Assembly (NCBI GenBank): GCA_043745445.1
Contig: JAYTSX010000244.1
Coordinates: 1 to 54,682, forward strand
DNA from: Elusimicrobiota bacterium
Lineage (GTDB): Bacteria > Elusimicrobiota > Elusimicrobia > UBA1565 > UBA9628
DNA: 54,682 nt
Direction of reading: 5' to 3'
Of this stretch, positions 1 through 54,682 are shown piece by piece. Numbering within the stretch: position 1 is the stretch's first letter; every line of letters begins with the position of its first letter. Made by a program: the position numbers and the translations under genes. The notes under the pieces are model-generated. The model saw nothing but the letters and a program-made list of their open reading frames with translations. It did not search any database and was not told the DNA's origin.

Positions 1-1143
1 AACTTCGCCGCGGCGGCCAAGGCGGCCGGCGTTTCCCGCATCATCTATCTTGGCGGGCTTGGAGAGGGAGAGCTGTCCCCCCATCTCGAGAGCCGGCAGG
101 AGGTCGGAAGGATTTTGGCGGAATCGGGGGCCGCCGTGATTGAATTCCGCGCGTCGATCGTGATTGGCTCCGGAAGCATCTCCTATGAGATGGTGCGCGC
201 GTTGGTGGAACGCTTGCCTATCATGACGACCCCGTCCTGGGTGCGCGTTCAAGCTCAGCCGATCGCCATCGAAGATTTGCTCGCCTACCTGATCGCCGCT
301 CTCGACAAAACTCCGGTCAGGAGCGCCGTGTACGAGATCGGCGGCCAGGATCGCGTTTCCTACGAGCAGATCATGAGCGAGTACGCGCGTCAACGCGGCT
401 TAAAGCGGACGATGATTCCGGTGGCGTTGCTCACGCCGTGGCTCTCGAGCCTCTGGCTCGCGGTCGTGACGCCGATTTACGCCCGTATCGGCCGCCGTTT
501 GTTTACGAGCCTGCGCCACGAAACCGTCGTGCGCGACGATCAAGCGCTCAGGGATTTCTCCGTGCGTCCGCGCGGGCTGGCCGAGGCGATCACCCGCGCG
601 TTGACCAACGAGAATCGAGAGTACGCGGAGAGCCGGTGGTTTGACGCGTTGTCCTCGAACGGCCCCCTGCAGAAATTTCCCGGCGCGTCGGCGCGGCTCG
701 TGGACGCGAGGACTGCGGATTCTCGCGCGACGCCCGGCCGGTTGTTCAACGAAGTCGCCTCGCTCGGCGGCGCGAGCGGCTGGCCTTTTCATTCGCTCTG
801 GGTCCTGCGCGGCTTTATGGACCAACTTGCCGGGGGCGTGGGGATGCGGCGGGGCCGGCCGGTCGGTCGGGGCCTGCGCGTGGGCGACGCGCTCGATTTC
901 TGGCGCGTGGAGGTCCTCGAGCCGGGGCGAAGGCTGCGCCTGCACGCGGAGATGCGCCTGCCGGGGAGGGCCTGGCTCGAGTTCGAGGTCGCCGAGCGCG
1001 AGGGCGGCTCGCGCTTATTGCAAACCGCGGTCTTCGAGGCACACGGCCTGGCCGGGTTGTGCTATTGGTACGCATTGGTGCCCGCGCACGCGGTGATTTT
1101 CGCCGGCATGGCACGAAAGTTGGCTCGCCGCGCGGAGAGGTAA
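1..1143 (+). CDS. NAD(P)-binding SDR/epimerase-family oxidoreductase with C-terminal DUF2867 (YbjT-like); 5' end outside window
   Basis: Frame is open from base 1 (NFAAAAKAAGVSRIIYLGGL...). Motifs FRASIVIGSGS, QPIAIEDL and C-terminal GDALDFWRV...AEMRLPGRAWLEF. Confidence 0.85.
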   Translation, partial: NFAAAAKAAGVSRIIYLGGLGEGELSPHLESRQEVGRILAESGAAVIEFRASIVIGSGSISYEMVRALVERLPIMTTPSWVRVQAQPIAIEDLLAYLIAALDKTPVRSAVYEIGGQDRVSYEQIMSEYARQRGLKRTMIPVALLTPWLSSLWLAVVTPIYARIGRRLFTSLRHETVVRDDQALRDFSVRPRGLAEAITRALTNENREYAESRWFDALSSNGPLQKFPGASARLVDARTADSRATPGRLFNEVASLGGASGWPFHSLWVLRGFMDQLAGGVGMRRGRPVGRGLRVGDALDFWRVEVLEPGRRLRLHAEMRLPGRAWLEFEVAEREGGSRLLQTAVFEAHGLAGLCYWYALVPAHAVIFAGMARKLARRAER

Positions 1144-1144
1144 T

Positions 1145-1657
1145 ATGACTGTCACGAAGGCGCTGCCCCTGATGCTCCTGCTTTTGTCAGCCTGCTCTCA
1201 CATTCCCTTCGATTCTCAGCCCATGCCTCGAGTGGAGGCTGAGAAGTACATGGGCAAGTGGTATGAGATCGCGCGCCTGCCCAATCGCTTCGAGAAAGGC
1301 TGTGAGGGCGTCACCGCTGAATACGCGCTGCAGAAAAAAGGATCGGTGAGCGTGCTCAACACCTGTCATAAAGACAGCCCGCAAGGACCCGCGCGCACCG
1401 CTAAAGCCACGGCTTGGAGCGTGGACCCGTCAGGGTCACGCTACGAAGTTTCGTTTTTCAAGCCTTTCAAGGCGCCCTACTGGATCATCGAGCTCGACCC
1501 CCAATACCGCTGGGCCGCGGTCGGCCATCCCGCCCGGAAGTACCTTTGGATCCTGGCGCGCGAGAAGACCTTGCCGCCGGACATCGAGAAGGAGCTGATG
1601 GCCAAACTTCGGGCCCTGGGCTACGACACCGCGCGCATGGAACGGCCGAAGCAGTAG
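1145..1657 (+). CDS. blc: Lipocalin family lipoprotein (Blc-like)
   Basis: Lipobox LSAC; KYMGKWYEIARLP, YWIIELDPQYRWA and YLWILAR motifs. Confidence 0.9.
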   Translation: MTVTKALPLMLLLLSACSHIPFDSQPMPRVEAEKYMGKWYEIARLPNRFEKGCEGVTAEYALQKKGSVSVLNTCHKDSPQGPARTAKATAWSVDPSGSRYEVSFFKPFKAPYWIIELDPQYRWAAVGHPARKYLWILAREKTLPPDIEKELMAKLRALGYDTARMERPKQ

Positions 1658-1695
1658 CCCGTGTGTAAGAATTCGGATTCGCCCGGCACATATCA

Positions 1696-3114
1696 ATGAT
1701 GACAACTCTTGTCTGGCTTGGCCGTGATCTGCGCTTGGCGGACAACCCCGCGTTGTTCGACGCCGCCGCCGCAGGTGCGGTGGTGCCCATTTTCGTTTGG
1801 CCTCCCGCGGATGACGCGCAATGGGCGCCCGGGGCGGCTTCGCGTTGGTGGCTGCATCACTCGCTCGCGAGCCTGGAACGCGATTTACGCAAGCGCGGCT
1901 CGCGTCTGATCATCAAAAAAGGCCCCGCAGCGACGGCGCTCGTCTCGGCCGCGCGCGAGTGCGGCGCCGGCGCTGTCGCCTGGAATCAATTGTACGAACC
2001 CGCGGCCCGGCGCCAGGAGATTGCCGTGCGAAGCGCTCTCGACGCGGCCGGCGTGAGCGCCCAGGTCCATGAGGGCAACATCCTCTTCGCGCCCGATGCG
2101 ATTCGCACTTTGAACGGCGGGCCCTATCGCGTCTTCACGCCTTATTGGAATCGCTGCGGGGCAGAGGCCGAGCCCGCCGCCCCGCGCGGCGAGGTCGGTC
2201 CGCTGAAGCTCCCCTCCAAGCTCCCGAAGTCTCTGACGCTCACCGAACTCGAGCTTCTACCCAAAGTCGCATGGGCCGGAGGTCTGAACGATGCTTTTAC
2301 ACCCGGCGAGACGGGCGCGCGCCGCGACTTCGAGGCCTTCCTGGCGGGACCGATCCGCAGCTACGCCACAGACCGGAACTTCCCCGCAAGCGACGGCGTC
2401 TCGCGGCTCTCCCCCCGTCTGCACTTCGGCGAGCTCTCGGTCCGGCGCGTCTGGCGCGAGGCGCTCGGCGGAGATCCCGCGGCCAAGGGCGGCTTTCTGG
2501 CCGAGCTCGGCTGGCGCGACTTTGCGCGCCATGTCCTCTTCCATCATCCCGCCACGCCGCAGACGCCGCTCGATGAGCGCTTCAAGTCTTTCCGCTGGCG
2601 CCACGACGCCAAGGGCCTCGCGGCCTGGAAGAAAGGGCTCACCGGCTATCCGTTTGTCGACGCGGGCATGCGTCAGCTGTGGGCCACCGGCTTCATGCAC
2701 AACCGTGTGCGCATGGTCGTCGCGTCCTTCCTCACCAAGGACCTGCTCATCGACTGGCGCGAAGGCGCGCGCTGGTTCTGGGACACGCTCGTGGACGCCG
2801 ACCTCGCCAACAACACCCTCGGCTGGCAGTGGGCCGCGGGCTGCGGCGCCGACGCGGCACCATTCTTCCGTATCTTCAATCCCGTCGAGCAGGGCAAGCG
2901 CTACGACGCCACGGGCGCGTACACCCGCCGTTGGGTGCCGGAGCTCGCGGCCCTGCCCGACCGCTGGCTGCACCAGCCCTGGGAGGCTCCCGTCGACATC
3001 CTCGCCGAGTCCAAGGTCGCGCTGGGAGAAAATTATCCCGCCCCGATCGTGGATCACAAGGCCGCCCGCGTCCGCGCGCTCGAGGTGTTCGGCGCCTCGG
3101 GGAAGGCGCGATGA
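1696..3114 (+). CDS. phrB: Deoxyribodipyrimidine photolyase (class I/III CPD photolyase)
   Basis: WLGRDLRLADNPAL, SRLSPRLHFGELS, TGYPFVDAGMRQL, MHNRVRM, GWQWAAGCGADAAPFFRIFNP. Confidence 0.93.
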   Translation: MMTTLVWLGRDLRLADNPALFDAAAAGAVVPIFVWPPADDAQWAPGAASRWWLHHSLASLERDLRKRGSRLIIKKGPAATALVSAARECGAGAVAWNQLYEPAARRQEIAVRSALDAAGVSAQVHEGNILFAPDAIRTLNGGPYRVFTPYWNRCGAEAEPAAPRGEVGPLKLPSKLPKSLTLTELELLPKVAWAGGLNDAFTPGETGARRDFEAFLAGPIRSYATDRNFPASDGVSRLSPRLHFGELSVRRVWREALGGDPAAKGGFLAELGWRDFARHVLFHHPATPQTPLDERFKSFRWRHDAKGLAAWKKGLTGYPFVDAGMRQLWATGFMHNRVRMVVASFLTKDLLIDWREGARWFWDTLVDADLANNTLGWQWAAGCGADAAPFFRIFNPVEQGKRYDATGAYTRRWVPELAALPDRWLHQPWEAPVDILAESKVALGENYPAPIVDHKAARVRALEVFGASGKAR

Positions 3115-4478
3115 GTGCGCGAGTTTTGCGCCGGACCCAGTGGCTCCCGCGTCCGCGCGCGGAGGTCTTCGCCTTTTTCCAGAATCCGGCGAACCTCGCC
3201 AAGCTGACGCCGCCGTGGCTCGGCTTCCATGTCCTGACGCCCCAGCCGCTTGAGATGCGCGCGGGCGCCATCTTTGATTACCGCGTCAGCCCGTTGGGTT
3301 TCCCGCAGTATTGGCGGACTCTGATCGAATCTTACGACGCGCCCAACAGCTTCGTGGACACGCAGCTCAAAGGACCGTACAAGCTCTGGCATCACACGCA
3401 CCGCTTCGAGGACAAGGACGGCGGCACACTCATCACCGACGAGGTCCGCTACGAGCTTCCGTTCCAACCGTTGGGCGAGCTCGCCGCGGGCGAGGTCGAA
3501 CGCCGTCTCGACGCGATTTTTTCTTACCGCGAATCCGCGGTCGCCGCGCTGTTCAAACCGAAAGGAGGCACCATGAAGATCATTATCGCCGGGGGCAACG
3601 GGTGGATCGGACGGGACCTCTCCCGCGCCCTGATCAACGCCGGCCACGATGTCATCGTGCTCAGCCGCTCCGGTGCTCCGAGCCGCATCCCCGGAGTGCG
3701 CACGCGCTCCTGGCTCGTCGTCGACGCGGGCGGTTGGGAAAACGAGCTGGAAGGCGCAGACGCGGTCGTCAACCTTTGCGGCGAGGGCGTGGCGGACGGC
3801 CCCTGGACCGCGGCCCGAAGGGGCCGTCTCCTGCACAGCCGCTTAACTCCCACGCGCGCGCTCGTCGCGGCCCTCGGCCGCGTCGAGAAAAAACCTCCGG
3901 TCCTCATCAACGCCTCCGCCGTCGGCTGGTATGCGCAAGGCGACGAGCGCCTTCAAGCGGAGACCGACGCTGCGGGGCCGGGATTCCTCTCGGACCTGTG
4001 TGTGCGCTGGGAGAAAGAGGCGCGCGAAGCCGAGAAGCTCGGCATGCGCGTCGTGCTTCTTCGCATCGGCGTCGTGCTCGGCCGCGACGGCGGTGCTCTG
4101 TCGCGCATGCTCATCCCCTTCAAGCTCGCGCTCGGAGGACGCCTCGGCGACGGACGCCAGTATTTCCCGTGGGTGCATCTCGACGATGTGACCGGCCTGA
4201 TCATGAGCTCGATTACCAATGAGCGCCTGCGCGGGCCGGTGAACGCCGTCGGACCTGAGCTCGCCACGAACGCGGAGTTTACGGCCGCGCTCGGTCAAGT
4301 CCTGCATCGTCCGACGCCCTTCCCGGTTCCCGCCGCCGTGCTGAGATTGACGCTGGGCGAGATGTCATCCTTACTCCTTGGGAGCCTAAAGATCGTGCCC
4401 GTAGCCGCGGTCGGCGCCGGCTACCGGTTCAAGCATCTCCGCCTTGAAGACGCGCTGGCCGCGACCGTGCGGCCATAG
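3111..4478 (+). CDS. SRPBCC domain fused to TIGR01777-type epimerase/oxidoreductase
   Basis: ATG 3111 overlaps the phrB stop (ATGA). SRPBCC motifs FF.NP.NL.KLTPP and GPYKLWHHTHRF, then GGNGWIG Rossmann motif, LRIGVVLG and GRQYFPWVH. The track ORF from 2679 is an over-extension. Confidence 0.85.
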   Translation: MSARVLRRTQWLPRPRAEVFAFFQNPANLAKLTPPWLGFHVLTPQPLEMRAGAIFDYRVSPLGFPQYWRTLIESYDAPNSFVDTQLKGPYKLWHHTHRFEDKDGGTLITDEVRYELPFQPLGELAAGEVERRLDAIFSYRESAVAALFKPKGGTMKIIIAGGNGWIGRDLSRALINAGHDVIVLSRSGAPSRIPGVRTRSWLVVDAGGWENELEGADAVVNLCGEGVADGPWTAARRGRLLHSRLTPTRALVAALGRVEKKPPVLINASAVGWYAQGDERLQAETDAAGPGFLSDLCVRWEKEAREAEKLGMRVVLLRIGVVLGRDGGALSRMLIPFKLALGGRLGDGRQYFPWVHLDDVTGLIMSSITNERLRGPVNAVGPELATNAEFTAALGQVLHRPTPFPVPAAVLRLTLGEMSSLLLGSLKIVPVAAVGAGYRFKHLRLEDALAATVRP

Positions 4479-4491
4479 AACAGAGGTGCCT

Positions 4492-5991
4492 ATGAAGAGC
4501 GCCGTCGTGATCCTCGGCGACCAGCTGTTCTCTCCCGCGCGATTACGCGGGTGGGAGGGGCGCCCGGTGTTCATGGCCGAAGACCTGGGTCTGGCGACGC
4601 GCACGCGCCACCACAAGATCAAGCTAGCGTTCTTTTTCTCCGCGATGCGGGCCCACGCGCGGGAACTCTCCACCCTCGGATGGGCCGTCGAGTACCATCC
4701 GATCGACGCGGCGGACGCATCACGGCCATTCGAGGACAAGCTCCGGAAGTTCATGCGGCGCCACGCCGCGACCGGGCTGAGCATGTTCGAGGTCGAGGAC
4801 AAATTTTTCGAGGCCCGACTTGTCGAATTCTGCCGGCGCGAGGGATGGGCGTTGGAGTTCAAGGCCAGCCCGATGTTCCTGACCTCGCGCCAGGAATTCG
4901 AGCGCCACTTAAGCGGGCGAAAGAAGCCCTTCATGAAGAATTTCTACGAGGAGAGCCGGCGTCGTTTGGGGGTGCTGACCACTCTCGAAGGGGAGCCCGT
5001 CGGCGGCCGCTGGAGCTTCGACACCGAAAACCGGGAGCCGTTGCCCCGTGATTTCCAGGCGCCGCCGGCGCCGCGCTCAAGGCCGAGCGAGGCGGACGCC
5101 GAGGTGATCGAGCTGGTCGAGCGCCTGTTCCCGGACCATCCCGGCTCGGCGCGGGACCTTTGGCTGCCCACCGATCGAGCCGGCTGGCGCCGTTGGCTCA
5201 ACGAATTCCTGAAGCAACGATTCGCCTTATTCGGGCCGGTCGAGGACGCGTTGAGCCCCGACCACCCGATCCTCGCCCACTCCGTTCTGTCGCCCGCGTT
5301 GAATGTCGGGCTGCTGGAGCCGCAAGAAGTCATCGACGCCGCGTTGGCCCATGCGAAAAAGGAGCGCATCGAGATGCGCTCGCTCGAGGGCTTCGTACGC
5401 CAGGTGATCGGATGGCGAGAGTTCGTGCGCGGCGTCTATAGAGCGCATTCTGAGCATCAGGAAACGGCGAACGCCTGGGGCCACCACCGCACGCTGGCTC
5501 CCTGCTGGCGCGACGGGACGACGGGGATCCTCCCGATCGACCTGGCCATCCGCAAGACGCTGCGCCTAGGGTGGGCCCACCACATCGAGCGCCTGATGGT
5601 GTTGTCGAGCGCTATGTTCCTGTGCGAGATCGAACCCCGTGCCGCGCACGACTGGTTCATGGAGATGTTCGTCGACTCGGCGGATTGGGTGATGGGGCCC
5701 AATGTCTACGGCATGGGCCAAAACGCAGACGGCGGCTTAATGACGACGAAGCCTTATCTGTGCGCGTCGAATTACCTTCTTAAGATGGGCCGTTATCCCA
5801 AGGGCCCCTGGTGCGAAGAGCTCGACGGGCTTTATTGGCGCTGGATCCTCAAGAACAAGGCCGTTCTCGTTCGCAACCCCCGCATGGCGCAAACGGCGCG
5901 GGGATCCGAGCGCTTGAAACCGGCGCGCGTCGCCGTCTTGTCGGCCGCCGCCGACCGCGCGTTGGCCCGCTTGACGCGCTCCTCGATTTAG
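4492..5991 (+). CDS. Bacterial cryptochrome/(6-4) photolyase family protein (COG3046/PhrB-like), apparently without the Fe-S cysteines
   Basis: SD GAGGTG before ATG 4492. Motifs ILGDQLF, HKIKL, GGRWSFDTENR, EGFVRQVIGWREF, HHIERLM, WVMGPNVYGM and TKPY. Confidence 0.88.
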   Translation: MKSAVVILGDQLFSPARLRGWEGRPVFMAEDLGLATRTRHHKIKLAFFFSAMRAHARELSTLGWAVEYHPIDAADASRPFEDKLRKFMRRHAATGLSMFEVEDKFFEARLVEFCRREGWALEFKASPMFLTSRQEFERHLSGRKKPFMKNFYEESRRRLGVLTTLEGEPVGGRWSFDTENREPLPRDFQAPPAPRSRPSEADAEVIELVERLFPDHPGSARDLWLPTDRAGWRRWLNEFLKQRFALFGPVEDALSPDHPILAHSVLSPALNVGLLEPQEVIDAALAHAKKERIEMRSLEGFVRQVIGWREFVRGVYRAHSEHQETANAWGHHRTLAPCWRDGTTGILPIDLAIRKTLRLGWAHHIERLMVLSSAMFLCEIEPRAAHDWFMEMFVDSADWVMGPNVYGMGQNADGGLMTTKPYLCASNYLLKMGRYPKGPWCEELDGLYWRWILKNKAVLVRNPRMAQTARGSERLKPARVAVLSAAADRALARLTRSSI

Positions 5992-6025
5992 CGCCCCACG
6001 CACGACCGCCCATAAATATTTCTCC

Positions 6026-6130
6026 AAGCGTCGTGAGGGACCCGTCGCCAAAGAGATCGAGCAGCAGACGAAGAAAATCCCATCGGATTGGTTCCTATGG
6101 GCGAGCTTTGGCTCGACCGCGCGCCATGTA
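6026..6130 (+). pseudogene. Probable remnant of a small conserved membrane protein (EGPVAKEIEQQTKKIPSDWFLWASFGS)
   Basis: Protein-like stretch with no start codon, in frame with the downstream lipocalin. It resembles from memory a widespread hypothetical family; not verified. Confidence 0.35.
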
Positions 6131-6160
6131 ATAACCGGCCCGTCGGGAGCACTTATTAGC

Positions 6161-6697
6161 ATGAAGATCGCGATGCTCCTAGCCACCTGTCTCGCGTTAC
6201 CCGTCTCGGCTAAAAATACTCCGTTGCCCGTCGTGGAATCCATCGACCTGGCGCGCTACATGGGGACCTGGTATGAGATCGCCCACATCCCCAATTACCC
6301 GCAAAAGGGCTGCACGGACACGACCGTTCACTACAGTCTCAACGATTCCGGGGCCTTCGACCTCGTCAACACCTGCTGGAAGAGCGGCAAATCCAAGCCG
6401 TACCGCGGGAGCGCCCGGCGCGTCGAAGCGTCCTCGTCGGCCAAGTTCCGAGTGAAGTTCTACGTGTTTTTCGGCGGCGACTACTGGATCACGGACCTCG
6501 ACCCGGACTACCGCTGGGCCGTCGTGGGCGCACCCGGGCGGGATCATCTCTGGATCATCAGCCGCGAACAGACGCTCGACGCTACGGTCTATCAAGGCAT
6601 CCTCTTGCGGGCGCGAGCCTTGGGCTTTGACACGGACAAGCTCACCCGCACGGTCGTCACGGGGGCGGCCCCTCCGTCCCTGGTGTCAGGCCTATAG
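6161..6697 (+). CDS. Lipocalin family protein (second copy)
   Basis: Signal peptide; RYMGTWYEIAH, DYWITDLDPDYRWA and LWIISR motifs. Confidence 0.88.
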   Translation: MKIAMLLATCLALPVSAKNTPLPVVESIDLARYMGTWYEIAHIPNYPQKGCTDTTVHYSLNDSGAFDLVNTCWKSGKSKPYRGSARRVEASSSAKFRVKFYVFFGGDYWITDLDPDYRWAVVGAPGRDHLWIISREQTLDATVYQGILLRARALGFDTDKLTRTVVTGAAPPSLVSGL

Positions 6698-6772
6698 TTT
6701 CGTCAATTACTCGTTAAAGTATTTCGCGTAAGTATAAGCCTGACACCATCCCGTGTAAGGTAAAATCAACGC

Positions 6773-9043
6773 ATGATCGACCGATACCCTTCGCTGATCG
6801 CCGCTGAGCTGTCTTTGCCCGCCGCCGGAGTCAACGCCGTGATCGGCTTGCTCGATCAAGATGCGACGATTCCCTTCATCGCACGCTACCGCAAGGAAGT
6901 GACGGGCAATCTTGACGAGGTCGCCATCGCCGCGGTCCGCGACCGCTTGGGACAACTCAAGGAGCTCGATGCCCGCAAAGCGGCGATCATGAAGTCGCTC
7001 GAGGAGCGCAAGCTCCTCACGCCTGAGCTCACTGCGAAGGTCGTCGGTGCCGCGACTCTCGCGATTCTCGAGGACATCTATCTTCCCTACCGCCCGAAGA
7101 AGCGCACCCGCGCGATGATCGCCAAGGAGAAGGGCCTGGAGCCTCTCGCCGATACGATTTTCGCCCAGGGCCCGGGAATTCCCGAGGAGCTCGCCAAGGC
7201 TTTCATCGACGCCGAAAAAGGCGTCAAAGACGCTGCCGAAGCCTTAGCCGGCGCGCGCGACATCATCGCCGAGCGCGTCGCCGAGGACGCCCCCGCCCGC
7301 GCGCGTCTGCGCGAGGTGTTCTTCGCGAAGGGAGAGTTCCACTCCAAGGTTATCGCCGGCAAAGAGGCCGAGGGCGCCAAATTCAAGGATTACTTCGACT
7401 GGAAGGAAACGGCGTCAAAATCCCCCTCGCACCGAGTGCTCGCAATGCGCCGCGGCGAGTCCGAAGGTTTCCTGTATATGCGCGTCGAAGTGCCCGAGGA
7501 CGACACCATCCCGATGCTGCAGTCGCTTTTCACCAAAGGGACCGGCCCCTGCGCCGCCCAGGTCCGGCTCGCCATCGAAGACGCCTACCGGCGCCTGATG
7601 TCTTTCTCGATGGAGACCGAGGTGCGCCTCGACACGAAAAAGGCCGCGGACCGGGAAGCCATCGCCGTGTTCGCGCGAAACCTGCGCGAGATTCTGATGT
7701 CCTCCCCCTTGGGCCAGAAGCGGCTGCTGGCGCTCGACCCGGGATTTCGCACCGGCTGCAAGCTGGTGATTCTTGACGAGCAGGGAAAATTGCTGCACCA
7801 CGATGTCATCATGCCTCACACCGGCGCGGGCGGCCTGCTCGAGGCGGCCGTGAAGGTCAAGAATCTGGCGACCAAGTTTAAGAGCGAGGTCGTCGCCATC
7901 GGCAACGGCACCGCCGGGCGCGAGACCGAGGAGTTCGTGCGCACGCTCAAGCTTCCCGGCGTGACTGTCGTGATGGTCAACGAGAGCGGCGCGTCGGTGT
8001 ATTCCGCCTCCGAAGCGGCGCGCGAGGAATTCCCCAACGAAGATATCACCGTCCGCGGCGCGGTTTCGATCGGCCGCCGGCTCATGGATCCTCTCGCAGA
8101 GTTGGTCAAGATCGACCCCAAGTCCATCGGCGTCGGGCAGTATCAGCACGATGTGGACCAGTTCGGGCTCAAGCGATCCCTGGATGACACTGTGGTCTCC
8201 TGCGTCAACAGCGTGGGCGTCGAAGTGAACAGCGCCAGCAAGGAGCTTTTGTCATATGTCTCCGGCTTGGGTCCCGTCCTCGCTAAAAATATCGTCGACT
8301 ACCGCAACGAGAACGGCGCCTTCTCCTCCCGCGCCGCGCTCAAGAAGGTTCCTCGCCTCGGGCCTAAGGCCTTCGAGCAGTCGGCGGGCTTCCTACGCAT
8401 CCGGGACGGAGGCAACCCGCTCGACGCGAGCGCCGTTCACCCGGAGCGCTACGAGATCGTCGAGAAGATGGCTTCAGACCTCGGCACGACCGTCAAGGAT
8501 CTGATCACCAGCGCCTCTTTACGCGCGAAGATCGACATCAAAAAGTACGCGACCGCCGACGCCGGCGAGTTGACCCTGCGCGACATCCTCTCCGAGCTGG
8601 CCAAGCCCGGCCGCGACCCGCGCCAGGGCTTCGAGGCGTTCGCCTTCGGCGCGGTCTCCAAGCTTGAGGATGTGAAGCCCGGCATGAAGCTGCCCGGCAT
8701 CGTCACCAATGTCGCCGCCTTCGGCGCGTTCGTGGACATCGGAGTCCATCAGGACGGCCTCGTGCATGTCAGCGAGGTGTCGGATAATTTTGTCAAGCAG
8801 CCCTCCGATGTGCTCAAGGTTCAGCAGCGCGTGCACGTCACCGTGCTCGAGGTGGACCTGGCGCGCAAGCGCATCGCGCTCTCGCTCAAGAGCAAGCCCG
8901 TCATCGGCGCTCGCGAGGACCGCAACACAGCAAACGCCGCGAGCCGGGGATCGTCGCGGCCTCAGCCCAAGCCCGAGGAGTCTGCACCCGTCGGCGCGAT
9001 GGCCGAGGCCCTCAAGGCGATGATGTCCAAGCGCCGGCTTTAA
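6773..9043 (+). CDS. tex: Tex family RNA-binding transcriptional accessory protein
   Basis: TIPFIARYRKE, ALDPGFRTGCK, NESGASVYSAS, SIGVGQYQHDV and C-terminal S1 domain (FGAFVDIGVHQDGLVH). Confidence 0.95.
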   Translation: MIDRYPSLIAAELSLPAAGVNAVIGLLDQDATIPFIARYRKEVTGNLDEVAIAAVRDRLGQLKELDARKAAIMKSLEERKLLTPELTAKVVGAATLAILEDIYLPYRPKKRTRAMIAKEKGLEPLADTIFAQGPGIPEELAKAFIDAEKGVKDAAEALAGARDIIAERVAEDAPARARLREVFFAKGEFHSKVIAGKEAEGAKFKDYFDWKETASKSPSHRVLAMRRGESEGFLYMRVEVPEDDTIPMLQSLFTKGTGPCAAQVRLAIEDAYRRLMSFSMETEVRLDTKKAADREAIAVFARNLREILMSSPLGQKRLLALDPGFRTGCKLVILDEQGKLLHHDVIMPHTGAGGLLEAAVKVKNLATKFKSEVVAIGNGTAGRETEEFVRTLKLPGVTVVMVNESGASVYSASEAAREEFPNEDITVRGAVSIGRRLMDPLAELVKIDPKSIGVGQYQHDVDQFGLKRSLDDTVVSCVNSVGVEVNSASKELLSYVSGLGPVLAKNIVDYRNENGAFSSRAALKKVPRLGPKAFEQSAGFLRIRDGGNPLDASAVHPERYEIVEKMASDLGTTVKDLITSASLRAKIDIKKYATADAGELTLRDILSELAKPGRDPRQGFEAFAFGAVSKLEDVKPGMKLPGIVTNVAAFGAFVDIGVHQDGLVHVSEVSDNFVKQPSDVLKVQQRVHVTVLEVDLARKRIALSLKSKPVIGAREDRNTANAASRGSSRPQPKPEESAPVGAMAEALKAMMSKRRL

Positions 9044-9050
9044 GGTCCGA

Positions 9051-10655
9051 CTACGCGCCGATCAGCCAGCGCGTGAGGCCGTCGTTCCAGGCCTTGCGGT
9101 CCGCCTCGTCCCAGGGCAAGGTCTCCGCTCCGTTGATGATCGCCGTGAGCTTCTCCGTGGGACCCGCGCGTTCGAACAGGCGGACGGCGCCGCCGGACTC
9201 AGAGATCATGCCGGCCAGGTAGCGCGAGAGAGCGGCCCCGGCGGCGGGACTTAGGCGCGCGAGGGTGAAGACGGGTTCGACGGAGGCCATGGGCTCGGCC
9301 TTTTTCTTCTCCCACCAATTCGCGGTCTCGGCCGCGGCCTCCTTGGGCGCCGCGAGGCGCTTGTCCGAGCGCAAGGTCCGCTCAAAGAGGCGGCGCCAGC
9401 CGTCGGGGCCCGCGCGCTCGACGACGGCGGCGGCCTCGCGTGTTTCCTCGTCGGAGAGCTTCTCTCCGCGGACGGCCTTGGCGAAGGCGTCCGCGCCGCG
9501 ACGCTCGGGTAAGGATTCGTCGCGGCCAAGGTAGGCGGACAGCAGCGCCGGATCGCCGAGCACGAGCTGATACGCGGGATCAGAGCGCGGCGTCGCGATC
9601 ATGCGGCGCGCGGACAACGAGGCGAGCAGGGAGGCGACGCCCTGCACGCCGCCGTCGGCGTACGCCTTGCGCCAGGCGATTATGCCCTCGGAGTAGTGGT
9701 TATCCTCGACATCAAGCCATCGGCGGCGTCCGTTCGTGATCCCGGCCAAGTCCATCGCGTCGCGGTGACCCAGGCCCAGGGAGGGAAGCAGATCGAGCAT
9801 TCGCTCGGCCAGGAGCTGCTCGCCGGTGACGGCGAAGCCCTCGGTCATCGCCGAGTAGGCCGAGGTCATTGGGTGATTTTCCTTACGGCGCGTCGCGTCG
9901 TCAAAGAGCACATGGAAGTACTCGTGCGCGTACTCCATCAGGTGCGATATCTTCTGCTGAATGAGCGGCTCGCCGGCGCCGCCGAAGGCGCTCGGCACAT
10001 TGCCGTCGGAATTCGCCCGGATCGGATTGATTTCAATCAGGTGCCCCTTCTCGGGCGTCCAGGTGTGGCCAGTCGACGGGTGATCGCTCCGGTCGTAGGC
10101 GGCGAGCGCGGGAACGCGGCGATAGAAGGAGGGCAACAGGCGCGCGATCAAGGAGCGCCCGGCGGTCGCGACGGCGGCCAGGCCAGGGGTCGTCGGCGCC
10201 GCGGCAAAGGTCGCGGACAGATCGCTCCAGGCGGAGACTTCGGGAGCGAGCTTGCCGTCGAACGCGGACTCGAGCGCGCTCGACTGCTGAGCGCCGGAGG
10301 CACCCTCGGCGCCGCGCGTGGGCGCGAGAGACTCGGCAAGCGCCTTGAGCTCCCCCTGAGAGGGCAGCTTGGCGGGCACGGCTTCATCAGGCGTCATCGC
10401 ACGGGCGGCCGTGATGATCGTGGGAGCGGGCGCGGCTAAGATGACGGGCGCGGCGGGGACGATGAGCGCGGGAGCATTGGGGACGATCAGCGTCGGTGCG
10501 GCGGGAGCGATGATGATCCCCGGGGCGCCATTCTGGCCGAAGGGCGCGCCGGGCATGACGATACGGGGGACTTCCCGCCCCGCGGCCTCAACCACGCCCG
10601 CCTGGGCGCGAAGGGTCAGGAGGGGCAGAAGTAAGAGAGAGAGTAATCGTCTCAT
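9051..10655 (-). CDS. Secreted protein with putative gluzincin metallopeptidase motif
   Basis: Signal peptide, Ala/Pro-rich repeat linker, and HEYFH followed about 24 residues later by MTEGFA. Confidence 0.6.
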   Translation of the reverse strand: MRRLLSLLLLPLLTLRAQAGVVEAAGREVPRIVMPGAPFGQNGAPGIIIAPAAPTLIVPNAPALIVPAAPVILAAPAPTIITAARAMTPDEAVPAKLPSQGELKALAESLAPTRGAEGASGAQQSSALESAFDGKLAPEVSAWSDLSATFAAAPTTPGLAAVATAGRSLIARLLPSFYRRVPALAAYDRSDHPSTGHTWTPEKGHLIEINPIRANSDGNVPSAFGGAGEPLIQQKISHLMEYAHEYFHVLFDDATRRKENHPMTSAYSAMTEGFAVTGEQLLAERMLDLLPSLGLGHRDAMDLAGITNGRRRWLDVEDNHYSEGIIAWRKAYADGGVQGVASLLASLSARRMIATPRSDPAYQLVLGDPALLSAYLGRDESLPERRGADAFAKAVRGEKLSDEETREAAAVVERAGPDGWRRLFERTLRSDKRLAAPKEAAAETANWWEKKKAEPMASVEPVFTLARLSPAAGAALSRYLAGMISESGGAVRLFERAGPTEKLTAIINGAETLPWDEADRKAWNDGLTRWLIGA

Positions 10656-10689
10656 GCTTTCAGTGTAGACGCAGGGGCGCCTGCCGTCC

Positions 10690-10705
10690 TGAGCCGAACG
10701 GCCTA
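10690..10705. promoter_or_regulatory. Palindromic operator-like site TGAGCC-GAAC-GGCCTA
   Basis: Lies 22 nt upstream of a minus-strand -10 TACACT (10662-10667). One copy of the recurrent TRGGYC-N4-GRCCYA motif. Confidence 0.5.
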
Positions 10706-10755
10706 CGCGCTGGGGGCCGATTGTCGGCGGACTCTCACGAGCCCTAAGGATGAAA

Positions 10756-12528
10756 TCACGCCGTGAGGCGTTTGACTTCTTCTTCCTTCAGCTGGATGGC
10801 GGCCTGAACGGTCTCCATCTCCTCGCCGACCTTGGTGACGCGGTCGAAGTCTTCGTAGAGCTTCGGGTCCGACATGTCGTGGGCGATGCGCTCAAGTTCG
10901 ACATGCAGGCGATCGAGTTCGGCCTGAGCCTTCGAAAGCGCCTTTTCCCGGCGGCGCGCTTCTTTGGAGGCCTCGTACTGGTTCTCGGCCTCGGTCTCGG
11001 CTTTCTGGGCGGCCGTCGGCTCCGGCTTATTTTTTTCGGCTTCCGCGTCGAGCTGGCCCTGGCGATGCTGGAAATACTCGAAGTTGCCGGGGAACAAGGT
11101 GACCTTGCCCTGCACGACATGCACGACGTGGTCGGCGACGGCGTTGAGGAAGTACACGTCGTGGCTGATGGCGCAGATCGTCCCGTCGAAATTCTTGAGC
11201 GCGCCGACCAGGGCCTCGACGCTGGTGAGGTCCAAGTGGGTCGTGGGCTCATCAAGAAGCAAGACGTTGGGCGGATCGAGAAGAAGCTTGGCCAGCTGCA
11301 GCCGGCTCTTCTCTCCTCCCGAGAGCACGTCCACCTTCTTGTGGACGGTGTCGCCCGGAAACAGGAAGGTCCCGAGCACGGTGCGCGTAAACAGGTCGCC
11401 GTTGGTGCGCGGAACGCTCATCGCTTCCTGGAGCACGGTGCGCCGCGGATCGAGCTGGCCTTCGCGATGCTGGGAAAAGTAGCCGACCTTCACATTGTGG
11501 CCGAGCACGCGCTCGCCGGAGTCGATCGGGATGATGTCGCCGATGACCTTCAATAAAGTTGATTTGCCGGCGCCGTTCGGACCGACAAAGGCCATTTTCC
11601 AGCCGCGCTCAAGCTCGAAGTCGAGGCCCTCGTAGACCTTCACCGGGCCGTAAGACTTAAAGACGTTCTTAAGCTTAAGGACCGTCGTGCCGGTGCGGCC
11701 GGGCTGGGGGAAAGAGATGCTGACGGCCTTCGTCGAGGGCGGCAAGACGATCTCCTCGATTTTCTCCAGCTTCTTCATGACGCTCTGCACGCGCGACGCA
11801 GTCGAGACCCGCGCGCGGTTGCGCATGATAAACTCTTTCATCGCGTCGATCTCGTCGGCCTGCTGCTTGTGCGCGGAGACGAGGCGGTCGCGCGCGGCCT
11901 CGCGCTCAGCGAGGAAGCCTTCGTAGTTCGTGTTGTACTTCTTAAGCTTCTTCTCCTCCACCGAGACGATGGCCGAGCAGACATTGTCGATGAAGGAACG
12001 GTCGTGCGAGATCATCAGGATCGCGCCCGGATAGCTTTGCAGATACTCCTGAAACCAGACCAAGGTGAGAAGGTCAAGGTGGTTTGTGGGCTCGTCGAGC
12101 AGCATGAGCTCAGGCTCTTCGACGAGCAAGCGCGCGAGCGCTGCGCGCATCGCCCAGCCGCCCGACAGCTCGGTCAGATGCCGGTCGAAGTCCTTCACCT
12201 GGAAGCCCAGGCCCATCAAGATCTTCTTGGCCTTCGCGGTCTCGCGTCCGTCAGGATCGTTCTTGTGCGCGAGCGCGGTCTCGAGCACGGTCTCGGGGCC
12301 GATCGGCGGATTTTCCTGGGGCAGGTAGCCGGCCTTGGCGCCGCGCTTCCACTCGATCGACCCGCCCTCAAGCTCTTCCTCGCCCAAGATCATTTTAAAC
12401 AGGGTGGTTTTTCCCGCCCCGTTGGGTCCGACCAGGGCATACCGATCCCCCGCGTTGAGCTGGAGCTCCGCGCCGTCGTACAGAATCTGGTCGCCGAAAG
12501 ATTTGATGAGGCCGCGGACAGAAATCAT
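10756..12528 (-). CDS. ABC-F family ATP-binding protein
   Basis: Two ABC domains (GPNGAGKT/LSGGW/LLDEPTNHLD and GPNGAGKS/LSGGE/LLDEPTTHLD), no TM segments, C-terminal coiled coil. Confidence 0.93.
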   Translation of the reverse strand: MISVRGLIKSFGDQILYDGAELQLNAGDRYALVGPNGAGKTTLFKMILGEEELEGGSIEWKRGAKAGYLPQENPPIGPETVLETALAHKNDPDGRETAKAKKILMGLGFQVKDFDRHLTELSGGWAMRAALARLLVEEPELMLLDEPTNHLDLLTLVWFQEYLQSYPGAILMISHDRSFIDNVCSAIVSVEEKKLKKYNTNYEGFLAEREAARDRLVSAHKQQADEIDAMKEFIMRNRARVSTASRVQSVMKKLEKIEEIVLPPSTKAVSISFPQPGRTGTTVLKLKNVFKSYGPVKVYEGLDFELERGWKMAFVGPNGAGKSTLLKVIGDIIPIDSGERVLGHNVKVGYFSQHREGQLDPRRTVLQEAMSVPRTNGDLFTRTVLGTFLFPGDTVHKKVDVLSGGEKSRLQLAKLLLDPPNVLLLDEPTTHLDLTSVEALVGALKNFDGTICAISHDVYFLNAVADHVVHVVQGKVTLFPGNFEYFQHRQGQLDAEAEKNKPEPTAAQKAETEAENQYEASKEARRREKALSKAQAELDRLHVELERIAHDMSDPKLYEDFDRVTKVGEEMETVQAAIQLKEEEVKRLTA

Positions 12529-12566
12529 GGAAGAGACATTTTACCTTCTATAGGGCTGCATCCGCG

Positions 12567-12582
12567 CGGGCCTTTCGACCCA
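12567..12582. promoter_or_regulatory. Palindromic operator-like site (minus strand TGGGTC-GAAA-GGCCCG)
   Basis: Lies 23 nt upstream of a minus-strand -10 TAAAAT (12538-12543) of the ABC-F gene. Confidence 0.5.
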
Positions 12583-12591
12583 GACGGATTC

Positions 12592-12819
12592 TTATTGAAG
12601 CGCCTGGCGCAGGCGGGCTTTCGTCTCGGCCGACAGCACCGCGCCCGTTTCGGGCGCGCGCGCCGCGCCGTGACGCATCAGCGCGAATTGAGCGAGGGCG
12701 CGGCGGCACACCTCGCAGATCGCAAGGTGGATGCGCACGTGCATGCCCAGCGGACGGCCGGAGTCGAGGGCTTCGGAGAGGCGTTTGGACACCTCAACGC
12801 AGGACGGAAGCAGGCTCAT
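12592..12819 (-). CDS. zf-HC2 (ZAS) anti-sigma factor
   Basis: MSLLPSCVEVSKRLS...HLAICEVC (HxxxCxxC). ATGA overlap with the sigma factor stop. Confidence 0.82.
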   Translation of the reverse strand: MSLLPSCVEVSKRLSEALDSGRPLGMHVRIHLAICEVCRRALAQFALMRHGAARAPETGAVLSAETKARLRQALQ

Positions 12820-13382
12820 GCCGCCTCCGGGGCGAAGTGATTTTTCTCGAGGCAGCGGCGCAGGCGCATGCGCGCGCGATACATCAGGACGGCGAGGTGG
12901 CCGGGCGCGACGCCAAGCGCGTCGGCCGCTTCCTTCGGGGAGACGCCTTCCATCTCGCGCAGGATGAAGGCGCGGGCTGCGTTTTCGCTTAACGCGCTCA
13001 GGCACTTGCGCAGCGCGGCGGAGAATTCAGAGGACTCGGCTTTGCGCACGGGCTCCCCTCCCCAATCACGCGGCGCGGCGGAGGCTGACCAGTGGCGCCC
13101 ATCGAAGAATTCGCTGTCGGGATCCATCTCCTCATCAGATGGAAGCAGCGGCGTTTCTTTTGCCTGGCGGCGGTAGAATTCAAAAATTTTATTGCGCAAG
13201 ATGCCCGTCATCCAGGTCAGCTCGGAGGACTCGCCCTTGTAACGGTCGCGGGATTTGAACGCGGCGATAAGTGTATCTTGGATCAGGTCCTCGGCGGAGC
13301 CCTCATCTTTCACGCGGGACAAAGCATATCGGAACAGGCGGTCGCCGTAGGCGTCGACCCAGGAGGAGGGTTCTGTCGTCAT
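12816..13382 (-). CDS. ECF sigma-70 factor
   Basis: AEDLIQDTL, SSELTWMTGILRNK (region 2) and FILREMEG...LMYRARMRLR (region 4). Confidence 0.92.
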   Translation of the reverse strand: MTTEPSSWVDAYGDRLFRYALSRVKDEGSAEDLIQDTLIAAFKSRDRYKGESSELTWMTGILRNKIFEFYRRQAKETPLLPSDEEMDPDSEFFDGRHWSASAAPRDWGGEPVRKAESSEFSAALRKCLSALSENAARAFILREMEGVSPKEAADALGVAPGHLAVLMYRARMRLRRCLEKNHFAPEAA

Positions 13383-13414
13383 CTGATATGAGTGCGCTTA
13401 AATTGCGGATTATG

Positions 13415-14878
13415 TCAGGGCTTCTTGAGGTCGTCGGAACGGTCCGCGGGCACGCCGTAGCGGGCCATGATCGCGGGCAGTATCTTCGCGGCCGCCTCGG
13501 CCTCAAGGACGATGCGCGTGCCTTTGTTATCGCCGTAGCCGGAGTAGTGCTCGCATTCGATCTCGTGCCGGCCGTTGATGGGCGCATTGAAGGCTGCCAC
13601 CAGGTCCGTGAGCTTGCCGATGAGGCGTCCGTTCACGCGCGTGACGGGCGCCATGGACCAGCTGTGGTAGCCGCGGTTGAAGTCATGGGCGAGGACATGG
13701 GAGAGCACGACGACCTCGGTCCGCTCGGGCGTGGGCATGCCGTCGGCGGAGAGGGAACGGACGCGGAACCCCGCGCCGCGCGCGCCGATGAGTTCGTCGG
13801 TCAGCGGCATGAACACGAGGCCGCCGACGATGAAGTAGGAAGGCTTAGCGTCGTAGCGCGGTCCCGGGACGAGATCGGCCGACGGCTTCATCGAAATCTT
13901 GACGACCCGCTCCTTGCCTTCGCGCACGACTGTGGCGTCCAGCGTCTCGCCGGCTTGGCGGCGGCTGATGAGGTCGGAGAAGTCGATGCGCTCGTCGTCG
14001 CGAAATTTGATGGTCCCGTCCTGTCCGATCTTGACGCCGTCGATCTTGGTCAGCGCGTCGCCTTCCTTCAGCGCGCCCCAGGCTGAGGCGCCGAACGCAA
14101 CCTTCGTGACGAGGACGCCGGCGTTGTCCATGGGCAAACCCAAGGTCTTGCGCAGGCTGTCGTTTTCCGTGCTCTGCCACCATATCCCGAGGTCGGGGAT
14201 GCCGTCGTATCGCCCGTCTTTGATGTCTTTCAGAAAACGCTCGATGATGGGCATCGGGACGACGTAGCCGATGTTCTGCGCGCCGGCGCTATGCTGGAAG
14301 GCGATGCCGATGAGCTTGCCGTCTTGGAACACAGGGCCGCCGGAGTTGCCCGGGTTGATCGCGGCGTCGGTCTGCACCGCGAGCAAGGCGCGCGAGGAGT
14401 GGGAGTACACCGTCACGCCCACGCGAGAGACGATGCCCTCGGTGACCGACAGGTCGGTGCCGCCGATCGGGTAGCCGTACACCGCGACCTTGTCGCGCTG
14501 GTAGGGAAGGCCGCCGAATTTGGCCGCCACCGTGCCCTCGAAAAAGGACTCGTCATCGACGGTGATCACCGCGGTTTCGCCGTCGTGTCCGACGAAGGCG
14601 ACGCGCGCCGGGTATTTTCTGATGTCGCCCGACTTTCGCACTGAGAGGTATGCCGCATTGGCGACCACATGTCCGTTGGTCAGGATGCGGTGACCGTCGA
14701 TCACGACACCGGAGCCGGTTCCGCCGCCTTGGCGGCCCGGCTGCCAGGGCTGGGCGTAATCGGGGGCGCTGGCCGTGAAATGGATCTGCACGGTCGCGCG
14801 GCGCATGTCGCGGTCGTTGGACGCGGCGGAGGCGGAGAGGGCGAGTATCAAAGGGAGCAGCCAGATAAGTCTTGTCAT
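13415..14878 (-). CDS. DegP/HtrA-like trypsin serine protease with PDZ domains
   Basis: Signal peptide from MTRLIWLL; GSGVVI, LTNGHVV and AAINPGNSGGP. Confidence 0.9.
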   Translation of the reverse strand: MTRLIWLLPLILALSASAASNDRDMRRATVQIHFTASAPDYAQPWQPGRQGGGTGSGVVIDGHRILTNGHVVANAAYLSVRKSGDIRKYPARVAFVGHDGETAVITVDDESFFEGTVAAKFGGLPYQRDKVAVYGYPIGGTDLSVTEGIVSRVGVTVYSHSSRALLAVQTDAAINPGNSGGPVFQDGKLIGIAFQHSAGAQNIGYVVPMPIIERFLKDIKDGRYDGIPDLGIWWQSTENDSLRKTLGLPMDNAGVLVTKVAFGASAWGALKEGDALTKIDGVKIGQDGTIKFRDDERIDFSDLISRRQAGETLDATVVREGKERVVKISMKPSADLVPGPRYDAKPSYFIVGGLVFMPLTDELIGARGAGFRVRSLSADGMPTPERTEVVVLSHVLAHDFNRGYHSWSMAPVTRVNGRLIGKLTDLVAAFNAPINGRHEIECEHYSGYGDNKGTRIVLEAEAAAKILPAIMARYGVPADRSDDLKKP

Positions 14879-14939
14879 CCTTGGATCGTAACAATTTTGG
14901 TCTTGCGGCTCCCCATCCGACCTGTTATATCCAGGTGAC

Positions 14940-15329
14940 ATGGCCACCGTCTCCAGCGCGATTTTCACCGCCGTCAATTTCGTCTACGCCGCGATCTTCG
15001 GTGGGCCGATCGACGGGTCGGCCTGGGACGTCAAGGTCAAGCAAGACGGCTTCTTCCATTGGGGATCGAAGCGCGAAACCCTTGTTTTCCATAACGGGAA
15101 GCTCGTCGTGGCCGGGGCGGTAAGCCAAGGCTACTCCCCCACCCTTTACCAGGCACGCGACGAGGAAAATGGCACGATCTTCGCCGCCGTCCTCAACGAT
15201 CCAAGCCGCGAAGCCATCGAGTGGACGGGCCGAGTGGACGGCGATCGCATCGCGGGCGTCGTGATCGTGCGCGCAAGGGACGGCCGTGTGGTACGCTATG
15301 CGTTCTCCGGCGAAAGAAAAGCCGGCTAG
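14940..15329 (+). CDS. Hypothetical protein
   Basis: Clean 129-aa ORF filling the gap between the protease and rluE, with typical codon style. Confidence 0.6.
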   Translation: MATVSSAIFTAVNFVYAAIFGGPIDGSAWDVKVKQDGFFHWGSKRETLVFHNGKLVVAGAVSQGYSPTLYQARDEENGTIFAAVLNDPSREAIEWTGRVDGDRIAGVVIVRARDGRVVRYAFSGERKAG

Positions 15330-15339
15330 ACGCTAACCC

Positions 15340-15915
15340 ATGGCCAAAACGCGCATCGTCGCCCTCAACAAGCCCTTCGGGGTTCTGACCCAGTTCACCG
15401 ACAAGGACGGCAAACCGACCTTATCGAAGTTCGGCCTGCCGACCGGAGTCTATCCGGCGGGCCGCCTTGACTTCGACAGCGAGGGACTGCTGATCCTCAC
15501 TGATGACGGGGGTCTCGTCCACCGGCTGACCGATCCCAAGCACGCGCATCCTCGCGTGTATTGGGCGCAGGTCGAGCGCGTGCCCGACGAGAGCGCGCTC
15601 AAATCGCTGCGCAAGGGCGTCATACTCAGCGACGGCAAAACCTTGACCTGCGGCGCCCGCCTTCTTCCCGAGGAGCCCGATCTTCCTCCGCGTAACCCGC
15701 CGATCCGATTTCGCCTGAATGTCCCCACTTCGTGGATCGAACTGACCATGATCGAAGGCCGCAATCGCCAGGTCCGGCGCATGACGGCGGCAATCGGTCA
15801 TCCCTGCCTGCGCCTCGTCCGCGCGGCCGTCGGGGGCGTAACCTTACGCGATCTTGAGCCGGGCAAATGGCGCTGGGTGGATAAGCGCGAGCTCGCCGTC
15901 GCTTCGAAGCGTTAA
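15340..15915 (+). CDS. rluE: rRNA pseudouridine synthase (RluE-like)
   Basis: NKPFGVLTQF, YPAGRLDFDSEGLLILT and EGRNRQVRRMTAA. Confidence 0.88.
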   Translation: MAKTRIVALNKPFGVLTQFTDKDGKPTLSKFGLPTGVYPAGRLDFDSEGLLILTDDGGLVHRLTDPKHAHPRVYWAQVERVPDESALKSLRKGVILSDGKTLTCGARLLPEEPDLPPRNPPIRFRLNVPTSWIELTMIEGRNRQVRRMTAAIGHPCLRLVRAAVGGVTLRDLEPGKWRWVDKRELAVASKR

Positions 15916-15921
15916 CCGCGC

Positions 15922-17148
15922 CTAGCGTCGAGGAATGGAGCGCCGGCGCATGCGGAAGGACGACATTAGGGAAGGCCGGTAGGTTTTCATGCGCGGCGGC
16001 ACGCGATAAGGGAAGCCGGGAAGGGCTTTGCGCTCGATCTCTTGACCGATGAAGGCCTCGATGATCGGCACGAGCTTCTCTTCCTCTAGAGCGACTAAGG
16101 TAGCAGCGTCGCCCTCGGTCATCGCGCGGCCGGTCCGGCCGATACGGTGAACATAGTCCTCGGCATGCTCAGGCACGTCGTAGTTGATCACGTGCGACAC
16201 CTCAGGAACGTCGAGGCCCCGGGCGGCCAAATCGGTGGCGACGAGGACGGTGTGGCGGCCCTCTCTAAAATCGGCCATGCCGCGGTCGCGTTCGCTTTGC
16301 GAAAGGTCCGAGTGAAGCACCACGCACCGAATGGCCTTGCGCTGGAGCCAGCCGGCGACGCGGTCGGCGCGCACCTTCGTGCGCGTGAAGATGATAACGG
16401 AATCGACGCCGTCCACTTTGAGCATCGCCTCAAGCAAGGTCGCCTTCTGGTCCTCGGTGACCGGGAAAAGCCACTGCTTGATCGTCGTCGCGGTCGCGTG
16501 CGGCTTGTCCACCGAAACGCGGACGGGCGAGCGCATGAACTCGTTGACGACGCGTTCGACTTCGATCGGAATCGTGGCCGAGAACATCAAGGTCTGGCGA
16601 TCGGACGGGAGCATCTTCATGATGCGGCGCACATCGGGCATGAAGCCCATGTCGAGCATGCGGTCGGCCTCATCGAGAACGGCGACGCGCACGTTCTGCA
16701 GATTGAAGGTGCCGGAGCGTATGTGATCGAGCAGACGGCCGGGGGTCGCGACGACCACCTCGGCGCCGCGCTTGAGCTCCTGGGTCTGGGCGTGGAAGCT
16801 GGCGCCGCCGATGACGACGACGCATTTGACGGGAGAAAACTTGGCGAGCTCGCTGATCATGCGCTCGACCTGGGTCGCGAGCTCCCGGGTCGGGGTCAGC
16901 ACGAGGGCGCGCACGCGCAGGCCGGCTTTCGCGCCGCCCTCGGCCTCGCGGTCGGCGAGCAAGCGTTGCAGCAGGGGAAGGGTGAAGGCGACGGTCTTGC
17001 CGCTGCCGGTTTGCGCGGAGCCGATCACATCCTTGCCGAGCAGCGCTTCCGGCAAGGCCTGAGCCTGGACCGGCGTCGGCGCGGCGTAGCCGAGGGCCTG
17101 TATGCCTTGGAGAAGTTCGGGGCGAAGGTTAAAAGAGTTGAAGGGCAT
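15922..17148 (-). CDS. DEAD-box RNA helicase (RhlE-like)
   Basis: AQTGSGKT, PTRELA, DEAD, SAT, ARGLD and HRIGRTGR. Confidence 0.95.
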   Translation of the reverse strand: MPFNSFNLRPELLQGIQALGYAAPTPVQAQALPEALLGKDVIGSAQTGSGKTVAFTLPLLQRLLADREAEGGAKAGLRVRALVLTPTRELATQVERMISELAKFSPVKCVVVIGGASFHAQTQELKRGAEVVVATPGRLLDHIRSGTFNLQNVRVAVLDEADRMLDMGFMPDVRRIMKMLPSDRQTLMFSATIPIEVERVVNEFMRSPVRVSVDKPHATATTIKQWLFPVTEDQKATLLEAMLKVDGVDSVIIFTRTKVRADRVAGWLQRKAIRCVVLHSDLSQSERDRGMADFREGRHTVLVATDLAARGLDVPEVSHVINYDVPEHAEDYVHRIGRTGRAMTEGDAATLVALEEEKLVPIIEAFIGQEIERKALPGFPYRVPPRMKTYRPSLMSSFRMRRRSIPRR

Positions 17149-17309
17149 TTAAGACGGTTATTGTAGCAAACCCGACGCGTGCGGGAATGCTGATCCCCCA
17201 CCTACGCCGCGGCCGCTCGTTTTCGCCCGCCGAGCGTCTCCCCGCGAATTTTTCGTCTCGGCCGGGCATAGCCCGTCCGGATGGTCCGCCGTTGGTCTTG
17301 CTCACTTGA

Positions 17310-17744
17310 TACCGGACGAGGCCCATTTTCGAGGAGAAGTCGTTCTTCCCCCTGGGATCGGACCGTCCGGAGACCTCGCGCTTCCGCGTCATCAGCGCGA
17401 CGCTCGAGAACCTGCCGGGGCTCATCAAGGCCGGGCGCATGCGCTTCGACTTCTTCCAGCGCGTGCACGGCCTGAGCGTCGAGCTCAAGCCGCTCCCCGC
17501 GCGCAAGTGCGACCTGATGCCGCTGATCGCGTCCTTCAGCCGCACCGGCAAGCGCCTCGCCTTCAGCGCGGACGCCAAGAAGCTCGTGCTGGCCCACGAC
17601 TGGCTCGGCAACGCGCGCGAGCAGCCCGGCCTGACCGACGAGGCGCTGAGAGCCATGATCTCCCGCATCTATGGAATCGAATTGTCCCGGCGGTCGGTCA
17701 CGCAATATCGCGCAGACCTTGGGCTGACCGCGCGCGGCAGATAG
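17310..17744 (+). pseudogene. Truncated sigma54-dependent activator (bEBP AAA+ C-terminal half) joined in frame to an RpoN-box-like HTH
   Basis: After a stop at 17307-17309 the frame reads EEKSFFPLGS...FRVISAT...GRMRFDFFQRV...HDWLGNARE (bEBP motifs). It continues TDEALRAMISRIYGIELSRRSVTQYRADL (cf. RpoN box ARRTVAKYR). No Walker A, GAFTGA or upstream start. Confidence 0.7.
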
Positions 17745-17759
17745 CCGCTCCGGAAACCC

Positions 17760-17788
17760 TGGGCCGCGCGGCCCCCAGAAGGTATACT
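17760..17788 (+). promoter_or_regulatory. -10 box TATACT (17783-17788) 7 nt before ATG 17796, with palindrome TGGGCC-GCGC-GGCCCC (17760-17775) over the spacer
   Basis: Read directly from sequence; leaderless-type spacing. Confidence 0.45.
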
Positions 17789-17795
17789 GACGGCC

Positions 17796-19208
17796 ATGAG
17801 CGTTCGGATCCATATCGCGGGACCGAGAGCCGGCCTGTTCGATTCTCGTTCGAGCGGCTTCCAACGGCATGCCCTGCTTGACGCCGTTCTCGGGCCATTG
17901 CTTTGTCCGGATGACGACAAAGGCCGGGGACTCCTCGAGTCTTGGCGTTCGAGCGACGACCTTCGCCTTTGGACCTTGCGGCTACGCTCCGGACTCCGAT
18001 TCCACACGGGACGAGCGGTGACGGCGCAGGACCTCGTCTTTACCTTTTCCCACATTCTTGCCTGCCCTCATGAGACGCCGGACAAGACTCTCCTGAGAAA
18101 CATCGCGCGGGACGGCGTGCGCGTCACCGGCGACAGAACGGTCGAGGTGGCGCTCGAGCAGCCTGACTCCAATTTCGCCCTCCTCATCAAGGACAGTTTC
18201 TACTCGATCGTACCGGAGGAGGAACTGCTTCCATCCGGTTCGGGGCTCGACGGGCCTTCGTCCAACTCGGGTTCGCATCTCGCTTGGAAACGCCATCCGG
18301 TCGGGGCCGGTCCGTATCGAACGGTCCGCGTCTCGGACGACGGCGCGGTCGTCGAGACGGAAGCGGCGCGCGACCTGCCCGAAGGCGCGCCGAAGAGCAT
18401 CCGTTTCTCGACCGGAGATTGCCCGCCCGATGCGGACGTGGCGCTCGGGTACGACGACAATCCGCTGCCCGGCCGCCTGCGCAAGAACGTCATCGACACC
18501 CCACTTGCGATCATGGGCCTGTATTTCGATTACACGCACCCCCTGGCGCGAAACGCCGATTTCAGGGTCGCGGTCTCCCTGGCGCTGGACCGCGCGGCGA
18601 TCAGCGCCTTGGTCGAGGACTCCAAACCCGCGAACGGCATGATCCCTTCTGATTTCTTGGCGAAATTCAAAAAGAAGCCGGCCCCTCCCCCCGGGCCCGA
18701 CCCGCGCCGGGCGGCGGATTTGTTCAAAAAGGTCATGGGCGCTTCGCTCGATTCTCCGGTCGCGATTCCCGTCGGAAGCCGCGCCATCGACGGACAATTT
18801 CCTCCATGGATCGTCGCGGTGGAGAAACAGATGAACCAAGCCGGCTTCCCCGCCCGCATGACGCCCGGCCGGGGCACGGCGCCGTTTTCAGTCGCCGGTT
18901 TCATCCCGGGAATACCGGATCTCGGCCGACTGTTCGCATTGTTCCGTGAAGGAACGGGGTGGGTCTCGCGTCTCGATGAACGCGATGGGGTCTACGACGA
19001 GCTGCTCGCCCGCGCCGCGACGCTCCGGGACTCGCCGGAACGCGAAGAGGTCCTGCGCGCGCTGAACGAACGCTTTCAGGCCCGCGCCTACGCCGTGCCC
19101 CTCTACGAAGAGCCGGTCGTGCTTTGGACCAATCCGGCTCGAGTGGCGTCCATCGGAGCGCGCCAAGGCATAAGCCTCGCTTACGAACGCCTGAGAATCA
19201 CCCCTTAA
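17796..19208 (+). CDS. Family-5 (peptide/nickel) solute-binding-fold protein without signal peptide
   Basis: WTLRLRSGLRFHTGRAVTAQDLVFTF, PVGAGPY and FRVAVSLALDR. No hydrophobic N-terminus. Confidence 0.75.
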   Translation: MSVRIHIAGPRAGLFDSRSSGFQRHALLDAVLGPLLCPDDDKGRGLLESWRSSDDLRLWTLRLRSGLRFHTGRAVTAQDLVFTFSHILACPHETPDKTLLRNIARDGVRVTGDRTVEVALEQPDSNFALLIKDSFYSIVPEEELLPSGSGLDGPSSNSGSHLAWKRHPVGAGPYRTVRVSDDGAVVETEAARDLPEGAPKSIRFSTGDCPPDADVALGYDDNPLPGRLRKNVIDTPLAIMGLYFDYTHPLARNADFRVAVSLALDRAAISALVEDSKPANGMIPSDFLAKFKKKPAPPPGPDPRRAADLFKKVMGASLDSPVAIPVGSRAIDGQFPPWIVAVEKQMNQAGFPARMTPGRGTAPFSVAGFIPGIPDLGRLFALFREGTGWVSRLDERDGVYDELLARAATLRDSPEREEVLRALNERFQARAYAVPLYEEPVVLWTNPARVASIGARQGISLAYERLRITP

Positions 19209-19209
19209 A

Positions 19210-20676
19210 TTGATACAACTGTCTCGGCGACGAATCGTGACGGCCGTCGTCGTCTGCGCGGCCGCCGGCCTCTTCCTCGCTCGAACCGGCCGCCGCAAGG
19301 CCGCATCACCCCCGAGCAAATCAATGGATCGCTATACCATCGCCTACGAGATCAAGTTCGAGGACTTCGACCCGCATTCTTTTACATCATACGCCAAGTA
19401 CGTGATCCTCCGCCAAATCTTCGAAACCCTCGTCCGAGTGGACGACAGCCTGAACGTCGTGCCCGGTCTCGCCGAAAAATGGAGCATCGACAGGGACGCG
19501 GGTGAGATCACCTTCTATCTGAGGTCCGCCCGCTTCCACGACGGCTCGCCCGTCACGGCGCTGGATGTCCGCGACTCGCTCCGCCGCGCGGCGCGCTTGG
19601 GCGCCCTCCAACGGCCTTCCGACGTCATCACTGCGGTCGATGAAAGGACGTTGAAGATAAAGATGTCTTCCGGCGCGGCGGAAGAGCTCCTGAGGAGTTT
19701 GACCCTCATCTATGCCGGCGTCGGAAAAGCCTCGACCGCGAGCGCGAACGGCTTCGTCGGCTCGGGCCCCTACCGCCTCGCATCTTACGACGCGAAGTCG
19801 GGGGCCGTCGACCTCGAACAATTCAACGGCTATTACCGGACGGTGCTTCAACCGCGACGCCTGGAGTTCCGGTGGGTATCGACGGCACGGATACACGAGG
19901 CCTTCGAACGCGGTGAAGTAGATGAGTTCGACACCAACAATTACCCGCTCGATGGAAACGCGACGGCGCCCGGAAGAAAGGTGGCCCTCTATTTCCCGAT
20001 GACGCGCTTCCTTGTCTTCAACCTGCGCTCCAACGTGTTCCGCGGCGTGGAGAACCGGAGGGCCTTCGTGTCCGCCTGGCCGAAGAAGTCGATTTCCAAA
20101 GAGCTCTATCCCTTCAGCGCGCCGGCGACCGGGCTCATTCCCAAGGGACTGTTGGGACACCTGAACGAAGAGGACGCGCGGCTGCCTCCGACGAAGCGCG
20201 ACCTGAAGGAGGAAGTGACCATCGGGACGGGCAATGCCTCCGAAGCCAGCGTACTTGAGAAAGAGCTCGCCCGCCACGCTCCCGGGCTCCGGGTTCGCCT
20301 GCGCGTCTACGCCCTTCAAGAGCGCATCATCGCCGACATCACGAATGGTTCCCTCGATGGCCGGATTTTCGGCAATTCGCCGAAGGACTTCGACGCGCGG
20401 TCTCTGCTGGCGACATTTACGTCGGGCCATCCGGTCAACATCTACGGCATCAAAGACGCCGGGTACGACGCGATCATCGACTCGCTCACGGGTAAAGACG
20501 AGGTTTCGCGGGAAGCCGCCCTAAAAAAGGCGGATCGACATCTGCTTCAACAGGCCTACCTACTGCCCCTCAGCTACACGCAGAGCTACCGCATCGTGCA
20601 TCAAGATTGTCCCGACGCCATCTGCGGAGATCACTTCCAGATCTGGGACCGCCAGTACGTCGGTGAAACGCCATGA
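19210..20676 (+). CDS. Family-5 ABC-type solute-binding protein with N-terminal anchor/signal
   Basis: SRRRIVTAVVVCAAAGLFLA; IFETLV, PGLAEKW, FHDGSPVTALDV and GSGPY. Confidence 0.82.
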   Translation: MIQLSRRRIVTAVVVCAAAGLFLARTGRRKAASPPSKSMDRYTIAYEIKFEDFDPHSFTSYAKYVILRQIFETLVRVDDSLNVVPGLAEKWSIDRDAGEITFYLRSARFHDGSPVTALDVRDSLRRAARLGALQRPSDVITAVDERTLKIKMSSGAAEELLRSLTLIYAGVGKASTASANGFVGSGPYRLASYDAKSGAVDLEQFNGYYRTVLQPRRLEFRWVSTARIHEAFERGEVDEFDTNNYPLDGNATAPGRKVALYFPMTRFLVFNLRSNVFRGVENRRAFVSAWPKKSISKELYPFSAPATGLIPKGLLGHLNEEDARLPPTKRDLKEEVTIGTGNASEASVLEKELARHAPGLRVRLRVYALQERIIADITNGSLDGRIFGNSPKDFDARSLLATFTSGHPVNIYGIKDAGYDAIIDSLTGKDEVSREAALKKADRHLLQQAYLLPLSYTQSYRIVHQDCPDAICGDHFQIWDRQYVGETP

Positions 20677-22343
20677 GCGAAAAGATCTCCTTCCGAGAGA
20701 GCATCATCACTCATGTACGGACCGGTCTCGTTCTGAGCACGCTGGCCCAGACGCTGATAACGCTCCTGCTGGCCGTTGCGTGGACGAACCGGAACATCGA
20801 AAACGAGGTGACCGGGATCGGCAGACAGCTCTCGCCCGAATTCGCCGGCGCCCTCAACGTCGACAACACGGTCGCGATCGTCGGCCGGCTCCAAGGGCTC
20901 GTGCAGCGCAAGCCCATCGTAGCGGCCCGTGTTCTGGGTCCTCAACTGGAGCTTTCGGCGTCCGCGGCGGGTCGAGCGCCGGGAACGCCGTCCGCTCGCT
21001 TCGTCACGCGAAGCTTCCCGCTGCCGACCGCGCAATCGGTTAAAGGCGATTATGCCCTCATCATCGTCGCCGACAGGCTCAGCTATTGGCCGCAGATCGC
21101 CCTTGCGATGCTCGCAATACTGAGTCTGGGCGTCCTGACGTACCTCGTGCTGACCAAGTACGTCAACGCGGCCGCGCGCAAAATCGGCGCGCCGATCGCC
21201 GAGCTCTCCGCCCATCTCGAGCGGGACGGCCTCGTGTCCGCGATCGACGGACACGAGTCGATGGAGATCGCCGAAATCTCGGTCATGATGCGGGCGCTCA
21301 GCGACGCTCAGACGCGCCTGTTCGACGTTCAAGACAAGATTCGCGAGGCCGAGGTCGACAAGAGTCTTTACCAGCTCGCCTCCCAAGTCGCTCATGACAT
21401 CCGTTCGCCATTGGCCGCGCTCGACGGCGCCATCGGCGACGCGGGACAAATGCCGGAAGACCAGCTCTCCCTGGTCCGCACCGCGACCGGGCGCATTCGC
21501 GACATCGCAAACGATTTGCTCGACATGCGGCGCGACAGGCGGGGGACGGCGCCGCCCACGATTCAATCTCTTGCCGCCGTGATCGAACCGCTCATCGCGG
21601 AAAAACAGATGCAGTACCGCTCGAAGCCGGGCGTCCGCATCGAGTGCAGGATCGTCGATGAGGCTCGCCGGATCAGCGCGCGAATCAACTCCGCGCAATT
21701 TGCTCGGGCGCTCTCCAACGTCGTCAACAACTCGATCGAAGCGCTCGGGGACGCGCCTGGGCGCGTCGCGACGAGTCTCTCGATTCAAGACGGCGACGCT
21801 CTCGTCAAAATCGAAGACGACGGGAAGGGCATCCCCCCGCACATACTCGAACGCCTCGGTCGGGACGGAGAAACTCACGGCAAGGAAGGAGGCTCGGGGC
21901 TGGGCCTGTATCACGCGAAAAGCTCGATCGAGTCGTGGGGCGGCCGCTTCGAGATCCAATCGGAAGCCGGCAAAGGAACGCGCGTCATTTTTCGAATCCC
22001 CATCGTCGCGACGGACGGCCCGCGGCGCACCGCGAGCGTCTTGATCGACGACGACCCGCTCGTTCAGAAGGTCTGGCTGATGGTGGCCAAGTCCAAAGGA
22101 GTGCCGCTGGCGGTCTTCTCGAGCCCGGCGGAATTCGACTCTTCGACGGAAGTGGCGAACACGGCATCGACGATCTTCATCGACTCCGAGCTTGCGGACG
22201 GCGTCAAAGGGGAGGAGTTCGCGGAACGACTTCACACCCGGGGATTCGCCAATTTATACCTGGCCACGGGAAAGTCCCCCGATTCCTTCCCCCCCATGCC
22301 CTGGATCAAAGGCGTCGTCGGGAAGGAAGCCCCCTGGCGCTAG
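20673..22343 (+). CDS. Membrane hybrid sensor histidine kinase with C-terminal receiver domain
   Basis: Two TM segments; H-box QVAHDIRSPL, N-box NVVNNSIEA, DDGKGI and GSGLGL. Receiver motifs LIDDD...FIDSEL...LATG...GK. Confidence 0.9.
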   Translation: MSEKISFRESIITHVRTGLVLSTLAQTLITLLLAVAWTNRNIENEVTGIGRQLSPEFAGALNVDNTVAIVGRLQGLVQRKPIVAARVLGPQLELSASAAGRAPGTPSARFVTRSFPLPTAQSVKGDYALIIVADRLSYWPQIALAMLAILSLGVLTYLVLTKYVNAAARKIGAPIAELSAHLERDGLVSAIDGHESMEIAEISVMMRALSDAQTRLFDVQDKIREAEVDKSLYQLASQVAHDIRSPLAALDGAIGDAGQMPEDQLSLVRTATGRIRDIANDLLDMRRDRRGTAPPTIQSLAAVIEPLIAEKQMQYRSKPGVRIECRIVDEARRISARINSAQFARALSNVVNNSIEALGDAPGRVATSLSIQDGDALVKIEDDGKGIPPHILERLGRDGETHGKEGGSGLGLYHAKSSIESWGGRFEIQSEAGKGTRVIFRIPIVATDGPRRTASVLIDDDPLVQKVWLMVAKSKGVPLAVFSSPAEFDSSTEVANTASTIFIDSELADGVKGEEFAERLHTRGFANLYLATGKSPDSFPPMPWIKGVVGKEAPWR

Positions 22344-22448
22344 GAGTGTGTCCGAGTAATCGGTTTTTTCACGCGAGAAACGATATATCGCTCCAACAAA
22401 TCAACGTATGAGTTTTCGACTCAAAATCGGTATTACTCGGACACACTC
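22344..22448. mobile_element. 105-bp MITE-like element with 17-bp perfect terminal inverted repeats and CTAG direct repeats
   Basis: GAGTGTGTCCGAGTAAT (22344-22360) and ATTACTCGGACACACTC (22432-22448). CTAG at 22340-22343 and 22449-22452. AT-rich non-coding core. Confidence 0.75.
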
Positions 22449-22462
22449 CTAGCGGTCGCGGG

Positions 22463-23410
22463 CTAGCTAAATGCCGCGCTTGATTCGCATTCCGCGAGCA
22501 ACTCACCGCCCAGCGCGGTCAGCTTGACGCCGGACTCACGCAGCGCCCGAGCGCCCGAACGCAACGCTTCGTCGATTTGCCCAATCCGGACTTCGAGGCG
22601 CGCGCGGCGCTGACTGGACAGGGCCGAATCGCCCAGCGCTTGGACGGCGAATTCTTTCATGTACGCGAGGGCGACGAGCGCGTGGAAGCTCTTGATCGCG
22701 GGGCGATGTTCGCGTCGGATCGCCGAATAAACGGGGGCGCGCAGATCACCATCGATGATGGGGTCCGCGTTCTGATAGACCATCAGCGCTTGATGGCCCA
22801 TCTCGTGCGCCAGATTAATCGCCAACTCGACGTCGCCGTGCTCCTCGACTTCAGGCAGATCGATGATGATTCCGCCTCGATAGAGATGGCTGCTGACGCC
22901 GCGGCCGTAGGGACTGCGGCCCCTCAGCGGGGGCCGGGCGCCCATCGGTATCACCTGCTTGACGAATTCGGCCGCGCGCGCGGCCAGGGATTCGTCGGCG
23001 CGGACGATCCAATCAAGCGCGGCCGGCACGGCCTGGGCGATCCGCGCGGCCCGACTCATGTCCAAGGTCTCGACGCACAGCCCTGTGGCTTCAGCGATCC
23101 CCAAATGTCCCAAGTGAAGATCCGGCGACGAGCTGAACGCGTCGTTCAGGAAAGACAGCGTCGCCGCGTCCGAGACGACCCGCGCGCCGCCGACGGCATC
23201 CGAAGCAGCGTAGTCCGAGGACGCGAAGTATCCAAGCCGCTCATGACAGCTCATCCACGGCCGATACTCCAGGAACTCCGAGCGGACAGCGCTATTCGCC
23301 CGTTCGAGGCTCTTGCGGTTCAGCTCGATCGACAGCTTGATCGCCCGCTCGGAGCCCTGGAGGCCGGTAAGCCAGCGTCCGGGGTAACGCCCCCGAACAC
23401 CGCGGCTCAC
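22463..23410 (-). CDS. HEXXH-motif protein, alphaKG-HExxH-type peptide beta-hydroxylase family
   Basis: NLAHEMGHQAL followed by VYSAIRREHRPAIKSFHA, matching the family pattern HExxH...S.(W)R...RP.....H. GTG start overlaps the stop of the upstream small ORF. Confidence 0.78.
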   Translation of the reverse strand: MSRGVRGRYPGRWLTGLQGSERAIKLSIELNRKSLERANSAVRSEFLEYRPWMSCHERLGYFASSDYAASDAVGGARVVSDAATLSFLNDAFSSSPDLHLGHLGIAEATGLCVETLDMSRAARIAQAVPAALDWIVRADESLAARAAEFVKQVIPMGARPPLRGRSPYGRGVSSHLYRGGIIIDLPEVEEHGDVELAINLAHEMGHQALMVYQNADPIIDGDLRAPVYSAIRREHRPAIKSFHALVALAYMKEFAVQALGDSALSSQRRARLEVRIGQIDEALRSGARALRESGVKLTALGGELLAECESSAAFS

Positions 23411-23583
23411 TTCGAGAAGGAGTGGTCGGTCAGGTCGGAATGAGTGATCGCGAAATCAGGCTTGATGGCGCTCATGAGCCGATCCATCATCAATTCGTCC
23501 GCGGTCTTCGGCTGCGGCGCCGGTGCGGTCTTCAAGGCCGCCATAGCGACAACGATCCCTAAGTAGTTAGCGATTTCATTCAT
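23407..23583 (-). CDS. 58-aa small peptide, candidate precursor/substrate of the HEXXH enzyme
   Basis: SD GGAGAGG (23593-23599) before ATG 23583. Sequence MNEIANYLGIVVAMAALKTAPAPQPKTADELMMDRLMSAIKPDFAITHSDLTDHSFSK. GTGA coupling to the HEXXH gene. Confidence 0.72.
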   Translation of the reverse strand: MNEIANYLGIVVAMAALKTAPAPQPKTADELMMDRLMSAIKPDFAITHSDLTDHSFSK

Positions 23584-23607
23584 GTGCCTGTACCTCTCCA
23601 GTAGACT

Positions 23608-23650
23608 AAACAAAGAGAAGGGACGGAGCGCAAGCGCTCCACCTCTTCCC
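23608..23650 (-). terminator. Terminator-like hairpin of the riboswitch expression platform
   Basis: GGGAAGAGGUGGAGCG-CUUG-CGCUCCGUCCCUUCUC (16-nt arms, one mismatch, GU pairs) followed by UUUGUUU. Confidence 0.6.
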
Positions 23651-23712
23651 CTGGTCTCATCCCGTTGAGGCGGGATCGTGGATACCCCGGGGCCGATTCC
23701 CCGAGCTACAGG
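23650..23712 (-). ncRNA. Purine-family riboswitch aptamer variant, 2'-dG-II-like
   Basis: CCUG-UAG-CUCGGGG-AAUCGG-CCCCGGG-GUAUCCACG-AUCCCG-CCUCAA-CGGGAU-GAGAC-CAGG. Three-way junction, GG/CC kissing loops, UCCAC (C at position 51), C74 and a lengthened J3/1. Confidence 0.7.
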
Positions 23713-23719
23713 CAGTTTT

Positions 23720-23763
23720 ATCATACACCACTGCGCGACGGGCCGCAGGTGTCTAAAGGCCTA
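23720..23763 (-). promoter_or_regulatory. -10 box TATGAT (23720-23725) plus degenerate upstream palindrome (23748-23763)
   Basis: The -10 box puts +1 at about 23713, the first base of the aptamer region. The palindrome GGTGTC-TAAA-GGCCTA lies 22 nt upstream of it. Confidence 0.5.
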
Positions 23764-23828
23764 GAACGGAGGGGGTCTTTATTCCCCCTCAAACCTAAGC
23801 GCCCTTCATCGAGATCCCAACCGTCAAC

Positions 23829-23845
23829 TTGGCATAAAAATTGAT
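23829..23845 (+). promoter_or_regulatory. Sigma54-type -24/-12 promoter TTGGCATAAAAATTGAT
   Basis: GG(23831-32)-N10-GA(23843-44). Matches TGGCA-N6-TTG with A instead of C at -12; 55 nt upstream of the precursor ATG. Confidence 0.62.
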
Positions 23846-23899
23846 CACTCCTAGGCATAAGGGCTCAGCGCACCGAGCCCACGCAACACGGAGGAACCA

Positions 23900-24037
23900 A
23901 TGAAGACTGAACTGAAGCAGACCGCGAGCCTCGACCTGAACCTCTTCAACGTTTCGGGCGAGTTCGAAGACATCGAGATGGTGATCAACGAGCTGTCCGG
24001 CAACGTCGAGATGTCCATCATGTCGCGCCGCTGCTGA
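23900..24037 (+). CDS. 45-aa RiPP precursor-like peptide (not in ORF track)
   Basis: SD GGAGG 23890-23894. Sequence MKTELKQTASLDLNLFNVSGEFEDIEMVINELSGNVEMSIMSRRC*. Strong GC3 bias; first gene of the modification operon. Confidence 0.85.
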   Translation: MKTELKQTASLDLNLFNVSGEFEDIEMVINELSGNVEMSIMSRRC

Positions 24038-24046
24038 TCGGATCGA

Positions 24047-24074
24047 GCTGGGGGGCGCGGCAGCGCCCCCCAGC
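24047..24074 (+). promoter_or_regulatory. Perfect 12-bp stem-loop between the precursor and the enzyme genes
   Basis: GCTGGGGGGCGC-GGCA-GCGCCCCCCAGC, no U-tract. Confidence 0.75.
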
Positions 24075-24097
24075 CACCATCACTTCAAGGAGGCTCC

Positions 24098-25072
24098 ATG
24101 CCCCACACGAATCTCATCACCGTCTCATCGATCGAAAGCGGCGCCCTGGACGGCGCCTTCATCCGGCGGGAATTGCCGGTCATCCTGAAAGGCGCGTGCC
24201 GGAACTGGCCCGCCTTCGACAAATGGACCCCCGATTTTTTCAAGCGGATCTACGGCAAGATCGAGGTCCCGATGAGCAACTATAAGATGGATCCCTATCA
24301 GCTCCAGACGCAGAAAGCGGCCATGCCGATCGAGGACTATCTGGACGGCGCCCTTCGGATCTCCGCCGGGCGGACCGGAGAGAACGAGAACCTTTATTCG
24401 GCCGGCTGGTTTTTCTGCAACGGGCACTGCGAACTACTCAAAGACGTCGCCGTCCCCTCCTACTTCGCGGAGAACTGGGCGGACCGGGTGCAGAAGGTGA
24501 TCCATTTCGACACGCGTTCGATCTTGTTCGGACATCCGAAAGTCGAGAGCCCGCTGCACACCGACTCGTTCTTCGTCAGCACCTATTTCGCGATGCTCAA
24601 GGGCCAGAAGCGCATGCGGCTTGTGGGGCCGGAGCACAGCGCGCACGTCAAGAACGGCTTCAACGTCTACGACGACGAGCGGGTTCGCGAGCTCGGCGCT
24701 AAGGGCGTTCCGGTCTACGACGCGGTGGTCGAAGAGGGCGATATCGCCTGGTTCCCGCCGGGCTGGTGGCACCATGTGAAAAACGACTCCTTCACCATCT
24801 CCATGACCACGAGCTTCGTGTCCTCCCATCACTTCCTGCCGTTCGAGCAGCAGGTGCGGGCGACCTTGATCAAGCCTCTCCTGCGGCTGGCCCAGGTCAA
24901 GGACGAAGTCCTCGAGCGCGCCTTTGACGGCGAGAACCTGGATCATTCGACGAAGGTCCTCGACGACGCGCACTACCTGCGCAACGAGACGCAATATGTC
25001 GGCTTCACGAAATCGGAGTTGGAGAAGACGGACCGGTTGCTCGAGCGTCTGCAGGACCGGCAGGCGGCGTGA
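24098..25072 (+). CDS. JmjC/cupin-like Fe(II)/2-oxoglutarate oxygenase
   Basis: SD AAGGAGG. Motifs PVILKGACRNWPAFDKWT, HxD (PLHTDS), GQKR and EGDIAWFPPGWWHHVKN. Confidence 0.88.
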   Translation: MPHTNLITVSSIESGALDGAFIRRELPVILKGACRNWPAFDKWTPDFFKRIYGKIEVPMSNYKMDPYQLQTQKAAMPIEDYLDGALRISAGRTGENENLYSAGWFFCNGHCELLKDVAVPSYFAENWADRVQKVIHFDTRSILFGHPKVESPLHTDSFFVSTYFAMLKGQKRMRLVGPEHSAHVKNGFNVYDDERVRELGAKGVPVYDAVVEEGDIAWFPPGWWHHVKNDSFTISMTTSFVSSHHFLPFEQQVRATLIKPLLRLAQVKDEVLERAFDGENLDHSTKVLDDAHYLRNETQYVGFTKSELEKTDRLLERLQDRQAA

Positions 25073-33928: not shown

Positions 33929-34365
33929 GTACGGGCATGACGCCGCATCAGGCAGTCGTTCGATACGACGAGTAGTCCGGCCTCGCGCGCCAGGCGCTCC
34001 CCCTCGTCGTGGTAGACGCCGTCCTGCAGCCAGACAGCCTTCGCTTTTTTAGCGATCGCCTCGAGGATCGGCGCCAGCGCCTCCTCAGGGCGGCGGAACA
34101 CGGCCACGACCTCCACGGGAAACGGGATGTCGGCCACGCTCGCAAAACATTTCGCGCCCAAAATCTTCGCATGCCCCGGATTGACGGGCACAATCGTGTA
34201 CCCATTCTCCTGAAGGTACTGCGAGACGTAATGCGAGGGACGCTCCGGCTTGGGGGAGAGGCCGACCACGGCGATCACACGCATGGCCAGGATCTTTTTA
34301 ACATCGTCGACCGGCAAACCGTCCGGCGGCAGACGGCAGGAATCAGGCAGCTTCGACACCCACAT
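33925..34365 (-). CDS. CoA-binding protein (YccU-like)
   Basis: IAVVGLSPKPERPS, IVPVNP and AVWLQDG. Start uncertain (ATG 34365 or GTG 34359). Confidence 0.85.
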   Translation of the reverse strand: MWVSKLPDSCRLPPDGLPVDDVKKILAMRVIAVVGLSPKPERPSHYVSQYLQENGYTIVPVNPGHAKILGAKCFASVADIPFPVEVVAVFRRPEEALAPILEAIAKKAKAVWLQDGVYHDEGERLAREAGLLVVSNDCLMRRHART

Positions 34366-34666
34366 GTGCTTCGCCGTCGTCGATCTCGATGTGAGCGACG
34401 TAGGAGCGGCAGCAAACCGTGCAGTCTTGATCGATGGACTGCCCATCCATGTCCGCGATGACATGAAGCTCGGAGCCCTCCGCGCAATGCGGGCATTCGA
34501 TCGTAATCCATTGGTCCAAACGCTCAACCGCGGCTTCGACGCTCTGCTCCTTGAGCACCGTTTCCATGATCTTCTCGGCGGTCTTATGCTCGGACGCGTC
34601 GGGATGGGCGTCGGGGGCGCCCTTTTTCGCCTTCTTCACATTCGCGGGGGCTTTAATCTTCGGCAT
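34343..34666 (-). CDS. CPXCG-type cysteine-rich (Zn-ribbon) protein
   Basis: CPHCAE...QDCTVCCR. Preceded by TTGACG-N17-TACACT. Confidence 0.78.
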   Translation of the reverse strand: MPKIKAPANVKKAKKGAPDAHPDASEHKTAEKIMETVLKEQSVEAAVERLDQWITIECPHCAEGSELHVIADMDGQSIDQDCTVCCRSYVAHIEIDDGEAHVGVEAA

Positions 34667-34705
34667 GCTTTCAGTGTAGAGGGTGAAGCTTTTCCCGTCA
34701 AGGGG

Positions 34706-35704
34706 TTATTGCAAATGACCGGGTGAGACTACGATCACGACCCGGCGGTTGGCCGCGCGGCCCTCGGGCGTGTCATTGGGCTTGGCGGGGCGAAACTCGC
34801 CGAAGCCCGCGGCTGAGAGGCGAGCAGGATCGAGGCCCGCGTGCTCATGCAGCCAGCGTGCCGCCGCTGTCGCGCGCGCGGCGGTCAACTCCCAATGCCC
34901 GGCGTAGCCCCCGAGAAGGCCTTTCTTAAACGGGGAGTTGTCGCTATGAGCCTCGACGCGGATGGCCTTCGATGGAAGCGCCTTGAGCGCCGCGCCGATG
35001 CGGCCCAGAAGGCCCGCCCCCTGCTCCATGATTTTAACGGCGCCGTCCTCGAACATCGCGCCGTCGTCGACGGTAATCGAGAAGTTCTCCCCGTTCTGCT
35101 CGACGAGCGCCTTGCCCGCCTGCATTTCCTTAAGAACGGCGTCGGCGGCCGTGCCCATCTCCTCGCGCGTCTTCAGCAACGCCGCGGCCCGCGCTTCTCC
35201 AGCCTTCACGGACACGGTCTCGGCTACGGCCACCTTCGCAAGCAGAGCCTCGCGCTCATCCTTAAGCTTAGCGAGCTCTTTCACGGTTTTCTCTCGCGAG
35301 GTTTGGTAAATGGTCTTCAGCCGTTCGAGCGCCAGCTTTTCCTTCAGGGCATCCGATAATTTTTTGGCGAGCTCGTCCTTTTCCGCCACGACCGCGTTAA
35401 GCTTCCCGCCAAGCTCGTCCTTGCTCGCGCCGATCGCATCGGACAGGGATTTTTTTGATTTCGTCAAAGTCGCCGCCTGGGACTCCGCGGCGGAGGCACG
35501 GCCTTCCAACTCGACAAGTTTGGCCTCGAGCTCGGACTTCGTCGCCTTCAGCGATTCGACTTCGTCGGCCTTCTCCTTAAGCTGGGTGAAAAGAGACCCG
35601 GCTTTCGTCTCCAGATCTTCAATTTCCTTTTTCTGCTTATCGAGCTTTGCGCCCGCGCAAGCGGTCATGGTCAGGATGAGGAGGAAGGGGAGGAATTGTT
35701 TCAT
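34706..35704 (-). CDS. OmpA/MotB-family lipoprotein with long coiled coil
   Basis: Lipobox MTAC; coiled coil; VEAHSDN, WELTAARA, GFGEFRP and NRRV. Confidence 0.85.
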   Translation of the reverse strand: MKQFLPFLLILTMTACAGAKLDKQKKEIEDLETKAGSLFTQLKEKADEVESLKATKSELEAKLVELEGRASAAESQAATLTKSKKSLSDAIGASKDELGGKLNAVVAEKDELAKKLSDALKEKLALERLKTIYQTSREKTVKELAKLKDEREALLAKVAVAETVSVKAGEARAAALLKTREEMGTAADAVLKEMQAGKALVEQNGENFSITVDDGAMFEDGAVKIMEQGAGLLGRIGAALKALPSKAIRVEAHSDNSPFKKGLLGGYAGHWELTAARATAAARWLHEHAGLDPARLSAAGFGEFRPAKPNDTPEGRAANRRVVIVVSPGHLQ

Positions 35705-35760
35705 GGTGAGATGATAAAACATCCTCACCCGGATTTACAGAAGAGACCAACCGCTAAAGC

Positions 35761-35955
35761 GTGTGTTCCTTGGCTTGCTTCGCCGCGGCCGGAAATTATT
35801 TTGTCTACGGAAGGCACGCGGGTGAGAATCGCGAGAAAATCACGGGCTGGGCGCTGCAGTTGAAGGGCCAGGTGCTTGAGAAGATGGAGAAACTCAAGGC
35901 CATCACTTCGGACCTCAAGAACGGTTGGACGTCAATCGAGAAAGAGCTAAAATAA
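35761..35955 (+). CDS. Small hypothetical protein, possibly a remnant
   Basis: 64-aa ORF with protein-like amphipathic sequence; weak start. Confidence 0.35.
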   Translation: MCSLACFAAAGNYFVYGRHAGENREKITGWALQLKGQVLEKMEKLKAITSDLKNGWTSIEKELK

Positions 35956-36084
35956 TCAACACGGGCGAAGACGGGCGCGAGCCGCCCCTATACGGAGTTC
36001 CACGCGGTGAACCGCGTAGAACTCCGTATAGGCGCGATCACGAAGAGAGGGTATAGTGGCTGGGAGTCCGCACATGGAGGGCAC

Positions 36085-36537
36085 TTGAAAAAAATTCTAT
36101 TCGCGTTAGCTTGCCTCGTTCTCACCGGAGCCGCGCCAGTTTGGGCACAGAAGGCGGGCGACGCGGGCGTCGGCGTCATCCTCGGGGCCCCGACCGCAGT
36201 CACCGGCAAGCTTTGGCTTGACGGGACTAAGGCCATCGACGCCGGCCTGGGCTGGCACTCAGAGTTTACCGTTTACGGCGACTACCTCTGGCACGGCTGG
36301 GATGTTCTGCCTCAGCCGTCCCAGGGCAAACTTCCCGTCTATCTCGGCCTCGGCGGTCAGATCCGCACTTACCACGATGCGGAGTTCGGCATTCGCGCAG
36401 TGGCGGGCCTGGCGTACTGGCTGCCGCGCCACCCGGTCGAGATCTTCGTCGAGGCCGTGCCCGTCTTCTTCTTGACTCGTGATCCCGGCGTCGGATTCGA
36501 CGCGGGAATTGGTCTGCGCTACTACTTCAGGAGATGA
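36085..36537 (+). CDS. Small outer-membrane beta-barrel-like protein
   Basis: SD GGAGG, TTG start and signal peptide; alternating beta pattern ending GIGLRYYF. Confidence 0.7.
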   Translation: MKKILFALACLVLTGAAPVWAQKAGDAGVGVILGAPTAVTGKLWLDGTKAIDAGLGWHSEFTVYGDYLWHGWDVLPQPSQGKLPVYLGLGGQIRTYHDAEFGIRAVAGLAYWLPRHPVEIFVEAVPVFFLTRDPGVGFDAGIGLRYYFRR

Positions 36538-36878
36538 GCATGAACATCATCCTCAACATCCTGGTCAGCGCGGTCGCGGTGCTCGTCACGGGCCGCCTGC
36601 TCAGCGGCGTCACCGTGGACGGCTTCGGCACGGCCATCGTGGTGGCGATCGTCCTTGGCGCCGTCAACGGCGTGCTGGGACCCGTGCTCGTGTTCCTGAC
36701 GCTGCCGATCAACTTCCTGACGCTCGGCCTATTTACCTTCGTCATCATCGGGGCCTTGGTCATGTTGACTGCCGCCATCGTGCCCGGCTTCAAAGTCGCG
36801 AGTTTCTGGTGGGCCCTCGGCTTCGCGTTCGTGCTGGCTTTCATCAACTCGGCGTTTCACGCGCTCACGAAGGTATGA
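36534..36878 (+). CDS. 4-TM phage-holin-family (YvlD-like) membrane protein
   Basis: LTLPINFLTLGLFTFVI and VPGFKVASFWWAL. Confidence 0.85.
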   Translation: MSMNIILNILVSAVAVLVTGRLLSGVTVDGFGTAIVVAIVLGAVNGVLGPVLVFLTLPINFLTLGLFTFVIIGALVMLTAAIVPGFKVASFWWALGFAFVLAFINSAFHALTKV

Positions 36879-37081
36879 TCATGAATAGAATCTCCTCGCT
36901 CGTTCTGCTTGTCCTCGGGTTGATTCTGCTCGGCCTGGGCTGGGACGCCTACCGCTCCGTCAGCTCCGGAGTCTCCCGCGTCTTCACCGGCGCCCCGACC
37001 GACCGGTCCCTCCTGCTTCTCGTCGCAGGCGCCGTTCTGACCGCCACGGGCCTCGGAGGGCTCTCCCGCGGGACGAAATGA
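36875..37081 (+). CDS. DUF3185-like small membrane protein
   Basis: LLVLGLILLGLG...SVSSGVSRVFTGAPTDRS. ATGA overlap with the upstream gene. Confidence 0.72.
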   Translation: MIMNRISSLVLLVLGLILLGLGWDAYRSVSSGVSRVFTGAPTDRSLLLLVAGAVLTATGLGGLSRGTK

Positions 37082-37120
37082 TAGAATGAGGGGAGCGTCG
37101 TACTTTAAGGAGCGCTTCCC

Positions 37121-39823
<2,703 letters not shown>

Positions 39824-39845
39824 GTTCAAAGCAAGATCAAACCGG

Positions 39846-40334
39846 TCAGGCTTTCGAGGAGCGCGCGTCCACAATGTTATCGAGAATGCGCGTCACCGGC
39901 TCGCTGAAATACGAGCCCGGCACTTGATATGTTCCGTTGCGCGTTTCGAACATGATCTTGCGCGCCGTGGGAATGCCGTTGACCCTCGTCACATGCTCGT
40001 ACCACTTCACGATGTCGCGCCACGCAACCGTGCGCTCCTCATCAGGCGGCAGGCGGAAGGAGATACCGTCGGGCCCGGCCTTGAGCCACCCGTTCGCGTC
40101 GATAGCGGCGCGCGCGCTCTTGATCCCGTCCTTGAGGGCGAGCCAGGCGAACAGCAGGGGCATGAGCCCGATGAGCAACAGGGCCCAGGAGCCGCCCTCG
40201 CGGCCGACGACTTCCACGGCCACGAAATATGGGACCAATACCAACGCGATCGCGAGGCAGACGACGCCAAACGGAATCTCCCAGCAGGCGATCAGCGTGT
40301 TCTTCCAGCGGCAATAGGTGGCGACAGGTCGCAT
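39846..40334 (-). CDS. Hypothetical membrane protein (2 TM plus soluble domain)
   Basis: 162-aa ORF with two hydrophobic segments, co-oriented with the upstream lipoprotein. Confidence 0.6.
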   Translation of the reverse strand: MRPVATYCRWKNTLIACWEIPFGVVCLAIALVLVPYFVAVEVVGREGGSWALLLIGLMPLLFAWLALKDGIKSARAAIDANGWLKAGPDGISFRLPPDEERTVAWRDIVKWYEHVTRVNGIPTARKIMFETRNGTYQVPGSYFSEPVTRILDNIVDARSSKA

Positions 40335-40339
40335 CGTGA

Positions 40340-41029
40340 TCAGCGTTTGAGCTGAGCGGGCCAGGTCCGCTTGACGGCTTTTAGGATCGAGTCGGCCATC
40401 GAGCGCGCCGACTCCTCGAAGCTGTAGACGCTGGAGACGTCCGAGCCCGACCAGAGCACCTCCGCGGTCGGCACGAACACGAGCCGGGCAGAGACACCCA
40501 AGCGGCCGTAGGTCGTGACGGTGCGCGGCTCGCGGCGCACGACGCGCGTGGTCCGGTATCCCTGGAGCTCCGTCTCCTCCGTGGTCCCAGCGGTGCCGTC
40601 GGCGTTCTGCACATGTTTAATCCGGCGTACATAGATCGGATCTTGATGAGTGTCCACGACATCGGCCTCCGTCAGCACCTCGCGCGGCTCCCGGAAATCG
40701 GTGATGCGCCCGAACAGAAGCGCGTCCACGCCGAGAAGGCGACCGATTTCTTTGGCGGCCTTCGGGTCGGAGGCGGAAAGCTTTTTCTCGCGCAGGATTT
40801 TGTCCACCTGGGCGCGCTCGACGAGATCGTAGCCCGCGAGCAATAGGCCTTGCTCAAACGCCCCGGAGAGCGTCTCGCCGGAGCCGGGATGATTCGCGTA
40901 ATCCGAGAAGCCGACGACGGCCACGCGCTTCACGAGCTTAAAGTCGAAGTCGGATTTGATCGCGACGGTGGCGGTCGCGCAGGCGCCAAGAAGGAGGAGC
41001 GCGGCTAAGACGAAGCGAGGGCGAAGCAT
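40340..41029 (-). CDS. CsgG/HfaB-like lipoprotein
   Basis: Lipobox LGAC; LVERAQVDKILRE and AKEIGRLLGVDALLFGRIT. Confidence 0.7.
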   Translation of the reverse strand: MLRPRFVLAALLLLGACATATVAIKSDFDFKLVKRVAVVGFSDYANHPGSGETLSGAFEQGLLLAGYDLVERAQVDKILREKKLSASDPKAAKEIGRLLGVDALLFGRITDFREPREVLTEADVVDTHQDPIYVRRIKHVQNADGTAGTTEETELQGYRTTRVVRREPRTVTTYGRLGVSARLVFVPTAEVLWSGSDVSSVYSFEESARSMADSILKAVKRTWPAQLKR

Positions 41030-41078
41030 GCCCCTATCATACGCCAATTATGGGGATTCGTTCAGAGCGTATTTTGCG

Positions 41079-41912
41079 TCAGACCGCCCATTGCGAGATG
41101 TTGACGCCCGCGAGCGCGTCGCGGCCGCTCTCGCGGCGGCTCGCGTCGAGCCCCTGCCAGAACACCTCGATGGCGTCGAGCGCTTTCTTGCCGCCGCGGA
41201 TGAAGCGCTTCGCGTCGAAGCCGGGCTGAGCGAAGGTCTCTTCCAGCTCGCGCCACACATTGACGGCGTGGCCCGCCTCGATCTCGGCGTGGAACTTAAA
41301 GAACCCGAGAGGAATGCTCGTCTGGCCTTCCGCCGCGCGCCGCGCGTTGACCGTCTCGAGGCCACGGATCAGCTGGCGCCAAAAGTTGCCCGCCTCCAGG
41401 CGCGGACCGCCGCCGAGGCCGGACGCGGCCCAACACTCGATGGCGAAAGAGGCGCCCGCGCCGGTCATGGCGTCGTGCGAGCCGTAGGTCTTGTCCAGGC
41501 CGCTGAGAAAGCGGTGGGTCGCGTCCGTGCCCTGCGTCCAGCGTCCGAGCTGCATCGGCTCCAGCCCCAGGACTGCGCCGGCTTCACGAAGCCAGTTGAG
41601 GTGCGCGTTGCCCGTGGCGAAGGTCCGGCCCTCGACCGAGCCCGTGCGCGGATCGAGGCCGACCCCGCACTCGTTCATCAGGATGTTGCGCGCGCAACGC
41701 TCGCCTTCCAGCGTGCCCGCGTTGACCATGCGCTTCACCTGAAGCACGAGGAAATGGTTTGAGAACACCGAGAACTGCACGAGCAGGTCGGCGACCTGCT
41801 CCTCCTCCGCCTCGCCCCGGGCGAACCACGAGGTGAAGGCGTTGCCGGTGATGACCGGATGGGTGAACAGCTCTTTGCGCACGACGCTCTTGAAGGCCTC
41901 TAAATCGTTCAT
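41079..41912 (-). CDS. Heme-oxygenase-like diiron (TenA/PqqC/CADD-fold) redox enzyme
   Basis: HPVI N-terminus; candidate ligands NE...H, IE and FHAEIEAGH (HxxxExxH). Confidence 0.68.
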   Translation of the reverse strand: MNDLEAFKSVVRKELFTHPVITGNAFTSWFARGEAEEEQVADLLVQFSVFSNHFLVLQVKRMVNAGTLEGERCARNILMNECGVGLDPRTGSVEGRTFATGNAHLNWLREAGAVLGLEPMQLGRWTQGTDATHRFLSGLDKTYGSHDAMTGAGASFAIECWAASGLGGGPRLEAGNFWRQLIRGLETVNARRAAEGQTSIPLGFFKFHAEIEAGHAVNVWRELEETFAQPGFDAKRFIRGGKKALDAIEVFWQGLDASRRESGRDALAGVNISQWAV

Positions 41913-41968
41913 GCCCACAGTATACGCAGCAGCTATGTTTATGTAAAGAATCTAATATTGACATAAGC

Positions 41969-41985
41969 GTTAACCTGTGGTTAAC
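41969..41985. promoter_or_regulatory. LysR-type binding site GTTAACC-TGT-GGTTAAC (contains T-N11-A)
   Basis: Perfect 7-bp dyad between divergent lysR and its neighbour, just downstream of TTGACA (41958-41963). Confidence 0.65.
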
Positions 41986-41991
41986 TATCTT

Positions 41992-42885
41992 ATGGACCTT
42001 TACCAGCTGCGCTACTTTCTCGAGGTGGCGCGCACGCTCAACTTCACGCGCGCCGCCGAGAACCTCGGCCTCTCCACGCCCGCCGTCAGCAAGAGCGTGG
42101 CGTTACTTGAGCGCTCGGTGGGCCAGCCGCTGCTCACGCGGACGCGGCGCCTTGTCCAGCTCACCCAGGCCGGCGAGCGCCTCAAAGCCCACGCGGAAAC
42201 GATCTACGACCACATCGAGGCCGCGCGCCTCGATCTGCGCGGCGAAGCCGCCGCGCCCGCCATGCTCAAAATCGGCAGCCGGGAGATGATCACGAACTAC
42301 CTGCTCGGCCCCTCTTTACTCGACTTCCGCAAAAGACACCCGGCGACGCGCTTCGGCGTTTACGAGCTCGGCCCGCGCGAGATGGCCTCCGCCCTGCGCA
42401 AGGACCAGATCGACTTTGGCTTTTACTACTCCGCTGAGATTCCTGACCCCGCGCTCGAAATCCGCTCGCTGGGAAAACTCTCCTCCCATGTCTACGCCTC
42501 CCCCCTACTATGGAAAGGCGGGCGTGCCCCGCGCGACTTCAAGGAGGTCTGCGCTTTGCCCTTTATCGCTCCGCGCTATTTTTCCGGGGACCCGGCCGAG
42601 CCGAGCCTGGACGGCTTCCCCGACCAGGAGTTTCCCCGGCGCATCCAATACGAGGGCGAATTTCTTGAAACGCACCGGCGTTACGCGCTCGACGGCATCG
42701 CGGCGGCGGTGCTGCCCGACTTCGTGATCAAGCGCGAATGGAAGGAAGGCCTGGTGGCGCGCCTGCCCGGGCCGGAGCTGGGCCGCGAGATTTACTTTTT
42801 GAAACGCCGGGGCCGCCCCCTGCCGCCGCCCGTCGAGAGCTTCCTCGACATCCTCGCGCGCTCAATCAAACGCGTCGCTTACTAG
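41992..42885 (+). CDS. LysR family transcriptional regulator
   Basis: MDLYQLRYFLEVARTLNFTRAAENLGLSTPAVSKSV...LTQAGE. Confidence 0.93.
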   Translation: MDLYQLRYFLEVARTLNFTRAAENLGLSTPAVSKSVALLERSVGQPLLTRTRRLVQLTQAGERLKAHAETIYDHIEAARLDLRGEAAAPAMLKIGSREMITNYLLGPSLLDFRKRHPATRFGVYELGPREMASALRKDQIDFGFYYSAEIPDPALEIRSLGKLSSHVYASPLLWKGGRAPRDFKEVCALPFIAPRYFSGDPAEPSLDGFPDQEFPRRIQYEGEFLETHRRYALDGIAAAVLPDFVIKREWKEGLVARLPGPELGREIYFLKRRGRPLPPPVESFLDILARSIKRVAY

Positions 42886-43049
42886 GGAACGCGGTACCGG
42901 CCGGATCGGGAAGGTCGGCGCCGCGGACGCCCAGAGACAATGGGCGCGCATGGAGCCATGATACCTTGGCTTGCGCTATTTTTTACCTGCCACAGTGGCA
43001 GGTTGATGAAACTTTTTTATGGGTCGATCGCCCCGCACCGGCGACCGAT

Positions 43050-44201
43050 CTAAGCTTTCTTCAGCTTGAAGCGGCCGAGGCGAAAGCGGTGGAGGTTCAG
43101 CTCGGACTTGCCGCCGACGATGAGCTCGGCCATGGACTTGCCGATGATCGGCGCGAACTTAAAGCCGTGGCCCGAGAAGCCGGCCGCGACGAAGCCGTTG
43201 GGCGCGTCAGGCAAGCGATCCAGGATGAAGTCGTCGTCGGGCGTGTTGTCGTACCAGCACACATGGCCCTCGAAGTCGATGAAGCCCGCAAGCTCAGGCA
43301 TGAACTGCTTAAGAAACTTGCGGCAGGACCCCTCGAACTTCGGCGACAGGCTGCGCATCTCCTCAGGATCGGCGGTTTTCACGACGGGCCCCTTGCGGTG
43401 ATCGCCGATCTTGATGAAACCCTGAATGTGCACGGGGAAGCCGTAGAAGCCGGTGGCCGAGCTTGAGAAAATAGGGAAGTGCTCGGGCCGGTAGCGGCCG
43501 CGCCCTTCCTGAGGTCTTAAGAACAACTGCTCTTGCTTGGTGATCTTGATGGGGACGCCCCACGGCTTGAGCAGCTCGTTCGACCAGTAGCCCGCCGCGA
43601 AGAGAAATTTATCGGCCTCCCACACCTTTCCCGTCGCGTCCTTGACCGACTTAATTCCGGTTTTGTCTTTTTGGACTGAGACGACGCGCACGCCGTTGCG
43701 GATCTTGACGCCCTTGCGCTGAGCGATGGACGCGGTCGCGGCGACGGCCCGGCTGGCCCAGATCATGCCGCCGTCCGGATGGAAAAGCGCCCATTTAAAC
43801 GCGCCTGAGCGGTACATCGGGTACCGCTTCTTCACGTCCGGCGGCGCGAGCTTTTCGAAGCGGATCTTGCGGTCCTTGAGAACGGCCATGCTCTGGGCTT
43901 CGTAGCCGGCGGCTTTGGGCGCGAGCTCGAGCACGCCGTTTTGCAACAAAAGCGTTTCTTCGGCGAGAGTGTTCAGCTCAAGCCACATCGGCATGGCCTT
44001 AAGCGCCATCTCGGTGTAAAAGGAATCTTTGCCGTAGGTGAGGCGGAACACGCGCAGGTGATCGCCCGAGGCCGCCCACTGATTGGGGACATCGCGCTGA
44101 TCAAGAATAGTCACCGTGTGGCCGAGCAACGCCAGGTGATAGGCCGTTTGCACGCCCATGATGCCGCCGCCGACGATGATCACCGAGTTCTTGACGCTCA
44201 T
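43050..44201 (-). CDS. FAD-dependent oxidoreductase (sarcosine oxidase/SolA-like)
   Basis: IIVGGGIMG, CWYDNTPDDDFILD and GFSGHGFKFAP. Confidence 0.88.
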   Translation of the reverse strand: MSVKNSVIIVGGGIMGVQTAYHLALLGHTVTILDQRDVPNQWAASGDHLRVFRLTYGKDSFYTEMALKAMPMWLELNTLAEETLLLQNGVLELAPKAAGYEAQSMAVLKDRKIRFEKLAPPDVKKRYPMYRSGAFKWALFHPDGGMIWASRAVAATASIAQRKGVKIRNGVRVVSVQKDKTGIKSVKDATGKVWEADKFLFAAGYWSNELLKPWGVPIKITKQEQLFLRPQEGRGRYRPEHFPIFSSSATGFYGFPVHIQGFIKIGDHRKGPVVKTADPEEMRSLSPKFEGSCRKFLKQFMPELAGFIDFEGHVCWYDNTPDDDFILDRLPDAPNGFVAAGFSGHGFKFAPIIGKSMAELIVGGKSELNLHRFRLGRFKLKKA

Positions 44202-44623
44202 TTAAGAAACCGCCCTCTCATCCGGCCGATAGTGCTTTCAATCGACGATCCGTGGCCGACGCGCAGCCACTTGCCGCCTTCGGACTCGGCCATTTCGCCC
44301 AACTCGACGTCCGCCGTCACGACGACCGTCTTCCCACCGTTCCATTTTCGGGAACGAACGCGATCGAGGATCATATCGTCCGCCGAAAGCTCGCGCGTGA
44401 AGCTCACGCGAAAGTTGTCCGGCCGGGAGCCGCCGAGCGTCCGGAAAGCCCCGTCGAAAAAAAGCTCGATCTCCATCTCCGGCCCGGCCTCCTCGCACAC
44501 CTGACCGAAGATGACGGCAATCCGGTCCGTGTCCGAGTCTTCCTGGGCCGCGTGCGCCGGGCCGCCGTAGCCGTAGGCGGTGCGGACCAGATTCGTGCCG
44601 TCAACGCAGTACAACCGGCTCAT
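44198..44623 (-). CDS. NYN/PIN (YacP-like) domain protein
   Basis: VDGTNL, FFDG, SADDMI and VVTAD. Confidence 0.75.
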   Translation of the reverse strand: MSRLYCVDGTNLVRTAYGYGGPAHAAQEDSDTDRIAVIFGQVCEEAGPEMEIELFFDGAFRTLGGSRPDNFRVSFTRELSADDMILDRVRSRKWNGGKTVVVTADVELGEMAESEGGKWLRVGHGSSIESTIGRMRGRFLK

Positions 44624-44697
44624 CTCCCCTTATTTTAGCAAATCGATAAGGAAAGGCGCCCTGTCCAAAATCGCCGATAAAAGCCCCGCGAGGACCC

Positions 44698-44726
44698 TTG
44701 ACTCCCTCATCCCAGGTCTTTACACT
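44698..44726 (+). promoter_or_regulatory. Sigma70-type promoter TTGACT-N17-TACACT
   Basis: Near-consensus hexamers with 17-nt spacing, upstream of ATG 44748. Confidence 0.55.
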
Positions 44727-44747
44727 GACAGGGTCCCGTCCCCTGGA

Positions 44748-47054
44748 ATGAAGCGTTTATTCGCGCCTTTGGCGCTGGCCTTTCTTCTCACTGTGTCAAC
44801 CGCGCGAGCCGCGGACGACACGGCCGACGCCCCCGCCGCGGTACCCGCCCCCGCGCCGCTCAATTGGCGCGTGGCTCCGGCCGACGCGAGCCCCGGCCCG
44901 ATGCTCAGCAGCCTGGCCGGCACGCCTTCGCGCGGATTGTTGCGTGATTTCAAGATGACACTCGACGGCCAGTCCGACAGCAAGGCGAAGACTGATCTTT
45001 TGTTGGTCATCAATGACCTGATCAAAAACGCCGACGCGATCAAGCCCGCCGATCAGCAGGTCTGGATCGACACTCATCTCGGCGAACTCAACAATGTGAT
45101 CCGCACCATGTCCAAGGACGCGCCCAAGGCGTTCGCCGTGCAGGCCGCGGCCCAGGCGGCCGGCCTCAACAACCGCGCCGAGCGGTGGAAGGAAGGCCGC
45201 GAGCTCGCCGATATCGCCATCAACTACGATCCCACGGACAAGGATGCGTTGATCAGCCGCTCGCAAGCGAGCTCCGCGCTCGGCGATTTCGCGCGCGGCT
45301 ACGCCGATGCCGATGCGGTGTTGCGCCGCACCCCGGACGCGGGCGGGGCCTGGACCGCGCGCGCTGCGGCCTCCTACGGTCTGGGCAATTACCTGCAGGC
45401 CGTCGAGGATGCGCGCCGGGCGCTGGCCGCCGATCCCAACGACAAGACCGCTTACGCGTTGATGAAGCTGTCCGAGGGCCGCACCGCCATCGCTCCGAAA
45501 TTCGAGAACGCGAGCCTGGCTCAGTCCGTCGAGCGCGAGTATCACGGCATGGTCCAGCAGTTGAACCAGGTCGAGTCTATCCGTCAGGCTCCGCCGGAGC
45601 ACCCCGCCGAAAAGGCGGTCAGGCGCTTCATTGAAACTGCGGGGTCGAAGCTCGCGGTCAAGGATTACCATGGCGCCATCGGCGAGGCCGACAAGGCTCT
45701 TGAGCTCGAGCCCGACAACAGTGATGCGCTGTTCTACCGCGCCGCGGCCGAGAACCTGCTGGGGCGTTACAGCGACGCCGACCGGGATGCTTCGCGAGGG
45801 CTGTCGATCGCGCCGTCAGCCGCCTTCCTGCGCGACGCCCGCTCCTGGGCGTACATCCGAATGGGCCGCTTCGCCGACGCGGTCGCTGACGCCAACCACT
45901 CGCTCGAGATCGATCCCAAGAATCCCTACGCCTTCGCCAATCGCGGACACGCGAACGAGGGCCGCGGCGACTACGAGGCGATGGCGGCCGACCTCAAGAC
46001 CGCGGCTGAGATCAACTCCCAGTTTGAGCCGGACTACCGCGACTCCGCCCGGCGGCACGGCCAAAATCCGGCGCAGCTGACGCATAACAGCGCGGGACAG
46101 CCGCTTATCGAGCAAATCCCGTCGCGCGCCCGCTCCTTCGGAGTCGTCCTCATCTTCACTTTGGCCGGCGGCCTGCTGATCGGCTTTGGGCTCATGCATG
46201 TCAATAACGGCCTGCGCAACGACCGCGAAAAGAACTCCCGCCCGCTTTCCGGCATCGAACAGCACTACGAACTCGGCAAGGCGATCGGTACGGGCGGCAT
46301 GGGCGTCGTCTACGAAGCTCTCGACAAGCGGCTCAAGCGTCAGGTCGCCATCAAGATGCTGCGCGAAGAGTTTCTCCTCGACGACGCGGCAAAGAAGTCC
46401 TTGATCGAGGAAGCCACCATGGTCGCCGAACTTCACCATCCCTCGATCGTGGACATTCACGCCATCGAGCAGGACGAGCGCGGCCTCTACCTCGTGTTCG
46501 AACGCCTCGAAGGCCGGACGCTCGACGAACTGATCACCGAACAAAAGCTTCTGCCGCTCACCGAGGTCAAACGCGTGCTCGGCCCCGTCTGCGCGGCGCT
46601 GGCTTACGCACACGAGCGCGGCGTCGTTCACCGCGATCTCAAGCCCGGCAACATCATGCTCCTCAAAGACGGCGGCGTGAAGGTCCTCGATTTCGGCATC
46701 TCACGCCATGCCGCACTCTCCGGCAAAGCTGCGGTCACGACCCAATCTGTCGTCGGCACCCCGCACTACATGGCCCCCGAGCAGGAGTACGGCGTCATCC
46801 GCCGCGAGAACGATGTGTTCGCGCTTGGTGCCGTGCTCTATGAGATGATCACCGGCGTGCGCCCCTACGACGGCACCACGCCCGCGAAGCTCGCCAAGAG
46901 CTACCTGCGCCCCTCGACCCGCGTCAACGGCCTGAGCCCGGAAGTAGACGCCCTGATCGACCGCTCACTCGAGCCCGACCCCGACAAGCGCCTCGCCACC
47001 CCCGCCGATTTTTGGACCGCGCTCGAGGCGATCAAAGACCGCCGTTCTTCGTAG
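44748..47054 (+). CDS. Receptor-like Ser/Thr kinase: signal peptide, TPR ectodomain, TM helix, kinase domain
   Basis: MKRLFAPLALAFLL; TPR repeats; TM FGVVLIFTLAGGLLIGFGLM; GTGGMGVVY, VAIK, HRDLKPGN, DFG and GTPHYMAPE. Confidence 0.9.
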   Translation: MKRLFAPLALAFLLTVSTARAADDTADAPAAVPAPAPLNWRVAPADASPGPMLSSLAGTPSRGLLRDFKMTLDGQSDSKAKTDLLLVINDLIKNADAIKPADQQVWIDTHLGELNNVIRTMSKDAPKAFAVQAAAQAAGLNNRAERWKEGRELADIAINYDPTDKDALISRSQASSALGDFARGYADADAVLRRTPDAGGAWTARAAASYGLGNYLQAVEDARRALAADPNDKTAYALMKLSEGRTAIAPKFENASLAQSVEREYHGMVQQLNQVESIRQAPPEHPAEKAVRRFIETAGSKLAVKDYHGAIGEADKALELEPDNSDALFYRAAAENLLGRYSDADRDASRGLSIAPSAAFLRDARSWAYIRMGRFADAVADANHSLEIDPKNPYAFANRGHANEGRGDYEAMAADLKTAAEINSQFEPDYRDSARRHGQNPAQLTHNSAGQPLIEQIPSRARSFGVVLIFTLAGGLLIGFGLMHVNNGLRNDREKNSRPLSGIEQHYELGKAIGTGGMGVVYEALDKRLKRQVAIKMLREEFLLDDAAKKSLIEEATMVAELHHPSIVDIHAIEQDERGLYLVFERLEGRTLDELITEQKLLPLTEVKRVLGPVCAALAYAHERGVVHRDLKPGNIMLLKDGGVKVLDFGISRHAALSGKAAVTTQSVVGTPHYMAPEQEYGVIRRENDVFALGAVLYEMITGVRPYDGTTPAKLAKSYLRPSTRVNGLSPEVDALIDRSLEPDPDKRLATPADFWTALEAIKDRRSS

Positions 47055-47075
47055 GCGCCCTAATTGGTGTCAGGC

Positions 47076-47750
47076 TTACCGGTTGACGGCGAGGAAGATC
47101 GTGTGGCGGTCGCTGCGCGCTTCGGTCGAAGAATCGACGCTTCGTTCCTCGACGTCAAAGCCGGCCTTGCGCAGGCGCATTCCGAAGGTCTTGTCCGGCG
47201 TGGAGGACCAGATCGCGAGGATGCCGTTGGGACGCAGTGCGGTGTAGGCCGCCGCGATGCCGTCCTGGGAGTAAAGCCAGTCGTTCGAGCCGCGCGTGAG
47301 GCCCTCGGGGCCGTTGTCCACATCGAGGAGAATCCCGTCGAACTCGGCGAGCTCCGTCTGCAGGCTGTGCGCCACGTCCTGGATCTTCACGACGACGCGC
47401 GGATCCTCGAGCGGGCGCCCCGCGAGGTCCGCGAGCACACCCTTGTTCCATTCGAGCACCGCCGGCATCAGCTCGGCGACGACCACCTGGCCCTTGGGGC
47501 CGAGCTCCTTGAGGGCGGCGGCAAGCGTGTAACCCATGCCGAGGCCGCCGATCAAAATACGCGCCTCGGGCAGGTGCTTGAGCATGCCGCAGACGATCTT
47601 CGCGAGCTCGTCCTCAGACTTATGTATCGAGCTGCTCATCAGCTCGACGCCCCCCACCCATATCGTGTAGATGCCATTCTTAATGGACAGGCGCATCCGT
47701 GAGCCGTCGCCATGGATTCGCACTTCGCCGAGCTCGTTCTCTTCTTCCAT
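47076..47750 (-). CDS. Spermidine-synthase-like SAM-dependent methyltransferase
   Basis: ELMSS, LIGGLGMGYTL and ILLDVDNGPEG. TGATG overlap with the EVE gene. Confidence 0.82.
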   Translation of the reverse strand: MEEENELGEVRIHGDGSRMRLSIKNGIYTIWVGGVELMSSSIHKSEDELAKIVCGMLKHLPEARILIGGLGMGYTLAAALKELGPKGQVVVAELMPAVLEWNKGVLADLAGRPLEDPRVVVKIQDVAHSLQTELAEFDGILLDVDNGPEGLTRGSNDWLYSQDGIAAAYTALRPNGILAIWSSTPDKTFGMRLRKAGFDVEERSVDSSTEARSDRHTIFLAVNR

Positions 47751-48214
47751 CAGGCGTTGCTGCCGCGCTTGACGATGGTCTTCCACTGTTGCGGCGTCAC
47801 TGGAATCACCGAGAGCCGTGAGCGTTTGAACAGCGCCATGTCCGCAAGCGCGGGCACGCCGCGCAGCTCGTCAAGAGACACGAGGCGTGCGAGCTTGGAG
47901 ACAAAGCGCAGGTCCACCTGAAACCAGACCGGATTCTCCGGCGTCGCGCGCGGCTCGAAGTATTCGCTCTTAGGATCAAACTGCGTCGGATCCGGATAGG
48001 CCGTGCGACTGACCACGGCCGTGCCCGCGACGCCGGAGGGAAGCGCGTTGGAGTGGTAAAACAGGACGCAGTCCCCTGTCTTCATCGACTTCATGAAGTT
48101 GCGCGCCTCGTAGTTGCGCACGCCGTTCCAGCCTTCCGTTTTCTTTTTGGCGAGGTCGTCGATGCCGAACACATCCGGCTCCGACTTCATAAGCCAGTGG
48201 CGTGAATCGCCCAT
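47750..48214 (-). CDS. EVE domain protein
   Basis: WLMKSEP, WNGVRNYEARN, FYHSN and SRLSV. Confidence 0.92.
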   Translation of the reverse strand: MGDSRHWLMKSEPDVFGIDDLAKKKTEGWNGVRNYEARNFMKSMKTGDCVLFYHSNALPSGVAGTAVVSRTAYPDPTQFDPKSEYFEPRATPENPVWFQVDLRFVSKLARLVSLDELRGVPALADMALFKRSRLSVIPVTPQQWKTIVKRGSNA

Positions 48215-49066
48215 TTAAAACGGCAGAAGGCGGCGCACCCGTCCTTCAATGAGGAAGAGCGCGGTGTCCTCGCCTTTGGCGTGCGTGGCGGCGAGATTGG
48301 CTTCGTCGACGGCGCGGTGCAGGGCGCTCATGTACTGGCGCATCACGCTCGAGGAGGCGCGCACGAGCTCAAGCCTCTCGCCGAACGGGCCGCCGCGGCG
48401 CTTGGCCATCGCGTCCCAGTAGCCGCGCACGCGATCAAGTAACGGCTCCATGCCTGTCGTGCGGCCGGGGAAGGTCCAAAACTTTCCGGGCTGGCGCGTC
48501 TTATAACGACCGGGTGAGGTCACGCGCAAAAGCTTGGCTTTCGTGAGCCGGTCGAGCGCCGTGGATGCGTCCTTCACCGAGCAGTCCAGCCCGTGCGCCA
48601 CTTCTTTGGGACCCCAAGAGCCGTTGTCGTTGAGCAGGAGCTCGGAGGTCCAGTAGGAGGTCTCATCAAGTGAAACCGCCGTGAACTGTTCCGGGTTCAT
48701 ATGCATCAGATGCTCGCGCTTGAGACGATCGAAGCCGCCCTGGGCAAGCGTCGGCGAGACCGACGGCACGCCCGCGCTGACTGAGCCGACGATGAGCTCA
48801 TACGCCTCGGGTGAGCCCAGCACATCGAGAAGATAGGCGCGGAACATCAGGCGCGCGCCCTCGGCCGCGGGAGCAAGGCGCAGGGCTTTAATGATCGCGC
48901 CGAAGGCCTCGGCGCGGGGCGCCTTGGCTCCTTTTTCGAGGCGCAAGTAGTGAACATAGGTGAATCCGAAGTGGCGGCGCCCGCCGTTGCGATGGTAAAA
49001 GCGGTAGGCCGACGGGAAACCGGCTTCGCGGCGCAGGGATAGAAGGGCTTCGGAGAAGGCGCTCAT
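48215..49066 (-). CDS. Hypothetical protein with N-terminal XRE-like HTH and central winged-helix-like segment
   Basis: FSEALLSLRREAGF...YLRLEKGAKAP and ALDRLTKAKLL. Confidence 0.55.
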   Translation of the reverse strand: MSAFSEALLSLRREAGFPSAYRFYHRNGGRRHFGFTYVHYLRLEKGAKAPRAEAFGAIIKALRLAPAAEGARLMFRAYLLDVLGSPEAYELIVGSVSAGVPSVSPTLAQGGFDRLKREHLMHMNPEQFTAVSLDETSYWTSELLLNDNGSWGPKEVAHGLDCSVKDASTALDRLTKAKLLRVTSPGRYKTRQPGKFWTFPGRTTGMEPLLDRVRGYWDAMAKRRGGPFGERLELVRASSSVMRQYMSALHRAVDEANLAATHAKGEDTALFLIEGRVRRLLPF

Positions 49067-49087
49067 ACGATCTGCCTGATCATACCA

Positions 49088-49615
49088 CTAGAGAAGCCGC
49101 GGCGTCCCGCCGTCGTCCCAGGCGATCGGCGTCAGCCCCAGCGTGCGAGCCGAGACGATCATGCGTTCAAGATAGGGCCCGAGCAGCTCCGGGATGAGGA
49201 GAACGGCGTCAGCACCCCCGGCGCGGGCGCGCTCAAGTTGCCAGACATCCACGACATAGTCCATCATCACGAGCAAAGCGTCAGGCACGGCCGCGCGGAC
49301 CGCGTCAAGGTGGAGATAATCGCCTGCGTGAAAATTGCGTTCGGTCCAGACACCTAGGCCCGTGGCGCCTCGTCCCACGGCCGAGACGGCCCGCCGCGCG
49401 GCGTACTCCGTCGTGACCTCGCCGCCGGAGACCAACAGGCCGCGGCCCGGCTCGGCGAAGCGCAAATCCATGACGATGCCGCGAAGAGCGGGCGTGAAAT
49501 CGCGGGGGGAGCGCGCGTAACCGGGGAGCGCCCGCAGGACCTCGACAGGCTGCTCCACCTTCAGGCGTTCGACGCGGCGCGCGGCGTGCGCGGCCATTCC
49601 GGCGATGTTTTCCAC
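49088..49615 (-). CDS. Degenerate, truncated indole-3-glycerol-phosphate synthase (TrpC)-like protein
   Basis: GATGLGVWTERNFHAGDY and DYVVDVWQLERARAGGADAVLLI. Only 175 aa; catalytic motifs altered. Confidence 0.65.
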   Translation of the reverse strand: MENIAGMAAHAARRVERLKVEQPVEVLRALPGYARSPRDFTPALRGIVMDLRFAEPGRGLLVSGGEVTTEYAARRAVSAVGRGATGLGVWTERNFHAGDYLHLDAVRAAVPDALLVMMDYVVDVWQLERARAGGADAVLLIPELLGPYLERMIVSARTLGLTPIAWDDGGTPRLL

Positions 49616-49640
49616 GGCGGCATGATATCATAGACGCCCC

Positions 49641-50519
49641 GTGATTCCCCTCCTTTACGGCCTCGTCTGCCTGATTTGGGGCTCGACCTGGCTCGCGATT
49701 AAGTTCGGCCTCGAAGGCGTGCCGCCATTTCTCGGCGCGGGCCTGCGCTTTACGCTCGCGGCCGCGATTTTATGGGCTCTCGTGTTTTTCGCGGGCCTCT
49801 CGCCTCGTCTTACGCCCCGCGGACGCCGCGCGGCCATCATCGCGGGAATACTCGGCTTTGGCATCGGCTACTCTCTCGTCTACTGGGCCGAGACCCGGGT
49901 GGCCACCGGCCTCGTCGCGGTGCTGTGCGCGGTGGCCCCGCTCATCACCGCCTTGCTCACCGCGTTCGTCGCTCGCACCGAAACCTTGACGCCCCGCAAG
50001 AGCGCCGGCATCGTCACCGGCATCGCCGGCGTCGTCGTTCTATTTTGGCCCCAGGGCGGCGTCGCCTCGGCCGACACCCTCGGGCTGTTGGCCGCGTTCG
50101 TGTCGAGCGTGGGCGCGGCGGGCAACCTCGTCGCGCAAAGCCTTTGGTCGAAGAAGGACGACGCGCGCGTGCTCAACGCCTGGTCGATGTCGCTTGGCGC
50201 GGCCTTGCTCCTGATCCTCAGCGCCGTCTTCGAACGCGGCGCGGTCGTGACCTGGACCCCGGCCAATGTCGGCGCGATTTTCTATCTCGCGATCCTGGGC
50301 TCTGTTGTCGCCTTCCTGTCCTACTACAAACTCATCCACGCTTTGCCGGCGACGCAGGTCAGCATGATCACTTTGATATTTCCCGTCGTGGCGATACTGT
50401 TGGGCCGGGTCGTTTTGGGCGAGAGGCTGACGGCCAATGCCGGCGTCGCAATCGCTCTGATCATAGGCGGGGTCGGCATGACGCTCGTGCGCCGCCGGGC
50501 CGCCGTTTCCGGCGCTTGA
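49641..50519 (+). CDS. EamA/DMT family transporter
   Basis: LIWGSTWLAIK, PPFLGAGLRF and YLAILGSVVAF; about 10 TM segments. Confidence 0.92.
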   Translation: MIPLLYGLVCLIWGSTWLAIKFGLEGVPPFLGAGLRFTLAAAILWALVFFAGLSPRLTPRGRRAAIIAGILGFGIGYSLVYWAETRVATGLVAVLCAVAPLITALLTAFVARTETLTPRKSAGIVTGIAGVVVLFWPQGGVASADTLGLLAAFVSSVGAAGNLVAQSLWSKKDDARVLNAWSMSLGAALLLILSAVFERGAVVTWTPANVGAIFYLAILGSVVAFLSYYKLIHALPATQVSMITLIFPVVAILLGRVVLGERLTANAGVAIALIIGGVGMTLVRRRAAVSGA

Positions 50520-50543
50520 CAATATCGCTCATCCGGCTACACT
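50516..50543 (+). promoter_or_regulatory. Sigma70-type promoter TTGACA-N16-TACACT
   Basis: Directly upstream of the pilin-like operon. Confidence 0.5.
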
Positions 50544-50562
50544 GAATCTCTAGAAGCGCGGA

Positions 50563-51183
50563 ATGAAACATCCCCCAAGCACCTTCACGATCGTCATCGA
50601 CCGCAAGGCGACGCTCGCCCTGCTGTCCGCCGTTGTCGTGCTCGGTGGCGCGGGTCTCCTGTATTCTCAGCAGTTGACCATGTCCGCCACCTATCCCATC
50701 CCCGCCGGCGTCTACAACCAAATCGTGACCACCGGCGACGCGGGAACGGTCGCGGCGGACACGACGCTGAACCGGAATCTCGGAAACACGATTCTCATCC
50801 CCCAGACGAACGCGGGCGGCCGGGTCGGCATCGGAACGACGACGCCAGCCTCCAAATTTTCGGTGGTCGGCGGCATCCAATTCGGTGACGATATCGCGCC
50901 TTGCACCGCGGCGAAAATCGGCACGGCGCGTTGGCACGCCGGCTTGCTAGAGATGTGCACGGGCACGAGCTGGCAAGGGCCAAGCGCCTCTCAGCTTCCA
51001 GCCGGAAGCTTAGCGGGCGGATGCAACTCCGCCGGTCACGCGACTCCCCCGGCGCTGAGCTGCTCTCACCCACCCTCTATGTCGGCCCTCATCTGTGAAC
51101 CCGGCTGGGTTCCCGCAGGCATGTGCGCGACTTCACCTTCCAGTGGACCCGGAACGGCTTGGGGATGCTGCGCCAAACAGTAG
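50563..51183 (+). CDS. Exported Cys-rich pilus-tip/adhesin-like protein
   Basis: N-terminal TM; GRVGIGTTTP repeat-type motif; multiple Cys in the C-terminal half. Confidence 0.55.
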   Translation: MKHPPSTFTIVIDRKATLALLSAVVVLGGAGLLYSQQLTMSATYPIPAGVYNQIVTTGDAGTVAADTTLNRNLGNTILIPQTNAGGRVGIGTTTPASKFSVVGGIQFGDDIAPCTAAKIGTARWHAGLLEMCTGTSWQGPSASQLPAGSLAGGCNSAGHATPPALSCSHPPSMSALICEPGWVPAGMCATSPSSGPGTAWGCCAKQ

Positions 51184-51605
51184 CCGGCGACGGCCGCGCC
51201 GGCTATTCGCTGATCGAAGTGATCGTCGCGGTACTGATCGCCTTAATCGCGGGAAGCTCGATCGCCGCGATGGCCCTGACGGGGCACCAATCAAAGGAGA
51301 CCTCCTTGCGGCGGACGCAGGCGACCCAGGTGATGCGACGACTGTCGGAAACGCTGAAACTGTACCGAACCGCAAGCACGACCGTCCTGGCGGGACCGGG
51401 AAGCGCACCGAATGGCTGGGGCCTCGCGGGCGACGCATGCATCTGTCCGGCGTTTCAAAACGGACGCCATGTTTTAGACCCGACCGTCTGGGCGCCGGAG
51501 CTCGCGGCCGCGGGCGGAACCGTGTCGTACACGGTCACGACCCGCGACACGAATCTCGGCCCGCTGCCGACCGTCGCCTTTGCCGTGAATTGGACGCACC
51601 CATGA
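51165..51605 (+). CDS. Prepilin-type (minor pilin, PilV-like) protein
   Basis: G|YSLIEVIVAVLIALIAG class III signal with E5. Confidence 0.75.
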   Translation: MLRQTVAGDGRAGYSLIEVIVAVLIALIAGSSIAAMALTGHQSKETSLRRTQATQVMRRLSETLKLYRTASTTVLAGPGSAPNGWGLAGDACICPAFQNGRHVLDPTVWAPELAAAGGTVSYTVTTRDTNLGPLPTVAFAVNWTHP

Positions 51606-52150
51606 ATCTGGTCGAGATAATGATCGCCACGACGCTGGGGATGGCCGTCATGATCGGCGGGCTGGATATTCTTGCTTTCGGCGCGCGGCATCAAATCGAC
51701 ACGGTGCGTCAGATGCGACTGCAGGGCGATGCCTCGCTGGCCTGGCGGACGATGGAAACCGCGCTGAGGCAATCGACCGTGGTCCTCACGCCCGCAAACG
51801 AGGCAACGACGACGGATATCCTGATGGGCTGTGAAAATTACGATCGACGCTCCGGAGTTCTTAATCCTTCGTTGCCGGTCACGGCCTATATGTTCTGCGA
51901 GAGCGCGGGGAAGCTCTACTATCACCGCGTGTCTCCCTCGACCTGCCCCATGATCGACCCGCCGAGTTGCGCCGCTACCGGAGCGATCATCGTGGCTGAT
52001 CATGTGTCCCACCGTCCCGGAACGGACTTCTACTTTTCCCGGCCATCCAAGGGTCTCGTTCGATTTGTCTTTGAGACCTCGTCCGCGGGCGCCTCCCAAT
52101 CGATGGATGTCACCGTCGCCTATAACGCCGCAGCGGGGACGAATCAATGA
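51602..52150 (+). CDS. Minor pilin-like (PilW-like) protein
   Basis: MNLVEIMIATTLGMAVMIGG with E5. ATGA overlaps on both sides. Confidence 0.65.
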   Translation: MNLVEIMIATTLGMAVMIGGLDILAFGARHQIDTVRQMRLQGDASLAWRTMETALRQSTVVLTPANEATTTDILMGCENYDRRSGVLNPSLPVTAYMFCESAGKLYYHRVSPSTCPMIDPPSCAATGAIIVADHVSHRPGTDFYFSRPSKGLVRFVFETSSAGASQSMDVTVAYNAAAGTNQ

Positions 52151-52488
52151 AGCTCGGGCGCCGGGGTTCGGTTCTAGGTTACGTCCTCGTCATGGTCGTC
52201 TGCCTCGGCTATGTCTCATCTCTGATCATGAGCGCGCGCATGCAGACCTCAAAAGGCGCGGCCAACGATACACGCCGAACTCAGGAGGATATGACCGTTC
52301 AATCGGCGGCCAACTCGGTCTCTGCCGCCTGGGCGTTGGCCGGAGCGACCTGCGCCTCCAACGCCCGACTGGGGGTGACTTGCGTGGGCAGCGGCTGCGC
52401 CTGCGTCTGCCGCCTGTCGTCAGGTGCCCGCGTCAGCGCGACTCCCTCGGGCGCGGGGTCTTCGTGCCGTCTCAGCGTCGAGCCTTAG
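52147..52488 (+). CDS. PilX-like minor pilin
   Basis: RRG|SVLGYVLVMVV (no E5); Cys-rich C-terminus. Confidence 0.6.
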   Translation: MKLGRRGSVLGYVLVMVVCLGYVSSLIMSARMQTSKGAANDTRRTQEDMTVQSAANSVSAAWALAGATCASNARLGVTCVGSGCACVCRLSSGARVSATPSGAGSSCRLSVEP

Positions 52489-53054
52489 GCGCGGCGCGGA
52501 TCGAGAAAGTTTTTCAGCATTTTCAGGCCCAGCGGCGTCGCGATCGATTCGGGATGAAATTGAACGCCCTCGACCGGGCGGTCGATAAGACGCAAGCCCA
52601 TCAAAGATCCATCTTCGGCACGCGCCGTGACAATAATATTTTTCGGCAGAGGTTCCGCGGCTACGAGACTGTGATAACGCGCGACCGTCACGCGTTTGGG
52701 CAGCCCTCGGAACAGCCCCTGACCGTCGTGAATGATCACACACGTTTTTCCGTGCATTAGCCGTTTGGCTCTTATAACAGGTCCGCCGTTCGCGAGCGCT
52801 ATCGCTTGATGCCCTAAGCAAACCCCGAGAACAGGGATCGTGAGCGGGGCTTTCTTGACGAGTTCTAGAAGTATCCCGGCGTCTTCAGGCCGGCCGGGGC
52901 CGGGGGACAAAATGATTCCGTTGGGTTTCAACGCCAAAATTTTTTTGACCGACAACGAATCGTTCCTCACCACTTTACAGTCGTGCTTTAAAAACCTCAC
53001 CGCCTGGTAAAGGTTGTAAGTAAACGAGTCATAATTATCCAAGAGCAATATCAC
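52485..53054 (-). CDS. trpG: Anthranilate/aminodeoxychorismate synthase component II
   Basis: DNYDSFTYNL, LSPGPG, GVCLGHQ, RYHSL and QFHPES. Confidence 0.9.
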   Translation of the reverse strand: MILLLDNYDSFTYNLYQAVRFLKHDCKVVRNDSLSVKKILALKPNGIILSPGPGRPEDAGILLELVKKAPLTIPVLGVCLGHQAIALANGGPVIRAKRLMHGKTCVIIHDGQGLFRGLPKRVTVARYHSLVAAEPLPKNIIVTARAEDGSLMGLRLIDRPVEGVQFHPESIATPLGLKMLKNFLDPRRA

Positions 53055-54421
53055 TTGATGCTCCCCAACGCTTTTCTCAATCCCGCCAGCTTATGCAAAA
53101 CCTCATTCCACTCCGCCGCCGGGCTTGAATCCGCGACGATGCCCGCGCCCGCCTGCAGGCGGACTTTATTCCCCTCAAGCTCAAGCGACCGAATCGCGAG
53201 GCATGAATCAAGATTCCCGGCGAAATCGGCCTGCACCACGGCCCCCGCATAAAACCCCCGCGGCGCCCGCTCGAGCCCCGCGATGATCTCCATCGCGCGC
53301 ACCTTCGGCGCCCCGCTGACCGTTCCGGCCGGGAACGACGCGACGAGCGCGTCCCAAGCGGTCTTCCCCTCGTCAAGTCGCCCCTCGACCTCGCTGACGA
53401 GATGCATCACGTTCGAAAATCGCCGCGTGAGCATGAAGCGTTTGACTTTGACCGAGCCCGGTGCGCACACCCGGCCCAAGTCGTTGCGCGCAAGATCCAC
53501 GAGCATCAGATGCTCGGCACATTCCTTCTCGCTGCCGCGCATCTCGGCCTCAAGACTCTTATCCTGGGCGCGCGTCTTACCGCGCGGGCGGGTTCCCGCA
53601 ATCGGGCAGTTGCGCGCCACGCCGTCGACGATGCGCACAAGCCGTTCGGGCGAAGCACCGATCCAGGCGCGCTCGCCGTCCAAGAGACAAAACCCATACG
53701 GCGTCACGTTCGCCGCGCGCACCGCGCGGTAAACGGCGAACGGGCCGCCTTGAACGCGGGCGCTGAAGGCATCCGACACGACAGCCTGGAAAACATCGCC
53801 GGCCACGATGTGTTTCTTGATCTTCGCGACGCTCTTGAGATATCGCGCGCGGCCGCGCGCGGCTTCCACCGGCAGAAGACGCCCGGACTGATTGAGAACC
53901 CGAATGGGACCCGCGCCGCGTAGGACGGACCTTAAACGAGCCGCGAGTTGTTTTGCTCTCTTTGCGCCACCGGCCCCGGAAACGAGCGCGCGCAGATTTG
54001 CCCTTCCGTTCTCGATGACGAGCGTCGCGTTGAACAGCATCATGAAGCCTTCGGCGACCATAGCGTTCATCTTGACCCGCTCGAGGTGGCGGATCATCTC
54101 GTAGTCGAGCAGACCGACCGCGCCGGCATCAAAAGGAAGGCCCCCCTTAACCCTGAAATTATTAAGACGCCTGCCGATTACAGCGAACGGCTCCCCTGAT
54201 ATTTTCTTCTTGCCGCGCGCCGTGAAGGAGTAGACGCGACCTTTAATAACCCTAAGGGTCTCAAACGGCTGCACCCCGATCCACGCCCGCCGCCGCCCGT
54301 CCTCGACTTTTTCGATCAGGTAGCCGCGCCCGCCCTCGCCCGCGAGACGCTCAAAGCAGGTCGCCGGATCAAGGCCGGTGTGGCCGAGATTAATTTTAAT
54401 GACGGACAGGGTTTTAGGCAT
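53051..54421 (-). CDS. trpE: Anthranilate synthase component I
   Basis: GDVFQAV, GASPE, PIAGTRPRG, EHLMLVDLARND, FPAGTVSGAPK and QAGAGIVADS. Start at ATG 54421 or GTG 54430. Confidence 0.88.
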   Translation of the reverse strand: MPKTLSVIKINLGHTGLDPATCFERLAGEGGRGYLIEKVEDGRRRAWIGVQPFETLRVIKGRVYSFTARGKKKISGEPFAVIGRRLNNFRVKGGLPFDAGAVGLLDYEMIRHLERVKMNAMVAEGFMMLFNATLVIENGRANLRALVSGAGGAKRAKQLAARLRSVLRGAGPIRVLNQSGRLLPVEAARGRARYLKSVAKIKKHIVAGDVFQAVVSDAFSARVQGGPFAVYRAVRAANVTPYGFCLLDGERAWIGASPERLVRIVDGVARNCPIAGTRPRGKTRAQDKSLEAEMRGSEKECAEHLMLVDLARNDLGRVCAPGSVKVKRFMLTRRFSNVMHLVSEVEGRLDEGKTAWDALVASFPAGTVSGAPKVRAMEIIAGLERAPRGFYAGAVVQADFAGNLDSCLAIRSLELEGNKVRLQAGAGIVADSSPAAEWNEVLHKLAGLRKALGSIK

Positions 54422-54434
54422 TGGGATCACTATC

Positions 54435-54466
54435 GATAATCACTAGTTCCGGAACGAGTGATTATC
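54435..54466. repeat. 32-bp near-perfect palindrome between aroQ and trpE
   Basis: GATAATCACT-A-GTTCC|GGAAC-G-AGTGATTATC, one mismatch. Confidence 0.75.
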
Positions 54467-54467
54467 A

Positions 54468-54682
54468 TCAGCGATTTTTGGACCGTTTCATCAGCAACCG
54501 GTCGATCGCCGTGAAATAAGACTCGATGCCCTTGCCGTATAGCTGTCCGGCGCAGGCAGGCGCGATCACCGACACGCGCCGGAACGCCTCACGCTTCTTG
54601 ATATTCGACAGATGCACCTCGATCGTCGGTACGCAGATCGACGCGACGGCGTCGTGCAACGCATAGCTATAGTGGCTGTACG
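54468..54682 (-). CDS. aroQ: Type II 3-dehydroquinate dehydratase, 3' part
   Basis: HYSYALHDA...IEVHLSNIKKREAFRRVSVI...G.G..SY. Confidence 0.88.
   Translation of the reverse strand, partial: YSHYSYALHDAVASICVPTIEVHLSNIKKREAFRRVSVIAPACAGQLYGKGIESYFTAIDRLLMKRSKNR

Follow-up and report, generated by a model that had tools for sequence, protein, structure and literature searches.

Members of the αKG-HExxH enzyme family are recently recognised oxygenases, and a handful of their substrates is known. One such enzyme is encoded in the window, i.e. the whole contig of 54,682 nucleotides (positions 1-54682) that was analysed, and a 58-aa peptide is encoded directly upstream of it. This raises the question of what the enzyme acts on and what the product of such a pair is for. 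An earlier note had interpreted the locus as a minimal two-gene RiPP, in which His and Asp residues of a peptide that is perhaps exported or membrane-tethered would be plausible targets of hydroxylation by an enzyme without a radical SAM partner.

The HExxH enzyme and its coupled peptide gene

The enzyme gene is located on the minus strand (22463-23410) and codes for a protein of 315 aa, with the motif H202-E203-x-x-H206 (HEMGH) encoded at nt 22793-22807. A Pfam scan of the protein gave no match; it matched the NCBIfam family TIGR04267 (IPR026337) over residues 130-308 with 62.3 bits, at a cut-off of 40, and scored 63.8 bits in a TIGR04267 search of the genome. The sole PDB sequence match of the enzyme family profile was ChlH (8s5f, E 4.6e-10), and the profile alignment to this structure pairs the HExxHQ motif, the R...RP pattern and the downstream His. 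When the AF2 model of the enzyme (pLDDT 94.4) was subjected to Foldseek, 8s5f was the best match with a whole-length fold (E 3e-10, TM 0.65-0.72), followed by SjiH (22ob, E 7e-6) and next by a Zn peptidase (E 0.13, TM 0.25). In 23 homologues H202 is invariant and E203, H206, Q207, R232, R236, P237 and H243 are conserved to at least 90%; the ORF in the window is intact and keeps every family-conserved residue.

As HExxH is the classical zincin motif, the protein might instead of an oxygenase be a zinc metallopeptidase whose task is to trim the small protein, and PflC is reported to have cleaved a truncated substrate hydrolytically (PMC12636437). This is very improbable here, and the protease reading was rejected on fold evidence: ChlH, an αKG oxygenase, and SjiH are the only proteins matched significantly in sequence and fold, no peptidase fold came closer than the Zn peptidase above, and the score exceeds the cut-off of a hydroxylase family. 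By sequence and predicted structure the product of 22463-23410 is thus an αKG-HExxH family member with a ChlH-like fold, distinct from the zincin peptidases, as the earlier note had assigned it.

The closest homologues of the enzyme are 46-68% identical, and matches to the enzyme family were found in only 2 of 78 genomes from the organism's own family and in 2 of 401 from the phylum sample. A different HExxH gene in a genome of the same genus (G005) is preceded by a small ORF and followed by an MFS gene, which shows that small clusters of a peptide and an HExxH gene occur in this group.

The 58-aa peptide ORF (23407-23583, minus strand) ends in a TGA stop that overlaps the GTG start of the enzyme gene (GTGA), and a Shine-Dalgarno-like GGAGAGG (23593-23599, minus strand) is found 9 nt before its ATG. 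GC3 is 0.76 in the 58-codon frame, compared to 0.75-0.87 in the adjacent genes, and 0.57 in the in-frame upstream extension 23584-23724, which supports the 58-aa start. The ORF is therefore supported by its sequence features as a real and translationally coupled gene, and in this respect the earlier note was correct, as it was about the layout of the peptide. Residues 1-20 (23524-23583, minus strand) form a signal-peptide-like segment, hydrophobic between residues 4 and 17, and are followed by Pro; the peptide also has an APAPQP spacer. Residues 28-46 (23446-23502, minus strand) form an amphipathic stretch ending in Pro-Asp, the proposed recognition (leader-like) element, and residues 47-58 (23410-23445, minus strand) constitute the proposed core. 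The C-terminus THSDLTDHSFSK ends in ...DHSF, of which Ser55-Phe56 are the family-invariant residues, and a tail of two residues. Since the N-terminus is atypical for a Sec signal, with a basic n-region absent and a Pro after the likely cleavage site, the window peptide may stay tethered or cytoplasmic.

A word-based protein search with the peptide, a method that is blind to diverged short peptides, retrieved only the peptide itself (one candidate scored), and a look-up in the ESM Atlas gave no usable match. A promoter and terminator scan of 22200-24200 returned nothing above shuffled sequences. Between the HExxH gene and the convergent kinase gene described below lies an inverted repeat with 21-nt perfect arms (22340-22452), whose arm sequence occurs at a single site in the genome and which is probably a bidirectional terminator hairpin.

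None of the 25 radical SAM matches of the genome is located on the contig, in agreement with the earlier note, and a search of the genome (93% complete) for an MNIO gene (PF05114) gave no match at E ≤ 0.01. On these grounds we rejected the idea that the contig encodes a radical SAM or MNIO partner at some other place. Longer relatives, in which the enzyme would be fused to another domain, were looked for and none turned up, which is weak evidence. The lack of a radical SAM partner is no longer exceptional: BpmH, PflC/PosC and PesO are published αKG-HExxH enzymes of non-radical SAM clusters; the hydroxylations described for the family are on His, Asp, Phe, Gln and Pro, and oxidative loss of a C-terminal tail is also among its published reactions (PMC12636437, PMC13060819).

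The predicted enzyme-peptide complex

Modelling of the enzyme together with the 58-aa peptide resulted in an ipSAE of 0.92, compared to 0.01 for the best of three controls; of 80 solved complexes 58 attain the mark set for this score, as do 2 of 110 mismatched pairs, and these counts are rough since own alignments were used. The model runs share at least 94% of their contacts, with a pLDDT of the partner of at least 79. The modelled interface comprises enzyme residues 199, 203, 206 and 243 and peptide residues 48-58, which places the C-terminus of the peptide at the HExxH site. The modelled contacts of peptide residues 28-46 that have the lowest error involve residues 22-37, 209-216 and 299-303 of the enzyme. 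Together with the conserved co-occurrence described below, the in silico complex makes it very probable that the 58-aa peptide is the substrate of the HExxH enzyme to which it is coupled.

Related loci, the proposed signalling module and the genomic island

To place the pair in its genomic context, 25 related HExxH loci were compared; those with a name are Bdellovibrionota MAGs. A gene for an SBP_bac_5 protein (SBP5) was present within 3.5 kb of the HExxH gene in 22 of the 25 loci and a histidine kinase gene within 5 kb in 21, with both in 18 loci and at least one of them in all 25. A sigma-54 response regulator was encoded within 6 kb in 10 loci. The genes of this module often overlap (e.g. 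in L005, L006 and L014). Most SBP5 proteins of the relatives have signal-peptide-like N-termini, and none of the 12 HExxH proteins checked has one.

In the window, the binding-protein and kinase genes of this module lie on the plus strand. SBP5a (470 aa, 17796-19208; Pfam PF00496, E 1.6e-31), SBP5b (488 aa, 19210-20676; PF00496, E 3e-36) and a membrane histidine kinase (556 aa, 20673-22343; Pfam HisKA and HATPase_c) are encoded contiguously. No signal peptide was found in the longest ORF of SBP5a, which is 23-28% identical to the HExxH-adjacent SBP5 of L005, L014, L008, L006 and L012 (E down to 1e-43). SBP5b, with an Arg-rich, hydrophobic N-terminus, is probably exported, and its relatives in the PDB are peptide, opine and nickel binding proteins. 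In the kinase, two hydrophobic segments flank a stretch of approximately 100 aa (read by eye), and the protein is homologous to the kinase encoded after the HExxH gene in the relatives (E 2.6e-42 to L007). None of the six BPD_transp_1 matches of the genome, i.e. no ABC permease, is located on the contig. A binding-protein gene is thus placed beside a membrane kinase gene with permease genes absent, the arrangement by which a binding-protein-dependent two-component sensor is recognised.

Upstream of SBP5a, the 3' remnant of a gene for a sigma-54-dependent response regulator is found (17310-17744, plus strand). It covers positions 117-167 of the 168 positions of Sigma54_activat (28.6 bits) and shows a weak AAA_lid_14 match (E 0.0015, 18.8 bits, below the cut-off of 27), and in a tblastn search residues 266-392 of the 471 residues of the L050 regulator aligned to it (E 3e-14). 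What is left is the last ~40% of the regulator, from the final third of the AAA+ domain through the lid to the HTH; the receiver domain and the Walker motifs are gone. The position of the remnant is syntenic with the regulator of the relatives, and no other sigma-54 activator was found on the contig.

These neighbours bear on the earlier proposal of a minimal RiPP; in a self-contained form of this reading, the hydroxylated peptide would be released as a bioactive natural product, with SBP5 and kinase as functionally unlinked neighbours. The coupling of the two genes, their position outside the kinase operon, to which they are convergent, and the HExxH cluster with small ORF and MFS gene in G005 of the same genus would all suit a minimal RiPP. 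Against this stand the SBP5 and/or kinase genes beside HExxH in every related locus, the frequent overlap of the module genes and the syntenic regulator remnant in the window; moreover, BLAST with the MFS and ABC proteins of the window detected no homologue in the 25 loci. We regard a minimal RiPP as quite unlikely, and the two-gene unit gives way to a pair that in the relatives lies within an SBP5/kinase/sigma-54 module and here resides on an island next to a second peptide operon.

Small proteins accompany the enzyme in the relatives as well. In 19 of the 25 loci a small protein (70-163 aa) whose N-terminus is hydrophobic was picked by eye upstream of SBP5 or HExxH; none was picked in L007, L044 (HExxH at contig end), L054, L059, L060 and L061. 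The N-termini of 14 of the 19 were examined and signal-peptide-like ones were found among them, with which the suggested export or membrane tethering of the window peptide would be consistent. Such N-termini would point to export by the general Sec pathway. When the 2723 small ORFs of the loci were searched with the peptide by phmmer, nothing was significant; apart from the peptide itself, the small proteins at the corresponding position in L050, L052 and L053 ranked highest (E 0.2-0.5), which is a ranking hint only. The tripeptide HSF occurs within the last 12 residues in 6 of 20 positional small proteins (window included) and in 1 of the remaining 2703 small ORFs from these loci, and SF in 13 of 20 versus 218 of 2703, where the motif was defined post hoc from the data and the counts overstate independence because several loci are close kin (L050-L053; L047/L049). 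Ser-Phe is absent from the last 12 residues in seven of the 20 (L005, L008, L014, L043, L057, L058 and L062).

When the C-termini of peptides encoded beside homologous HExxH genes were aligned, as had been proposed, Ser55 and Phe56 were invariant in 11 sequences. The repeated His and Asp residues, which had been put forward as hydroxylation targets, are not invariant, so this idea survives in part, with His54 and Asp53 as possible targets. The recognition block (residues 28-46) is similar in L050-L053, L047 and L048 and has the same 11-residue spacing to Ser-Phe, and the tail after Ser-Phe varies in the family between 1 and 7 residues. A profile search of 1.84 billion representatives yielded 16 proteins, six of them not copies of the input; in these six independent relatives Phe is present at the motif place in 6/6 and Ser-Phe in 4/6. 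As judged from these comparisons, the window peptide is a member of a small-protein family that adjoins homologous enzymes, beyond what chance would give. Because the precursors of the relatives are up to 163 aa long, 'modified small protein' may be a better term than RiPP.

The whole module is located on a genomic island of approximately 13.5 kb (17172-30640) between the genes for a DEAD-box helicase and endonuclease I. The island is absent in all four congeners examined (G005, G014, G004 and G019), in which DNA matching the window up to 17170 is directly joined to DNA matching from 30644-30931 onwards. Adjoining the module, the island carries a second, RiPP-like operon on the plus strand with genes for a JmjC/Cupin_8 protein (a JmjC-like oxygenase), an MFS protein and a ThiF/E1-like protein. 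This operon has a candidate precursor gene of its own (45 aa), which is equipped with a strong GGAGGA site and followed by a GC hairpin; the genes for the 58-aa and the 45-aa peptide are divergent, with their start codons 317 nt apart.

This close arrangement of two peptide genes and several modifying enzymes on one island missing from all four congeners could indicate a single larger RiPP cluster, in which the 58-aa or the 45-aa peptide is processed jointly by the HExxH, JmjC-like and ThiF/E1-like enzymes and exported by the MFS protein, with SBP5 and kinase as regulators. On the other hand, homologues of the JmjC, MFS, ThiF and ABC genes of the window were found in none of the 25 related HExxH loci, the plus-strand operon is equipped with its own candidate precursor, GGAGGA site and hairpin, and the complex was modelled with the 58-aa peptide only. 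Joint processing seems unlikely to us.

The state of the regulator, cut to its last ~40%, the lack of a signal peptide in SBP5a and the rarity of the enzyme family in its own family and phylum would also be compatible with a decaying import, i.e. an island that brought in a broken circuit without present function, in which the pair persists by chance. The pair itself speaks against decay: the enzyme ORF is intact with all family-conserved residues, the peptide retains its motif and coding GC3, and the kinase and SBP5b are intact too. A functionless import is accordingly given a low probability. With the module on an island and the cognate sigma-54 regulator reduced to a remnant, the circuit has an uncertain output in this genome.

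A proposed peptide signal and its relation to known systems

The interpretation that we favour, to which we assign about an even chance, is that the peptide is a substrate oxidised by the co-translated Fe(II)/2-oxoglutarate HExxH enzyme and feeds an SBP5/kinase signalling module, not an antibiotic cluster. The N- and C-terminal helices of the enzyme would grip the amphipathic stretch of the peptide (residues ~28-46), so that the C-terminal dozen residues are threaded into the HExxH iron site. There, the conserved ...His-Ser-Phe end would be oxidised, most likely by β-hydroxylation of Phe56 or of His54/Asp53 and less likely by oxidative cleavage with loss of the short variable tail. The hydrophobic N-terminal segment would bring the product to or across the inner membrane, where the modified C-terminus would be read by the orphan SBP_bac_5 protein(s) and the membrane histidine kinase.

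In its full form the proposal is more tentative, and we consider it rather doubtful: a Gram-negative ribosomal peptide signal would need hydroxylation for its activity, a cytoplasmic HExxH oxygenase would mark the His-Ser-Phe end of a small protein that bears a signal peptide, and the exported product would be read by a dedicated orphan SBP5 and a kinase driving the sigma-54 regulator. Since the mark would need O2, iron and 2-oxoglutarate, such a circuit could inform the envelope of cell density, or of the state of the cell with respect to oxygen, iron or carbon, and here it may control the adjacent peptide operon on the same island. The subfamily would extend the αKG-HExxH enzymes to a new class of substrates, namely Sec-type small proteins whose C-terminal Ser-Phe is invariant, and to a new setting, in which the neighbouring genes serve two-component sensing and not the making of a natural product. 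Should the modified peptide be what SBP5 and kinase bind, Gram-negative bacteria would offer a rare example of signalling by a peptide that an enzyme has modified, and a defined enzyme-peptide-receptor triple would be available for tests in vitro. A literature search found no paper tying HExxH enzymes to solute-binding proteins and kinases, or to Bdellovibrio; supplementary SSN cluster tables, which lay outside this search, might list the subfamily.

Among known systems, the ChlH/ChlBH-type β-hydroxylases of triceptides (cyclophanes) share with the window enzyme the NCBIfam family, the HExxHQ...R...RP...H pattern and the whole-length fold, and they act on peptides, as is predicted here. The window enzyme differs from them in having no fused or adjacent radical SAM protein and is ~16% identical; its predicted substrate, a small protein of the signal-peptide type, carries a Ser-Phe motif at the C-terminus, and its neighbours are a binding protein and a kinase. 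Bufferin precursors carry Sec signal peptides and exit by means of these, not by a dedicated exporter or protease. Bufferins, which are MNIO-modified RiPPs, resemble our proposal in that a cytoplasmic iron enzyme modifies the precursor, but another enzyme family is involved there, Cys is modified and the role is metal buffering (PMC11626156).

PflC/PosC, BpmH and PesO belong to MNIO-containing RiPP clusters and are stand-alone enzymes acting near the C-terminus of a leader-bearing precursor (PMC12636437, PMC13060819), as predicted for the window enzyme. Oxidative removal of a C-terminal tail as by PflC/PosC would suit the variable tail of 1-7 residues in the window family. In contrast to these clusters, the genome of the window, which is 93% complete, gave no MNIO match, the related loci have no homologue of the MFS and ABC proteins, and the context is that of a two-component system.

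On the sensory side, LuxP-LuxQ and TorT-TorS are binding-protein-dependent sensor kinases, and MgrB-PhoQ and SafA are examples of small membrane peptides tuning kinases. None of these systems is known to have a dedicated enzyme that oxidises the ligand or peptide. The window resembles LuxP-LuxQ and TorT-TorS in that the gene for an orphan periplasmic binding protein adjoins that for a membrane kinase and transporter genes are absent, and it resembles MgrB-PhoQ and SafA in that a small hydrophobic-headed peptide is encoded within the same module.

Identity of the enzyme and the peptide gene overlapping it

A Pfam search with the 315-aa protein encoded at 22463-23410 (minus strand, HEMGH motif) returned no match, and against the NCBIfam model TIGR04267 ('aKG-HExxH-type peptide beta-hydroxylase') a score of 62.3 bits was obtained (cut-off 40). 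When a profile of 23 homologues was compared with PDB sequences, only ChlH (8s5f, E 4.6e-10) was matched, the aligned blocks being HExxHQ, Arg/Pro and a later His. The closest structural matches of the AlphaFold2 model (pLDDT 94.4) were the HExxH oxygenase domain of ChlBH (E 3e-10, TM 0.65-0.72) and SjiH (7e-6), while the first peptidase appeared only at E 0.13. By sequence and modelled fold, the protein is filed as an aKG-HExxH family member, a predicted oxygenase.

A 58-aa ORF (23407-23583, minus strand) precedes the enzyme gene, the GTG start of which is overlapped by the TGA stop of the peptide (GTGA), and GGAGAGG lies 9 nt upstream of the peptide ATG. Since the 58 codons have a third-position GC of 0.76 (neighbouring genes: 0.75-0.87) and the in-frame upstream extension one of 0.57, the short start is the likely one. 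In the translated peptide, residues 4-17 form a hydrophobic head, APAPQP makes up a spacer and the C-terminal end reads THSDLTDHSFSK. This agrees with the description in the earlier note, and its basic observation of a HExxH ORF with its own 58-aa peptide was confirmed.

About 40 nt 5' of the peptide start codon, a terminator-like hairpin that leads into a T-rich run (23622-23643, minus strand), with a score that does not exceed shuffle expectation, could be a 5' leader structure. A perfect 21-nt inverted repeat (22340-22360 and 22432-22452) lies where the kinase and HExxH genes converge. Its arms extend to 52 nt at 75% complementarity and are unique in the genome, and it is probably a terminator common to both genes. 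The source genome also encodes a second, longer HExxH protein of a different subfamily (464 aa, contig C369, locus L001 1309-2703, minus strand; TIGR04267 112.9 bits), whose gene stands after that of a 254-aa membrane protein on a locus of only 3.5 kb. In the same-genus genome G005 (contig C30, locus L019, plus strand) a distant HExxH gene (949-1899, 316 aa, motif HECAH) is overlapped at its start by a 30-48-aa ORF (846-992) and followed by an MFS transporter gene (1865-3199), an arrangement nearer to a true minimal peptide-HExxH cluster.

Gene neighbourhood of the enzyme subfamily

The subfamily is rare, with 23 proteins at E <= 0.001 including the window's own (27-68% identity). It was detected in 2/78 genomes of the source organism's own family and 2/401 of its phylum sample, the second match in both being a distant paralogue in G005, and in 20/401 genomes of the phylum of genome G443 (E <= 1e-20). 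Related loci carry the MAG names Bdellovibrionales, Pseudobdellovibrionaceae, Oligoflexia, Silvanigrellaceae, Bdellovibrionaceae and Oligoflexus. The neighbourhood set comprised 25 loci. Five (L005-L008 and L014) came from an initial 13, of which eight were excluded without a recorded criterion (most 1.0-2.4 kb, but L009-L011 6.5-8.0 kb). The 20 further regions were 19 of the 23 places from the G443-phylum search plus one from another search; the four omitted places were L005 and L007, already counted among the five, and the two weakest.

A solute-binding protein of the SBP_bac_5 type (SBP5) is encoded within 3.5 kb of HExxH in 22/25 loci, and in 21/25 a histidine kinase gene lies no more than 5 kb away. 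As both are found near HExxH in 18 loci and one or more of them in all 25, the 'minimal two-gene' claim of the earlier note is too narrow. A sigma-54 response regulator lies within 6 kb in 10/25, homologues of the JmjC, MFS, ThiF or ABC genes of the window were found in 0/25, and at least three of the loci with a missing neighbour are at contig ends (L044, L056, L062). Most often the genes run from regulator through small protein, SBP5 and HExxH to kinase, and overlaps between them are frequent; in L055, L056 and L058 the order is small protein, HExxH, SBP5, kinase, with the peptide directly 5' of the enzyme as in the window. Between SBP5 and kinase, L058 (7788-8306, plus strand) and L056 (8461-8952, plus strand) encode a secreted protein of ~165 aa, SnoaL-like in L058 (Pfam). 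In the literature searched, supplements excepted, no paper joins HExxH enzymes to binding proteins and kinases or ties them to Bdellovibrio, and by family accession the subfamily is treated nowhere beyond the SSN of PMC12636437.

The small-protein family and the modelled complex

In 19/25 loci a small protein (70-163 aa, picked by eye) with a hydrophobic, signal-peptide-like N-terminus is encoded just 5' of SBP5 or HExxH; the N-termini of 14 of the 19 were listed and scored. None was picked in L007, L044 (HExxH at contig end), L054, L059 and L061, and L060, with a signal-peptide-like 95-aa ORF only downstream of HExxH, was not counted. Ends resembling that of the window peptide (DHSF+SK) are common: DHSF+A in L050-L052, AHSF plus seven residues in L006, RHSF+IR in L048, KASF+ISGN in L047/L049 and ISF+KDAVL in L055/L056. 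Across the complete set of 2723 small ORFs from these loci, 'HSF' within the last 12 residues occurs in 6/20 positional proteins (window included) versus 1/2703 others, and 'SF' in 13/20 versus 218/2703, for a motif picked post hoc with the data already seen. Because L050-L053 and L047/L049 are close kin, independent Ser-Phe lineages number about eight. The motif is absent from seven positional proteins (L005, L008, L014, L043, L057, L058, L062).

Alignment of peptides next to homologous HExxH genes, the check proposed earlier, showed the C-terminal Ser-Phe to be invariant in 11 sequences, with Ser55, Phe56 and Met1 as sole invariants. The preceding stretch is acidic, then follows an Ile/Leu/Met pattern and then Pro-Asp/Val, and it can be aligned between the window, L050-L053, L048 and L047, all of which share a spacing of 11 residues. 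A profile of this alignment matched 16 proteins among 1.84 billion representatives (E <= 0.001); 14 were retrieved, and the six that are not copies of the input carry Phe at the aligned place in 6/6 and Ser-Phe in 4/6 cases. From this family resemblance the window peptide looks like a minimal member, consisting of a hydrophobic head and a conserved C-terminal module of ~32 residues.

The enzyme and peptide residues 24-58, each with its family alignment, were modelled as a complex. In the complex test the pair scored 0.92 (0.92, 0.92 and 0.93 in the single runs) and the best of three controls 0.01. The mark set for this test was reached by 58/80 solved complexes and 2/110 mismatched pairs, counts that are rough owing to the use of our own alignments. 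Contact agreement between runs was at least 94% and partner pLDDT at least 79. In the model, peptide residues 29-46 rest on enzyme residues 22-37, 209-216 and 299-303, and residues 48-58 contact 169-176, 199, 203, 206 and 243, the HExxH site. This supports the peptide as predicted substrate, and the two very probably form a substrate-enzyme pair.

The island, export and comparison with stand-alone enzymes

The helicase left of the module is present in 38/38 genomes (70-99% protein identity across the genus). In the four congeners fetched (G005, G014, G004, G019) it is joined directly to DNA matching the window from 30644 onward, so 17172-30640 was either inserted or lost in all four. At the left edge of this island only the last ~40% of a sigma-54 regulator remains (17310-17744), the gene that opens the operon in relatives; the window contig carries no other regulator of this kind.

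On the plus strand, a 45-aa ORF (23900-24037), preceded at a distance of 6 nt by a strong GGAGGA site, is followed by a GC-rich hairpin (24050-24071) and an operon (24098-29994) in which domain searches identified JmjC/Cupin_8, a signal-less SBP5-like protein (25069-26325), an MFS pump, a ThiF/E1-like protein extended N-terminally by ~120 aa and a 474-aa ABC-type ATPase. No YcaO, radical SAM or MNIO genes accompany it. It looks like a separate, second RiPP-like peptide-modification operon, and it does not co-travel with HExxH in related loci; located on the same island, it may be regulated by the sensor module.

Signal-peptide-like N-termini were found in most SBP5 of relatives and in 0/12 HExxH proteins checked, so any modification would precede export, a route for which bufferins are a precedent. 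The head of the window peptide has no basic n-region and is followed by Pro, which makes cleavage and even export uncertain; membrane tethering is possible. One window SBP5 (19210-20676, plus strand) has an Arg-rich hydrophobic head, the other (17796-19208, plus strand) none. No ABC permease genes are present on the contig, and the binding proteins are orphans next to the kinase (20673-22343, plus strand). Two of the three SBP_bac_5-like island proteins lack a signal peptide (17796-19208 and 25069-26325, both plus strand); such cytoplasmic members are unusual and might be peptide-binding partners of modifying enzymes.

In the most likely mechanism, the conserved His-Ser-Phe end would be oxidised by the HExxH enzyme under leader guidance, the oxidised peptide would then be delivered to the envelope, and SBP5 and kinase would read it. 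For a signalling role of the pair, the balance falls at or just short of even. The earlier interpretation is retained for the enzyme, for the peptide as its probable substrate and for possible export or tethering; for the two-gene claim and the radical SAM premise it is in part superseded or too limited.

None of the 25 radical SAM matches in the source genome lies on the window contig, no MNIO gene was found in the genome (93% complete), and a search for longer, fused enzyme relatives found none, which is weak evidence. The lack of a radical SAM partner is thus true, but the premise that this sets the enzyme apart is outdated: BpmH, an aKG-HExxH enzyme outside radical SAM clusters, was already published. 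Earlier aKG-HExxH targets were His, Asp, Phe and Gln (listed in PMC13060819), and two further systems act outside radical SAM clusters, PflC/PosC by Gln hydroxylation and oxidative loss of a C-terminal ARMD tail (PMC12636437) and PesO by Pro hydroxylation (PMC13060819).

What the first reader, a model, noticed from the sequence alone, without database searches (positions are those of the whole stretch)
23650..23712. 2'-dG-II-like purine riboswitch variant in front of a peptide-modification operon
The minus-strand leader has the purine-riboswitch fold (P1-P3, L2 GG / L3 CC kissing). It carries C74, a U51C change (UCCAC) and a lengthened J3/1, features I recall as defining 2'-deoxyguanosine-II aptamers. 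Both loops are 6 nt rather than 7, and junction bases differ, so the ligand could be another guanine derivative. A -10 box places +1 at the aptamer start. I know no riboswitch of this family controlling a RiPP-like operon. It would link peptide production to DNA breakdown or nucleotide signals.
Basis: partly seen in the sequence, partly recalled or inferred. Interest (0 to 1): 0.88.

Follow-up and report, generated by a model that had tools for sequence, protein, structure and literature searches.

The report
2'-dG-II riboswitch before a peptide-hydroxylase operon
This is a genuine member of the rare 2'-deoxyguanosine-II riboswitch class, one of seven in an Elusimicrobiota genome, and it appears to switch on a small exported peptide and the enzyme that modifies it, which ties peptide production to a DNA-breakdown signal.

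Summary
Window 23716..23646 (minus strand) matches Rfam RF03165 (2dG-II) at 73.7 bits (cut-off 60) over all 71 model positions without indels. It keeps U22, C51, C74, the 2-nt J3/1 insertion, the G-C junction pair and the L2-GG/L3-CC kiss.

It is not a one-off:
- The genome has 7 copies.
- 44 of 61 related genomes, named Elusimicrobiota through protein homologs, have copies, up to 9 each.

A terminator hairpin shares bases with the 3' strand of P1, as in 31 of 36 copies examined, so an ON switch is inferred.

Downstream lie a 58-aa peptide ORF and, overlapping its stop codon, an aKG-HExxH peptide beta-hydroxylase:
- The enzyme matches TIGR04267 at 62.3 bits and resembles ChlH.
- A complex model supports binding, 0.93 against a best control of 0.08.

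In relatives the same riboswitch precedes peptide-SBP5-YcaO-kinase or radical-SAM modules.

A real junction difference exists: G at the A24 position and A at the "invariant" U75 position, shared by 64 of 125 copies. Ligand, switching and peptide chemistry are untested.

The parts
23720..23725 (-). Possible -10 box (TATGAT), 3 nt upstream of model position 1. It would place the transcription start at about model positions 2-6.
   Evidence: Read from the sequence. Not supported by the sigma-70 scan, which found 0 sites. No conserved fixed-position motif across 126 upstream regions. Inference only.
23646..23716 (-). 2dG-II purine riboswitch aptamer (P1-P2-P3 three-way junction with L2/L3 kiss).
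   Evidence: RF03165 at 73.7 bits, cut-off 60, positions 1-71 of 71. 80.5 bits with the lineage model R1. Covariation across 36 copies: 90.7% of cells paired and 16 of 23 pairs with double changes, reached by 0 of 500 shuffles.
23677..23685 (-). J2/3, GUAUCCACG, carrying the C51-equivalent that marks nucleoside-binding classes.
   Evidence: alignment. 118 of 125 distinct copies read G[U/C]AUCCAC here. Role of C51 from PMC6847200, introduction.
23654..23658 (-). J3/1, GAGAC: the 2-nt insertion typical of the class, ending in the C74-equivalent. Its first inserted base is A, not the U75 of the published members.
   Evidence: alignment. GAGA-C occurs in 27 of 125 distinct copies, and G(pos 11)/A(pos 60) in 64 of 125. 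PMC6847200 section 13.
23608..23651 (-). Intrinsic-terminator-like hairpin (model-numbered 66-103) plus a UUGUUU tail. Its lowest pairs use G66-G69 of the P1 3' strand.
   Evidence: The terminator scan finds the upper stem at 23643-23622. The leader's minimum-energy fold forms the extended stem instead of P1. Hairpin -23.8 kcal/mol in full, -14.6 without the shared bases. Same design in 31 of 36 copies.
23585..23599 (-). Shine-Dalgarno GGAGAGG (23599-23593), followed by UACAGGCA (23592-23585). The latter is an 8-nt perfect complement of the P1 5' strand plus J1/2 (model 3-10).
   Evidence: Sequence. Complement found: 2 of 200 shuffles reach 8 nt, but only 2 of 126 copies have 7 nt or more, so it is not a family feature.
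23407..23583 (-). 58-aa ORF. It has a hydrophobic, signal-peptide-like N-terminus and a conserved C-terminal part (RLM..KP.FA...SDLTD.SF.K). Candidate precursor or substrate peptide.
   Evidence: ORF. No Pfam or NCBIfam family. Two small homologs of 68 and 62 aa at 49% and 47% identity, with 23 invariant columns. Predicted complex with the next gene's product.
22463..23410 (-). 315-aa aKG-HExxH-type peptide beta-hydroxylase. Its GTG start overlaps the peptide's TGA stop (GTGA).
   Evidence: TIGR04267 at 62.3 bits, cut-off 40, residues 130-308. HExxH (H202, E203, H206) and H243 are invariant in 21 homologs. The family profile hits ChlH, 8s5f_A, E 1.8e-10.
17796..22343 (+). Convergent neighbours: two SBP_bac_5 proteins (17796-19208, 19210-20676) and a histidine kinase (20673-22343). 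They are the same kind of genes that sit inside riboswitch-controlled modules in relatives.
   Evidence: Pfam. The kinase is 34-42% identical to the kinases of the riboswitch modules in five relatives. Not directly behind the riboswitch here, so the link is an inference.
23900..29994 (+). Divergent unit sharing the intergenic region: a 45-aa ORF with a strong SD and a following hairpin, then JmjC/cupin_8, a weak SBP5-like protein, MFS, a ThiF-like protein and an ABC-ATPase-like protein. Possibly part of the same peptide cluster.
   Evidence: Not under the riboswitch. Membership of one cluster is an inference.

Best explanation
The leader at 23716..23646 (minus strand) is a functional 2'-dG-II riboswitch that works as a transcriptional ON switch.

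Proposed mechanism:
- Without ligand, the bases G66-G69 that would close P1 are taken up by the base of a long terminator hairpin (23651-23614, followed by a U-rich tail). Transcription then stops before the genes.
- With 2'-deoxyguanosine bound (possibly also guanosine), P1 is held. The hairpin loses its lowest pairs next to the U-tract, and RNA polymerase reads on.

What is switched on is a two-gene, translationally coupled operon:
- a 58-aa peptide with a signal-peptide-like N-terminus;
- an alpha-ketoglutarate-dependent HExxH beta-hydroxylase that docks on the peptide's conserved helix and presents the His/Asp-rich C-terminus (THSDLTDHSFSK) to its metal site.

The copy belongs to a lineage-wide 2dG-II regulon in a group of Elusimicrobiota. 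That regulon is mostly secreted proteins, regulators and hydrolases. It repeatedly includes small-peptide plus peptide-modifying-enzyme plus SBP5 plus histidine-kinase modules.

What is shown: class membership, covariation, the terminator overlap, the gene content and the model of the peptide-enzyme complex.

What is inferred: the ligand, the direction of switching, the hydroxylation, export of the peptide, and any signalling role.
For: Aptamer
- RF03165 at 73.7 bits against a cut-off of 60, full length, no indels.
- The defining bases U22, C51 and C74, the 5-nt J3/1 and the G-C junction pair are present (read against PMC6847200 introduction).
- P2, P3 and the inner P1 covary in 36 copies: 90.7% of cells paired against 78.4% shuffled, 16 of 23 pairs with double changes, reached by 0 of 500 shuffles. 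Slid controls pair at 58.8% or less.

Regulon
- 7 copies in this genome.
- 44 of 61 related genomes have a copy.

Switch
- In 31 of 36 copies a hairpin that uses 5-8 nt of the P1 3' strand is followed by a U-rich tail. The window copy pairs 7 of those 8 nt.
- Leader minimum free energy is -52.0 kcal/mol with the terminator extended, against -46.5 with the aptamer enforced. The hairpin is -23.8 in full and -14.6 without the shared bases.

Genes
- TIGR04267 at 62.3 bits, cut-off 40.
- The family profile hits ChlH, E 1.8e-10.
- aKG-HExxH enzymes hydroxylate Asp, His or Gln of RiPP precursors (passages of PMC12636437).
- The GTGA start/stop overlap is seen in the sequence.
- Two small peptide homologs share a conserved C-terminal half.
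- Distant HExxH loci also carry short upstream ORFs with an L..LL..vDP.F/Y motif: L055, L057, L058/59 and L060.
- Complex model: score 0.93, best of 3 controls 0.08. That mark was reached by 58 of 80 solved complexes and 2 of 110 mismatched pairs. Runs agree in at least 99% of contacts and the partner pLDDT is at least 71. The interface covers peptide residues 29-58 and enzyme residues including 199, 202, 206 and 243.

Module context
- In G011 the order is riboswitch, 50-aa peptide, SBP_bac_5, YcaO (33.3 bits, cut-off 25.7), hybrid kinase.
- In G026 the order is riboswitch, radical SAM, 93-aa ORF, SBP_bac_5, kinase.
- The window's kinase is 34-42% identical to those kinases.
Against: - No ligand binding, transcription or peptide chemistry was measured, and no RNA run holds the locus.
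- P1 is only 4 Watson-Crick pairs here, followed by a G-G mismatch.
- If P1 is that short, it shares only 2-4 bases with the terminator. A truncated hairpin (-14.6 kcal/mol) followed by CUCUUUGU could still terminate. The ON logic is therefore less clear-cut in this copy than in most others.
- Position 60 is A, where the structural paper reports an invariant U75. The U75A mutation cost 46-fold affinity in env1 (PMC6847200 section 13).
- The peptide-HExxH pair is rare. The enzyme was found in 2 of 101 genomes of the order and 2 of 401 of a phylum sample.
- None of the 21 more distant HExxH loci examined has any riboswitch. The pairing of this riboswitch with this operon could therefore not be checked in orthologous leaders.
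- The contexts of the closest enzyme homologs (59-68% identity) could not be fetched.
- The peptide's N-terminus lacks a positive charge (MNE...), unlike its two homologs, so export is uncertain.
- The complex model used my own shallow 3-row alignment for the peptide.
Confidence: 0.68

Rival explanations
1. The fold and the switch are the same, but the ligand is different. The G24/A75 junction subtype found here, and in half of the lineage's copies, has shifted preference towards guanosine or another guanine nucleoside or derivative. The operon would then report something other than DNA breakdown.
For: - Position 11 is G (class A24) and position 60 is A (class U75, called invariant). A24 and U75 form a Hoogsteen pair in env1, and U75A costs 46-fold in 2'-dG affinity (PMC6847200 section 13).
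- The two positions are not independent in 125 distinct copies: G/A 64, A/U 22, G/C 18, A/A 15, G/U 3, other 3.
- Known class members already span a wide range of 2'-dG versus guanosine selectivity (PMC6847200 section 15).
- The canonical A/U type is rare in the window's genus, 3 of 91 copies, but common in sister families, 20 of 36.
Against: - The first-shell bases U22, C51 and C74, and the A77-equivalent (position 62), are kept.
- Orthologous downstream gene families carry G/A, A/A, G/C, G/U and A/C copies side by side. One cluster holds 9 G/A, 3 A/A and 1 A/C; another holds 5 G/A and 3 G/C. This fits one shared signal.
- Subtypes are mixed within single genomes; G000 has 4 G/A and 3 G/C.
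- No cluster of three or more members mixes A/U with G/A, so the link to the published type is not closed.
Confidence: 0.15
2. The aptamer is real, but in this copy it no longer gates transcription. The strong central hairpin terminates or attenuates regardless of P1. Any control would then be translational (the 8-nt complement of the P1 5' strand next to the start codon) or absent.
For: - Only 2-4 bases are shared between a 4-bp P1 and the terminator.
- With the aptamer enforced, a 34-nt hairpin followed by a U-rich run remains.
- UACAGGCA at 23592-23585 is a perfect complement of model positions 3-10 and sits between the SD and the AUG. Only 2 of 200 shuffles reach 8 nt.
Against: - The design in which the P1 3' strand forms the base of the terminator is shared by 31 of 36 copies, including this one, where 7 of 8 nt pair.
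- Losing the lowest four pairs moves the stem 4 nt away from the U-tract and costs 9 kcal/mol.
- The RBS complement is not a family feature: 2 of 126 copies have 7 nt or more.
- All invariant aptamer columns are intact.
Confidence: 0.08
3. The riboswitch is as described, but the cargo is not a modified peptide. The 58-aa ORF would be an ordinary small secreted or membrane protein, or not translated at all, and the HExxH protein would be a zincin-type peptidase acting on other substrates.
For: - The peptide has no family and only two small homologs in 1.84 billion representatives.
- Its N-terminus looks like a signal peptide, which is unusual for RiPP precursors.
- HExxH is classically a protease motif (passage in PMC12636437).
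- PflC also shows proteolysis (same passage).
Against: - TIGR04267 is above its cut-off, and the family profile hits ChlH, a characterised beta-hydroxylase.
- The start and stop codons overlap.
- The conserved part of the peptide is the part that contacts the enzyme in the complex model, 0.93 against a best control of 0.08.
- Short ORFs with a related motif sit upstream of distant HExxH genes.
- Sister modules carry YcaO or radical SAM enzymes next to similar small peptides.
Confidence: 0.15

Closest known systems
2'-dG-II riboswitch class (Rfam RF03165; env1 aptamer crystal structure, Matyjasik and Batey 2019, PMC6847200)
   Same: Full-length covariance-model match above the gathering score. 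Same three-way junction and L2/L3 kiss. Same U22/C51/C74 first shell, 2-nt J3/1 insertion, G-C junction-proximal P1 pair and A77-equivalent.
   Different: - G instead of A24 and A instead of the 'invariant' U75.
- P1 is only 4 bp.
- The host lineage is identified as Elusimicrobiota, by homolog names. A 2017 review stated that all 12 known members were metagenomic with no lineage assigned (PMC5473149 passages).
- The downstream genes are a peptide plus a hydroxylase. [quoted passage not shown]
2'-dG-III and guanine-I riboswitches (Hamal Dhakal et al. 2022, PMC9295807)
   Same: Same purine-riboswitch scaffold. 2'-dG-III is described as a genetic ON switch that senses guanine nucleosides (passage).
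   Different: The best clan match here is 2dG-II, not another member of clan CL00123. The J2/3 and J3/1 features are those of class II. Scores against the other clan models were not shown, because the tool keeps only the best of overlapping clan members.
aKG-dependent HExxH peptide hydroxylases (ChlH, PDB 8s5f; BpmH; PflC/PosC)
   Same: TIGR04267 domain, HExxH plus a distal His conserved, small ORF next door. The family hydroxylates Asp, His or Gln of RiPP precursors (PMC12636437 passages).
   Different: [quoted passage not shown] No cyclophane-forming enzyme in the operon. Substrate with a signal-peptide-like N-terminus. Riboswitch control. The chemistry is untested.
Terminator-competing ON purine riboswitches such as the pbuE/ydhL adenine riboswitch
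   Same: Ligand-stabilised P1 competes with a downstream terminator, so ligand turns the genes on.
   Different: Different ligand class. Here the overlap between P1 and the terminator is only a few bases.

Membership tests
2'-dG-II riboswitch (RF03165) | Covariance-model score at or above Rfam's gathering score over the whole model | tested here: met
   73.7 bits against 60, positions 1-71 of 71, E 4e-17.
2'-dG-II riboswitch (RF03165) | Purine-riboswitch architecture: P1-P2-P3 three-way junction with an L2/L3 loop-loop pairing, supported by covariation | tested here: met
   In 36 copies including this one, P2 is 100% paired, P3 99.5% paired, and the inner 5 pairs of P1 are paired. 16 of 23 pairs carry double changes, reached by 0 of 500 shuffles. 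The L2 GG / L3 CC bases are invariant, so they say nothing either way.
2'-dG-II riboswitch (RF03165) | First-shell bases U22, C51, C74 ('UCC' group; PMC6847200 introduction) | tested here: met
   U at model position 9, C at 37 (AUCCAC), C at 63. These columns are invariant in 36 copies.
2'-dG-II riboswitch (RF03165) | Two-nucleotide insertion in J3/1 | tested here: met
   J3/1 is 5 nt (GAGAC) and aligns without gaps to the model's 5 positions.
2'-dG-II riboswitch (RF03165) | The first inserted J3/1 base is an invariant U (U75) pairing with A24 (PMC6847200 section 13) | tested here: not met
   A at position 60 and G at position 11. The same G/A combination occurs in 64 of 125 distinct copies of the lineage, and A/U in only 22. 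The Rfam consensus shows this U in lower case, so the current model does not treat it as invariant.
2'-dG-II riboswitch (RF03165) | Junction-proximal P1 pair is G-C rather than A-U | tested here: met
   G8-C64, invariant in 35 of 35 distinct rows.
2'-dG-II riboswitch (RF03165) | Binds 2'-deoxyguanosine selectively | not testable with these tools
   Needs in-line probing or ITC.
aKG-HExxH peptide beta-hydroxylase (TIGR04267 / IPR026337) | Family model above its curated cut-off | tested here: met
   62.3 bits against 40, residues 130-308 matched to profile positions 3-177 of 177. No Pfam family.
aKG-HExxH peptide beta-hydroxylase (TIGR04267 / IPR026337) | HExxH motif and further metal or cosubstrate residues conserved; similarity to a characterised member | tested here: met
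   H202, E203, H206, R232, R236 and H243 are invariant in 21 homologs. The profile hits ChlH, 8s5f_A, E 1.8e-10. Which residues bind iron or alpha-ketoglutarate was not checked against the structure.
aKG-HExxH peptide beta-hydroxylase (TIGR04267 / IPR026337) | Fe(II)/alpha-ketoglutarate-dependent hydroxylation of a peptide | not testable with these tools
   Needs co-expression and mass spectrometry.
RiPP precursor peptide | Short ORF adjacent to and co-transcribed with the modifying enzyme, with a conserved recognition region and core | tested here: met
   58-aa ORF with an SD, its stop overlapping the enzyme's start. 23 invariant columns across 3 homologs, mostly in the C-terminal half.
RiPP precursor peptide | Physical recognition by the enzyme | tested here: inconclusive
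   The complex model supports binding but does not show it: 0.93 against a best control of 0.08; the mark was reached by 58 of 80 solved complexes and 2 of 110 mismatched pairs; at least 99% of contacts shared between runs; partner pLDDT at least 71. My own shallow alignment was used for the peptide.

The most novel reading that the evidence does not exclude
In these Elusimicrobiota the rare 2'-dG-II riboswitch heads a whole regulon. One recurrent output is a nucleoside-gated peptide circuit. Free deoxyguanosine from degraded DNA would turn on a small exported peptide that is tailored by a HExxH hydroxylase (by YcaO or radical SAM enzymes in sister modules). The neighbouring SBP5-like binding proteins and hybrid histidine kinase would then read that peptide. 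In addition, the G24/A75 junction subtype, which breaks the 'invariant U75' rule, may have retuned ligand preference away from 2'-dG.
Probability: 0.15. Interest if true: 0.8.

Novelty: new member of a known kind. Interest (0 to 1): 0.55.

Why it matters
The 2'-dG-II class was described from about a dozen metagenomic fragments with no host and little gene context (PMC5473149 passages). What cells do with a deoxyguanosine signal has therefore stayed open.

This window places a full-scoring member in an assembled genome that carries seven copies. Its relatives carry up to nine. The regulon can now be read. It is mostly secreted proteins of unknown function, hydrolases and sigma-54 or receiver regulators. 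It also contains small peptides with peptide-tailoring enzymes next to binding-protein and kinase pairs.

A riboswitch in front of a RiPP-like precursor is not in the papers my searches reached. If the link holds, production of a modified peptide depends on a DNA-breakdown product.

The lineage also provides more than 120 natural sequence variants of the aptamer. Among them is a co-varying tertiary pair at the A24/U75 positions, which bears on how affinity and 2'-dG versus guanosine selectivity are tuned.

Nothing here changes the known fold or mechanism of the class.

Tried and rejected
- **Predatory-bacterium idea.** After a distant HExxH homolog turned up in a record titled Bdellovibrionales (L045), I considered that prey DNA might be the signal. 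I rejected this for the window's own genome. The closest named homologs of its DEAD-box helicase (87, 77 and 75% identity) are all labelled Elusimicrobiota.
- **Covariation in orthologous leaders of the peptide-HExxH operon.** This was not possible.
  - The enzyme was found in 2 of 101 genomes of the order and 2 of 401 of a phylum sample. The second hit is weak (E 1e-6) and has no riboswitch.
  - 19 metagenome loci with 27-45% identical enzymes (one at 64% over a 44-residue stretch) had no Rfam match at the gathering score.
  - L044 and L045 had none at E<=0.1.
- **tblastn of the 58-aa peptide** against the 21 HExxH loci found nothing meaningful.
- **Expression.** No RNA holder was listed. Four DNA runs from one sediment-metagenome study hold the stretch and may be its source.
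- **The original class paper** (Weinberg et al. 2017) is not held. What I say about the original members comes from passages in PMC5473149, PMC6847200 and PMC8872408. Supplementary files were not consulted and may list more gene contexts or hosts. PMC8872408 assigns the class to Bacteroidetes; I could not check that statement.
- **Promoter.** The sigma-70 scan found none, and there is no fixed-position motif in 126 upstream regions.
- **RBS complement as a family feature.** Rejected: 2 of 126 copies have 7 nt or more.
- **Rows dropped before counts.**
  - Of 126 non-window copies, 10 had no ORF of 90 aa or more in the fetched flank and were left out of the Pfam census of 116.
  - The census takes one heuristically chosen ORF per copy and can pick a wrong frame in this GC-rich DNA.
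  - The 36-copy terminator test used only the copies held at that time.
  - Matches below the gathering score were not fetched, apart from C139 of the window's own genome (59.9 bits).
Full report
**1. What is there**

Reading the minus strand and scanning the whole window against Rfam gives one match. RF03165 (2dG-II) lies at 23716..23646 with 73.7 bits against a gathering score of 60, E 4e-17, covering model positions 1-71 of 71 with no insertion or deletion. Nothing else in the window matches any family, even at E<=1.

From the printed alignment:
- P2 is 7 bp and P3 is 6 bp.
- Both loops are 6 nt, with L2 ending in GG and L3 beginning with CC.
- J2/3 reads GUAUCCACG.
- J3/1 reads GAGAC.
- The pair next to the junction in P1 is G-C.

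The aptamer segment alone folds by minimum free energy into this three-way junction (-27.3 kcal/mol).

**2. Is it a member of the class?**

The structural paper on the class (PMC6847200; introduction and sections 13 and 15 read) defines it by four features:
- first-shell bases U22, C51 and C74;
- a two-nucleotide insertion in J3/1;
- a G-C junction-proximal P1 pair;
- a first inserted base that is an invariant U (U75) pairing with A24.

The window's RNA meets the first three. It does not meet the fourth, because it has G at the A24 position and A at the U75 position.

**3. It is one of many**

- The genome that holds the window (3.15 Mb, 369 contigs) has seven matches. Six are over the cut-off and one scores 59.9 bits.
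- Among 61 genomes sampled from the genus, family and order, including the window's own, 44 have a match and 41 have one over the cut-off. Some carry up to 9.
- In an even draw of 151 genomes of the phylum, 15 have a match and 9 have one over the cut-off. The matches are concentrated in the window's order and one further family (6 of 7). Two large families have none (0 of 45 and 0 of 44). One family has only sub-threshold matches of 44.5-50.3 bits.
- The closest named homologs of the window's DEAD-box helicase are labelled Elusimicrobiota.
- A 2017 review states that only 12 members were known, all metagenomic and without assignable lineage (passages of PMC5473149). My searches for the class together with Elusimicrobia or Bdellovibrio found no paper.

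**4. Covariation**

I aligned 36 copies: 7 from the window's genome and 29 from relatives. I then counted the Rfam structure on that alignment.
- 90.7% of cells are paired, against 78.4% in shuffles.
- 16 of 23 pairs have changes on both sides.
- No shuffle out of 500 reaches the observed values.
- With partners slid by one to three columns, pairing falls to 58.8% or less.
- P2 is 100% paired and P3 is 99.5% paired.
- In P1 only the inner five pairs are kept. The outer three are unpaired in most copies.
- The window's copy also lacks pair 4 (G-G), so its P1 is four Watson-Crick pairs.

**5. The junction subtype**

I fetched 86 further copies, built a model from the 36 and aligned all matches. 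This gave 129 rows, of which 125 are distinct. Position 11 (A24) against position 60 (U75) gives:

| Position 11 / position 60 | Copies |
|---|---|
| G/A | 64 |
| A/U | 22 |
| G/C | 18 |
| A/A | 15 |
| G/U | 3 |
| other | 3 |

- U occurs almost only with A, and C almost only with G. The two positions therefore co-vary as a tertiary pair would.
- By family, the window's family (f1, almost all of it the window's genus) has G/A 55, G/C 16, A/A 12 and A/U 3 out of 91. The two sister families have A/U in 20 of 36.
- The subtypes mix within genomes.
- They also mix across orthologous target genes. One cluster holds 9 G/A, 3 A/A and 1 A/C; another holds 5 G/A and 3 G/C. No cluster joins A/U with G/A.

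I read this as lineage drift that tunes affinity. A changed ligand remains possible. U75A cost 46-fold in env1, and class members already differ widely in 2'-dG versus guanosine selectivity.

**6. Expression platform**

Directly after the aptamer comes a hairpin, with its upper stem at 23643-23622, followed by a U-rich tail.
- In the leader's minimum-energy fold the stem extends down to G66-G69 of the P1 3' strand, and P1 is not formed.
- A simple test on the 36 copies finds a hairpin that pairs 5-8 of the last 8 aptamer bases and is followed by at least 5 U in 9 nt in 31 of 36. The window's copy pairs 7 of 8.

This is the layout of an ON switch: a ligand-held P1 competes with the terminator. 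In this copy the case is weaker than in most.
- With a 4-bp P1, only 2-4 bases are shared.
- With the aptamer enforced, a shorter hairpin survives. The hairpin alone is -23.8 kcal/mol in full and -14.6 without the shared bases; the whole leader is -52.0 against -46.5.

The direction of switching is inferred, not shown.

**7. What it controls**

- 63 nt after the aptamer is an SD (GGAGAGG) followed by a 58-aa ORF (23583-23407).
- Its TGA stop overlaps the GTG start of a 315-aa ORF (23410-22463).

The enzyme:
- It has no Pfam family.
- It matches NCBIfam TIGR04267, the aKG-HExxH-type peptide beta-hydroxylase, at 62.3 bits against a cut-off of 40.
- 21 homologs keep H202, E203, H206, R232, R236 and H243.
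- Their profile hits ChlH (8s5f_A, E 1.8e-10). ChlH is a characterised enzyme that hydroxylates Asp and His of a RiPP precursor (passages of PMC12636437).

The peptide:
- It has two small homologs in 1.84 billion representatives (68 and 62 aa, at 49% and 47% identity). They share a hydrophobic N-terminus and a conserved C-terminal half.
- Short ORFs with a related motif precede distant HExxH genes.

A complex model of the enzyme and peptide alignments supports binding but does not show it.
- The score is 0.93, and the best of 3 controls is 0.08.
- That mark was reached by 58 of 80 solved complexes and 2 of 110 mismatched pairs.
- The runs share at least 99% of contacts, and the partner pLDDT is at least 71.
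- Peptide residues 29-58 lie against the enzyme, including residues 199, 202, 206 and 243.

**8. The wider regulon**

For 116 of 126 non-window copies I took the first sizeable downstream ORF and scanned Pfam.

| Pfam family | Copies |
|---|---|
| SBP_bac_5 | 5 |
| Response_reg | 4 (3 of them sigma-54 activators) |
| Radical_SAM | 3 |
| FGE-sulfatase | 2 |
| Lactamase_B | 2 |
| alpha/beta hydrolase | 2 |
| NACHT | 2 |
| Peptidase_S8 | 1 |
| PLD | 1 |
| Phosphatase | 1 |

The listed families reach at most 5 members each, and many of the ORFs begin like secreted proteins or lipoproteins. [quoted passage not shown]

- In G011 the order is riboswitch, 50-aa peptide, SBP_bac_5, YcaO-like protein (33.3 bits, cut-off 25.7), hybrid histidine kinase.
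- In G026 the order is riboswitch, radical SAM, 93-aa ORF, SBP_bac_5, kinase.
- G004, G035, G006 and G019 have similar peptides: MNKK followed by a hydrophobic stretch, three of the four also with a C-terminal Cys motif. G004, G035 and G006 also have the same layout, judged by ORF order and kinase similarity. These were not all scanned.
- In five of these loci a second riboswitch converges from the other side.

The window has two SBP_bac_5 genes and a kinase that is 34-42% identical to those kinases. They lie convergent to the riboswitch operon. The peptide-plus-tailoring-enzyme theme is therefore recurrent. The HExxH version is rare.

**9. Verdict**

- The element is a new member of a known class, with a junction subtype and a gene association that I did not find described.
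- The ligand, the switching and the peptide chemistry need the bench.

Noticed in passing
window 23900-24037 (+) and 24098-29994 (+): A 45-aa ORF with a strong SD (GGAGGAACCA before the ATG) is followed by a GC-rich hairpin. It heads a divergent operon of JmjC/cupin_8, a weak SBP5-like protein, MFS, a ThiF-like adenylyltransferase and an ABC-ATPase-like protein. This looks like a second precursor-plus-tailoring unit that shares the intergenic region with the riboswitch promoter.
   Followed up: partly
L065 (G011:C56), L066 (G004:C7), L067 (G035:C32), L068 (G026:C24), L069 (G006:C71): Two 2dG-II riboswitches face each other across 5-6.7 kb. One heads a peptide-SBP5-YcaO (or radical SAM)-kinase operon. 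The other heads a conserved protein of about 150 aa with no family. A receiver-domain gene lies just outside in L065 (Pfam), and receiver-like ORFs at the same place in L066, L068 and L069 (not scanned).
   Followed up: partly
G000:C246:4153-4223 (-), locus L012: Another copy in the same genome precedes a sigma-54-dependent response regulator and a protein with a sigma-54 DNA-binding domain. The nucleoside signal may therefore feed a transcriptional cascade.
   Followed up: partly
window 23585-23592 (-) versus 23707-23714 (-): UACAGGCA, between the SD and the AUG of the peptide ORF, is a perfect 8-nt complement of the P1 5' strand plus J1/2. Only 2 of 200 shuffles reach 8 nt, but only 2 of 126 copies have 7 nt or more. 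It is either chance or a feature specific to this copy.
   Followed up: yes
alignments A4 and A5, model positions 11 and 60: The A24 and U75 positions co-vary across 125 distinct copies: A/U 22, G/C 18, G/A 64, A/A 15. The canonical A/U type is rare in the window's genus and common in sister families.
   Followed up: yes
G106, G111, G127, G130, G133 (family f20 of the phylum sample): Five genomes have only sub-threshold RF03165 matches (44.5-50.3 bits). These could be ordinary guanine riboswitches or another variant group.
   Followed up: no
window 23741-23757 (-) and G000:C156, about 30-45 nt upstream of its aptamer: The two most similar copies in the genome (C244 and C156) share an upstream motif, CTTT[A/G]GACACCTGCG, at the same distance from the aptamer. 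This may be a shared promoter or operator, or a trace of duplication.
   Followed up: no
L046, L048, L054, L062 (metagenome loci with distant HExxH genes): The ORF just upstream of the HExxH gene ends like the C-terminus of an SBP5-type protein. SBP5-like proteins may therefore travel with HExxH enzymes well beyond this lineage. This was judged by eye from translations and not scanned.
   Followed up: no

Follow-up and report, generated by a model that had tools for sequence, protein, structure and literature searches.

A 45-residue peptide ending in Arg-Cys and its ThiF/JmjC gene cassette point to an apparently undescribed variant of ThiF-dependent RiPP

In the window, i.e., the whole 54,682-nucleotide stretch of Elusimicrobiota DNA analyzed here, an unannotated ORF of 45 codons precedes a set of genes that includes those for a JmjC-type oxygenase and a ThiF-like adenylyltransferase. 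This raises the questions of whether the ORF is a gene at all and, if so, what the enzymes encoded next to it make of its product. The ORF (23900–24037, plus strand) extends from the ATG at 23900 to the TGA at 24035–24037 and translates into MKTELKQTASLDLNLFNVSGEFEDIEMVINELSGNVEMSIMSRRC (45 aa). A Shine-Dalgarno sequence, GGAGG, read directly from the DNA, is located 5 nt upstream of the start codon (23890–23894, plus strand); thus, the coordinates, the sequence, and the ribosome-binding site given in the preliminary description were right. The strong codon bias claimed there holds as well: the G+C content at codon positions 1, 2, and 3 is 0.48, 0.28, and 0.89, respectively, and that at the third position is 0.82–0.87 in the five genes downstream. 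In the two shifted frames of the ORF, the value of 0.89 moves to positions 2 and 1. Three close homologues (P0003–P0005), 67–79% identical to the window peptide, are annotated in other assemblies. The pN/pS ratio was between 0.08 and 0.46 in all 21 Pseudomonas-type precursor pairs (21/21), and comparing the window precursor with that of locus L075 gave a pS of 0.74 and a pN of 0.20. The existence of homologues, together with purifying selection, places the ORF beyond chance, and it is virtually certain that it is a real, translated gene. At all 12 loci with readable upstream DNA, the JmjC homologue is immediately preceded by a small ORF of this family (ending in Arg-Cys at 4/4 metagenome and 8/8 genome loci), which supports the initial claim of a precursor-like peptide linked to JmjC and ThiF genes. 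That the peptide is the substrate of the adjoining cassette is, in our analysis, very probable.

The predicted peptide consists of an acidic leader, recognizable by the motif L-F-N-V-S-G-E-F-E-D-I-E, followed by a tail with Arg44-Cys45-COOH at its end. Translation also bears out that Cys45 is the sole cysteine. Counting the terminal Cys as position 0, the residue at −10 of the window precursor is Asn and that at −8 is Glu. The peptide does contain the two stretches previously described as an internal “echo” (SGEFEDIEM and SGNVEM), and close relatives have each of them too.

Folding of the spacer between the precursor and the JmjC gene revealed a perfect, G+C-rich 12-bp hairpin (24047–24074, plus strand), which is not followed by a run of T. 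The fold of positions 24030–24100 has a free energy of −36.5 kcal/mol (z = −2.63; 1/200 shuffles was as good). A hairpin was present in this spacer at 10/10 loci folded, with unrelated sequences; the shuffle control applies to the window locus only. Scanning the region 22300–30800 for sigma-70 promoters yielded 0 sites, and terminator-like sites numbered 7 versus 6.8 expected. Sequencing runs listed for positions 23600–26400 comprised four DNA data sets of a single study, each flagged as a possible source of the window DNA, and no RNA data set. The hairpin is likely an attenuator, or a stabilizer of the transcript end, which sets the ratio of precursor to enzymes.

Five genes, all on the plus strand, follow the hairpin in the order JmjC, OppA-fold protein, MFS transporter, ThiF, and ABC ATPase/GNAT-like fusion. 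The gene at 24098–25072 encodes a JmjC/Cupin_8 Fe(II)/2-oxoglutarate oxygenase of 324 aa (Pfam Cupin_8, 2.2e-15; JmjC, 1e-06; both above the cut-off), predicted to be a peptide hydroxylase. Its iron-binding triad (H154-x-D156…H225) is invariant in 5 sequences, and among solved structures it is closest to that of JMJD5 (6e-17), an arginyl hydroxylase, followed by JMJD6, JMJD7, and FIH. The next protein (25069–26325; 418 aa), a predicted cytoplasmic peptide binder, has the OppA/MppA/NikA fold of solute-binding family 5. Its match to Pfam SBP_bac_5 is below the cut-off (2.6e-05), that of the homologue at locus L012 above it (4.9e-12), and its structural model (pLDDT 82.6) matched OppA, NikA, and MppA in Foldseek with E-values of ∼1e-22 and TM scores of up to 0.76. 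Neither a hydrophobic N-terminal segment nor a transmembrane-like segment was found in this protein. The MFS transporter (26322–27542; 406 aa; Pfam MFS_1, 5.3e-20), recognizable also from its hydrophobic segments and kept in the cassette, is predicted to be an exporter.

The ThiF-like adenylyltransferase (27536–28582; 348 aa; Pfam ThiF, 3.9e-27) begins with a GTG that overlaps the stop codon of the MFS gene. A 751-aa ORF spanning 26327–28582, which overlaps the MFS gene, was dismissed as an artefact of the reading frame, and the start of ThiF is the GTG at 27536. The best solved relatives of the enzyme are MccB (3e-27) and PaaA (2.6e-20), followed by E1, ThiF, and MoeB at 1e-15 or weaker. The motif GCGGTG, D151, R162-Q163, K175, and D222, among which are the Gly-rich ATP loop (GCGGTG) and the residues for phosphates (R162, K175) and Mg (D222), are invariant in 18 sequences, and the spacing of R162, K175, and D222 resembles that of Arg167, Lys180, and Asp225 as given for EnfB in a review (PMC12250964). 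A domain of ∼100 aa, a candidate for a leader-binding (RRE) domain, precedes the adenylation domain. A weak lead suggests a winged helix (Atlas, 0.91, with 4/10 top matches concordant); Pfam assigned no family to the N-terminal 112 aa, and aligning this region with PDB sequences gave no match beyond those to a phage protein at E ∼1. Complex prediction for ThiF and precursor, run without controls, gave scores of 0.29 and 0.22, where the mark is 0.32.

The last protein (28570–29994; 474 aa) is a soluble ABC-type ATPase (residues ∼1–225; Pfam ABC_tran, 2.7e-13) fused to a putative GNAT-like domain (∼225–474). The residues of Walker A, signature, and Walker B, as well as the motif S-x-R-V-I-V-H-P-x-x-R-G-x-G, are invariant in 11 sequences, and no transmembrane segment was found. 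The GNAT-like reading of the C-terminal half is a suggestion from this motif, from a sub-threshold Pfam match (0.065) in the L011 homologue, and from an Atlas score of 0.96. The structural model of the fusion (pLDDT 83.8) matched ABC ATPase domains only in Foldseek, and Pfam assigned no family to the isolated C-terminal 235 aa. Aligning the fusion by hhalign with the GNAT (E 0.41) and with a 312-aa protein (E 0.15) of locus L012 gave nothing significant; in the former case, the only stretch aligned was the region of the R-G-x-G motif.

Divergent to the cassette, positions 22463–23410 (minus strand) encode a 315-aa peptide β-hydroxylase of the aKG-HExxH type (NCBIfam TIGR04267, 5.5e-17, above the cut-off). 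As a conserved part of the cassette this enzyme was rejected: tblastn found no homologue near any other cassette (loci L003–L082), and searching 100 further genomes of the order (E ≤ 1e-15) did not recover it either. Its homologues lie on contigs that differ in length from the ones carrying close homologues of the peptide or of ThiF, a weak proxy for separate locations. It may act on the window precursor in this organism. Its start is overlapped by the stop of another small ORF (23407–23724, minus strand; 105 aa, reduced to 58 aa if an internal ATG is the start), which has no family match and is possibly its substrate.

Searching with tblastn identified the same five cassette proteins elsewhere (24–67% identity), in two gene orders and between unrelated flanks. 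The carriers are Bdellovibrio-like bacteria and some Pseudomonas; in the latter, the cassette forms a foreign island. The G+C content of the cassette at six Pseudomonas loci was 38–41% versus 61–63% in the flanks, which indicates that the cassette moves as a unit. A profile search of genome contigs with the JmjC alignment returned 8 loci, that with the ThiF alignment no relative; a search of 40 relatives (25 of good quality) at E ≤ 1e-20 did not detect ThiF. A variant locus, L012, encodes a peptide ending in Arg-Cys together with an OppA-fold protein, ThiF, and a GNAT, and no JmjC was found there within the 18.6 kb read. Thus, the invariance of the arginine cannot rest on JmjC alone.

The conserved C-terminus that the preliminary description proposed to look for upstream of homologous JmjC and ThiF genes was found, in a form other than the MSRRC it named. 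Searching 1.84 billion representatives with a profile yielded 23 matches at E ≤ 0.001, 21 of which are small proteins. The family peptides are acidic and 30–53 aa long and share the leader consensus D/E-x-F-N-V-S-x-E-x-D/E-D-I. Among the 38 distinct ones, 35 end in Arg-Cys and none in Asn; the three members lacking the terminal Cys are P0021, P0034, and P0040. In the 35, Arg at −1 and Cys at 0 form the only invariant motif (both are also invariant, as R44 and C45, in an alignment of 16 precursors), and 33 contain a single Cys. At −2, 25 peptides have R, 9 have S (the natural state in Pseudomonas), 1 has H, and none has G, and −3 is F, S, G, A, or V, with G in 8/35; only R-C of the proposed ending is therefore kept. 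Serine occupies −3 in just 9/35 peptides, on which ground a lactone between Ser and the C-terminus was rejected. Further upstream, an acidic residue at −8 or −10 is present in 32/35 (D/E at −10 in 26, at −8 in 14), with the exception of P0028 (nearest at −14), P0033 (−12), and P0038 (−9/−11). Because the distance between the acid and Cys is variable, a ring of one defined size is unsupported. The residues at −7 and −9 are hydrophobic in 33/35 and 32/35, respectively; constraint at −7, −9, and −10 indicates that more than two residues of the tail are constrained. The 45-aa peptide does not fit a sulfur carrier of the ThiS/MoaD type, a β-grasp protein with a Gly-Gly end, as it ends in Arg-Cys and has no family match.

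Considered together, the ORF probably encodes the ribosomal precursor of a modified peptide that is made by the five genes following it, i.e., a ThiF-dependent RiPP with its chemistry at the tail. For the narrower proposal that ThiF-driven activation is followed by intramolecular capture at the Arg-Cys end, we see an even chance; a thiolactone between Asp/Glu and Cys specifically is a tentative assignment to which we give somewhat less than that. The acidic N-terminal two thirds would serve as the leader docking on the enzymes and the tail as the core. The MccB/PaaA-like ThiF would use ATP to adenylate a carboxylate of the tail, either that of the Asp or Glu 8–10 residues from the end or the terminal one, and the activated acyl group would then be trapped intramolecularly, with the thiol of the terminal Cys as the most likely nucleophile, to yield a thiolactone like that made by GrcB on GrcA. 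Among the options raised in the preliminary description, a thioester arising after adenylation matches GrcB, according to reviews the only precedent published for a Cys at the C-terminus (PMC12250964, PMC12596934). The JmjC oxygenase would hydroxylate a side chain, for which the invariant Arg is the leading candidate. The OppA-fold protein may hold on to the peptide inside the cytoplasm, an intermediate may be acylated or detoxified by the ATPase/GNAT-like fusion, and the MFS pump would export the product. The hairpin downstream of the precursor gene would raise the level of precursor over enzyme transcripts. Counting against this reading, the cassette encodes no leader peptidase, and three family members do without the terminal Cys.

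The same tail could be processed differently if ThiF activated the terminal carboxylate of Cys45 and a small ring at the very end were closed by the guanidine of Arg44, by a hydroxyl that JmjC installs on Arg44, or by a backbone amide. The fact that only the last two residues are invariant fits chemistry confined to the terminus, the nearest solved relative of ThiF is MccB, and JmjC is nearest to an arginyl hydroxylase. In addition, published accounts describe the RRE-ThiF enzymes EnfB (enterofaecin) and IndF (indolylamide) as activating the C-terminal carboxylate with one ATP, upon which a nearby nucleophile, backbone amide or Trp indole, closes the ring (PMC12250964, PMC12150305). However, such a ring would leave an invariant and usually single Cys with no role beyond carrying the carboxylate, Arg-Cys is kept at L012 in the absence of JmjC, and no precedent was found in the literature consulted; we consider it unlikely. 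Invariance confined to two residues behind a long conserved leader would also be expected of a scaffold, whose terminal Arg-Cys (or Cys) alone would be converted into a small molecule and subsequently released, and 3-thiaglutamate is reported to be built in Pseudomonas on the C-terminal Cys of a scaffold peptide (bioRxiv 10.1101/338681, as far as consulted). Neither a peptidase nor an aminoacyl-tRNA-dependent ligase was detected in the cassette with Pfam and NCBIfam, though, and the hydrophobic residues at −7 and −9 and the mostly acidic one at −10 argue against a scaffold of which just two residues matter, which makes this proposal decidedly improbable.

Hardly better is the chance that the peptide is the carrier of a microcin C-like Trojan horse, to which ThiF adds a nucleotide at the C-terminal residue, while the producer is protected by the GNAT-like domain, perhaps together with the OppA-fold protein, and the conjugate leaves through the MFS pump. 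The gene content does parallel that of mcc operons, for which a peptide gene, a terminator between mccA and mccB, a ThiF-like enzyme, an export pump, and the GNAT immunity protein MccE2 have been described (PMC8323819, in the part consulted); here, these would correspond to the precursor gene, the hairpin, the MccB-nearest ThiF, the MFS pump, and the GNAT-like domain. Yet the Asn needed by the MccB mechanism is absent from a family in which nearly all members end in Cys, the sections consulted of two reviews (PMC12250964, PMC12596934) mention no N–P-forming route from Cys, and the long acidic peptides contrast with MccA, a heptapeptide of which longer forms are, however, mentioned (PMC12596934). 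A short ORF followed by a strong hairpin at every locus folded might finally be an unmodified regulatory leader peptide, the translation of which controls the hairpin and downstream expression and which has no role as a product. Purifying selection along the whole peptide, the retention of leader and terminal motifs between cassettes with enzymes only ∼30% identical, the lack of a T-run after the window hairpin, and the fact that the downstream enzymes are of peptide-modifying kinds all speak against it, and we regard it as very improbable indeed.

The ThiF-dependent RiPP with a modified tail can be extended into a more far-reaching, and doubtful, proposal, namely a new class of RiPPs whose defining feature is an invariant Arg-Cys-COOH end. 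Here, ThiF, JmjC, the cytoplasmic OppA-fold binder, and the ATPase/GNAT fusion would build a new reactive end group (e.g., a hydroxy-Arg/Cys thioester or a small heterocycle). Two parts derived from transporters, the binding protein and the ATPase, would have been recruited in soluble form for biosynthesis or immunity, and the cassette would be a mobile weapon or signal that plant-associated Pseudomonas have in common with predatory Bdellovibrio-like bacteria. A role in competition or predation is hinted at, speculatively, by the occurrence in these predators. At least one intact copy of the cassette is found in the record of a named Pseudomonas strain (L080), which makes both product and enzymology directly testable.

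How does the cassette compare with known systems? The closest characterized precedent appears to be GrcA/GrcB of the GRC-type RiPPs from Streptococcus pneumoniae (Johnson et al, JACS 2024), which we know through reviews (PMC12250964, PMC12596934, PMC13361665); GrcB was thus compared by description, not by sequence. As summarized there, GrcA carries a conserved GRC motif with Cys39 at the C-terminus, and GrcB, an RRE-ThiF, forms a Glu35–Cys39 thiolactone with ATP/Mg. A short precursor ending in Arg-Cys, an acidic residue upstream of Cys, a ThiF with an extra N-terminal domain, and a transporter are common to both systems as described. Unlike its counterpart, the window cassette lacks radical SAM proteins (GrcC, GrcD), a stand-alone RRE, and Rgg/SHP (ten window proteins scanned) and has JmjC, the OppA-fold protein, and the ATPase/GNAT-like fusion instead; the residue at −2 is R/S/H and not G, the acid is at −8/−10 and not −4, and the hosts of the cassette are Gram-negative.

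Microcin C shares with the cassette the best solved ThiF match, an MFS pump, a hairpin after the peptide gene, and a key C-terminal residue. It differs in that this residue is Asn, not Cys, the window family being long and acidic and accompanied by the extra JmjC, OppA-fold, and ABC ATPase parts; equivalents of MccD and MccF were not detected in the window cassette with Pfam and NCBIfam. PaaA of the pantocin A pathway, the second-best solved match of ThiF, is described in a review as adenylating a Glu side chain inside a precursor of ∼30 aa, PaaP (PMC12596934). However, the window peptide contains no Glu-Glu-Asn core, and the invariant part of the family is the C-terminus, not an internal triplet; the absence of both this core and the Asn of microcin C had been correctly noted before. 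EnfB and IndF likewise pair a ThiF-like adenylating enzyme with a precursor peptide, but in the accounts consulted, their precursors are short, hydrophobic, and Trp-containing, stem from minimal clusters in Firmicutes, and none ends in Arg-Cys. Hydroxylation of RiPP side chains by JmjC enzymes is reported, in the parts of the sources consulted, for BipG of biphenomycin (PMC12707348) and CzlI of curacozole (PMC11575548); BipG acts on an Arg-derived Orn, and the biphenomycin cluster also holds an aKG-HExxH hydroxylase (PMC12707348). The window JmjC resembles these enzymes and human JMJD5, its best solved match, in having a JmjC/cupin fold with an intact HxD…H triad, here within a RiPP-like cluster, whereas no MNIO, radical SAM, or azole enzymes stand beside it.

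The main texts of the literature searched describe neither this cassette nor an Arg-Cys-ended family outside streptococci, nor, in the parts consulted, a role in RiPP pathways for a signal-less OppA-fold protein or an ABC ATPase/GNAT-like fusion. Thus, the cassette is apparently an undescribed variant of ThiF-dependent RiPP. It forms a clearly bounded unit of six genes (6.3 kb), and the 38 natural variants of its precursor pin the chemistry to a two-residue end. The group that it would join (microcin C, pantocin A, GRC, enterofaecin, and the IndF product) is small and has been growing of late, and every addition to it has so far brought a new ring or bond.

The small ORF at 23900–24037 (plus strand; 23900 ATG, 24037 end of TGA; translation, MKTELKQTASLDLNLFNVSGEFEDIEMVINELSGNVEMSIMSRRC), raised by the preliminary description as an unannotated 45-aa precursor ending in MSRRC, is, as judged from sequence, a real gene. 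Its start and stop codons, frame, and G+C pattern held up on re-reading, as did the Shine-Dalgarno sequence (GGAGG) 5 bases 5′ of the ATG on the same strand. GC3 is 0.89, compared with 0.82–0.87 in the five downstream genes; in the shifted frames, the G+C of 0.89 moves to codon positions 2 and 1. A perfect 12-bp hairpin (24047–24074) lies 3′ of the stop. Three called homologues (40–45 aa, 67–79% identity) turned up when 5.8 billion proteins were searched by a word index; from F16 to the C terminus, all of them agree except at three conservative positions.

Metagenomes and genomes were scanned for homologous loci with the ThiF and JmjC proteins of the window as seeds; the JmjC homologues in these loci were 30–67% identical to that of the window. 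Wherever DNA was present upstream of the JmjC homologue, an ORF of 39–51 aa ending in Arg-Cys was found directly 5′ of it (12/12 loci; 4/4 plus 8/8), so the conserved C terminus that had been suggested as a check is indeed there. With a 16-peptide profile, 23 of 1.84 billion cluster representatives matched at E ≤ 0.001: 21 small proteins and two very long ones. The long ones (P0020, 2889 aa; P0036, 2517 aa) probably reflect repeated acidic sequence; P0020 aligned in six stretches, the best covering profile positions 20–38, the acidic leader motif. When nucleotide sequences were compared, pN/pS was 0.08–0.46 in 21/21 pairs among seven Pseudomonas-type genes of the peptide, and pS was 0.74 versus a pN of 0.20 between the window and another homologous locus (L075), which indicates that the peptide is under purifying selection at the protein level.

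Arg-Cys ends 35 of the 38 distinct family sequences; the other three are one frameshift-like variant and two with terminal Ser or Thr. Among the 35 Arg-Cys–ended peptides (terminal Cys numbered 0), position −1 is always Arg, −2 is Arg (25), Ser (9), or His (1), and −3 is Phe, Ser, Gly, Ala, or Val. Further upstream, −7 is Met, Leu, Ile, or Val in 33/35, −9 is Leu, Val, or Ala in 32/35, −10 is Asp or Glu in 26/35 and Asn or Gln in 4/35, and −8 is Asp or Glu in 14/35. An acid at −8 or −10 thus occurs in 32 peptides, the nearest acid in the three exceptions being at −14 (P0028), −12 (P0033), and −9/−11 (P0038). The Cys is the only one in 33/35. In the upstream part, F16 and E21 are almost invariant, and Bdellovibrio-type members have the motif D/E-L/I-F-N-V/L-S/T-x-E-x-D/E-D-I in common. 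Read from the alignment, the family pattern is a conserved acidic leader followed by a short tail, the only fixed chemistry of which is Arg-Cys-COOH.

According to tblastn with the window's proteins, five proteins recur 3′ of the small ORF across loci: JmjC, a 410–426-aa protein weakly resembling solute-binding family 5 (SBP), an MFS transporter, a ThiF-like enzyme, and a soluble ABC-type ATPase of ∼475 aa. The order peptide-JmjC-SBP-MFS-ThiF-ATPase is found in the window and in the Bdellovibrionaceae, Bacteriovoracaceae, and “Proteobacteria” MAG loci; that in Pseudomonas is peptide-JmjC-SBP-ATPase-ThiF-MFS. Genes on either side are of unrelated housekeeping or efflux kinds, with an RND efflux/OprM-like operon upstream in L009, L011, L013, and L014. 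In six Pseudomonas loci (L080–L082, L011, L013, and L014), the ∼6.3-kb cassette has 38–41% G+C versus 61–63% in the flanks and is thus, by composition, a foreign low-G+C island, whereas the window's cassette (64.7%) does not stand out from the surrounding DNA (63.9%). Some of the Pseudomonas copies seem decayed or disrupted, with ATPase and ThiF split or shortened in L081 and JmjC split in L082. The ATPase ORF of L013 is shorter (407 aa). Among 40 searched relatives of the window's genome, ThiF was absent at E ≤ 1e-20. On the 3′ side of the cassette, the only ORFs in 29963–30637 are two that overlap each other from opposite strands, of which that on the plus strand has no family match; next comes a 436-aa protein (30699–32009, plus strand) with a hydrophobic N terminus and a C-terminal region similar to deoxyribonuclease I (NCBIfam PRK15137, 4.4e-09, far under cut-off).

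The start codon of the ThiF gene is GTG 27536, and this start overlaps the stop of the MFS gene; the ThiF gene comprises the last 348 codons of a 751-aa ORF (26327–28582, plus strand) that is itself a frame artefact, its first 400 codons lying over the MFS gene in a different frame. Among solved proteins, the ThiF-like enzyme is closest to two RiPP enzymes, MccB (3e-27) and PaaA (2.6e-20), with E1, ThiF, and MoeB behind; across 18 sequences, the ATP loop, R162, K175, and D222 do not vary. The first ∼100 residues have no solved match by sequence and a weak winged-helix lead, so that an RRE-like, leader-binding role for this region is a lead drawn by analogy with MccB, PaaA, GrcB, and EnfB. JmjC retains H154-x-D156…H225, and its nearest solved relative is the arginyl hydroxylase JMJD5, followed by JMJD6, JMJD7, and FIH. 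The model of the SBP-like protein (pLDDT 82.6) superposes on OppA, MppA, and NikA (E ∼1e-22, TM up to 0.76), and no hydrophobic N-terminal segment is present; the protein has an oligopeptide-binding fold and is apparently retained in the cytoplasm. In the ATPase, which has no membrane segment, Walker A, signature, and Walker B residues are invariant. In its C-terminal half, the stretch R-V-I-V-H-P-x-x-R-G-x-G is invariant, and we take it to be the acyl-CoA-binding motif of GNAT enzymes. Leads toward a GNAT-like half are this motif, a GNAT Pfam match under threshold in the homologue from L011 (E 0.065), a language-model score of 0.96 for similarity to GNAT clusters, and the separate GNAT gene of L012; hhalign for the GNAT assignment was not significant, and a fold search with the model recognised only the ATPase half.

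In the variant locus L012 (8273–12461), the gene for an acidic peptide of 30 aa with H-R-C at its end overlaps the start of the OppA-fold gene (SBP_bac_5, 4.9e-12); ThiF, a 312-aa protein without family, and the separate GNAT (Acetyltransf_7, 4e-07) follow. By tblastn, JmjC, MFS, and ABC ATPase were all absent from this locus.

Divergent from the cassette, within 22463–23724 (minus strand), lies an aKG-HExxH peptide beta-hydroxylase (TIGR04267, 5.5e-17). No counterpart adjoins any other cassette (tblastn of the loci), and we treat it as a neighbour with a possible role on the peptide in the window's organism. The stop codon of a small ORF upstream of it (105 aa, or 58 aa if an internal ATG is used; C terminus …DHSFSK) overlaps the start of the hydroxylase gene; the two look like a second, independent precursor–enzyme pair. 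The enzyme has ∼20 homologues elsewhere, one from a Bdellovibrionales MAG, but 100 other genomes belonging to the order yielded none. Just upstream of the HExxH gene (17796–22343, plus strand), a tandem pair of solute-binding family 5 proteins (1.6e-31 and 3e-36), with a histidine kinase after it, could form a peptide-sensing system.

The level established here is that of the genes; our best reading of their function is by analogy. The peptide would be docked through its leader, ThiF would adenylate a carboxylate of the tail, and the terminal Cys thiol would capture it to form a thiolactone. JmjC would hydroxylate a side chain, possibly that of Arg; binding and acylation, or detoxification, of an intermediate would fall to the OppA-fold protein and the ATPase/GNAT-like fusion, and the MFS pump would export the product. 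A fixed thiolactone is counted against because the position of the acid varies among peptides, and Arg as the JmjC target because L012 keeps an H-R-C peptide with no JmjC in 18.6 kb. The main rival, activation of the terminal carboxylate and its capture by a nucleophile other than the Cys thiol, fits an invariance that goes no further than the final two residues. We rank a nucleotide conjugate, a scaffold-peptide pathway, and a solely regulatory leader peptide below both this capture and the thiolactone reading in likelihood.

A search of the main full texts accessible found no published description of the cassette. Two 2025 reviews distinguish five ThiF-dependent RiPP chemistries: microcin C, with a C-terminal Asn and an N-P bond; pantocin A, with an internal EEN; GRC peptides; enterofaecin, with a C-terminal imide; and the IndF product, an indolylamide (PMC12250964, PMC12596934, PMC12150305). 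RiPP precedents for JmjC enzymes are BipG, which hydroxylates Arg-derived Orn and whose cluster also holds an aKG-HExxH enzyme (PMC12707348), and CzlI (PMC11575548). In gene content, the cassette resembles mcc operons, in which a peptide gene and a structured spacer come with a ThiF-like enzyme, an export pump, and a GNAT immunity protein (PMC8323819), but the family lacks the C-terminal Asn that defines microcin C. The nearest known case is the GRC peptides. As described in reviews, GrcA is a 39-aa precursor, named after a conserved GRC motif, with Cys39 as the last residue, and GrcB, ThiF-like with an N-terminal RRE, requires ATP and Mg for the Glu35–Cys39 thiolactone; on which carboxylate is adenylated, the two reviews disagree (PMC12250964, PMC12596934). 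GrcA and the present family have in common that the peptide ends in Arg-Cys and has an acid upstream of it. Because the latter lacks Gly at −2, radical SAM enzymes, and Rgg/SHP regulators, occurs in Gram-negative hosts, and has three components not described for GRC, it is not a GRC member as defined, but it may work in a GRC-like manner.
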